DNA from: Escherichia coli O127:H6 str. E2348/69
GTDB lineage: Bacteria > Pseudomonadota > Gammaproteobacteria > Enterobacterales > Enterobacteriaceae
DNA length: 64,000 nucleotides
Direction: 5' to 3' (one strand)
NCBI RefSeq assembly: GCF_000026545.1
Contig: NC_011601.1
Numbering within the stretch: position 1 is the stretch's first letter; each line of letters begins with the position of its first letter. This document shows, piece after piece, positions 1 to 64,000 of the stretch. The translations under genes were made by a program, and so were the position numbers. The notes under the pieces are model-generated. The model saw only the letters and a program-made list of their open reading frames with translations, did not search any database and was not told the origin of the DNA.

Positions 1-1744
<1,744 letters not shown>

Positions 1745-1963
1745 TTACTCCAGAATGCAGCGCAAGGCGAGGAGTATCCCCGTCTCATCTCTCTGATTTC
1801 AGGGTTACGGTGCGTTGGCAGGATTTAACGCGTACGTCTTTTCTGAAGGAAATCGACAAAGCGGGAAGTTTGCCTGGAACTGGCGGCGATTGTCAATGAT
1901 GTGAAAAAGGGAACCATCGGGTTCCCTTTTGCGTTAGTGCCGGAGGCCGCATTGGCGCGCAAC

Positions 1964-1999
1964 GTCGGATGCGGCGCTGGCGCGTCTTATCCGACCTAC
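1964..1999. repeat. REP (repetitive extragenic palindrome) element
   Basis: gtcggatgcggcg...cgtcttatccgacctac, the typical E. coli REP consensus, in the yfcJ-fabB intergenic region. Confidence 0.6.
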
Positions 2000-2005
2000 T
2001 CCGAA

Positions 2006-3226
2006 TTAATCTTTCAGCTTGCGCATTACCAGCGTGGCGTTGGTGCCGCCGAAGCCGAAGCTGTTAGACATAACTGTGGTCAGTTCGCGATCGGTCGTTT
2101 CGGTCACGATGTTCAGACCCGCAGCCTGCTCGTCCAGCTCTTCAATGTTGATGCTCGGGGCGATAAAACCGTGTTCCAGCATCAGCAGAGAGTAGATAGC
2201 TTCCTGTACGCCAGCAGCGCCCAGTGAGTGACCGGTCATTGCTTTGGTTGCAGAAATCGCCGGGCTCTTATCGCCGAACACTTCACGGATAGCTGCCAGT
2301 TCTTTCACGTCGCCAACCGGAGTCGAAGTACCATGAGAGTTCAGGTAGTCGATTGGGGTATCAACACCGTGCATCGCCATCTTCATGCAGCGCACTGCAC
2401 CTTCGCCAGACGGAGCAACCATGTCTGCGCCATCAGAGGTTGCGCCGTAGCCAACGATTTCAGCATAGATGTGAGCACCACGCGCCAGCGCGTGTTCCAG
2501 CTCTTCAACCACTACCATACCGCCACCGCCAGCGATAACGAAACCGTCACGGTGAGCGTCGTAAGTACGGGAGGCTTTTTCCGGGGTGTCGTTGTATTTA
2601 GTAGACAGCGCACCCATCGCGTCGAATTCGCAAGCCATTTCCCAGCACAGCTCTTCGCCGCCGCCAGCAAACACGATGTCCTGTTTGCCCAGTTGGATCT
2701 GCTCTACTGCGTTACCGATACAGTGTGCGGAAGTCGCACACGCGGAGCTGATGGAGTAGTTAACGCCGTGAATTTTAAACGGCGTGGCGAGGCAGGCAGA
2801 AACGCCGGATGCCATCGCTTTGGTGACCACATACGGGCCAACCGCTTTCAGGCCGCGCGGGCCGCGCATTGCGTCAGCGCCGAAAACCTGGAAACGCGGG
2901 GAACCGCCGCCGGAACCTGCAATCAGGCCAACGCGCGGGTTATTCTGGTAAGCTTCCGGGGAGAGGCCAGCATCTGCGATTGCCTGCTCCATAGAAAGGA
3001 ATGCATAAATGGATGCGTCGCTCATAAAGCGCACAACTTTGCGGTCAATGAGGCCAGTGGTATCCAGTTTTACGTTGCCCCAGACGTGGCTACGCATGCC
3101 GGAATCCTTCAGCTCCTGAGAGAAAGTGATCCCTGAACGTCCTTCACGCAGAGATGCCAGGACTTCCTGCTGGTTATTACCGATGCTGGAAACAATGCCC
3201 AGGCCAGTAATCACTGCACGTTTCAT
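2006..3226 (-). CDS. fabB: 3-oxoacyl-ACP synthase I (KAS I)
   Basis: 406 aa; N-terminus [18 protein letters not shown] and active-site region recognised as FabB. Confidence 0.95.
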
Positions 3227-3273
3227 TCAATACCTCTGTAAGTCGCACATAGAGTAAGTTTCGAATGCACAAT

Positions 3274-3307
3274 AGCGTACACTTGTACGCCGAACAAGTC
3301 CGATCAG
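3274..3307 (-). promoter_or_regulatory. fabB promoter operators: FabR-like palindrome and adjacent FadR-like site
   Basis: Minus-strand reading CTGATCGGACTTGTTC (FadR-like) followed by GGCGTACAAGTGTACGCT (FabR-like palindrome), the same arrangement remembered for fabA/fabB promoters. Confidence 0.5.
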
Positions 3308-3318
3308 CCAATTAATAG

Positions 3319-5391
<2,073 letters not shown>

Positions 5392-5409
5392 TCTGCTTTG
5401 GCATTGTTT

Positions 5410-5504
<95 letters not shown>

Positions 5505-5511
5505 TCACAAC

Positions 5512-5790
5512 TTACTGCTGTGACGCCTGCTGAAACAGGTTTTCCCACATATCGGTCACCAGCGCCTGGTCACGCGGCGACAATTCACCGGCACCAATAG
5601 CTTTTTCCAGACTCTGGCTAACGGTTGTATGTACCGCCTGGGCGGAGTGGTCATCACCACTTTCCAGTTCTGCGATGGCTAATGTCAGGTGGCCACGCAA
5701 ATACCCACTGGCAAACAACTCATCATCACTGGCATGGTCAACCATACCGTCGATTAATGCCAGAATGCGTGATTCAAACTCCGCGATCAT
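5512..5790 (-). CDS. yfcL: Uncharacterised protein YfcL
   Basis: 92 aa ORF in conserved position downstream of mnmC. Confidence 0.8.
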
Positions 5791-5823
5791 CTTCTTTCCT
5801 CATTGTAAAACGTGGCGCTGGCT

Positions 5824-6372
5824 TCAGTTGAGCGCTTCCGGCCACGGGAACTGTTCCGCCGTAAGTTCCGGCGTGTGATAATAATTTTGTAGTGCTTTAA
5901 TGAAGCGTGCCGGACGTTCGGGAATGCCGTTTGCCAGATAATCCATCACCTGCGCATGTACCCGCCGTTGAAACACCACGCGGTCCGGTTCGAAATCCCC
6001 TTCCAGATTGTCGCAGCTAACATTAAACGGATATCCCGCCGCCACGCAGAACAACCAGTCCAGCGCCTGCGGCTTCACTTCAACATCTTCAAACTGGCTT
6101 TGCGTCTGGGCATCGCGTCCGTCCGGGCAATACCAGTAGCCGAAATCAACCAACTCACGGCGCGCTTTCCCGGCAATACACCAGTGCGAAATCTCGTGGA
6201 TGGCGCTGGCATAAAAGCCATGAGCGAAGACGATTCTGTTATACGGTACTTCCGCATCAGCAGGAAGATAGATCGGTTCGTCGTCGCCTTTAATCAGACG
6301 GGTATTAAATTCATCGGCAAAGCAGCTATTAAAAATCTCAATCAACTGCTCATAGTGGTGTGTACTGTTCAT
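5824..6372 (-). CDS. epmC: EF-P hydroxylase EpmC (YfcM)
   Basis: 182 aa ORF, conserved position and size. Confidence 0.8.
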   Translation of the reverse strand: MNSTHHYEQLIEIFNSCFADEFNTRLIKGDDEPIYLPADAEVPYNRIVFAHGFYASAIHEISHWCIAGKARRELVDFGYWYCPDGRDAQTQSQFEDVEVKPQALDWLFCVAAGYPFNVSCDNLEGDFEPDRVVFQRRVHAQVMDYLANGIPERPARFIKALQNYYHTPELTAEQFPWPEALN

Positions 6373-7181
6373 TAGTTCATCGCCAACCAGTGGAGGATCT
6401 CCTGTCCATGGCTATCGTAAAGTAATTTGGCACTCATCACCGCCGAGACGATAACGATCATCGGGCGGATCAGCTTTTGTCCTTTGCTCAACACCAGTCT
6501 TGAACCCATGCGCGCGCCGAGGAACTGCCCCACCAGCATCACAAAGCCCGTCGCCCAAATCACTTTGCCGCCGAGAATAAACAGCAGCAGACCGCCAATG
6601 TTTGACGTTGCGTTAAGTAATTTGGCGTGAGCAGTGGCTTTGGCGAGATTAAACCCGCACAGCGTAACGAACGCTAACGCGTAAAACGATCCGGCAGCCG
6701 GACCAAAGAATCCATCGTAAAAACCGACGCAACCACCTGCAATTAACGCGAAGGGTAAACCGTACATCCGACGCTGGCGATCTTCTTCTCCCAGTTTGGG
6801 CATCAGCAAGAAATAGAGGCCGATACAAATCACCAGAATAGGCAAAATCTGCCGTAAGACATCAGCCTGAACGTATTGCACCAGCAGTGCGCCACTCATT
6901 GAGCCGACAAAAGTCATGGCGATATTGAGTTTTTGATCGCTTAAACTAACCACTTTACGGCGAATAAAGTAGATAGTGGCGGAAATAGAGCCACCACAGG
7001 CTTGCAGTTTATTGGTTGCCAGCGCGTTAGCGGGAGACATCCCCGCCGCCATCAATGCCGGAATGGTGAGTAACCCTCCGCCACCGGCAATCGAGTCGAT
7101 AAATCCCGCCAGCATGGCGACAAAAAAGAGAACTCCCAGCAGCAGCGGGGAAACCATAAACAGGCTATTAAACGTTTCCAT
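6372..7181 (-). CDS. yfcA: TSUP family inner membrane transporter YfcA
   Basis: 269 aa polytopic membrane protein with internal repeat of Gly-rich TM segments. Confidence 0.8.
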   Translation of the reverse strand: METFNSLFMVSPLLLGVLFFVAMLAGFIDSIAGGGGLLTIPALMAAGMSPANALATNKLQACGGSISATIYFIRRKVVSLSDQKLNIAMTFVGSMSGALLVQYVQADVLRQILPILVICIGLYFLLMPKLGEEDRQRRMYGLPFALIAGGCVGFYDGFFGPAAGSFYALAFVTLCGFNLAKATAHAKLLNATSNIGGLLLFILGGKVIWATGFVMLVGQFLGARMGSRLVLSKGQKLIRPMIVIVSAVMSAKLLYDSHGQEILHWLAMN

Positions 7182-8005
7182 TAGATCACGTGCTCATCCA
7201 GTAGCGCCTGGCAGGAAGGCGGCAACGGAGGCGGTGTCTTCTTCTCAGGCTTTGTTGTTCCCGGTTTTGGAGGTTCAAACCAGCTTTGCAGTTCTGCCCC
7301 GCAACCATCGCCTGGTGGCGGTAAAGGTTGATCCTCACACTCCAGACTATCGGCAGGACAACGTAATCGTACATGCATATGCGCGCGATGCTGGAACCAG
7401 GGTCGCACTTTGCGCAACCAGTCGCGATCGGTGCCCGCATCAAGACAAAGTTGTTGTTTAATCGCCGGATTAACAAAAATGCGCGTGACGTCTTTGTCCT
7501 GGGCGGCGAGTTTGATCAAGCTGAAAATTTCTGGCTTCCACAGCGCGGGGACAACGTGTTTACCGTCGCGGGAAACTAAGTCCAGAGCTTGCGGGCGCAA
7601 GAGCTGCGCGGAGGTCCAGCGTGTTTTCGGCAGTTGCAGGAAGATATCGACATCCAGTCCGGTCTGGTGGCTGGCGTGACCGCCGTTGAAACGACCACCA
7701 GCAGGCATCCCCATATCGCCAATCAGCACCGTACCCATGCCCAGATTGCTCACCTGGCGACTCAGACGCTGGATAAACATCACCAGATCCGGGTGCCCGA
7801 AATAGCGACGCTGATCGGTACGCATGACCTGATAATGTTCGGACTGTATCGGCAACGTGTCAGCACCGACGATACAGCCATTAGAAAAACTGCCTATCGA
7901 TTGTGCGCTACCCGGCACAGGTTGGGTTATTTTTTGCCACGGCGTCGCTGCCAGGCTGGCGCTACTGGCAAGCAGAGCCAGCAGCGCAATCGCGGTTTTG
8001 TTCAT
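7181..8005 (-). CDS. mepA: Penicillin-insensitive murein DD-endopeptidase MepA
   Basis: 274 aa with signal peptide; His-rich metallopeptidase motifs; start overlaps yfcA stop. Confidence 0.9.
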
Positions 8006-8008
8006 TTT

Positions 8009-9094
8009 TTACCAGCGTGGAATATCAGTCTTCACATCGGCATTTTGCGCCCGCTGCCGTAGCAGGTGATCCATCAAAACGATCGCCAGCATCGCTTCTG
8101 CGATCGGCACCGCGCGGATCCCAACACAAGGATCGTGACGGCCTTTGGTGATCATCTCAACTTCTTCGCCAAAGCGGTTAATAGTGCGCCCTGGCACGGT
8201 AATACTGGAGGTTGGCTTCAGCGCCATATGGGCAATGATTTGCTGCCCGCTGCTGATACCACCAAGAATGCCGCCCGCATGGTTGCTCTGGAAACCGTCT
8301 TTGGTGATTTCGTCGCGGTTCTGGCTGCCACGCAGCGCTACCACGTCAAAACCATCACCAATTTCCACACCTTTCACCGCGTTAATGCTCATTAGCGCAT
8401 GGGCGATGTCAGCATCAAGGCGATCAAAGACCGGCTCGCCAAGTCCGGCAGGAACGCCACTGGCAACAACGGTGACTTTAGCGCCGATGGAGTCGCCCTC
8501 TTTTTTCAGCGCGCGCATCAGTTCATCTAACGCGTCGATTTTGTCCGGGTCCGGGCAGAAGAACGGATTTTGTTCAACCAGCGACCAGTCTTTGATTTCC
8601 AGCGGAATGTCGCCCATCTGGGTCAGGCAACCGCGAATCTCAATGCCAAATTTCTCGGCGAGATATTTTTTGGCAATCGCCCCTGCTGCAACGCGCATAG
8701 CGGTTTCACGGGCGGAAGAACGCCCACCGCCGCGATAATCGCGCAGGCCGTATTTTTGTTCATAGGTGTAATCGGCATGACCTGGACGGAAAACGTCCTT
8801 AATCGCACTATAATCCTGAGAACGCTGGTCGGTATTTTCGATCAACAATCCGATGCTGGTGCCAGTAGTAACACCTTCAAAAACACCGGAGAGAATTTTG
8901 ACCTGATCCGGCTCGCGGCGCTGGGTGGTATAGCGCGATGTCCCAGGGCGACGACGATCAAGGTCATGTTGCAGGTCCGCTTCCGTCAGCGGAATGCCTG
9001 GCGGAACACCATCGACGATGCAGCCGAGCGCCAGCCCGTGCGATTCGCCGAAGGTGGTTACGCGAAAGAGTTGTCCAATTGTATTTCCAGCCAT
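8009..9094 (-). CDS. aroC: Chorismate synthase
   Basis: [21 protein letters not shown]-terminus (second Met of the ORF); 361 aa. Confidence 0.95.
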
Positions 9095-9128
9095 CACGGC
9101 TCCGTTATTGTTGTGTTTGCGTGTTTAC

Positions 9129-10061
9129 TTAATCTTTATAAATCGCGAAATATTCACGGGCCGCCAGCAGCTGCTCTTTGGTGAGCATAAACACACCATC
9201 GCCGCCGTTATCAAACTCCAGCCAGGTGAACGGAACATCCGGATATTGTTCCATAAGATGTACCATGCTGTTGCCGACTTCACAAATCAGCACGCCATCA
9301 TCAGCGAGGTAATCTGCCGCGTTTCCGAGAATGCGACGCGTCAGTTTCAGGCCGTCGGTGCCAGATACCAGGCCCAGTTCCGGTTCGTGACGGTATTCGT
9401 TTGGCAGGTCGGACATATCTTCTGCATCGACATATGGCGGGTTAGTGACAATCAGGTCGTACTGCACTTTCGGCAAGTCGCGGAACAGATCGGACCGAAT
9501 AGGAATGACGTTGTGGATCAGACCGTGTTCTTCGATATTCTGTTCGGCAACCGCCAGCGCGTCGGGAGAGATATCAACCGCGTCGACTTCTGCATCCGGG
9601 AAGGCATAAGCACAGGCAATCGCAATGCAGCCGCTACCGGTACACATATCTAAAATGTGCTGTGGTTGCTTGCTGATGAGTCCGGCAAATTTATTGTTGA
9701 TCAATTCACCAATCGGCGAGCGCGGCACCAGCACTCGTTCATCGACGTAAAATTCATGACCGCAGAACCAGGCTTTGTTGGTCAGGTAAGCCACCGGAAT
9801 GCGCTCGTTGACGCGGCGGATCACACGCTCAACAATGCGGTGTTTTTCGCTGGAGGTCAGACGCGCGGTGCGCATATCTTCCGGAATATCCAGCGGCAGG
9901 TAGAGCGAAGGCAACACCAGTTGCACGGCTTCATCCCACGGGTTATCGGTGCCGTGACCGTACCAGATATTTGCCGCGCTGAAGCGGCTCACCGACCAGC
10001 GCAACATGTCCTGAATGGTTTGCAGCTCATTTACTGCTTCATCAACGAAAATTTTATCCAC
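9129..10061 (-). CDS. prmB: Ribosomal protein L3 glutamine methyltransferase PrmB
   Basis: ORF track extends to 10394; real start taken as GTG at 10061 ([14 protein letters not shown]); NPPY methyltransferase motif present. Confidence 0.85.
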
Positions 10062-10226
10062 GTATTCCTCCAGGGCATGATCGCAATAATTTCGGCGGCT
10101 AGTTTGCCATGAAGATGACGATAAATCAGCATTCACGCGCGGTGAGTGAGGAAAAATACGTTTAAAACGATCGATTGTGCTACAAGTCGGGTAAACTGTA
10201 AGAAAATTAGAAATAGAGACAGTTAA

Positions 10227-10778
10227 ATGAAAAAGAAAACAACACTTAGCGAGGAGGACCAGGCGCTGTTTCGCCAGTTGATGGCGGGGACTCGCAAGAT
10301 TAAGCAGGACACGATTGTCCACCGACCGCAGCGTAAAAAAATCAGCGAAGTGCCAGTAAAGCGGTTGATTCAGGAACAGGCCGATGCCAGCCACTATTTT
10401 TCGGACGAATTTCAGCCATTATTGAATACCGAAGGTCCGGTCAAATATGTTCGCCCGGATGTCAGCCATTTTGAAGCGAAAAAGTTACGCCGTGGCGATT
10501 ATTCACCGGAGTTGTTTCTTGATTTGCACGGTCTGACGCAGCTACAAGCCAAACAGGAACTGGGGGCGTTGATTGCCGCCTGCCGCCGTGAACATGTGTT
10601 TTGCGCCTGCGTGATGCATGGGCACGGGAAGCATATTTTGAAGCAGCAAACGCCGCTGTGGCTGGCGCAACATCCGCATGTGATGGCATTTCACCAGGCA
10701 CCAAAAGAGTATGGTGGCGATGCGGCGTTGTTGGTGCTGATTGAAGTGGAAGAGTGGTTGCCGCCGGAATTACCGTGA
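10227..10778 (+). CDS. smrB: Smr-domain ribosome rescue endonuclease SmrB
   Basis: 183 aa; C-terminal Smr domain ([14 protein letters not shown]...). Confidence 0.85.
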
Positions 10779-10793
10779 ATGCTGGCATCGAAT

Positions 10794-10825
10794 GCCTGAT
10801 AAGACGCTTCAGCGTCGCATCAGGC
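10794..10825. repeat. REP element
   Basis: gcctgataagacgc...gcgtcgcatcaggc palindrome immediately after smrB stop. Confidence 0.6.
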
Positions 10826-10847
10826 ATCAGTGCACAACGACGAGCTA

Positions 10848-11726
10848 CTACAGCATATTCAGTACGTACTGGAATCGACAGGTAGAATCAATAGGTTGCC
10901 GCGAGGTGGTATCCACGCGAAGCACCATATCATGAAGCTCTTTGTCGGTAATGGGGTGACGATTTGGTGTTACCGTCACTTTGGCATTGTCACAGCCCGA
11001 TGAGGTGAAGGTGAGCATCTGCGACACCCAACGACAATAAGCACCACGATCGTCAGTATCACCAAATTTGCTGCCGTCACACAGTTTGCCGTCTTTCATC
11101 AGGTAGGTGGAGAGCGTTTTTTCAATTATCCCGCCGGTAGACTGGAGCGCTAACGTCTTATCACGCACAACCCGACTTTCATTCCAGGAGACATCATAAG
11201 GCCCTAACGGTATAGGTGGACAAGAAGAGTTACTGACTGTGCGTCCGGAATAGGTTCCCGGAGCAGGATCAATAAGATCAATGCTATCTGCATGTGTCGA
11301 TACCAGCCACGGGCAGCCATGAACGCTGGAGTCTTCCTTCCAGACTTCCATTCGTATTTCATAACAAGTCCACATCGTCCTTTGCGCACGGCTGTCATAC
11401 TCTGTAAGCCCCGGACAAGATGATTGTGATATCGCTGTCATCGATATGACTTTTAATGATGGTGCAGGGCCAGGTCCCGTCCAGCTTTTCAAAGGTATCC
11501 ATCCAGTGATTAAACCGGTGTTATTTGGTGTCTCATAAACACCGTGATTGACGCTATCGGGGGTAAGAACATCAAGATAATAAGTTATCTTCGTTGTGTA
11601 GCTTGCATACCCTATCGGTGTATACATTGTTGCAACAATGACATTCGCCTGAACTGCTGTACTGAAGAAAAGTGATATCAGCAGGCCCAAAATCCAGCGC
11701 ATTATTTTCATCTTAAATATACTCAA
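10848..11726 (-). CDS. yfcO: Fimbrial-operon associated secreted protein YfcO
   Basis: 292 aa with N-terminal signal peptide; last gene of the yfc cluster. Confidence 0.65.
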   Translation of the reverse strand: MSIFKMKIMRWILGLLISLFFSTAVQANVIVATMYTPIGYASYTTKITYYLDVLTPDSVNHGVYETPNNTGLITGWIPLKSWTGPGPAPSLKVISMTAISQSSCPGLTEYDSRAQRTMWTCYEIRMEVWKEDSSVHGCPWLVSTHADSIDLIDPAPGTYSGRTVSNSSCPPIPLGPYDVSWNESRVVRDKTLALQSTGGIIEKTLSTYLMKDGKLCDGSKFGDTDDRGAYCRWVSQMLTFTSSGCDNAKVTVTPNRHPITDKELHDMVLRVDTTSRQPIDSTCRFQYVLNML

Positions 11727-12258
11727 ACGTTGCGGTTAACTGGGCGGTAAAATCACCAGGTGTTACATCACGCCCCTCTTTTGCCTGTAACCATGCTCTG
11801 AAATTAAGACTGTTATTGCCATCATTCAGCACAAAGGTCACTCCCGTCGTGTTATTAATAGCAACAGCAGTACCATCAGTAGTTTCCATACCAATGCCTA
11901 CGCCCTGTGCGCCGGAGGTACCATCCAGAGCGAGGAATCCCGGTTGCCCACTGTCTTCTGTTCCGGTCAGAGTAACTTTTACGCTGTACTGCGCTGGCCC
12001 ATGGCAATCTTTCAGGCGAAAAACCACCGGTACACGATCGGACTGACCGCGCACCATCAAATCTTTGTAGCTGATATCAGCAAACTGTACCTCTGCCAAC
12101 GTTCCAGCCTGTTCCACCGGAGTACAGGTTTTGCTCATCAGGTTGCCGTAAAAATGCAAATTATTAGCTGCCAGTGCTGAATGACTCACCAGCACCAGCA
12201 CACCGCCCAACAGAAGGGTTTGCACCCTGATACGTTGATATTTCTTCAGTTTGTTCAT
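11713..12258 (-). CDS. yfcP: Fimbrial subunit-like protein
   Basis: 181 aa, signal peptide, C-terminal beta-strand typical of pilins (TATFEYI). Confidence 0.7.
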   Translation of the reverse strand: MNKLKKYQRIRVQTLLLGGVLVLVSHSALAANNLHFYGNLMSKTCTPVEQAGTLAEVQFADISYKDLMVRGQSDRVPVVFRLKDCHGPAQYSVKVTLTGTEDSGQPGFLALDGTSGAQGVGIGMETTDGTAVAINNTTGVTFVLNDGNNSLNFRAWLQAKEGRDVTPGDFTAQLTATFEYI

Positions 12259-12734
12259 TGATAATCCACCTGCAATGTGGCGTAAGCGGAAAAGTTACCG
12301 TCAGTCAGCGTGGCATCGGAAGCTTTTACAGGTGCGGCCTTCAACTTCGGCAGGTTGGCGGGTGTCACGTTAAGCGGGGTATTCAGCTTAAAGGGCTGAC
12401 CGTTTTGCTGGAGTTCAATCCCTAATCCCGTGACATCCGTCTGAATCGCCGCATCGTTATAGTTGGTCTGTGTACCGGTCCAGGTTAGCGTCATTACCCA
12501 GGCGTCATCGGTAATATCAGGGTCACACGTTATCTGGTACGGAACATCTTTGCGGTAATTAACCCCGTCAATATTGTCGATAATGACGTCGATAAACTGG
12601 ATCTCAATATCATCACCATTGCTGACGGTGCAGACCGGAGGTTCGATCAGCGTACCCGTGAAGGTGATATCTTCCGGTGCGGCATGCGTTATGGTGCAAA
12701 AAGCGGATAATAAAATTAACGAGAGTCGTTTCAT
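12255..12734 (-). CDS. yfcQ: Fimbrial subunit-like protein
   Basis: 159 aa, signal peptide, pilin-like C-terminus (TLQVDYQ). Confidence 0.7.
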   Translation of the reverse strand: MKRLSLILLSAFCTITHAAPEDITFTGTLIEPPVCTVSNGDDIEIQFIDVIIDNIDGVNYRKDVPYQITCDPDITDDAWVMTLTWTGTQTNYNDAAIQTDVTGLGIELQQNGQPFKLNTPLNVTPANLPKLKAAPVKASDATLTDGNFSAYATLQVDYQ

Positions 12735-13222
12735 TGGTAATCCACCACCATTGTCATGCTGGCGTTAAACTGTGCGCCTGTCAGCGTCACGCCATTCTGT
12801 TTGACTGGCACTGCTTTTAGTTGTGGCTGGCTACTGACGCTAAATGGAGTCCAGGTATTGTCGCCAATCGCAAACAGAGAGTTATCTGCTGCATTTTCAA
12901 TACGAATGCCAAACCCGGTAATTCCCGTGCTTAACACCGTTTCGCCATTGATCGTGGTGGTTGTGCCCTTAAACTGCATCTGAAGGTCATCGCTCAGGCT
13001 ATTGGCACAGTTCAGGGTATAACCTGCATCTTTGCGATATTCAGTACCATTGATTTTTTTGATGATCACATCACCAAAATCGACGTTACTGCCTTTTACG
13101 GTACAAGGAGGTGGTGGGTCTACCAGTACGCGCAATGTCAATGGCACACTTTTCGTTTCACCGGCAAGAGCACTGCCCGTAAGCAGCACTCCTCCCAGCC
13201 CGGCCAAAAGTAGTCGTTTCAT
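12731..13222 (-). CDS. yfcR: Fimbrial subunit-like protein
   Basis: 163 aa, signal peptide, pilin-like C-terminus (TMVVDYQ). Confidence 0.7.
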   Translation of the reverse strand: MKRLLLAGLGGVLLTGSALAGETKSVPLTLRVLVDPPPPCTVKGSNVDFGDVIIKKINGTEYRKDAGYTLNCANSLSDDLQMQFKGTTTTINGETVLSTGITGFGIRIENAADNSLFAIGDNTWTPFSVSSQPQLKAVPVKQNGVTLTGAQFNASMTMVVDYQ

Positions 13223-13237
13223 CTCACACTCCCGGCC

Positions 13238-13987
13238 TCAGCCTTTGCGGCTCTGCTCTTCATCAACCTGGCAACTGTTACCGTTGCAGGTGAAAAAGAG
13301 CGGCATCCGTGCGCCATAGTCGTTGACGTATGTCAGCACCGGCACACTCTCCATCTTCACGTTCAGCGGGGCCGAGGTTTTTGGCGACATCACTATTGGC
13401 GAGAAACCGGCTGCCGGATTGCCATTTTTCTGTGCGCTGGCATTACTGAAAATGACGTAATACGGCGTCGGGTTATTGACAGTAAATTCCTGACCGTTGC
13501 GGGTTAAGGTCACTTTATGCTGCCACGGGTTTTGCGTGGTGTTTTTTTCCAGAGCTTTCGGTCGCCAGAAAAGTTTGATACGCGTCTGAAGAGCGATTTG
13601 TAGCGTGTTGGATTTGTTCGATTTCGGCGGAATTTCGCGCACGTTGAAATAGAACATCGATTCCCGATCGGCAGGTAATTTATGAATATCCGGCAGGCCC
13701 TGAATTTTAACCTGGCCATTCATCATTGCTTCAATGCGCTGTACAGGCGGCAATACCGCCAGCGGCGAGCTGATCTTGACGCCCTTTTCATCTTCAATCC
13801 AGCTTTGCGCCAGATAAGGCAGTTTGGGGTCGTTATTACGCAGCGTCACACTGATAGATTTATCGCTTTCATTAAAAATCAGGCGAGTACGATCGGGCGT
13901 TACTGACGCCTGGGTAGAAAAACTTACCGTTGCTGCCAGTAACGACAGTACCGTTGTCAATGTTTTGGCAGAGAGATATTTAGTCAT
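13238..13987 (-). CDS. yfcS: Periplasmic fimbrial chaperone (PapD-like)
   Basis: 249 aa, signal peptide, PapD-like N-terminal motifs (RLIFNESDKSISVTLRNND). Confidence 0.8.
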   Translation of the reverse strand: MTKYLSAKTLTTVLSLLAATVSFSTQASVTPDRTRLIFNESDKSISVTLRNNDPKLPYLAQSWIEDEKGVKISSPLAVLPPVQRIEAMMNGQVKIQGLPDIHKLPADRESMFYFNVREIPPKSNKSNTLQIALQTRIKLFWRPKALEKNTTQNPWQHKVTLTRNGQEFTVNNPTPYYVIFSNASAQKNGNPAAGFSPIVMSPKTSAPLNVKMESVPVLTYVNDYGARMPLFFTCNGNSCQVDEEQSRKG

Positions 13988-14006
13988 GGATCATTCCTTA
14001 ATCACG

Positions 14007-35376: not shown

Positions 35377-35679
35377 TTACTCCGTTGATACCAGTAAATG
35401 ACTGAGGCCGCCCAGATCAGTTTTCGTGGGATAATCCTGTGTGTTGTCATCGCAGACCACCACCAGCTTAAAACCAAGTCCCATACAGGCGTACTGCGCC
35501 AGCAGATCAGCGCCAGTGACGAGAGGAATACCGGAGATTACCGGCTCCCCTCTGTCGTTCTGCAGGTCCATAATCCAGTAAGGATCGCGCCATATGATGC
35601 TAATCCGCCAGGTGACACCACCCAGGACGATGCTGAACTGCTGGTTGTCCGCTGTCAGCGGAATTTCCTGAATTGTCAT
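35377..35679 (-). CDS. Small tail protein
   Basis: 100 aa, 4-bp overlap with neighbours in the tail module. Confidence 0.45.
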   Translation of the reverse strand: MTIQEIPLTADNQQFSIVLGGVTWRISIIWRDPYWIMDLQNDRGEPVISGIPLVTGADLLAQYACMGLGFKLVVVCDDNTQDYPTKTDLGGLSHLLVSTE

Positions 35680-36266
35680 TAGCCGCCTCCCAGTAATGAC
35701 GCCACGTTACCAGTGATGCTTTTCAGCAGTGAAGTATCTGGAGGCTTTGTGGTTTTGTTGCCGCTGTTCTGTACCGCCGACGTGCTGGCCCCTTCCTTCA
35801 TGTTGGTTTTATCCGCGACGGTAATCTGCTGTGTCCGGGAGATAAGGACCTCCCTCAGGGTGAGGACGGCGGACAGGACGTTTTCGGTTGTCTTGTCCGT
35901 CGTCACTTCCAGCGCCCGGATCAACATGTTGCTGTACAGTCGTTTACCGGTTACCACATCGAAGGGGATACGGCTTTCCTGCAGATCCAGTAGCTCCTGA
36001 TACGTCTGCTGAGGACTCAGGCCGAGCAGGCTGGTAGCCGTCAGATTACTGGCAAAATCCAGCAATGCGCCGCCACCGGCGAAACCAACCTCCATCACCA
36101 CTTCTGACGGTTTTTTATAGGCATGATCAGCGACAGCGGCCCCGACCTCTACCGGATGCTCTGTTATTTCAAGCATATCTGTATGCTTCTCTGAAATAAC
36201 AACACTGGGAACAATCATTCCTATTTTTCTGCTCTGCTGATGAAAAAGTGTAGAGAGAATATCCAC
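35679..36266 (-). CDS. Tail protein (Mu gpP-like position)
   Basis: 195 aa directly downstream of the tape measure gene. Confidence 0.45.
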   Translation of the reverse strand: MDILSTLFHQQSRKIGMIVPSVVISEKHTDMLEITEHPVEVGAAVADHAYKKPSEVVMEVGFAGGGALLDFASNLTATSLLGLSPQQTYQELLDLQESRIPFDVVTGKRLYSNMLIRALEVTTDKTTENVLSAVLTLREVLISRTQQITVADKTNMKEGASTSAVQNSGNKTTKPPDTSLLKSITGNVASLLGGG

Positions 36267-38275
36267 TAACCCACCCTCACCTGATTACTTCGCATGACCT
36301 GAGCATTTGCAGACTGTTGCCGACGTGCAACCTCATTACCGACAGCGTGCGGATCTCCGCCACCGTAAATGTGGTAAGTATTTTGCTGGTTAACCTCTGT
36401 CATTTTGCCACTAATTCCCGTCACGGCAGCCTTATTAATCAGCTCTCGAGAATAGATATTTCTTCCATTTTCATGCTGGATAATGCTGCTCATCAATGCT
36501 GACATGGTTTGCGGATCGCTCATATTCAGGGCAGCCCGGGGATCCACTCCCAGTCGTTGCGATACAGCCCTGATATACGCAGTTGTGTTGTTATTATCAG
36601 ACGCAGGTGCCCAGGTAGAGATAATTTTCTCCACGCTGTTTATTCCACGTCCGGCGTACAACATTAACTGACGAGCAAGAGCCCGTAATCCATCAAAAGC
36701 AGTTTCAAATCTGGCAAATCGCCCGCCCGGGCGTTCAAGAGAAGCCCCTGCCTGACCAGCAAAATTAAGGTTTCCCGGATTGTTATTCCGTTCTCCTCGT
36801 TTCGTAGCCTGTGCATATTGTTCCGGCTCATCATCACCAAACCAGCCGCGTACCGTCCGGCCCACACTGCGGGGATCGAATCCCCAGTGCTCTTTAATCC
36901 AGTCGGCAGTACTGTTAGCGCTGTCTGTAACCATCGGCATCGCTGACGGATTTTCGCTGCCCTGATTAAGTATCTGTTTGCCGATGCTGACGGCATCAGC
37001 CCAGCGGCCATCTTTGATAGCGTTGAGCAGGTCGGCGATCATGTTCAGCATTTTGCTGAATTCGCCCATCTGGTCGATGAAGTTGCTGAAATCCCACTTC
37101 AGGGACCATGATTTGGGGTCAATATTGAGCAGTTTCGCCAGCGCTTTCACCAGTTCATTAACAGACCCTTTCAGGTCACGAACCATCTTCAGCGCGGCAT
37201 CGACCTCCGGCTTCCACTTGCCCCAGTCAATCAGGCTGTCGCCGCCTTCCTTCCAGGTCTGATAGTCCTCCCACAGAAGGGCAATCCCCGCCGCCAGCGC
37301 GGTAATGAGGCCAATCGGCGACATCCAGAACGTACTGTTCAGAATGCGCAGCGCAATCGTCAGCGCGCCAAACAGCGAGATGAGCTCCCGCGTTTGCTTA
37401 TCCAGCGATTGCCACCAGGTGATAAGGCTGGATGTTCCCTCAATTAGCCTGAAGAACAGCCGCCCGATGATGTCTCCGAGCGCCAGAATGCCTTTTATGG
37501 CTTTCGTCAGGGTCTGCTCGATGCGCGGGAAGTTATCGAGGATGTGGCGGCGCAGTGTGTCCAGCGAACCCGCCAGACCACCAGCAAGATTAGAGCCGAT
37601 TTTGTCACGGGCCATGCCTGCCATCGCGCCGAACTCGCGCAGGGAGGTCATGAATTTGTTGGAGCTTCTGGCCGCCTCGTCAGTATTGAAGCCGATAGCT
37701 TTCGCCATTGCGCTGTACTGCCCGGAGAAATCACCCACACCCCGGCGCATCGCCATGAGGGTATTTTCGTCAATACCCAGCATCTGCGCATACTGGTTAG
37801 CCCGGTAATACGGCATGCTGCTGAGCTTCTGTCCGACACCCGTAAAAATAGCGGCCATGTCGCGCATGTTGCCGCTGGCGTCACGGGTCTGTACGCCCAG
37901 GCGATTCAGAAAGCCTTCTGCACCGGGATTGTTACGAATAAACCGGGAGAGGCTTTCCAGAGAAGATCGCGCAGCGTCCACGCTGCCGCCAACCTGCGAA
38001 ACCGCATAGCCAATAGACTGAATCCCCTGAACCGTCGCGCCGGTGCGCTGTGACGCCCAGTAGAGATTATCCAGACCGGAGGCGATCTTGGCCGTGAAGG
38101 CCACCACGGACAGCGCAGCTCCTTCAACAGCCAGCCCCATTTTGATGACATTTGCAGTTGTACCGGCGAGGACAGAACCGAATTTTTTCGCGCCTGCATC
38201 ATCCACACTGAAGCCAAGCGAGACAAGGAAATCTTTAATAGTTTCAGCGTTCATTATCCTCTCTCCATTTCTCAA
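36266..38275 (-). CDS. Tail tape measure protein
   Basis: 669 aa; Gly/Ala-rich, long helical segments; position after tail assembly chaperone. Confidence 0.7.
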   Translation of the reverse strand: MRNGERIMNAETIKDFLVSLGFSVDDAGAKKFGSVLAGTTANVIKMGLAVEGAALSVVAFTAKIASGLDNLYWASQRTGATVQGIQSIGYAVSQVGGSVDAARSSLESLSRFIRNNPGAEGFLNRLGVQTRDASGNMRDMAAIFTGVGQKLSSMPYYRANQYAQMLGIDENTLMAMRRGVGDFSGQYSAMAKAIGFNTDEAARSSNKFMTSLREFGAMAGMARDKIGSNLAGGLAGSLDTLRRHILDNFPRIEQTLTKAIKGILALGDIIGRLFFRLIEGTSSLITWWQSLDKQTRELISLFGALTIALRILNSTFWMSPIGLITALAAGIALLWEDYQTWKEGGDSLIDWGKWKPEVDAALKMVRDLKGSVNELVKALAKLLNIDPKSWSLKWDFSNFIDQMGEFSKMLNMIADLLNAIKDGRWADAVSIGKQILNQGSENPSAMPMVTDSANSTADWIKEHWGFDPRSVGRTVRGWFGDDEPEQYAQATKRGERNNNPGNLNFAGQAGASLERPGGRFARFETAFDGLRALARQLMLYAGRGINSVEKIISTWAPASDNNNTTAYIRAVSQRLGVDPRAALNMSDPQTMSALMSSIIQHENGRNIYSRELINKAAVTGISGKMTEVNQQNTYHIYGGGDPHAVGNEVARRQQSANAQVMRSNQVRVG

Positions 38276-38431
38276 TGCGCCGCTGGTTATCCGCTTTTAC
38301 CGCCAGATGGTCATTCAAGAGAGCAATGTCATACAAATCGACAGAGCCATCTTTAAGTGCTGTATAAGGAATTAACCCGGCGTCAACCGGATTGAGAAGG
38401 TAGGACAGCCCGTCCGGCAGGCTGTTAAACG

Positions 38432-38884
38432 TCAGCCCTGTTGCAGGCTCTGCGTCGTGCTGGTAAGGGGTGTAGGCAAAAAATTTCCCAGCGAATCGGC
38501 GACCACCCGCGCCACCAGCTGCAGCATGGTTAGCAGGTCGATATCATCGAACATCAGCTGACCGCTGTTGAATACCGGCGTCCATCCGTCCATGTGCTTA
38601 CGTGACACTACGGCCAGGCAAGGATGAATAATCGCGTTGGTATCTTCTTCAGTCAGGGAAGACAGTTCCTCAGCGATACGCGGGAGCATGGCTTCAAACA
38701 CCGGTTTTAACTGCTCGAATTTCACGGTGTCGATTTTGCCGTCGGCAGGCAAACGGGAGCGAATGCTCCCGAAATCTGACATCATTCCTGCCAGCACCGG
38801 CAGAAGTTTGCGGGTCACTTTCAGCTGATCAAAAACGCTGAGTTTTGCCGCGCGATATTTCACGCCTTTGATTTCGAATTCCAT
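38432..38884 (-). CDS. Tail assembly chaperone
   Basis: 150 aa acidic protein between tube and tape measure genes. Confidence 0.6.
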   Translation of the reverse strand: MEFEIKGVKYRAAKLSVFDQLKVTRKLLPVLAGMMSDFGSIRSRLPADGKIDTVKFEQLKPVFEAMLPRIAEELSSLTEEDTNAIIHPCLAVVSRKHMDGWTPVFNSGQLMFDDIDLLTMLQLVARVVADSLGNFLPTPLTSTTQSLQQG

Positions 38885-38887
38885 GTA

Positions 38888-39328
38888 TTAAAACTCCCCG
38901 AGAACCTGGTCAATCTTGCCGCAGTCAAACACCCACGGCATCGTATTACCGGCCTTAGCGTTGGCGTTATCCGGCTGTTTCTGGAACGCCACGCTGCGCG
39001 CCGTGATGATGTCTCCGCTCACCTTGTTTCGGATCACAATGACGTTGTTCCCCCAGGTGCCTGAGGACTGACTCTGCGCGTTGTACGCCAGCGACAGCTT
39101 TTTGTTTGTCGGCGAGGTTTTCAGCAGGTTGACGGTTACCGTGCCGCTTTTGTCCGCGTGCAGGCTGTGCATCACTTCGCCGTCAGCACCGATGGTCATG
39201 GTGTTTTTGGGACCGCCCATTGCAACAGTGATCCCCTCCTCTGAACTGGCGGAACCGTAGCCAAGATCAATCTCGCCGGTCGGGCCGGAGAGGGACGCCG
39301 TAACGTCCATAAAAGAATAAGTAGCCAT
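38888..39328 (-). CDS. Tail tube protein
   Basis: 146 aa, follows the sheath gene. Confidence 0.65.
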   Translation of the reverse strand: MATYSFMDVTASLSGPTGEIDLGYGSASSEEGITVAMGGPKNTMTIGADGEVMHSLHADKSGTVTVNLLKTSPTNKKLSLAYNAQSQSSGTWGNNVIVIRNKVSGDIITARSVAFQKQPDNANAKAGNTMPWVFDCGKIDQVLGEF

Positions 39329-39339
39329 TCATGTTCTCC

Positions 39340-40485
39340 TTAGCGAACGACGTTGATCTGCACATCGGCATAATGAACTGCGCCAGCCAGCTTACAGGCC
39401 ACCTGAATTAACGGTGCTTTGCGAGCTTCTCGGTCGGCCTGCGCCTGTTCGGACAGAGGTTGCGCATACACGTAATAACCTTTGGTCAGCGTATCGCCGG
39501 AATTCAGCTGTCCGATAGGGCCACCATTCCACACGCCAGCCGCTACCAGACCGTTCGTGACGGACTGATCCATGGACTGTTCAACGTTGGAAAGCAGACG
39601 GGTCACACCGGCATCAGTCTGCGGAATTTTGGTGGTGCTGGTGTAAAGCAGGTTATAGAGGTTGGTCTGCACATAATTCTGTAACCAGTCCAGGCCGTGG
39701 CGTTCATCAAAGAAATCGCCGTTAGCCATCACTCCCTGCTGGAGGATAGCCGTATCATTCTGGTAGTACACGAACACATTGCAGTTTTTTGCGTCAAGTG
39801 CCGATGCCTGGCTGACTGTCAGTGTTTCATACCCGACACCCGGCTCCTGCTTAAACTTGAGCGTAATCGCGGTATTACTGCCATTGAAATTAACCGTGAA
39901 TGCCCGGCCAAATGCAGATAACGCAGCGTATTTATTACCCGATGAATACTGAATAAAACTGCGTGAATATCCGGCGGTTTTCAGTTTTGATGCCAAATCA
40001 TCTCTGGATGCAGTCTGCAGGCATTTCTCATCGCTTGTCGTAATCGCCAGAATACGGCTTACAGAAGAGGATTCGATCGCCGCAGCCACTTTCAGCCAGT
40101 CTGCATCCGGAATATCTGCATCGTCTGCAATCCCCAGCCCATACCATGAAGTATAATCAAGCATGGCATTCACAGCCTGCTCCAGCGTCTCAGGCGTGGC
40201 CTGTTCGCTGTCTCCCTTCGTTTTCACCCAACGACCAACAAAAACCTCCTGAGGTTTCGGTGATTGAGAGAAAAACACCTGCGCAGCCTTATATTCTGGT
40301 GATTCCACGCCAAAATCTTTTCCAATATCTTCCGCGGCAGAATAACGGCGAATGCGCTCACTTACCGGAATGATTGTGGACGGGCCGAGAATGAGTAATG
40401 CACCAAAATTTCGCCCTGATGCTGCACGCGGCGACATGATCACATCAACATTAACAACGTTTGATACAGGCAAGCCCTGTGCCAT
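39340..40485 (-). CDS. Contractile tail sheath protein
   Basis: 381 aa, precedes the tube gene in canonical myovirus order. Confidence 0.65.
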
Positions 40486-40488
40486 AGC

Positions 40489-41055
40489 TTAATCTCCGAA
40501 AAAGATGACTGGTGCTTCCACCAGCGATTTAATACCGTACTCGCGCACAACCTTCCGGCGCAGACGCACCGTCATATCGTAGCGGCGGACCCATTGCTGA
40601 TTAATAAGTTCAGGGAAGGGAGTCAGACCTGTGTAATCGCCAAGAGACAGCCCCAGCGCATTCAGTGCTGCATTGTTCTGCGGCACAGATATACCGTCAC
40701 GAAACCGGGACGCATACACCATCCCCGCCGGTCCATAAAACGAAGCCATACACTCAATCGTTTCATGCCGCCAGAGCTGAGAGCCATTATCGGTCTGTCT
40801 GGTGAATGCCGGACTGTCATCACCTGACCATCCGATAACCCCAAACGCACACCAGTTCGTTTCAACCGGTAGCAGTGGCGGCTGCTCTTTCTGCCAGCGC
40901 GGGCGAACCATCCCGGCAGACAGGCCGGAAACGTTACGCATCCACTGGCTTAACAGCCTGTCGAGCGCTTCGTCATAATCCGGATCGCCACTGGTTGGTA
41001 TTAACCATCCGCGCTCTGTACTGGTGTTATTGCTCAATCGGAGTTCCCCCATCAA
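40489..41055 (-). CDS. Phage structural protein (neck/tail completion region)
   Basis: 188 aa ORF in the late operon between head and sheath genes. Confidence 0.45.
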   Translation of the reverse strand: MMGELRLSNNTSTERGWLIPTSGDPDYDEALDRLLSQWMRNVSGLSAGMVRPRWQKEQPPLLPVETNWCAFGVIGWSGDDSPAFTRQTDNGSQLWRHETIECMASFYGPAGMVYASRFRDGISVPQNNAALNALGLSLGDYTGLTPFPELINQQWVRRYDMTVRLRRKVVREYGIKSLVEAPVIFFGD

Positions 41056-41416
41056 ACGGCATCAACTCACAATGCGCCTGAACGAATCCGGCCCCATAAG
41101 CTGTATACGGGTCGACGAAGGTCACACGATAATCACGACCCTGATACGTCACGATATCGGCATCACGGCCAGTCTGTCCCTGCGTCAGTCGCTCAGTCGT
41201 CACAATCAGAATTGCACCGCTGATTACCTGCCCTGCCTGCATACGGCGGTTTTCCAGAGAGCGATCAACAGTTACGACTCCGGCAAACTGCTTTTTAACT
41301 TCACTGTCGCTGCCGATCCCGTCCTCATCAACCGTTTGCACTCGGCGTGTTACCCACAAATTGAAGTCGCAAAAATCGGGGTCAAAAAGCACATCTGTTA
41401 CATCAAGAGTCGGCAT
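41027..41416 (-). CDS. Phage structural protein (head-tail joining region)
   Basis: 129 aa ORF, colinear with late operon. Confidence 0.45.
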   Translation of the reverse strand: MPTLDVTDVLFDPDFCDFNLWVTRRVQTVDEDGIGSDSEVKKQFAGVVTVDRSLENRRMQAGQVISGAILIVTTERLTQGQTGRDADIVTYQGRDYRVTFVDPYTAYGAGFVQAHCELMPFDGGTPIEQ

Positions 41417-41957
41417 CTTTATCCCTCACTACATGGGTAATCGCTCTGCGATATTGCCCGGTGTCAATTAATGGTTTCGCCAGTTCGGTTCCCGGGGATT
41501 CGCCAGCAGCACGCCGGGTAAGTTCCAGTGTTGCCCCCTTGCGCCCCCGACGAGCCCGGGCTTCAACAGTACTGTCAGCAAGCGGCGTAAAGCCGGTAAT
41601 GGTCATGTAACGCCTGACGCCATTAGCGGCCAGCGTTCCGGCACGGTTGAGCGCTCTTTCCGCACCCGCCGCATTACCATCAAGCGCAGCCTGCGCCGCT
41701 GCTTTGAGCTGCGGCACTGTCTGTTCTTCTACCGATTTAACGCCGGGGACCAGGTGAGGTCGTGGCGGGATGTTTTGCGCCGGTGAGCCGTATTCGTTGA
41801 GGTAACCGATGCCCGCATTACCAAACGGAACATCATCCCGCTCGCTGTCTTCCGAAGGGATGCCGACCAGCACATCTTTTTTGGTTAACGACCTGAGCGC
41901 ATCCAGAATGGCCTGAGCGTTATCCACCCTCGTTGTTACACCGCTTTTGAAACTCAT
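41403..41957 (-). CDS. Virion morphogenesis/head completion protein
   Basis: 184 aa ORF, colinear with late operon. Confidence 0.45.
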
Positions 41958-42361
41958 AGCTGGCGACCGCCTGCACCGAACATCGTGATCAACTGATAAA
42001 ATTCAGCGCCATATCGGGTGTTATTCCAGAAACCTGCATCAGGATTCAGCGTCGCGCTGGTGTCATAACTGACGCTTACCTTATCCACGGACTTTGAGGA
42101 CTGAACACCATTGGTTGAACCGCCCGGACCACCAGCCAGCATCGCCCAGCTGTCTGCCGCCCAGAGCGTCATGTAGTGCGCAACGAACAACCCGGCAAAG
42201 TACGGAAACAACTTTTTTCCGGTGACGTTTTCGCTCAGCAGTTCATCGGCCAGATTCAGACGAAACTGGATTTGCGCTTCGGGATATTTGGCAGGGTCAG
42301 CAAACTGCGGGAAGTCGCGGCGAAAATCACTTACCGCTGGCAGACTTTGATTCTTTGGCAT
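41954..42361 (-). CDS. Head-tail connector protein
   Basis: 135 aa ORF with 4-bp overlap. Confidence 0.45.
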
Positions 42362-42548
42362 TTTTTACCTCGTTACGCGCGTCTGTGGCTTTGCCAACGG
42401 ATACTTCCGCGTGCGCACGAGTGAACCAGTGCGTGGCAACGTCTTCCTCCACTGCATGACGTCCTTTAACAAACTCGCGCCGCGAACCGTCGGGAAGCGT
42501 GAGCACAAACAGGGTATGTACGTGTATTACTGCATTATTTTTTGCCAT
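42327..42548 (-). CDS. Small head-associated protein
   Basis: 73 aa ORF downstream of the major capsid gene. Confidence 0.35.
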
Positions 42549-42589
42549 CGGGTCATCCTTAATGGCCCCGCCAGGGGGCCATATGGCTG

Positions 42590-43531
42590 TTAAATGCCAT
42601 CAACGTACGAAATGGTTTCTTTGTACACTGGCTCGACTGCACCCAGCTTGCCGTAGTAGGTCGCAATCTGGTACAGACCGCGATACTGCACCGGCACGCT
42701 CTGAAGCGGAACCAGCGGGTAGCGGACGTATTTTTTATCGTTGGTGTACGCAACCATGCGATCCTTATTCCCCACACCACGGCCTTTCAGCCATTTAACC
42801 GCGCGGATATTCAGCGGAACACCGTTCTGGTGATAGCTGATGGTGTTGGTCTGAAGGTACGTCAACAGGGACTGGTTACCCGCAGATGAAACGATGATGC
42901 TGGACAACAGAGCAAACTGCTCAGGCGGGATCAGCAAATCACGCGGAACCACAGAGTAACCGGAAGCGGCCCACGCATCAGACAGCACCTGGTTAATGCT
43001 TGCGCGGATTTCGTCCGGTGTTGAGGTTGCCCACGTTTTGGCAGCGTTGTTGACAGGAACACCGTTCAGGGTAACAAGGCCTTTCAGGTTTAATGCGGAA
43101 TCGCCAACATACACCTGTTCATCGTTATCCATCTGCCATTTCAGTTGCATCCCGTCATACTTCTGCGTATCGATCGGGCGTCCGACCTGCTGAGCAGCCT
43201 GCAATTCTATGACCGTCCAGCCAAGTTCCATCCCCCACAGGTTCAGCGGGTTACCGGATTTGCCGATATCCACGTTTACGCCAGCAATAGCGGTTGAGTC
43301 TTTGCCTACCCAGTTTTTGCCATTCGGATTTGCACCAGTACCCGCAGCGGCGAAGCTGGTATTCGTCCAGCTGGAAATGTCATCTGCGATAGAGACATCT
43401 TCACGCAACTGAATATCGCGGGTCCAGGTGTACCCCACCAGTGGCAGGTTCAGCGTCTGGTCGAGTCGCTCCAGCTCCCCGATGAGAAAGGCACCAGAGC
43501 TGTCAACGGTTGCCTGATCAAAAGTAATCAT
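42590..43531 (-). CDS. Major capsid protein
   Basis: 313 aa; follows decoration and scaffold genes. Confidence 0.7.
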   Translation of the reverse strand: MITFDQATVDSSGAFLIGELERLDQTLNLPLVGYTWTRDIQLREDVSIADDISSWTNTSFAAAGTGANPNGKNWVGKDSTAIAGVNVDIGKSGNPLNLWGMELGWTVIELQAAQQVGRPIDTQKYDGMQLKWQMDNDEQVYVGDSALNLKGLVTLNGVPVNNAAKTWATSTPDEIRASINQVLSDAWAASGYSVVPRDLLIPPEQFALLSSIIVSSAGNQSLLTYLQTNTISYHQNGVPLNIRAVKWLKGRGVGNKDRMVAYTNDKKYVRYPLVPLQSVPVQYRGLYQIATYYGKLGAVEPVYKETISYVDGI

Positions 43532-43542
43532 TCGTCTGTTCC

Positions 43543-44049
43543 TTAAATCTTCCAGGAAATTTCTGCATTGCCGTCAGCATCACCGGCACCTGTGAATTCA
43601 GCGTTGGTCAGCACCACGTTTTTGCCACTGACTGACGTGGACATGAATCCACCCAGCGGCACTTTGATGGATTCATCAGTGGAGACGACAACGTATACCG
43701 GGTCGCCTTTTTTGATGGTGCTGGCATCAAAATCAGAACCGAGGTTAACGGTCACGTAGCCACGCTTCATGGCGTCGCCCGGGAAGTTCTTGCCACTCCC
43801 CACCTGGCGAACCATGTCCGGCTGCGACGTGGTAGGATAAGGGCGCACGTAGATCCCCTTCACCTTGTCTGCGGTATCACCATCTGCCAGCGGCACGAAA
43901 AAACCGTCATCATCGTATTTACCAGCCAGCCCATAGGCAGCGAAGGCGTTATCGGATTTAAGGACCACCGGTTCGACGGTTAAGTCCTGCGGGCGAGAGA
44001 CAGCCCCGGTAATGCCAACAGGCATCCGGTACAGAAATACATTATTCAT
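43543..44049 (-). CDS. Head decoration/structural protein
   Basis: 168 aa between scaffold and major capsid genes. Confidence 0.5.
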   Translation of the reverse strand: MNNVFLYRMPVGITGAVSRPQDLTVEPVVLKSDNAFAAYGLAGKYDDDGFFVPLADGDTADKVKGIYVRPYPTTSQPDMVRQVGSGKNFPGDAMKRGYVTVNLGSDFDASTIKKGDPVYVVVSTDESIKVPLGGFMSTSVSGKNVVLTNAEFTGAGDADGNAEISWKI

Positions 44050-44052
44050 TTT

Positions 44053-45273
44053 TTACCCTTTACGGTTTGCCCAGAATTCAGCGTTTTGTTTGTTCAGGGA
44101 AGCGATACTGGTCATGCCCATGTTTAGGCGCTGTGCATCGCCGGTGGTGGCGCGGGTGTTTCGCCCTTTGGCAATTTCAGACACGGCATTAAACGCCATG
44201 TCGACCGATTGTTTCGGTAATTTGCGGATATCCGCATCACCGACTATCTGGCGAACCAGCGTTTTGTCAGCAGAAGCCAGAACCTCACGTTTGAACGCGG
44301 TCGGTTTCATCTTACGGCTCAGATCGATACCCGGAACGATAACTTCGGCACGCCAGGCTGAGTCACCAGTAATCGTGGTTTCCTCTTCATCGTCCTCGCC
44401 GTCACCGGTCGGATTATCGTCAGGCTTATTGTCGTTATCGCCCGTCGCATTTCCTTCCAGCTTAGCCAGCAGGGCTTTCAGTAATGTTTTGAGGTCATCA
44501 TCACTGTCGCCGGTTGGACCTCCGCCCATCTCTGGTGCTTTGTCCGGTAGCGGTTGCTGCGGGGACAGGTTGATGTTGAGATTAACGCCTTGCGGCAAAT
44601 CCCCCTCATCTCCTGTAACCGATGCGGGAGCCGACTCCACCAGTTCGTTCATGGTGTCAGCGTCACCCGTTTTGATGGCCGTGCGCATGCGGGTCCACCA
44701 GCTTTTCTTTTGATTTGCCATTGTGTCTCTGTCTCCAATTGCACAACGATTTCCGGCTCTGCCTTTAGGGACAAGAGCCACATGGTTTCCGGTAATATCG
44801 ACCTGCTCGGCTTTACCTGGCTCGGTCTGCTCGTACTCCGCGTCATAGCCACACGACACTTCACGCAGGCCATCTTCGATAAGCTGAATAGCGCTTTCGT
44901 CTTTGACGATAAGGTCAGCCAGCATCAAATCAGACTGGTTACCAGTCCCGCGCCGCACATTCTGAAGATGCCCGACAGCAAGCTCTTTCCAGTTCTCGGG
45001 ATTTACCAGCCGCACATTCCCGTTTTCATCTTCAGGATGCAGGATCGTGATGCTCATCCCTTCGAATGAGGCGAGCGTGGCCGGATGGAATACCTGCTCA
45101 GGAGAACGCGTTACGACTATCTCACCGAGCTTGTCGGGTTTGAGGTTTGGCAGATCGGCAGCGCCGTAGAGCTGCTTACCCGTTCGACCTATCGGCACGT
45201 CTTTGCACAGCAGCGAGCCGTCAGCCAGCTGATAGCGGGTTTCCCCCAGCCGGGTATTGAAAAAATATTTCAT
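44053..45273 (-). CDS. Prohead scaffold/protease-like protein
   Basis: 406 aa with highly acidic, Gly/Asp-rich linker and C-terminal helical region. Confidence 0.55.
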   Translation of the reverse strand: MKYFFNTRLGETRYQLADGSLLCKDVPIGRTGKQLYGAADLPNLKPDKLGEIVVTRSPEQVFHPATLASFEGMSITILHPEDENGNVRLVNPENWKELAVGHLQNVRRGTGNQSDLMLADLIVKDESAIQLIEDGLREVSCGYDAEYEQTEPGKAEQVDITGNHVALVPKGRAGNRCAIGDRDTMANQKKSWWTRMRTAIKTGDADTMNELVESAPASVTGDEGDLPQGVNLNINLSPQQPLPDKAPEMGGGPTGDSDDDLKTLLKALLAKLEGNATGDNDNKPDDNPTGDGEDDEEETTITGDSAWRAEVIVPGIDLSRKMKPTAFKREVLASADKTLVRQIVGDADIRKLPKQSVDMAFNAVSEIAKGRNTRATTGDAQRLNMGMTSIASLNKQNAEFWANRKG

Positions 45274-45287
45274 GGTTTACCTGCGAT

Positions 45288-46061
45288 TCAGGCGAGATAA
45301 GAATGAGGGTTGGGGAAGACGATTTCTTTGTAACAGCGGCAGTTCGGCAGCTCACCAGCGTGACCGGTCATACCGTCAAGCGTTGGAGGTCGGCCCCATT
45401 CGACAAACTTACCTTCCATCTCCCGATGAGAATGCCGGACGTCGCCATCTTCGGCTGTACGCCAGATATAACCATTCGAGCCGATTGACAGCGCACGCGC
45501 CTGATCGAGCGCGCCGGTTGCGCGTCCAAGCTCGGTACGGGCGATAAGGTTCGCTCGTGAGCGTGACACGTCACCGGACGCAGCTATCTCTTTCGCGAAT
45601 GGCTCAGCGCGGCCACCAGTCACAACGGCCTCGATGGCTTTGTTCTGAATGTCATACACCCGATCGGCGGCCTCAAGAGGTAGCGATTTGATGTACTTAA
45701 TCTGCTCGGCAACGATGGATTTCATCACCTGGCCTACCGGGGCGCGGTCAACCATGTTGCGCAGCTCTGCACTGATGTTCCGGCTGTGCTGACGCCACTG
45801 CTTTTCATTCTGGCGCGCAATGTCGGCGGTAAAGTTCTCAGCAACCTTCGTCGCCCAGGGGGTGATGATTTCGCTGTAGCGCTCCAGCGCATCCATGATT
45901 TCGGTGACGCTATCGTTTGAACCATCGTAGCGCCTATTTACGATATCCCCGACCGCCCGCGCTATCTGCCGTAGGCTCGTTCGATATCGGATCTCCGCCT
46001 GGCGACTCTGGCGGGTTGTCGCCAAGTTCGCCGATGCCTGGCGGCGCTTCGTCTTCGGCAT
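45288..46061 (-). CDS. Head morphogenesis protein (Mu F-like); start uncertain
   Basis: ORF track start 46061 overlaps the portal 3' end by 128 nt; a downstream Met (about 45896) is an alternative start. Confidence 0.55.
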   Translation of the reverse strand: MPKTKRRQASANLATTRQSRQAEIRYRTSLRQIARAVGDIVNRRYDGSNDSVTEIMDALERYSEIITPWATKVAENFTADIARQNEKQWRQHSRNISAELRNMVDRAPVGQVMKSIVAEQIKYIKSLPLEAADRVYDIQNKAIEAVVTGGRAEPFAKEIAASGDVSRSRANLIARTELGRATGALDQARALSIGSNGYIWRTAEDGDVRHSHREMEGKFVEWGRPPTLDGMTGHAGELPNCRCYKEIVFPNPHSYLA

Positions 46062-47379
46062 TCTCTATGTCCTCGTCGGTAATGGATGCCCCGATGCCGG
46101 TGACGTCAGAGTTTTCGCGCAGGTCGGTCATTGCCGCCTTACGCGTCATCAATCCGTCGCCCAGCGCGGTGCTGATCGCGTTGGTGGTGTTTACGGCCAC
46201 CGTTGAGCGGTCAACGTCAGACATTTGCCATAGCGGGTTAAACTCAAACGTGAAATCGTCCGGCAGTGGCTTACCGAGTTCCGAGCGGTGCATAATGTCC
46301 AGTATCCGGCGCATCGGCAGCCGTAAGCGGCGCTCCTGCAATGAGCTCACCCGGTCGTAATAGTTGGCAAGATCTGCATCACCGGTAGAAAATCCTTTCG
46401 GGGACTGTCCGAACAACCGCACCAGTGGAATACCAACAGCGCCACTAATCTGTTCTGCAAACTGCGATAGGATGTCATCCAGACCACTGAAGCTGTACTG
46501 ATGCGTTTCAAACTTATCCCGCGAGTCCATGAGCGTCATGCCTTCATTGCTCTGGAACTGTCGAATCAGGTCGATATTCTTCAGCAACGCTTCATACGCA
46601 GGACCACCAAGTGCGATAAGCTCGCGTAGCTTCTCCACGCTGTAGGTACGCAAATGCGCTTTGTAGACCAGCTGCGCCGCGCCGACAGTGGCGCTGTCGA
46701 ACGCAGTAAGCCGATCCCAGATACGCTCTACAACCGACATTCCCCATTCGTTTTCGGTCATCTTCTGCTGGAATGGCAGCGTCACCCCGTCGAAGCGAAT
46801 CAGGCGGCTGTGATGGATGCGCCAGGCTGGAATGCCCGTGGCAGTGGTCACCACGTCGTAAAACTCAGGTTTGCCGAGATCCGGCCCCATCTCTTTAATG
46901 CGGCGGGTCAGGACCGGGTTAATCATCCAGCGGTCGAGCGGGAGAATGCCCTTAAACTTGCCTTCTCCAATGGTTTCGAGCCGCAGCGGGGTCATTGGTG
47001 CCTGCCCCTCGATCATGATGAAGCCGACCGCGCCGCCGTAGAGGCGCGACCATTTCAGCACGTCGTTCAGCGCATCCCAGATCTGCAACTCATCCAGCTG
47101 CGCTTCCAGGGTGCCACGGTCTTTGGCGTCAATCTCCGAAGTGATGCGAATGCCTTTCCGGGTCATATCGTCCGGGATAGCGTCGACCGCTTCGCCGATG
47201 ATCCAGGACGAACGATAGGACCATTCCACCAGCATGCGGTTGCGGCTGGTGAAGTTAGCCCGGTAGGTCGATGCTGAGTGCTGGTTAGGCGTCTGTATCC
47301 CTACGCGGGCAATAAAATTCTCATAACCATCAGCTGTGGCCTGCGCAGTTCGCCGCAGGGCTTGTTTGTTTCGTGCCAT
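45934..47379 (-). CDS. Portal protein
   Basis: 481 aa, immediately downstream of terminase large subunit (1-nt overlap). Confidence 0.7.
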   Translation of the reverse strand: MARNKQALRRTAQATADGYENFIARVGIQTPNQHSASTYRANFTSRNRMLVEWSYRSSWIIGEAVDAIPDDMTRKGIRITSEIDAKDRGTLEAQLDELQIWDALNDVLKWSRLYGGAVGFIMIEGQAPMTPLRLETIGEGKFKGILPLDRWMINPVLTRRIKEMGPDLGKPEFYDVVTTATGIPAWRIHHSRLIRFDGVTLPFQQKMTENEWGMSVVERIWDRLTAFDSATVGAAQLVYKAHLRTYSVEKLRELIALGGPAYEALLKNIDLIRQFQSNEGMTLMDSRDKFETHQYSFSGLDDILSQFAEQISGAVGIPLVRLFGQSPKGFSTGDADLANYYDRVSSLQERRLRLPMRRILDIMHRSELGKPLPDDFTFEFNPLWQMSDVDRSTVAVNTTNAISTALGDGLMTRKAAMTDLRENSDVTGIGASITDEDIENAEDEAPPGIGELGDNPPESPGGDPISNEPTADSAGGRGYRK

Positions 47380-49001
47380 CAGGCCTGTCTCCCTAGCAGC
47401 TCCCAGATGTTCAGGGCTGAATTCATTGGGGCATAGTTGATCATCACCGAGTCGGCAAGGTTTGGCGATCGGGTTCCATCAGGCTGTTTATCAATAACGA
47501 TTTTTCCCACACCATTAATGGAATAGGTCGGCTGCGAAAGCTCGATGATGAGTTTATCTTTGAGTGCCATGCTACTGCTGATTGAGATGATTTCGTCCGG
47601 GTTGTAAGCCATACCTTCAACCACGGCGCGCCAGGTATTCTGAAAAAGTTTACGTAACCGCCACCAGCTCTGGGCTTTGGCGTTAGCGAAGAAGTCCTTG
47701 TTCAGACGTGCGGCTTGCCCGTTGTCCCCGCGAACAGCTTCATCATCCGGATCAAATACCGCGCCACTACCTCGAAACGGTGTGGCAAGTATTGACGGTC
47801 GACGCGCAGCGTTACGCAGTTCGTTGATAGCGCGTGCATCGCCGCGAACGCCAGCGCCCAGCCCGTCCTCATCAAAGCGAAACTCTTCGAGGTTGTCCTG
47901 TTCGCAAAAGCCGAAAACCTTCTCGACGGACTGATAAATGTCGCTGCCCACACCGGACCATTCCCGCACATTTTCCAGGAGGAAGCCATGACGGGTGGAA
48001 AAGGCATTTTTGTCCCTGCCTTCGTCGGCGACATCCATCGCGCCAAGTCGTTTGCCTGTTGGCTGGATACCCAGTTTGATATGCGCATCAACGGCAGCCT
48101 GTACCCATTCGGATGGAATCAGAACGCCTTCCGCTGATGCGCTGTAGTTCAGATCAAGTTCCTGTGCCACCACCACCGGATTATCGATTTTCTCGCATTC
48201 CCTGCGATACCACTCTTCATCCTTGCGAGGATCATCCCGCCAGTGGAATGTGAATACCGGTATCTTCCCGCCATGACGCTTCTGAGCGAACGGGTTAGCC
48301 ATGCCGTTAACTGAACTCAGGTCGATACGGCAACGCGTCGTTTGTGACAACGCCGCATCAATCAGCAGAGGACGCTGAAGGAATGCAGCCTCATCAACCA
48401 GATAAAGCGTGGTACGGTCACCACGACCAATATTATCGCCAGCCTCGCCTTTGATAACGGCACCAGTTTCAGGAAACTCAACACGCATATATGGCGCGTG
48501 CTTCTTCTCGCTCCACGAACCGCGAAACTCTACAGGTAGCGTTTCCACGAACTTGCGTGCCTTCCAGAACAATGCTTTCGGGTCACCAGTGCTGTCGACG
48601 TATTCCTCTTTACGGGAGCCGAAACCGATAACCATTTCTTTGTTGAAGAGACAAAGCGAGCAGGCCAGTCCGATCGCGGTCCAACTGAGCCCCATTTCAC
48701 GGGATTTTTCGGTAATACCATTCTCCCGATTGCCCCAGCGTTCCATAATCCAGTGGATCCACTCCTCCTGCTTAGGGAAGAGTAAAAACGGAATGGTCAC
48801 CGGCAGGCCATAATCAATATTACGCGGGTCCGTTGTCATGCCCCAGTCGATGATGAACTGAGCCGGATTGGTTCGGTAAAACTGCTTCAATACGGGCAAT
48901 ATTTCAGGATTCTGGCGAATGCGCTGTAGGCGTTCCATCCGCCATTCAAAAACCATCTGGTAATCAGGATGTTTAAAATCGAAGGGGAATGGTAACGGCA
49001 T
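47379..49001 (-). CDS. Terminase large subunit
   Basis: 540 aa; ATPase region and C-terminal nuclease acidic residues; follows the small subunit. Confidence 0.8.
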
Positions 49002-49003
49002 AC

Positions 49004-49555
49004 TTAGCCCATCATTTTTCTATACGCCTCTGCAGCCTGCTCCGGCGTTAAGTTGGTAATTTCTGTTCTGACTGGTCCTCCATCAGCGCCAGTCACTTCA
49101 TTTTTGACGTTGTCTTTAAACGCCTGAACAGAAACATGACGCCCAAGCAACTCAAGGTTTTTAACCTTATCAGGCCATTTGATTTTCTTCAGAAGTGCGG
49201 CGCTATCTGCGGATACCATCTCCACGACATCCATTCCTGATAGCGTTGTGCGCCATACCTTAGGCCAGTCTTTAATGGGCTTTAGCTCACCGTTTTGCAG
49301 GAGAATGTCGAGCACATCCATCTGGTCGATTTCAATAAGGCGATTAAGTACATATTCTGCATTAATACCAACAAGATCATTGCGTTGCGCTTTCAGTTCA
49401 GCGATTCTGAATTGTATGTCAGGTTTTGACAGGTTTTCGGATGCGGTACGGTTAGCTGTCTTTGCGCTGTACCCCGCCCGAATAGCCGCTTGCGTGGCGT
49501 TTAAATCGATGAGGTACTCGCGACAGAACATTTCTTGCTTGTCGGTGAGTGCCAT
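49004..49555 (-). CDS. Terminase small subunit
   Basis: 183 aa, N-terminal HTH-like segment ([30 protein letters not shown]). Confidence 0.75.
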
Positions 49556-49574
49556 TGATATACCTGAGGAAATT

Positions 49575-50123
49575 ATGAAGTTAGAAGATTTCGCAGCTTA
49601 TAACCGCCCTCAATCGAAGGTGTCCGATGAGAGGAAATTTCTTGATTACATTCACAGTCGGAACAGATGGGTTGAGTTTATCAAAAGCATCGATAACGCA
49701 AAGCCAGTATCAATTGCCATGAAAAATTCATTCCATAGTCAATGGGTTGAGTCTGGGGCCTTTATACGTGAAAAGATCAACGACGACTCAATTCTCCTCA
49801 AACTATTAACGCTCTTATTGCCAACATATGATGGTGACAGCCTTGTACTTTATCGGGGGGAAAATAAAGACAGGTTCGATAAAGGGCTCATTGGATTTTG
49901 CTGGACAACGGACATTTCAGTCGCCGAGAAGTTTGGTCGTGGATTGAATGCATACAAATCACCAGGTTTGCTGTTAAGAGCTGAAGCTCCAGCCTGTTCT
50001 ATATTAGCTGGCCCCAATGCCCACAGTCGTTATCTTGGTGAAAATGAGTTCACGGTTAACCCCTCGCGTCTTTCAAACATAACCGTTATTGAAACCTATC
50101 CGGACAACTCTTTTTTCAAATGA
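49575..50123 (+). CDS. Opposite-strand moron protein (182 aa), unknown function
   Basis: Strong RBS TGAGGA 7 nt before ATG 49575; AT-rich; transcribed against the late operon between terS and the lysis genes; ordered motifs YRG ... WTTD ... ENEF. Confidence 0.6.
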   Translation: MKLEDFAAYNRPQSKVSDERKFLDYIHSRNRWVEFIKSIDNAKPVSIAMKNSFHSQWVESGAFIREKINDDSILLKLLTLLLPTYDGDSLVLYRGENKDRFDKGLIGFCWTTDISVAEKFGRGLNAYKSPGLLLRAEAPACSILAGPNAHSRYLGENEFTVNPSRLSNITVIETYPDNSFFK

Positions 50124-50255
50124 TGAATAAATAGATGCCCTATACTTCACCCGCCACTGGTACGCCGTTTCGATGGCCTCCCAGTCCGGTTTTGCCATGA
50201 ATTTTTCCTCTTAGTGACATTATCGAAGCCCCTTATCAAAGGAGCTTCTGTAATG

Positions 50256-50441
50256 TCAGTCCCGAACGAACGTAACCTTCGTGTTTGTCGCTCGCCGTAC
50301 AAGGCGCGCCGCTTCGCGTTGCATTTCATCGATAACTTTTGGCGTCATCGGCTGATGCGCATATTTACGTTCAATCTCTGCAAAAATCCCGTTCATCGTT
50401 TCGCTGTCTGGTGGGATAACTTTAACGTTTAATCGTGCCAT
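50256..50441 (-). CDS. Small hypothetical protein
   Basis: ORF 50256..50468; internal Met MARLNVKV... preferred; weak evidence only. Confidence 0.3.
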   Translation of the reverse strand: MARLNVKVIPPDSETMNGIFAEIERKYAHQPMTPKVIDEMQREAARLVRRATNTKVTFVRD

Positions 50442-50697
50442 TGGTTTGTGCTGCCCTGTTTTTCTCAAAAGCCCTAATATCAGCCTTATCCCTGTTGCAC
50501 TGTGCTAACGCTGACAACAACGCAACATTCAGGTTAAGGCTAGCTCCCCACGTAAACGGGTCGGGTAAATCTGGCTGGGGTGTTTCATCCGTCAGACTGG
50601 CTGGTAACGGAACGACCGGCACCGACACGTATACCGTTCGCGTATTCGTGCAACCGCTTAACTGCGCCAGAAGGAACGATACGAACAGCGCAATCAT
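50422..50697 (-). CDS. Rz1: o-spanin (Rz1-like outer membrane lipoprotein), overlapping Rz
   Basis: Starts in the +1 frame inside Rz; signal peptide with lipobox LSGC; proline-rich mature part. Confidence 0.65.
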   Translation of the reverse strand: MIALFVSFLLAQLSGCTNTRTVYVSVPVVPLPASLTDETPQPDLPDPFTWGASLNLNVALLSALAQCNRDKADIRAFEKNRAAQTNGTIKR

Positions 50698-50977
50698 CAC
50701 CCGAAACAGCCACTTTGATATCTTCCTGGGTTCTCTGTGACTCCAGTGCGATCTGCTGTTTTGCATGCTGGTTAGCCTCTATAACTGTATTGATGATTTG
50801 CAGAGATTGCAGGACGTTACTGGTAATGGCTGTTGCAGATTCAGCATTTCGTACAGCCTCATCAGCACGCTCCTTTTCGTGCTGATATTTGCTGTAGTAA
50901 TGCCCGGCAGACCAGATAAAAGAACCGATGACGGTAACAAAGAAGGCAACAATAACCAGCTTATATCTCAGCTTCAT
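50585..50977 (-). CDS. Rz: i-spanin (Rz-like)
   Basis: 130 aa; N-terminal TM helix then coiled coil; follows the endolysin gene. Confidence 0.7.
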   Translation of the reverse strand: MKLRYKLVIVAFFVTVIGSFIWSAGHYYSKYQHEKERADEAVRNAESATAITSNVLQSLQIINTVIEANQHAKQQIALESQRTQEDIKVAVSGDDCAVRIVPSGAVKRLHEYANGIRVGAGRSVTSQSDG

Positions 50978-51437
50978 TTACCACCCCACCCGCTTCTTTA
51001 AATCGGGCAATCAGGTCACCGATTCTATGTTCATACTGACCGTAACCAGCCCCCGGCAACGAAGCCCAGATATTGCTGCAACGGTCGATTGCCTGACGAA
51101 TATCGCCGCGGTCAATCATCGGTAAAGCGCCACGCTCTTTAATCTGCTGCAGCGCTACAGCATCCTGGCTTTCTGGAGAAAAATCTTTCAGGCCAAGTTG
51201 CTTGCGGTAGGCATCCCACCAGCGTGAAAGAAGCTGGTAGCGACCGGCTGCTGTTGATTTGAGTTTGAGGTTTAGCGTGACAAGTTTGCGAGGGTGATCA
51301 GAGTAATCAGTGAATAGCTCTCCGCCTACAATGACGTCATAACCATGATTTCTGGTTTTCTGCCGTCCGTTATCAGTTCCCTCCGACCACGCCAGCATAT
51401 CGAGGAACGCCTTACGTTGATTATTGATTTCCACCAT
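50961..51437 (-). CDS. R: Endolysin, lambda R-type lytic transglycosylase
   Basis: 158 aa; [24 protein letters not shown]... matches phage lambda R as remembered. Confidence 0.9.
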
Positions 51438-51744
51438 CTTCTACTCCGGCTTTTTTAGCAGCGAAGCGTTTGATAAGCGAACCAATCGAGTCAGTACCGA
51501 TGTAGCCGATGAACACGCTCGTTATATAAGCGAGATTGCTACTTAGTCCGGCGAAGTCGAGAAGGTCACGAATGAACCAGGCGATAATGGCGCACATCGT
51601 TGCGTCGATTACTGTTTTTGTAAACGCACCGCCATTATATCTGCCGCGAAGGTACGCCATTGCAAACGCAAGGATTGCCCCGATGCCTTGTTCCTTTGCC
51701 GCGAGAATGGCGGCTAACAGGTCATGTTTTTCTGGCATCTTCAT
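51421..51744 (-). CDS. S: Holin, lambda S-type
   Basis: 107 aa; [34 protein letters not shown]... matches lambda S107 as remembered, including the dual-start MKM motif. Confidence 0.9.
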
Positions 51745-51986
51745 GTCTTACCCCCAATAAGGGGATTTGCTCTATTTAATTAGGAATAAGGTCGATTACT
51801 GATAGAACAAATCCAGGCTACTGTGTTTAGTAATCAGATTTGTTCGTGACCGATATGCCCGGGCAAAACGGCAGGAGGTTGTTAGCGCAGCCTCTTGCCA
51901 CCCGCTTTCACGAAGGTCATGTATAGAAGGCCGCAGCGTAACTATCACTGATGAGTTCAGGATAGCCAGTGGCTACGGCTCAGTTA

Positions 51987-52062
51987 TGGTGCTGGTTAAC
52001 GGACTTGAACCGCTACCCATTCGCTTACAAGGCGACCGCTCTACCATTGGAGCTAAACCAGC
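51987..52062 (-). tRNA. Phage-encoded tRNA-Thr (anticodon UGU)
   Basis: 76-nt cloverleaf on the minus strand: perfect 7-bp acceptor stem GCTGGTT/AACCAGC, D-loop with GG, anticodon loop CTTGTAA, T-loop TTCAAGT, discriminator A, encoded CCA. Confidence 0.8.
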
Positions 52063-52067
52063 ATGTT

Positions 52068-52142
52068 TGGCGGGACAGCGTGGACTCGAACCACGATAAG
52101 AAGGTTAACAGCCTTCCGTAATGACCTTTATACGACTGACCC
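52068..52142 (-). tRNA. Phage-encoded tRNA, probably Asn (anticodon GUU)
   Basis: 75 nt: GGGTCAG...anticodon stem GAAGG/CCTTC, loop CTGTTAA...GGTTCGAGTCC T-arm...CCA; one acceptor and one D-stem mismatch and a 4-nt variable loop. Confidence 0.6.
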
Positions 52143-52196
52143 AAATAAAAAAAGCCACCGTTGCAACTTAAGAGTCACTAACGGCAGCTTACATCT

Positions 52197-52709
52197 TTAA
52201 ACGGTATGATATTTAATTCTGGCGGCCTCAAAAGCCGCAGCGGCAAGTTCGGCAGTGTCATGGTATCCAAGGTTAATACACTTTCCAGACGCATTAATTC
52301 TTGCTCTCCATTTCCCGTACTTAGCATCCCAAGACACGCCACGGTATCCAGATTTATTATTCTTCTGAATTTTCCTGTTCTGCATATTTTCGGAATGAGT
52401 GACAAGACGAAGATTTGATATCCGGTTATCTGTTCTTACCCTGTTGATGTGATCAATAAAACCATCGGGCATGGTGCCATAAACAATCAACCATGCCAGT
52501 CTGTGAGCAGGGTATGCTTTACCATTAATCATAATCATTAAATACCCATCAGAATTTATTGATGAGCATTTCTTGAAAGCAAAACGAGAGTTCCATGTCA
52601 AAGTGGTCCTCTCTCTCCCCTGCCTCCATCTCCAGTGAAAGTCGCCTGATGATGGATTGTAATCAACAACAGAAAGCACCATTTCTGGCGTTAATTTTAT
52701 TTCTTTCAT
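52197..52709 (-). CDS. HNH homing endonuclease with AP2-like DNA-binding domain
   Basis: 170 aa; HRLAWLIVYG...HINRVRTDNRISNLRLVTHSEN HNH motif, C-terminal YRGVSWD...W AP2-like motif. Confidence 0.75.
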   Translation of the reverse strand: MKEIKLTPEMVLSVVDYNPSSGDFHWRWRQGRERTTLTWNSRFAFKKCSSINSDGYLMIMINGKAYPAHRLAWLIVYGTMPDGFIDHINRVRTDNRISNLRLVTHSENMQNRKIQKNNKSGYRGVSWDAKYGKWRARINASGKCINLGYHDTAELAAAAFEAARIKYHTV

Positions 52710-52830
52710 CGCTTTACCTTAGGGATAGAGCCTGTTCGCGTAGATATGACAGCCAAGAGCGGAGCGATGTTTCCACCACCATATCTCAGGCCCATATCAC
52801 TAAGACTCTTGTTTTGATTGCACGCGAATG

Positions 52831-52854
52831 CAAAAAAGCCCACAGGAGGTGGGC
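52831..52854 (-). terminator. Rho-independent terminator downstream of Q (tR'-like)
   Basis: Minus strand gcccac-ctcct-gtgggc followed by T6; located about 50-70 nt downstream of the Q gene where the lambdoid PR'/qut/tR' unit is expected. Confidence 0.6.
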
Positions 52855-52903
52855 TTGTGATGGTTGCTGAATGCAAAAGCAGCAGCATATGTGAATATTA
52901 TGG

Positions 52904-53422
52904 CTAAATGGCTAATTGCATGTCAAGGCTTTTAACAGCAATATGCTTAACTTTCTCAACACGTTTACGCATTTTGAAAGCATTTTTCATTGGTTGGTAC
53001 AAAACAAATAATGACGCTTTCAGGATGTCGTCAATTTCGTTTCTACAGGTTGCCAGTGAAGGTTTTCTCCATCCCTCGCCACCACGTCCACACATCTTGC
53101 GTGGCTTTGCAGTCGCGTGATAGTAGGATGCAATTGCTCGCTTAGATGAACCATGAGCGTAGTAGCTGAGGAGGATGCCAAAGGCTTTCTTGTCAATGTA
53201 CATGACGGAATCGACGACCTGAGAAATCAACATTCCATCATCATCATTGCACATTGGCCTTGTCATAACTCTTCCCGGCTCTACGCTCTCCATGAACTTC
53301 GCTATTACGCTGCTCATGCGCTTTTCCAGACGACCTGAATAAACCCATGCGCCCCACAGTTCAAGCCAGCCATTCAGCCACTCATGCTGTTCTTTGGTGA
53401 GGTTTAGTTCTCTTATGCTCAT
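52904..53422 (-). CDS. Late gene antiterminator Q (QuuD-like family)
   Basis: 172 aa; LELWGAWVYS and CNDDDGMLISQ...LLSYYAHG segments resemble DLP12 QuuD-type antiterminators; last gene of the nin region before tR'. Confidence 0.65.
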   Translation of the reverse strand: MSIRELNLTKEQHEWLNGWLELWGAWVYSGRLEKRMSSVIAKFMESVEPGRVMTRPMCNDDDGMLISQVVDSVMYIDKKAFGILLSYYAHGSSKRAIASYYHATAKPRKMCGRGGEGWRKPSLATCRNEIDDILKASLFVLYQPMKNAFKMRKRVEKVKHIAVKSLDMQLAI

Positions 53423-53607
53423 CGTCTTCCTCTCTTGCCCTGTTTGACCATCAGGACGCCGTTAACTATTACGTGACGCTCGCCTTTGCTGTCTCGGTTG
53501 TACTTGAGCACTGTTCCTCTTGCGCAGGAAAGCATCCTCGCCACTTCGGTCTGATTGCCTCGTGTCTGGATAAGAAGCTCTGGTATCGTTTGAATTGTGG
53601 CGTTCAT
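53419..53607 (-). CDS. ninH: NinH-like protein
   Basis: 62 aa; ...GNQTEVARMLSCARGTVLKY... resembles lambda NinH. Confidence 0.7.
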   Translation of the reverse strand: MNATIQTIPELLIQTRGNQTEVARMLSCARGTVLKYNRDSKGERHVIVNGVLMVKQGKRGRR

Positions 53608-53966
53608 GCGTTCTCCAGTTCGGTGATTTTTATTCCAAGCCTTCCGCCTGGTACTTTCACGCCACGAATTACGCGAATGTCATCGAATTGCTCGTCGTCT
53701 TCCGCAAATCCGGCGTGGATAAGGGAGTCGAGTAAACCCTTCAGGATGTTATCGAGGTCGCGGCGGCGGGAGTCTGGAACGTCTGCGATGACTTTGATGC
53801 GGAGTCGTGATTTGGTGAAAATGTCTAACTTGAGTTGGCGGATGATTTGCTGAACGTCTTTTCGGTATTTCTGGCCTTTATCGCTGATGTAGTATTGGCT
53901 TCCCCGTCTTCGCCAGTAGGTGTTCACCGACGGCGGGTATGGAAGCACAAACTGATATTCGTTCAT
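53604..53966 (-). CDS. rusA: Holliday junction resolvase RusA
   Basis: 120 aa; PDSRRRDLDN catalytic motif typical of RusA. Confidence 0.8.
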   Translation of the reverse strand: MNEYQFVLPYPPSVNTYWRRRGSQYYISDKGQKYRKDVQQIIRQLKLDIFTKSRLRIKVIADVPDSRRRDLDNILKGLLDSLIHAGFAEDDEQFDDIRVIRGVKVPGGRLGIKITELENA

Positions 53967-54253
53967 GACTTAATCTTCCCCTCCTTCAGCAGTATCGCCT
54001 GCGTCCTGATCACGCCTTCGAGGTGGTAAAGTCTGGCGTCTTTGTTGTCGAGAATCCGGGTGCGTCGGTCGATCTCCGCGTGGCAGTCACTACAAGCCCA
54101 TGCGCCGATCAGGTCGTCAGGCTTCATTCCCGTTCCGCAAATTCCAGCCATCCGGTAATGTGCCAGAACTGTAGTTTCAGGATTACCATTGCATATTCCG
54201 TAAATACGTACCTGGCATTCTCTGCCGCGTGCTTCTTTGCGTAGGTTAGCCAT
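53963..54253 (-). CDS. YbcO-like Cys-rich protein (DUF1364)
   Basis: 96 aa; RGRECQVRIYGICNGNPETTVLAH...CSDCHAEIDRRT resembles DLP12 YbcO. Confidence 0.65.
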   Translation of the reverse strand: MANLRKEARGRECQVRIYGICNGNPETTVLAHYRMAGICGTGMKPDDLIGAWACSDCHAEIDRRTRILDNKDARLYHLEGVIRTQAILLKEGKIKS

Positions 54254-54522
54254 TATGGTTCACTCCAGTAATTCTCAATTGCAGCAGCCATTCTCTGCAT
54301 CCACTCAGCCAGCTTTAACGCGGCTTCTCTTTCAGAACCACATTTAGGGAAATCCTTCATTTCCATGCTGGCCTTATATGTTCTGAATGCCAGGTCTCCG
54401 GTAATAACCAACTCCTGATCAAGCACCGAGCGTTTATTCCGGTGTTGAACGTAATAGACAGATTCAGTCCGCATTTCTTCTCTGTCTTTTTTGAAGGAAA
54501 TAAGCTCAGAGAAATCACTCAT
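54253..54522 (-). CDS. Nin-region hypothetical protein
   Basis: 89 aa ORF translationally coupled in the nin operon. Confidence 0.4.
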   Translation of the reverse strand: MSDFSELISFKKDREEMRTESVYYVQHRNKRSVLDQELVITGDLAFRTYKASMEMKDFPKCGSEREAALKLAEWMQRMAAAIENYWSEP

Positions 54523-54690
54523 CGTCTTCTTCCTCGTACATTGAGCTATTCGGATCGCTCATCAGTTCTGCGCAGCAGTACTCACACACGTGAACTTCCA
54601 GCACATGCAGCTTCTGACCGCAGTTAGCGCACGTTAAAGCTCGCTCGACGCTTTCTTTCTGGTATTGAAGGGATTGGGATGGGCTAAGCA

Positions 54691-55056
54691 TTATTGGATT
54701 CTCTGCATCATGAGAAAGACAATCATGGCGGCGCGGAGGGGATTTTCATGTATAGCTCGCTTAGATTTACAGTAGGCCACACCGCGTGCACCCCACTCGT
54801 CTTCATCGAGATTGATAATGCTAATCCTGTATTTTTCAATAATCGGCCATGCGGCTGCTGGGTTTGCGCATGGGTTAAAGGATCCGCGCTCAACTTCTAC
54901 TTCAACTGCGTCTCCGTTTACAATGTCTCCCTCAAATGAGACAAACACCATATCGCCATTCTCACCTTCTTTGTAATCCGGTGATCCGTTATGAATGGCT
55001 TCGAATACCGCCACGTTAATTTCAAAATCACTTAACTGTGAATAATCCATTGTCAT
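54691..55056 (-). CDS. Nin-region hypothetical protein
   Basis: Start at MTMDYS with ATGA overlap to ninE stop; acidic protein. Confidence 0.45.
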
Positions 55057-55229
55057 TTCCTCGCACGATTTCTTAGCCACCGGATATCCCACAGGTGAGC
55101 CGTGTAGTTGAAGGTTTTTACGTCAGATTCTTTCGGGATTGGCTTGCGTTTATTTCTGGAGCGTTTCGTTGGAAGGTATTTGCAGTTTTCGCAGATTATG
55201 TCGGTGATACTTCGTCGCTGTCGTCTCAT
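55053..55229 (-). CDS. ninE: NinE-like protein
   Basis: [30 protein letters not shown]... resembles lambda NinE; internal start of ORF 55053..55319. Confidence 0.65.
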
Positions 55230-55753
55230 TCTGCCATCCTGACGCCCTGCCCGATCGCCATCAATGCCGCTTTGGATACGGTAGTAAACATCCGTCGAGG
55301 ACTGATGAACGGTCGCCAAATCAGCAGCATGGAGCCTTTGCTGTTTCCCTTCTTCTCCAGCCCTGTCGATGGTTCGATAAAATTAATCCGTCCATCAGTG
55401 ATAATACGAACTTCGTCGACACTCTCCAGAGCCTTGCTGAACCATCCGACTGACATATCCTCTGGCACAAGCATAACTACCGTCTGTCGCTGTTGTATGC
55501 ACTGCTCAGCGGCTTTTTCCACCCACGGCCTGATATTGCTATACGGTGGGTTATTCCAGATTGCACCGTGGCTTATCCACTCAGAATTTAGCGCGTCGTC
55601 GGCCTCAGTTAGCCAGTGAGCACACAGAGCATTTTTGTCGCTCGCTGCCGAATCCAGCCAGAATCCAAACTCAATATCCAGTGCATCAAAAAGCCAAAGC
55701 GGCGTTTGCCAGCAGTCCTTGTCGTGTGCTGGCGTATTTGATTTGATAGTCAT
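55226..55753 (-). CDS. Phage DNA N6-adenine methyltransferase (Dam-like)
   Basis: NPPY motif (IWNNPPYSN); start at MTIKSN with ATGA overlap to ninB stop. Confidence 0.7.

Positions 55754-64000: not shown

Follow-up and report, generated by a model that had tools for sequence, protein, structure and literature searches.

A Probable Programmed −1 Frameshift Extending the Tail Assembly Chaperone of a Contractile-Tailed Prophage in Escherichia coli E2348/69

Introduction

The tail assembly chaperone gene in a prophage of Escherichia coli O127:H6 str. E2348/69 very probably undergoes a programmed −1 ribosomal frameshift of the lambda G/GT and P2 E/E+E′ type, by which a second, longer chaperone would be read through the short interval that separates this gene from that of the tape measure protein. 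A sequence-only reading of the window (the whole stretch of 64,000 nucleotides of contig NC_011601.1 analysed here) had suggested that this interval may hold a frameshift-extended chaperone, and the suggestion is now supported by a slippery run near the end of the chaperone gene, an open −1 frame beyond it, a match of that frame to the Pfam family DUF6889, and the conservation of the arrangement among related phages. Frameshifted tail chaperones are an ordinary, long-known device of tailed phages, and the E2348/69 locus is, as far as its sequence can tell, a mis-annotated member of this well-understood class.

In the mechanism that we propose, most ribosomes would stop at 38432 and release a short form of 150 aa, and a minority would slip back by one nucleotide on the run GGGAAATTTTTTG, most likely at A_AAT_TTT (38486–38480). 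The slipped ribosomes would cross the gap in the −1 frame, terminate at the TGA at 38246–38244 and yield a long form of 213 aa. If the lambda system is a guide, the body common to both forms would bind the tape measure protein, the extra domain of the rare long form would bring in the tube protein and so allow the tube to polymerise around the tape measure, and the virion would retain neither form. The tube protein is the presumed partner of the extension domain, again on the lambda precedent. That slippage occurs we infer from the signal, the open frame, the selection acting on it, its lack of an independent start and the conservation of the whole arrangement, all of which are directly observed.

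The Tail Operon and the Interval between Chaperone and Tape Measure

The chaperone gene belongs to the late operon of a prophage whose integration site adjoins tRNA-Arg(CCT), intS and yfdC, and which joins lambda-like early genes to a contractile tail module. The tail genes around the gap are all on the minus strand, and the features concerned are the following:

39340–40485, minus strand: tail sheath protein, 381 aa (Pfam DUF3383 / E217_gp31_N, E 2.9e-101)
38888–39328, minus strand: tail tube protein, 146 aa (Pfam KPP10_Orf10, named Phage_Tube_PhiTE in the pre-computed tables, E 1.4e-60)
38432–38884, minus strand: tail assembly chaperone, short form, 150 aa, 16.7 kDa (Phage_TAC_15, phrog_1688)
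38503–38508, minus strand: Shine–Dalgarno-like (SD-like) GGGTGG (anti-SD binding strength, codon invariance)
38477–38489, minus strand: slippery run GGGAAATTTTTTG (sequence scan)
38244–38480, minus strand: predicted −1 frame extension, 78 codons and TGA (open frame, DUF6889, codon-position variation)
38244–38408, minus strand: RefSeq 'DUF6889 family protein' WP_071819661.1, 54 aa, CTG start (RefSeq annotation)
36266–38254, minus strand: tape measure protein, 662 aa (phrog_2276 'tail length tape measure protein', E 1e-282; RefSeq start)
35679–36266, minus strand: baseplate protein (Pfam Dit_like)
34313–35374, minus strand: baseplate protein (Pfam E217_GP41, baseplate hub, under the curated cut-off)

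The presence of a sheath gene, the homologue of which is labelled 'tail sheath' in SEN34 and BgManors32, indicates that the tail is contractile. The tube gene lies directly 5′ of the chaperone gene, and the order of tube, chaperone, extension (ending at 38244) and tape measure is the one that the G/GT class requires. The interval from tube to tape measure is the canonical position of the chaperone (PMC5009743; PMC3091744).

The sequence-only reading had described the gap as a 156-bp interval with no annotated open reading frame (ORF), and both parts of this description held only partly. No ORF of at least 60 aa is present between the two neighbouring ORFs, the second of which, being the next long one after the chaperone, begins in the ORF list at TTG 38275. 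The tape measure start is, however, more probably ATG 38254 than this TTG, since an SD sequence GGAGAGAGG stands at 38266–38258 and RefSeq also begins the gene there, and the gap is then more probably 38255–38431, or 177 nt. Likewise, the gap is empty in the ORF list but not in RefSeq, which has WP_071819661.1 at 38244–38408. With the ATG start, the end of the extension and the beginning of the tape measure gene overlap by 11 nt.

Some further features of the prophage deserve mention in their own right. Over its C-terminal third, the tape measure protein matches the endolysin and transglycosylase families phrog_873 and phrog_7182, and close relatives label the whole gene 'lytic transglycosylase'; by these matches, the protein carries a predicted built-in cell-wall-degrading domain (lytic transglycosylase-like). 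A helix-turn-helix fragment lies beside the integrase gene intS, near 28066–28263, and the annotation at about 29081–29650 (minus strand) marks the tail fibre gene as a pseudogene, truncated to 190 of about 381 codons in comparison with SEN34. The prophage may not be capable of producing infective particles, and the truncation of the fibre gene implies that its operon is possibly no longer under selection in E2348/69. The prophage also bears genes for tRNA-Asn(GTT) and tRNA-Thr(TGT) at 51987–52142 (minus strand), between the Q antiterminator and the holin gene. A partnership between this tRNA-Asn(GTT) and the AAT codon of the slip site was considered and was rejected as a conserved feature, because SEN34 has an identical slip site and zero tRNA genes.

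The Chaperone Body and the Slippery Run

The short form is recognised by Pfam Phage_TAC_15 (PF21822) over residues 6–136, with 112.7 bits and E 2.2e-32 against a gathering threshold of 22 bits, and by phrog_1688 'tail assembly chaperone' with E 3e-62. Its zero-frame stop is the TGA at 38434–38432. The sequence-only reading had called for a search of this end of the gene for a slippery heptamer and an overlapping frame, and both were found. The run GGGAAATTTTTTG occupies 38489–38477, 16 codons 5′ of the stop, where the zero frame reads CTG GGA AAT TTT TTG, and the −1 frame, open already from about 38540, meets no stop before the TGA at 38246–38244. Three X_XXY_YYZ heptamers are nested in the zero frame of the run, namely G_GGA_AAT (38489–38483), A_AAT_TTT (38486–38480) and T_TTT_TTG (38483–38477), and such a nested triple is unique within the window.

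The middle heptamer, A_AAT_TTT, is the most likely shift site on comparative grounds, since 17 of the 18 diverse loci compared below share a T followed by a Phe codon, TTT or TTC. All three heptamers may contribute to slippage, given that P2 uses T_TTT_TTG and lambda uses G_GGA_AAG. Heptamers of the form H_HH.U_UU.Y are among the most efficient that have been measured in E. coli; U_UU.Y is the second-best A-site tetramer, and A_AA.U and U_UU.G are poor (PMC4066793).

A single heptamer is by itself weak evidence for frameshifting, because one is present in frame within the last 40 codons of 12 of the 51 long ORFs of the window, in which in-frame heptamers occur at 0.3% of codons. The same frequency can be turned to the view that the gap is a non-coding spacer or a decayed remnant, in which the open frame and the heptamers arose by chance, and the partly decayed look of the prophage, with its tail fibre pseudogene, points the same way. 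The openness of the −1 frame past the stop was tried as a statistic and set aside as uninformative, since 22 of the 51 ORFs show it through ordinary ATGA-type overlaps. What tells against a spacer is the content of the gap and its history among relatives, to which we now turn.

The Extension in the −1 Frame

Between the run and the TGA at 38246–38244, the −1 frame offers 78 uninterrupted codons. A +1 reading was rejected, since that frame closes only 7 nt beyond the end of the chaperone gene and is not conserved in any of the 18 diverse loci. The predicted long form therefore consists of chaperone residues 1–135 followed by the 78 codons, making 213 aa and 23.9 kDa; a linker of about 25 aa joins its chaperone body to a helical DUF6889 domain, itself some 55 aa long. 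A slip on the first or second heptamer would give the product ...ADSLGNFFAYTPYQHD...EKWREDNER, and a slip on the third would give GNFLAY at the junction. Digestion with trypsin would leave this junction within a peptide of 52 residues. Residues 173–211 of the fusion, encoded at 38369–38253, match Pfam DUF6889 (PF21829) with 70.6 bits and E 8.7e-20 against a gathering threshold of 23.9 bits, and residues 161–213 match phrog_4364 with E 1e-22. The extension peptide also matched PEGA and Glug multi-repeat proteins, and these matches were judged to be compositional noise.

The pattern of variation in the gap is that of a coding sequence. Across 61 distinct ungapped homologues, the variable sites of the gap number 8, 7 and 35 at positions 1, 2 and 3 of the −1-frame codons, so that 35 of 50 are third positions (chi-square p 3e-7), and the flanking genes show the same third-position pattern, each in its own frame. 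Judged by this bias, purifying selection acts on the −1 frame across the gap.

A rival reading is that the gap holds an independent small gene, whose DUF6889 protein would be made from a start of its own (CTG 38408), perhaps by ribosomes that re-initiate once they have finished the chaperone. Existing annotation leans toward such a gene: RefSeq models 54 aa from CTG 38408, a separate small ORF is called in PSTCR3, BgManors32, ZHS, GZ7, yong1 and MD-2021a, and most database representatives of DUF6889 are ORF calls of 40–90 aa. Nevertheless, a scan of the −1 frame for ATG, GTG or TTG found none until TTG 38336, which is 98 nt past the chaperone stop and inside the conserved domain, and a usable −1-frame start is likewise absent in YP3, SEN34, Omnitron, AbTJ and EKP1. 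The RefSeq model begins with the non-canonical codon CTG at 38408, from which E. coli initiates very poorly, and the SD-like GGACGGG ahead of it is weak. Moreover, the conserved motif (S)LPDG..(W)LL.PV starts 14 nt past the chaperone stop, so that the conserved SLPDG lies 5′ of the CTG; the starts chosen in different records are not homologous; and single-ORF fusions of the two domains occur in nature. We consider an independent gene very improbable, and we read WP_071819661.1 as a mis-modelled fragment of the frameshift extension.

Conservation across Related Phages

The comparison covered 18 diverse loci of 31–100% identity from at least nine host genera, the hosts including Escherichia, Salmonella, Yersinia, Klebsiella, Hafnia, Citrobacter, Providencia, Edwardsiella, Bordetella, Acinetobacter, Ralstonia and Burkholderia. 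The −1 layout is kept in all 18, with the frame open to the start of the tape measure gene. A perfect heptamer stands at the homologous aligned position in 16 of them, and its sequence varies among GGGAAAT, AAATTTT, TTTTTTG, TTTTTTT, GGGTTTT, TTTTTTC and CCCTTTT; the heptamer is imperfect, with T_TTT after an imperfect triplet, in Edwardsiella ZHS and Burkholderia E192a. The tetramer T_TTT or T_TTC is found in 17 of the 18 loci. The Bordetella phage retains only G_GGA_AAT, which is a poorer motif by the E. coli rules (PMC4066793).

Closer relatives tell the same story at the level of the nucleotide. The 13-nt run is identical in 80 of 80 close IMG/VR loci; among these close loci, one has a broken extension and two end at contig edges. 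In eight diverged phages, the chaperones of which are 58–89% identical, the slip codons GGA AAT TTT TTG show zero synonymous change, although 39 of 47 degenerate codons with an invariant amino acid (83%) vary synonymously, and only 4 of 43 are invariant besides the slip codons. This synonymous invariance indicates a constraint on the nucleotides themselves. A tblastn search with the 213-aa fusion against 50,697 phage records matched 40, and in 40 of 40 the match was split in two pieces. Taken as sequence comparisons, these results are far beyond chance.

The broken locus (L051, a frame-breaking change, 1 of 82 related loci) might be cited once more in favour of a spacer or remnant. That view is effectively refuted already by the DUF6889 match (E 9e-20), the concentration of variation at third codon positions, and the retention of the layout in 18 of 18 loci of proteobacterial hosts at 31–100% identity. 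Scans of the gap for other elements also speak against a spacer: no promoter-like site was found in it; two terminator-like matches, one of them in the gap (38393–38374), are the chance expectation and not convincing; and a search of Rfam at E up to 1 over 38150–38650 returned a chance miRNA match only. We give a non-coding gap next to no credence.

Candidate Stimulators and the Predicted Structure of the Long Form

Stimulators of the shift were sought on both sides of the run. Folding of the 47 and 87 nt past the run revealed no significant RNA structure (z −0.9), the first stem lying at least 15 nt past the run, and a downstream stimulatory structure was rejected. The missing structure weighs little, because the P2 site has none either (PMC3091744). 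Upstream, GGGTGG (38508–38503) lies 13 nt 5′ of the first heptamer and ranks in the top 1% of 8-mers of the chaperone gene by strength of anti-SD binding. Its codons CGG GTG are invariant in eight enteric-type phages, and the site encodes a conserved Val-Val. A comparable SD-like element is present in the Bordetella phage, the Ralstonia phage and two Burkholderia phages, and absent in six others, or present in about 5 of about 11 independent lineages. A spacing of 13 nt between SD and heptamer is within the stimulatory range for −1 shifts, taken here as 10–14 nt for signals of the dnaX type. Thus there is a hint, and only a hint, that GGGTGG acts as an upstream frameshift stimulator, and it may instead reflect merely a coding constraint.

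The 213-aa fusion was modelled with AlphaFold from an alignment of 17 sequences, giving a pLDDT of 84 and a pTM of 0.76. The model comprises an alpha/beta chaperone body, a lower-confidence linker at residues 138–156 and a helical extension at residues 157–211. Its body matches predicted viral tail assembly chaperones with E 1e-8 over about 140 aligned columns; in the PDB, a profile search of the sequences and Foldseek gave nothing significant.

Comparison with Known Frameshift Systems

The closest mechanistic precedent is lambda, whose slip heptamer is G_GGA_AAG and whose G/GT frameshift is reportedly treated by Levin, Hendrix and Casjens in 1993 and by Xu, Hendrix and Duda in 2004, 2013 and 2014 (summarised in PMC5009743). 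In the G/GT class as defined after Xu, Hendrix and Duda (2004), a short and a longer protein are reportedly produced in vivo at a low, fixed ratio, and the second frame has neither a start codon nor a ribosome binding site to itself. As in lambda, two overlapping frames are present here, with an X_XXY_YYZ motif near the end of the first ORF and a second, −1 frame that lacks its own start; G_GGA_AAT, the first of the heptamers here, is one base off that of lambda. The two systems differ in that no sequence similarity to lambda G or T was found, the proteins here being of the Phage_TAC_15 and DUF6889 families, and in that a contractile tail and three nested heptamers are present here as against one heptamer in lambda. 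Lambda G and GT are tail assembly chaperones produced by a −1 frameshift, and are encoded between the major tail and tape measure genes; tail assembly requires the two products, neither of which is found in the virion, and the extension binds the tube protein (PMC5009743).

P2, like the phage considered here, is a contractile-tailed temperate coliphage, and its chaperone gene has the same position and the same direction of shift. The frameshift of E/E+E′ is a −1 shift at T_TTT_TTG, with no downstream hairpin (PMC3091744). The P2 site TTTTTTG is identical to the third heptamer here, and a downstream hairpin is found in neither. Unlike P2, the present locus encodes other protein families, with products of 150 and 213 aa as against 91 aa for E and 142 aa for E+E′, and the comparative data favour the neighbouring A_AAT_TTT over TTTTTTG. 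In the E. coli dnaX gene, which yields tau and gamma, an SD-like sequence acts as an upstream stimulator, and GGGTGG, 13 nt 5′ of the first heptamer, is a possible counterpart. In contrast to dnaX, no downstream stem-loop is present here, and about half of the independent lineages lack the SD-like element.

Two phages have true homologues of the whole fusion, already annotated as frameshifted. Klebsiella phage Mulock (CPT_Mulock_014/015, MN098327) is 59% identical and shares the 13-nt run without change, and Burkholderia phage Magia (gp15/gp16, NC_070954) is about 37% identical and has C_CCT_TTT at the homologous place. In GenBank, both carry a joined CDS named 'tape measure chaperone frameshift product', and these annotations are bioinformatic; the word frameshift is absent from the Mulock genome announcement. 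The idea of a frameshift is therefore already on record for this family, as annotation only.

Natural Fusions of the Two Domains

In some relatives, the two domains are found in a single ORF. One contig of Logan SRR23924998 (L099), 94% identical to the E2348/69 locus, reads GGGAAATTTTTTTG at 1896–1909, with T7 instead of T6, and consequently has a single ORF of 213 aa with both Pfam domains, as a −1 shift would yield. This T7 is either a real mutant that makes the long form only or a homopolymer sequencing error. The contig also shows that a one-base insertion gives the exact fusion, and in this respect it favours an explanation by transcriptional slippage, in which RNA polymerase would add one U on the T6 and the same 213-aa protein would be translated from a subset of the mRNAs. 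The composition of the run, six T after three A, is likewise suited to it. However, efficient transcriptional slippage in bacteria is described at runs of about nine A or T (PMC5009743), and here there are six T. In addition, a heptamer is kept without a long homopolymer in Bordetella (GGGAAATAC) and in Burkholderia and WC36-2 (CCCTTTTA), which indicates that the conserved feature is the zero-frame X_XXY_YYZ pattern and not the run. Slippage by the polymerase thus has only a slim chance of being the explanation, and ribosomal frameshifting is the reading that we retain.

More divergent relatives in Logan metagenomes carry Phage_TAC_15 and DUF6889 in one ORF of 208–209 aa (within the regions L105, 5502–6633, and L106, 1038–1664), and the junction GYFSYTPVAFD of one fused relative aligns with NFFAYTPYQHD of the −1 frame here. 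These single-ORF fusions indicate that DUF6889 is a C-terminal domain of the chaperone and not a free-standing protein. Directly 5′ of the fused ORF, L105 has a separate Phage_TAC_15 gene of 164 aa, and the short and long forms would appear, from this arrangement, to be encoded as two genes. In neither L105 nor L106 is there a tape measure gene directly after the fusion, baseplate or spike genes being found there instead, and L105 has a 620-aa lysozyme-domain protein further on. In L105, two genes seem to have taken the place of the frameshift, within a tail module that has been rearranged.

A more ambitious interpretation can be built on these observations, though we think it unlikely. In that interpretation, the composite signal of the triple run and GGGTGG would set an unusually high or tunable ratio of short to long form, DUF6889 would be an unrecognised family of contractile-tail 'T-domains', and some lineages, such as L105, would have exchanged recoding for a fusion plus a separate short gene. 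If it were true, lineages of the L105 type would be a natural test of why frameshifting normally fixes the ratio.

Consequences for Annotation

The main value of the finding lies in annotation, and the understanding of tail assembly or of recoding is unchanged by it. If DUF6889 is taken as the C-terminal domain that frameshifting adds to Phage_TAC_15 chaperones, a domain of unknown function would acquire a role; a full-text literature search for 'DUF6889' returned zero papers. The mis-modelling of the extension appears to be systematic: the label 'DUF6889 family protein' is used in the best 15 of the 336 E. coli genomes that have the region, and in most phage records the stretch is left blank or given a small orphan ORF. 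The frameshift reading would correct this in widespread temperate myoviruses of Enterobacteria, Acinetobacter, Burkholderia and others. Finally, a 201-aa database protein (P0121) joins NAD_binding_7 to a DUF6889 domain sharing 98% identity with that of E2348/69; the protein probably arose as a chimera of assembly or as an ORF across a prophage junction.

Follow-up and report, generated by a model that had tools for sequence, protein, structure and literature searches.

What do two tRNA genes and an endonuclease gene do between the late antiterminator and the lysis genes of an Escherichia coli prophage, and do they belong together? The window analysed here is a stretch of 64,000 nucleotides from E. 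coli O127:H6 str. E2348/69, whose segment 51900-52950 (1,051 bp queried) is a 100% match to the annotated prophage of that strain in RefSeq. The locus controls late gene expression in a lambda-like (lambdoid) prophage and is mostly described already, being fully annotated in the reference strain. On the minus strand, the order is Q, pR', a terminator, the HNH gene, a second terminator, tRNA-Asn, tRNA-Thr and the holin gene S (Table 1). Taken together, the analysis suggests that the region is probably a Q-controlled late leader carrying two independent accessory modules, namely the tRNA pair and an HNH-AP2 cassette. The pair lies in the late operon, ~25 kb from int/att at argW. An anti-RecBCD gene is found in the same prophage, just beyond the window.

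Table 1. Features of the late-gene control region, in window coordinates.
Feature	Position	Strand	Evidence
Holin S, lambda-type; first lysis gene downstream	51421..51744	-	Pfam Phage_holin_3_1 2.4e-30
tRNA-Thr(UGU), CCA encoded; G1-C72, C2-G71, U28-A42, G27·A43	51987..52062	-	ARAGORN; Rfam RF00005
tRNA-Asn(GUU), CCA encoded; G73; U4·U69 and U13·U22	52068..52142	-	ARAGORN; Rfam RF00005
Second terminator, promoter-less phage-21-type leader remnant (TAAGCT 52191..52186; tR' hairpin 52190..52152; U7 52151..52145)	52145..52191	-	Identical to Sf6 and phage 21 tR' leader
HNH cassette, 704 bp	52193..52896	-	Junctions mapped by BLAST to Sf6, BTP1 and HK629; sequence comparison
HNH_3 + AP2 endonuclease gene, 170 aa, predicted freestanding homing endonuclease	52197..52709	-	Pfam, PHROG 99
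Shine-Dalgarno AAGG of the HNH gene	52720..52717	-	
Cassette terminator (first tR'): 8-bp stem, 5-nt loop, U6	52830..52856	-	Terminator scan, RNA fold
-10-like TATGCT in the cassette, putative sigma-dependent pause element	52884..52889	-	7 nt past the pR' -10
pR': TTGACA 52926..52921, 18-nt spacer, CATAAT 52902..52897	52897..52926	-	Promoter scan, 11/12
Direct repeat TTAGCCA (two copies), putative Q-binding element	52915..52909, 52907..52901	-	Between the hexamers
Q, late antiterminator, Q21 family	52904..53422	-	Pfam Phage_antitermQ 1.1e-25

The antiterminator is 81% identical to Q of phage 21 and 98% identical to gp59 of Sf6, and matches PDB entries 6JNX/6P18 at 2e-91. Sf6 has the same pR' sequence, which bears the annotation of late promoter there. 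The two TTAGCCA copies stand at 8-bp spacing, the phage 21 equivalent being GAGCAA/TAGCAA. Q21 binds a direct repeat located between the -35 and -10 elements (PMC6606751), and by analogy the TTAGCCA repeat is a putative Q-binding element. The 7-nt spacing of TATGCT is the same as that of TAAGCT in Sf6, and phage 21 carries TAAGCT at +2..+7 of its annotated leader RNA; in the light of the Q21 literature, TATGCT is a putative pause element. The cassette terminator is annotated as rho-independent in HK629, and the second terminator, with a fold of -20.2 kcal/mol (z = -4.15), ends 2 nt ahead of tRNA-Asn. The original prediction had placed all three genes between Q/tR' and the holin; this stands for the tRNAs, but the HNH gene does not simply lie past tR', since it is flanked by two terminators. 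The position of the tRNA genes downstream of the late terminators implies that they would be transcribed only upon Q antitermination, and processing may release the tRNAs from the part of that transcript that precedes the lysis genes.

ARAGORN and Rfam agree on two adjoining minus-strand tRNA genes, Thr(UGU) and Asn(GUU), as had been read from the sequence. Against RF00005, tRNA-Thr scores 61.2 bits (E=9e-12) and tRNA-Asn 55.3 bits (E=3.7e-10), so that both predictors accept both structures, with scores 26-32 bits above the gathering score of 29. According to ARAGORN, the anticodon is at position 34 in both tRNAs, and both have A37. E. coli AsnRS and ThrRS identity elements are GUU and G73 for Asn, and G1-C72, C2-G71, G35 and U36 for Thr, and all of them are present. 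The host genomes contain a median of one match to tRNA-Thr(UGU) and four to tRNA-Asn. The anticodon loops, CUUGUAA in Thr and CUGUUAA in Asn, are the same as those of the host tRNAs, and anticodon-loop escape mutations such as those of T5 tRNAs were hence discarded. The two stem mismatches foreseen for tRNA-Asn were found, U4·U69 and U13·U22 being its non-Watson-Crick stem positions, while the cloverleaf of tRNA-Thr, described as perfect, has a mismatch atop its anticodon stem, G27·A43, as well as one wobble pair, G50·U64.

Are such irregularities signs of decay, as had been proposed for the mismatched tRNA? In its broadest form, this explanation holds that one or both genes are decaying pseudogenes, or remnants of a tRNA fragment from the integration site, and it could draw on the non-canonical positions (two in Asn, one in Thr) and on degenerate or chimeric derivatives in relatives, namely the second tRNA of ST160, the Thr gene of JLK-2012 and an Asn fusion in LZSFT34. 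However, both genes are full-length with an encoded CCA, lie far from the attachment site, and are identical or nearly so among phages of E. coli, Shigella and Salmonella. Across relatives, three stem pairs of tRNA-Asn and four of tRNA-Thr display compensatory changes on both sides; in a set of just 8-9 distinct sequences, which limits power, the covariation score was matched in 0/500 shuffles and slid controls remained near zero. The mismatches are retained in both the E. coli and Klebsiella lineages (G4 occurs in one viral contig only), and G27·A43 is present in 9/9 tRNA-Thr variants. Mismatches that are conserved while neighbouring pairs covary, together with a phage 21 tRNA-Thr that works in vivo, make decay scarcely credible, and on these sequence comparisons we reject it for both tRNAs.

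A function can be proposed from recent work on the P2-OLD nuclease, a defence enzyme of a rival phage, which kills by cutting tRNA-ThrU at the CNG motifs of positions 28-30/40-42 and was activated in experiments by the RecBCD inhibitor lambda Gam (PMC12445682). The tRNA-Thr of phage 21 (“tRNA-Thr21”) resists P2-OLD, rescues cells and restores ACA decoding in vivo; its resistance arises via C28U/G42A and a shortened anticodon stem, both of which were needed in ThrU (PMC12445682). At 28-30/40-42, the window tRNA-Thr has UCG/CGA, against CUG/CAG in host ThrU, and it shares the reported features of tRNA-Thr21, namely a UGU anticodon, U28-A42 and an unpaired 27:43, so that the G27·A43 mismatch corresponds to a reported resistance feature. 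Devoid of CNG motifs and with a shortened stem, it would allow ACA decoding to go on and would probably act as a functional, chargeable, nuclease-resistant spare for the single tRNA-ThrU gene of the host, which gives it a plausible prophage function, escape from P2-OLD exclusion. This anti-OLD role is experimentally grounded for the phage 21 tRNA-Thr only, and is plausible for the window copy, which differs from it by one base (A26G).

The same comparison can be extended to tRNA-Asn, in which the CGG/CCG of the host tRNA is replaced by AAG/CUU, the 28:42 pair being A-U instead of C-G. Since the CNG motifs of the host are gone, tRNA-Asn, itself conserved and probably functional, is most likely a second spare of the same kind and hence a candidate second rescue tRNA, a small new lead. 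Its anticodon stem retains the full 5 bp, and the strength of OLD cleavage of the host tRNA-Asn is not stated in the text of the P2-OLD study (PMC12445682). CNG motifs are retained in the tRNA-Thr of P1 and in the Klebsiella-lineage tRNA-Asn, where the 28:42 pair switches back to CNG, and OLD evasion is therefore not universal for such tRNAs.

An alternative is that codon supplementation alone accounts for the pair, the tRNAs boosting decoders of ACA and AAY, codons favoured by phage late genes over the host. Amino acid usage points that way: relative to a host sample of just 17 flanking genes, late genes are enriched in Asn codons (47.8 vs 33.7 per 1000, p = 8.5e-5), in Thr codons (64.6 vs 51.0 per 1000) and in ACA (10.2 vs 7.2 per 1000). 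In addition, ACA frequencies given in the SfI paper are 17.3% for the phage vs 7.1% for the host. The host has only one tRNA-Thr(UGU) gene. However, the ACA excess is non-significant in the E2348/69 prophage (p = 0.08), as is the share of ACA among Thr codons (15.8% in late genes vs 14.1% in host genes); the choice between AAU and AAC is the same as that of the host, which has four tRNA-Asn genes, and the SfI authors noted no bias accounting for Asn. The comparison of anticodons with late-gene codons that had been suggested thus brings out raised Asn and Thr usage without a synonymous bias for ACA or AAU/AAC, and a codon-bias explanation was set aside since amino acid frequency differs while synonymous choice does not. 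Codon supply also leaves the conserved stem peculiarities unaccounted for. Codon supplementation is thus weakly supported by these counts and unlikely to be the sole explanation, although modest help in decoding the Thr and Asn codons of late proteins may complement the role as spare tRNAs.

The gene next to the pair encodes, as foreseen, an HNH endonuclease with an AP2-like domain. The 170-aa ORF matches Pfam HNH_3 at 2.1e-18 and PHROG 99 “HNH endonuclease” at 2.3e-73, and its C-terminal AP2 match (2.8e-08), at 34.4 bits, is barely over the cutoff of 33.3; this domain also aligns with the AP2 of WRI1 (7wq5) at 8e-7. The catalytic D-H...N...N residues are intact and align with I-HmuI (DH...NLR...N), and the boxes typical of HNN-AP2 enzymes, HRLAWL, DH, DNR, NLR and EN, are all found. 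The protein is hence a predicted freestanding homing endonuclease.

The cassette that carries this gene is present or absent as a unit in comparison with Sf6/BTP1-type phages. Compared with Sf6, BTP1, STB20-1 and VE-T10, it is an indel of 704 bp, with precise boundaries and flanks ~97-99% identical. The 6 nt that it displaces (TAGAAG) stand at ~+1 of the late transcript, and the cassette directly follows the pR' -10 element. It is inserted exactly between the -10 hexamer and the putative pause element, and supplies a pause-like element and a terminator of its own. With these signals, Q loading would be preserved, and the HNH gene would be silent in the lysogen and the first late gene to be expressed. 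HK629 and PhiR12, recorded as isolated phages with listed hosts and carrying the cassette leader, argue that this leader still supports Q function. In E. coli, the cassette was found in 39 of 5426 genomes, every copy being at the same site and at least 98.8% identical to the others, with invariant junctions on the Q side (39/39) and on the tR' side (38/38) while the genes that follow downstream fall into five or more distinct contexts among the retrieved loci. The cassette leader occurs only with HNH or an HNH 5' remnant (39-40 of the 5426 genomes), bar one 65-bp partial match, and the idea of an independent pR' allele later entered by HNH was accordingly dropped. Among loci with the same Q allele, the cassette reaches ~10% (39/396 genomes), and some copies have degenerated, that of VTB96777v through a frameshift and those of PhiR12 and NCTC9112 through truncation; being rare and sometimes degenerate, it may be weakly active.

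Adjacency to the tRNAs, which had been singled out as worth recording, proved facultative. The HNH gene and the tRNAs are 55 nt apart. The pair accompanies 30 of the 38 full-length HNH copies, the cassette occurs without tRNAs in HK629 and in several E. coli prophages, and the ~1000 genomes matching the tRNA-pair query, about one fifth of complete E. coli genomes, are nearly all devoid of HNH. The adjacency is incidental and the two modules assort independently. The tRNA genes were also considered as the HNH target and set aside, tRNA-Asn being identical, and the flanks nearly so, in HNH+ and HNH- alleles; we infer from this sharing that self-immunity needs a target spanning the insertion point. 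Likewise, A26G in tRNA-Thr is not an HNH immunity mutation, as other HNH+ genomes have A26. During mixed infection or induction, the enzyme would probably cut Q21-family late leaders that lack the cassette, at a site spanning the insertion point, after which repair would copy the cassette in.

Could the HNH protein instead be useful to the phage, either as a nuclease working with the terminase, on the model of HK97-like cos phages, or as an AP2-based regulator of the late leader? Its place in the late operon would lead to co-expression with the packaging genes, and AP2 is a DNA-binding module. However, the terminase small subunit is ~2.6 kb away with the lysis genes in between, ~90% of same-Q-allele loci do without HNH, the gene occurs beside unrelated late regions, and frameshifts and truncations are tolerated; position and dispensability rule out the terminase-associated version. 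Intact catalytic residues and membership of the HNH_3/HNN-AP2 family, typically multi-copy and freestanding in phages, further argue against a phage-useful factor, which we regard as highly improbable. A more ambitious reading would join both modules. It takes the Asn-Thr pair as a two-tRNA module against P2-OLD-type anticodon-stem tRNases, with tRNA-Asn resistant via its A-U 28:42 pair and U4·U69 as a further specialisation, and the HNH cassette as an active homing element targeting the +1 region of Q21-family late promoters, which would have acquired its substitute pause element and terminator in evolution to let Q control outlast the insertion, and would drag the tRNAs into naive phages as SegB does in T-even phages. 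We hold this combination to be doubtful. Under the preferred reading of two independent modules, the cassette offers the other small new lead, a homing-endonuclease cassette inside a Q-dependent late-promoter leader with its own pause-like element and terminator, and would be a natural example of a selfish insertion sparing an antitermination switch. These two small leads, tRNA-Asn and the HNH cassette, leave current understanding unchanged.

Among known systems, the closest is the late leader of phages 21, Sf6, SfI, BTP1 and ST64T, which has the same type of pair. That tRNA cargo is known at this position in lambdoid phages is thus borne out by the annotations of Sf6, BTP1 and SfI, and the pair is not new but the long-known one of phage 21, annotated in these three phages and in the E2348/69 RefSeq record. 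Its tRNA-Asn is identical in phage 21, Sf6 and BTP1; SfI gives a 99.4% match, and the SfI paper describes the same tandem pair. With phage 21, the window further shares the tR' hairpin, gene order, 5-nt spacer, position before the lysis genes, U28-A42 and G27·A43, and tRNA-Thr is identical at 75/76 positions, the sole difference being A26G in E2348/69, where other HNH+ genomes have A26. In contrast to phage 21, the Q allele and promoter are of the Sf6 type, and the 704-bp cassette parts the promoter from the 21-type leader. The tandem of phage P1 has the same Asn-then-Thr order, with a Thr tRNA 81% similar, but its regulation differs and its Thr keeps the CNG motifs. Stx phages carry the tRNA genes ileZ-argN-argO between Q/tR' and stx, directly behind the late terminator, with isoacceptors and regulation unlike those of the window pair.

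For the cassette, the nearest relative is HK629, whose gene 61 “HNH endonuclease” lies in a cassette 99.6% identical with both junctions shared. There, the tRNA pair is missing and an unannotated 194-bp element, for which Rfam and ARAGORN returned only a sub-threshold tmRNA-like match, fills the slot; the HK629 annotators set pR' downstream of the terminator, which conflicts with the comparison to Sf6 and phage 21. Freestanding HNN-AP2 enzymes are known from Xanthomonas phages Xp10, Xop411 and OP1, from T1, T5 and Felixounavirus, and from ICP1 (“IPA-HNH”). The window protein shares with them the HNH_3-then-AP2 order, the conserved boxes and a freestanding, polymorphic, degeneration-prone character, but the nearest is only ~45% identical, and the window gene is single-site, in the late-promoter leader of a temperate lambdoid phage, with regulatory signals of its own. 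Finally, SegB of T4/T6, a GIY-YIG homing endonuclease inside a tRNA gene cluster, promotes inheritance or amplification of the adjoining tRNAs and offers a parallel for a homing endonuclease gene next to phage tRNAs with a possible anti-defence role; unlike that system, in which the nuclease family and phage type also differ, the modules of the window assort independently.

ARAGORN called three tRNAs in the whole window, two of which are the minus-strand tRNA-Asn(GUU) and tRNA-Thr(UGU) read earlier from the sequence between the late antiterminator gene Q and the lysis genes. The Rfam tRNA model (gathering score 29) also accepted both structures, so the pair is real. Both genes encode their CCA end and they are separated by a 5-nt gap. 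From the Rfam alignment and pair counts, tRNA-Asn carries non-canonical positions U4·U69 and U13·U22, the two stem mismatches already suspected, while tRNA-Thr, originally described as a perfect cloverleaf, is not quite one, having a G27·A43 mismatch and a G50·U64 wobble. Both anticodon loops are those of the host tRNAs (host sequences verified against all E. coli genomes), overall identity to the host tRNAs being only ~62% (Asn) and ~69% (Thr), and both carry the identity elements generally attributed to the AsnRS and ThrRS of E. coli. The unpaired position 26 of tRNA-Thr is G in E2348/69 (window ~52037) and A in phage 21, Sf6, BTP1, Klebsiella-type variants and other HNH-carrying E. coli genomes.

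Coordinates of the features discussed (window positions unless a relative locus with its own numbering, L, is named)
Feature	Position	Strand	Evidence or remark
tRNA-Thr(tgt)	51987-52062	-	ARAGORN; Rfam 61.2 bits, E=9e-12
tRNA-Asn(gtt)	52068-52142	-	ARAGORN; Rfam 55.3 bits, E=3.7e-10
Original leader tR', promoter-less	hairpin 52190..52152	-	U7; -20.2 kcal/mol, z = -4.15
HNH endonuclease ORF, 170 aa	52197-52709	-	Pfam HNH_3 2.1e-18, AP2 2.8e-08 (just above Pfam cutoff); PHROG 99 ('HNH endonuclease') 2.3e-73
Strong terminator in cassette	52856..52830	-	after TATGCT
Q21-family antiterminator	52904-53422	-	upstream of HNH gene
Lambda-type holin S	51421-51744	-	downstream, with endolysin
130-aa ORF	50585-50977	-	N-terminal membrane helix
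182-aa ORF	49575-50123	+	RefSeq hypothetical
argW (tRNA-Arg CCU)	26442-26516		prophage site
intS	~26678-27835		next to argW
Slot element, HK629	L001 2787-2980
Slot element, VE-T10	L014 ~1290-1500
Slot element, ECE170	L015
Slot element, STB20-1	L013

The 156-bp tRNA segment is 99.4% identical in phage 21, Sf6, SfI, BTP1 and many Salmonella P22-like phages, in agreement with the remark that tRNA cargo at this position is known in lambdoid phages; judged by sequence, the window pair is that of phage 21. In the phage 21 annotation the 50-nt late leader RNA stops one base short of tRNA-Asn, and the Sf6 annotation runs promoter, qut (the Q-utilisation site), tR', tRNA-Asn, tRNA-Thr, with the label 'similar to phage 21'. 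The same tandem, located downstream of Q, is described in the SfI paper, which names Sf6, ST64T, PS3 and phage 21 as other carriers. A 1,051-bp query including the pair matches ~1015 of 5426 complete E. coli genomes. Longer arrays, Asn-(Phe)-Thr-(Arg UCU)-(Gly UCC), occur in related lambdoid phages; Asn comes first in them and Thr is nearly always there. Phage P1 also has an Asn-then-Thr tandem.

Other occupants of this slot were observed. The 'Thr' of JLK-2012 (L010 1581-1656) has a phage-type 5' 25 nt followed by a 3' part like that of host thrU, and is rejected by ARAGORN, as is the second tRNA of ST160 (L009 1581-1649; Rfam 42 bits); in LZSFT34 (L045, just downstream of tR') the phage Asn 5' part runs into a different 3' end from the T-loop onwards, and a TerB-family gene comes next. 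These chimeric or degenerate tRNAs suggest that tRNA genes recombine with one another at conserved T-loops. In phages and prophages lacking the Asn-Thr pair, an unannotated 190-330 bp element fills the slot, from the tR' U-run to AACTGAGCCGTAGCC. Present in 17 phage records (HK629, JEP4, E212, CUS-3, HK75 and others), it begins GCACAACAGGTAAGAGC and finishes with a T-arm-like hairpin and CGCCACAA(C/T)CCA. In predicted folds, a 9-bp acceptor-like helix closes a structure that has D-like and T-like arms and a middle that varies (z ~-1.9). ARAGORN rejects it as a tRNA and Rfam gives only a 20-bit tmRNA-like match against a gathering score of 47; the element is possibly a gene for a tRNA-like RNA.

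To the idea that the mismatched tRNA-Asn may be decaying, we opposed the variants gathered by pattern search from annotated phages and IMG/VR (8 distinct Asn, 9 distinct Thr). Three Asn pairs (6:67, 7:66, 28:42; canonical numbering) and four Thr pairs (3:70, 5:68, 6:67, 49:65) are altered on both sides yet still paired; in this small sample of few lineages, the observed covariation score was reached by 0 of 500 shuffles, and slid controls collapsed. The odd stem positions are kept in all variants, one contig having a G4 that would give a G·U pair. Compensatory stem changes and conserved mismatches thus argue against decay and point to tRNAs under constraint, whose idiosyncrasies are conserved as well.

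What the constraint serves was weighed between two explanations. Codon supplementation is weakly supported in this prophage: Asn codons are more frequent in the late genes than in 17 flanking host genes (47.8 vs 33.7 per 1000, p = 8.5e-5), as are Thr codons (64.6 vs 51.0), but the rise in ACA (10.2 vs 7.2 per 1000) has p = 0.08, its share of Thr codons (15.8% vs 14.1%) does not differ significantly, and AAU/AAC choice is the host's. The suggested comparison of anticodons with late-gene codons shows a difference in amino-acid frequency but none in synonymous choice. Protection against P2-OLD, a P2 prophage defence nuclease and the effector of P2-lambda interference (PMC12445682), is the stronger explanation. 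P2-OLD kills by cutting host tRNA-ThrU(UGU), of which the host has one gene, at paired CNG motifs in the anticodon stem (nt 28-30 and 40-42); phage tRNA-Thr(UGU) genes rescue, and that of phage 21 was tested and found protective, its cleavage resistance stemming from C28U/G42A and a shorter anticodon stem (PMC12445682). The window tRNA-Thr differs from it solely by A26G and carries U28-A42 and G27·A43. Since resistance needs both changes and the window tRNA has both, the G27·A43 'mismatch' would be a functional feature, the experiment concerning the phage 21 tRNA (A26). The comparison of OLD cleavage across tRNAs included host tRNA-Asn (PMC12445682). The corresponding sites read CGG/CCG in host tRNA-Asn, AAG/CUU in the phage tRNA-Asn and CAG/CUG in the Klebsiella-lineage variant, so that the compensatory 28:42 change toggles the CNG motif; with the 5-bp anticodon stem retained, a tie to OLD evasion is suggestive only. 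Because RecBCD inhibition triggers P2-OLD, an OLD-resistant tRNA would be relevant to this phage: an anti-RecBCD gene lies in the same prophage outside the window (NZ_CP059840.2 1554371-1555651; L048 8372-9652). A second, different HNH endonuclease gene lies in the same region, between a Rad52/Erf-like recombinase gene and ssb.

The gene beside the tRNAs encodes, as proposed, an HNH endonuclease with an AP2-like domain, whose catalytic D-H/N/N residues align with I-HmuI; NinH, RusA and YbcO lie further upstream. We delimited its cassette with BLAST searches and alignments, using Sf6 and BTP1 (tRNAs, no HNH) and HK629 (HNH, no tRNAs) for comparison. Sf6 homology reaches the -10 hexamer CATAAT (52902..52897) of the Q-dependent late promoter pR' and restarts at 52192, directly before the TAAGCT of the phage-21-type leader; the gap is TAGAAGG in Sf6 versus 704 bp in the window (52193-52896). 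The cassette starts ATTCACA-TATGCT, which puts a -10-like hexamer 7 nt after the pR' -10, the spacing that TAAGCT has in Sf6. In phage 21, TAAGCT is +2..+7 of the annotated leader RNA, where we infer that the sigma-dependent pause element is to be expected. The terminator, a ~120 nt spacer with an AAGG Shine-Dalgarno and the HNH ORF follow, and the original leader stops 2 nt before tRNA-Asn. The window Q shares 81% identity with Q21 and 98% with Sf6 gp59. A direct repeat (TTAGCCA twice) between -35 and -10, common to the window and Sf6, is a putative Q-binding element by analogy with that of Q21, which occupies the same interval (PMC6606751). Q presumably still loads on the cassette leader, because the isolated phages HK629 and PhiR12 carry it. 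The HNH gene would be silent in the lysogen and would precede every other ORF on the Q-modified late transcript, with RNA polymerase reading through two terminators before the tRNAs and lysis genes; both tRNAs, lying downstream of late terminators, would be made only under Q antitermination.

Among 5426 E. coli genomes, 39 have the HNH gene (at least 98.8% identity), and the leader part of the cassette is found in that set, to which it is essentially confined. The Q-side junction is shared by 39/39 copies, among 396 genomes with this Q allele, and the tR'-side junction by all 38 full-length copies. Downstream lie the Asn-Thr pair and a lambda-type holin, the unannotated element and a lambda-type or another holin, or a chimeric tRNA and a TerB-family gene. 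PhiR12 and NCTC9112 have a 23-codon HNH stump fused to unrelated DNA (in PhiR12_1, L004 2497-2568, upstream of a CP-933V-type large ORF), and one copy, in VTB96777v, is frameshifted (L046 901-1414). The nearest relatives outside E. coli lambdoids are only ~45% identical and belong to the HNN-AP2 group of phage endonucleases, which is large, often multi-copy and freestanding. These comparisons show the pattern characteristic of a site-specific homing-endonuclease gene that goes through cycles of gain and decay, as such genes usually do. As the flanks of cassette-plus and cassette-minus alleles are essentially identical, a self-immune target would have to span the insertion point. The linkage put forward in the original prediction is visible as adjacency, in 30 of the 38 full-length copies, but the cassette and the tRNA pair clearly assort independently.

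The region is 100% identical to the E2348/69 chromosome, where the tRNAs and HNH gene are annotated. Host genes occupy window 1 to ~26400; the prophage is inserted at argW. Its early/nin/lysis region is lambdoid and its late region of the contractile-tail, baseplate-J type, with a tail-fibre gene that the annotation lists as a truncated pseudogene. The 182-aa ORF, on the opposite strand with the lysis genes on one side and the terminase small subunit gene on the other, looks like a moron. The 130-aa ORF, absent from the RefSeq annotation and overlapping the annotated Rz1-like 'LysC' (50422-50766), resembles an i-spanin.

New here, as leads and not findings, are the exact anatomy of the cassette inside the Q-dependent leader and, for tRNA-Asn, the difference in CNG motifs between host and phage. 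All observed features are real and their components already known: the tRNA pair has been known since phage 21, and its Thr member was given an experimentally supported anti-defence role in 2025; HK629, like E2348/69, carries an annotated HNH gene; and SegB of T4/T6 is a well-studied precedent for endonuclease-tRNA adjacency.

Follow-up and report, generated by a model that had tools for sequence, protein, structure and literature searches.

The window analysed here, a 64,000-nucleotide stretch of the EPEC E2348/69 genome, includes the nin region of a non-Stx lambdoid prophage, and within it lies a gene for a phage N6-adenine DNA methyltransferase. The coding sequence occupies 55226..55753 on the minus strand, stop codon included, and specifies a protein of 175 aa: the reading frame runs from the ATG at 55753 to the TGA at 55226, translation is uninterrupted and the product ends in GQGVRMAE. 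A GGAG lies 10 nt 5' of the start codon. The mechanical list of open reading frames gave a longer start, the GTG at 55813, and the extra stretch falls within ninB. On the same strand, ninB (orf-family recombination mediator; 55750..56193) ends in a TGA that shares the ATGA at 55750-55753 with the methyltransferase ATG. At the other end the ATG of ninE (55053..55229, minus strand) shares the ATGA at 55226-55229 with the methyltransferase TGA. Both neighbours had strong Pfam matches (NinB, 2e-54; NinE, 3.8e-43). RefSeq places WP_012578958.1, a phage N-6-adenine-methyltransferase, at identical coordinates between "recombination protein NinB" and "NinE family protein". The gene is already known: it is named in RefSeq and is an ordinary intact copy of a common lambdoid phage gene.

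The surrounding genes follow the order O-like, DnaB-like helicase, terminator, ninB, methyltransferase, ninE, ninX, ninF and so on to ninH and Q. This is a lambdoid nin-region layout, with ATGA-joined genes lying between the replication genes and Q and 3' of a tR2-type terminator. Beyond ninE, the operon continues over 52904..55053 (minus strand) with ninX, ninF, a phrog_1258 ORF, a ybcO-like gene, rusA, ninH and Q. A pR-like promoter (TTGACT-17-GATAAT; 59542..59570, minus strand) was located by consensus match, facing a divergent cI-like (LexA/S24-type) repressor gene. It is followed by cro-like and cII-like genes, the O-like replication gene and the DnaB-like helicase gene, and is presumed, on sequence grounds, to be the source of nin-region transcription. 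Between the helicase gene and ninB, a consensus scan and fold identified a tR2-like intrinsic terminator with a T-run at 56215..56238 (minus strand): a hairpin of AGGCCTGC-loop-GCAGGCCT, then TTTTTATTT. Transcription past this predicted terminator should need antitermination. Just upstream of the methyltransferase gene no convincing dedicated promoter was found, only weak 9/12 matches; promoter-like sites in the region were no commoner than in shuffled sequence, and 9/12 matches were fewer than in shuffled sequence. A strong pR'-like promoter and its terminator lie beyond Q (52926-52836). In lambdoid phages, genes in such a layout are repressed in the lysogen and become delayed-early and antitermination-dependent after induction. 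By analogy, the methyltransferase would be repressed in the E2348/69 lysogen and expressed as a delayed-early, antitermination-dependent gene upon induction.

The window also contains other features of the prophage. An ORF with HNH_3 and AP2 domains, homing endonuclease-like, lies at 52197-52709 (minus strand) between the pR'-like promoter/terminator and a pair of tRNA genes; the late transcript would begin with this ORF. The two tRNA genes, tRNA-Thr(tgt) and tRNA-Asn(gtt), at 51987-52142 (minus strand), are located between the Q/pR' region and the lysis genes. In Stx phages, tRNAs and toxin genes occupy the equivalent position. A tRNA-Arg(cct) immediately followed by a tyrosine integrase with an arm-binding domain, at 26442-27835 (plus strand), adjoins tail-fibre genes. 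This pair probably marks one prophage end at an argW-type site, with the other end beyond the window.

The methyltransferase protein matched a single Pfam family, PF05869 "DNA N-6-adenine-methyltransferase (Dam)", at E = 8.1e-65 (218 bits, gathering cut-off 28.1 bits; profile positions 1-167 of 169). The NCBIfam equivalog TIGR01712 phage_N6A_met was matched at positions 1-165 of 165 (E = 3.3e-79; 264 bits, cut-off 97 bits). Matches of this strength lie well outside what chance would give. PHROG 111, "DNA methyltransferase", also matched, and "orphan methyltransferase" was the best PADLOC model. No cognate restriction endonuclease adjoins the gene, its neighbours being NinB and NinE/NinX/NinF, and no second PF05869-type gene was found within the window. 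The first-pass annotation had described an orphan phage N6-adenine methyltransferase with an NPPY motif, sited between ninB and ninE and translationally coupled to both. The identity is borne out by Pfam, NCBIfam, RefSeq and PADLOC, the site by the Pfam matches of the neighbours and by RefSeq, and the coupling by the ATGA stop/start overlaps at both ends of the gene.

Residue conservation was read from a family alignment of 58 diverse full-length members with 33-79% identity to the query. Six residues are invariant across the 58 sequences (T17, D34, N68, P70, R122 and F125) and twelve more are nearly so (W15, P18, F31, A37, N41, W59, P69, Y71, L95, W104, N137 and S141); all are present in the E2348/69 protein. 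The NPPY tetrad, catalytic motif IV of amino-methyltransferases, is N68-P69-P70-Y71, read from the sequence at codons 55541..55552 (minus strand). It is intact: N68 and P70 never vary among the 58 members, and P69 and Y71 are conserved in at least 95% of them. The conserved family blocks are likewise in place (WxTP, D34 of DxAA, R122, F125 and N137), and we infer that these residues have roles in SAM or DNA binding.

AlphaFold2, run on the 58-sequence family alignment, predicted a single alpha/beta domain with very high confidence (mean pLDDT 95.1, pTM 0.91) and placed the NPPY motif after strand 64-67. The predicted fold is that of a class I SAM-dependent methyltransferase, with one domain and without a separate target-recognition domain. 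The fold bears out an amino-methyltransferase and by itself is undecided between a DNA and an RNA substrate. Querying PDB sequences with either the protein or the family profile yielded chance matches only and no solved structure of the family; SdiA and a "CNPPYS" string in Med31 were dismissed as such. PCIF1/CAPAM has 14-16% identity to the methyltransferase, and no equivalence of function is implied. It is a eukaryotic, cap-specific adenosine N6-methyltransferase of about 480 residues that acts on capped mRNA and has its own helical RNA-binding domain.

Two phage enzymes of the same family offer a closer comparison. Phage T1 Dam (ST20, 237 aa) matched PF05869 at 1.7e-70 and is 33% identical to the nin-region protein, and Haemophilus phage HP1 Dam (orf13, 173 aa), also PF05869, is 38% identical. 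Both share the blocks WxTP, DxAA, NPPYS, GRxxF and NxKGS with it, and both are orphan enzymes encoded in early or replication-associated operons. T1 Dam differs in having its own 45-aa N-terminal extension and an internal insertion. T1 is a virulent siphovirus and HP1 a P2-like phage, so neither context is a nin region. Older literature describes T1 Dam and HP1 Dam as GATC methyltransferases.

Host Dam is a different matter. The protein had no match to the host-Dam Pfam family (MethyltransfD12) and no Dam match in the PDB, even with the family profile. Structural alignment to E. coli Dam and T4 Dam covered only 105-110 residues at 8-11% identity (E. coli Dam, 11%). Host Dam, an alpha-class enzyme, has its own target-recognition domain between motif I and motif IV, which the phage protein is without. 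The gene had initially been called "Dam-like": the description holds for the reported GATC target and fails for homology, since PF05869 is sequence-unrelated to host Dam and structural identity is 11%. "Dam-like" is therefore a label for reported specificity and not for close homology, and the GATC specificity shared with host Dam, if real, is convergent.

A far closer relative was found in the Stx2 phage VT2-Sakai, where orf32 (NP_050531.1) is identical at 172 of 174 aa. The two proteins differ by two conservative substitutions, I60V and M173R. Like the E2348/69 gene, orf32 encodes a 175-aa PF05869 protein and lies between ninB and ninE with overlapping stop/start codons, although one prophage is a non-Stx lambdoid and the other an Stx2 phage. 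A VT2 "dam methyltransferase" was cloned by Radlinska & Bujnicki (2001) and bears the REBASE name M.EcoVT2Dam, as cited in PMC6602927. The VT2-Sakai annotation holds no methyltransferase other than orf32, so orf32 is M.EcoVT2Dam. An unannotated 299-aa VT2-Sakai protein, orf4, was considered for that name and ruled out, being a DUF551 protein. Phi24B carries the same gene under the name 'dam', and it also occurs in HK544, HK140, Sf101 and many Stx phages.

Target specificity has been reported for this near-identical enzyme. A methylome study of STEC O111 states, citing Radlinska & Bujnicki 2001, that "M.EcoVT2Dam is known to target 5'-GATC-3'", and lists 99%-identical M.EcoVT2Dam homologues as GATC enzymes in its REBASE-based tables (PMC6602927). 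Radlinska's group also named VT-2 and HP1 among phages encoding Dam-like proteins. N6-adenine methylation at GATC is predicted for the E2348/69 enzyme from the literature on the 99%-identical M.EcoVT2Dam. A literature search for a methylome paper on E2348/69 itself found none.

Other prophage-encoded adenine methyltransferases were set apart from this enzyme. The gp5 protein of Stx phages (M.EcoGV / M.EcoPA8orf6770P) is also prophage-encoded, is annotated as a GATC adenine methyltransferase and sometimes shares an Stx prophage with the nin-region gene. We rejected it as the same enzyme: gp5 is an MT-A70 protein with a DPPW motif encoded at the left end of Stx phages, while the protein studied here has an NPPY motif, no MT-A70 Pfam match and a nin-region site between ninB and ninE. 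No gp5-type gene is present in VT2-Sakai. Biochemically, gp5 needs a partner, PNB-2, and prefers 16S rRNA as its substrate (PMC10810198). The non-specific enzymes Hia5/Hin1523 were rejected as relatives as well, being alpha-class Dam relatives with DPPY and FxGxG motifs (PMC3299994), and M.EcoGIX was set apart as a plasmid-borne, single-strand-specific enzyme. The label "Dam-like" covers at least three unrelated families of methyltransferases in E. coli prophages (PF05869/NPPY, MT-A70/DPPW and alpha-class Dam relatives), and conflating the three misleads because the MT-A70 one was recently reassigned to rRNA methylation.

The gene is widespread. At 95% nucleotide identity or more, 244 phage records had the 528-bp sequence; among them were numerous Stx1 and Stx2 converting phages, isolates resembling lambda, and HK544, HK140 and Sf101. 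Of 5426 complete E. coli genomes, 1565 (about 29%) carried it at the same threshold, with up to five copies each. E2348/69 has two copies, one of them outside the window; this second copy is presumably within another lambdoid prophage. At the protein level, relatives were present in 1901 phage records, and an exhaustive search of a 50%-clustered library returned 8743 representative clusters at E <= 0.001. In lambda, the interval separating ninB from ninE is occupied by ninC and ninD; the methyltransferase found in that position here is therefore one alternative cassette of the mosaic nin region. With the gene annotated, widespread and represented by a near-identical orthologue cloned in 2001, its discovery value is small.

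Two kinds of fusion protein appeared among the relatives. Four natural fusions of 500-690 aa (P0139, P0140, P0148 and P0242) carry a PF00145 domain (C5-cytosine DNA methylase) at the N terminus and a PF05869 domain at the C terminus, the latter with about 50% identity to the methyltransferase protein; judged from their domains, these would be double-specificity phage methyltransferases. In the second kind (P0001, P0121 and others) the methyltransferase is joined to NinE, Phage_rep_O, RusA, NinB or Q domains, and the methyltransferase part is 94-100% identical to the query. They have the look of assembly chimeras, or of genes called straight through the ATGA overlaps, and not of genuine fusions.

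Taken together, the gene very probably encodes an active, minimal GATC N6-adenine methyltransferase, the orthologue of M.EcoVT2Dam, that is expressed delayed-early and tops up GATC methylation of phage DNA. This reading combines what was computed here (gene structure, family, fold, catalytic motif, operon context and near-identity to a characterised enzyme) with a GATC specificity taken from the literature and an expression timing and biological role that we infer. Once the repressor is lost and antitermination is established, transcription from pR would pass through the tR2-like terminator, and translation would be coupled within the tightly packed ninB-dam-ninE string. The enzyme would then supply extra GATC-methylating capacity while phage DNA replication outruns the limited host Dam, and progeny genomes could exit fully methylated at GATC. 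Full methylation may shield them from restriction at unmethylated GATC and from host proteins whose targets are hemi- or unmethylated GATC sites.

Several other roles were weighed against this one. The enzyme might do most of its work in the lysogen, regulating host or prophage genes epigenetically. Antisera to lysogen cultures picked up the identical Phi24B protein (CMAT clones CM2 and CM14). The authors of that study suggested that the methyltransferase could supplement host Dam in the maintenance of lysogeny, citing evidence that host Dam is needed for stable 933W lysogeny (PMC3342100). Detection in lysogen cultures can stem from a spontaneously induced subpopulation, and the Phi24B result is compatible with expression in that fraction of cells; transcript levels of the Phi24B methyltransferase shift significantly upon induction (PMC3342100). 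In E2348/69, the gene lies 3' of pR and of the tR2-like terminator and has no convincing promoter of its own. With 99.9% of GATC sites methylated by host Dam (PMC6602927), a second GATC enzyme would find hardly any left to change. A principal role in the lysogen is very unlikely on these grounds. The first-pass annotation had proposed that such enzymes can alter host gene expression in lysogens, and for this one we consider the effect unlikely: the gene is in a repressor-controlled pR operon behind a tR2-like terminator, and about 99.9% of GATC is methylated already by host Dam (PMC6602927).

The remaining alternatives concern the substrate. A specificity other than strict GATC (further sites besides GATC, a different motif or nearly non-specific methylation), giving broad anti-restriction in the manner of Hia5- or M.EcoGII-type phage enzymes, is unlikely. 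The 2001 specificity assay is reported to be of the type in which the gene is over-expressed in a dam- host and the DNA is then scored for resistance to MboI and sensitivity to DpnI; such an assay cannot tell strict GATC specificity from a relaxed one. A general caution is that Dam-like enzymes can methylate off-target when over-expressed (PMC10810198). Against a relaxed specificity, the known non-specific enzymes come from another family, that of the alpha-class Dam relatives bearing DPPY and FxGxG motifs, and both the literature and REBASE-based tables assign GATC to the 99%-identical enzyme (PMC6602927). STEC strain 95NR1, which carries two copies of M.EcoVT2Dam, showed only the motifs GATC, CTGCAG and CRARCAG; the last two were ascribed to other enzymes, and Dam and its homologues were indistinguishable (PMC6602927). 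No m6A motif in 95NR1 was left unexplained, a weak point given that the gene is probably repressed in lysogens. It had been suggested that the absence of an additional methylated motif in strains expressing the gene would refute the first-pass reading; in a dam+ host this criterion is unsound because host Dam shares the reported GATC target. It is distinctly unlikely that so small an enzyme, of 175 aa, recognises its site by some uncommon means, whether by dimerising or by working with the translationally coupled, ssDNA-binding NinB on single-stranded DNA or on replication or recombination intermediates, so that its substrate or specificity in vivo could differ from that of host Dam. RNA as the main substrate is extremely unlikely. 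It has a precedent in the MT-A70-type gp5 of Stx phages, a "DNA adenine methyltransferase" turned 16S rRNA methyltransferase, but DNA is favoured by the experimental reports, by the nearly equal scores of DNA enzymes and by the natural fusions of PF00145 to a C-terminal PF05869 domain.

The preferred reading, delayed-early topping up of GATC methylation, was also set beside the GATC content of the prophage. The prophage part of the window (26500-64000) contains 115 GATC sites; the observed/expected ratio is 0.56 by a Markov estimate, and in the flanking chromosome (1-26400) it is 0.80. GATC is moderately depleted, which indicates that selection against the site has acted in the phage lineage, and this depletion is an imperfect match for a phage with reliable protection of its GATC sites.

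GATC is also unevenly placed near the replication genes. The 2-kb stretch at 56163-58203 has zero GATC, and three sites (58204, 58240 and 58284) fall within 80 bp beside a set of origin iteron-like repeats. These repeats, about ten copies of the 12-bp unit TCATGTGCGGCT, lie at 58031-58157 in the O-like replication gene. From its sequence, this area could be a Dam/SeqA-sensitive origin region.
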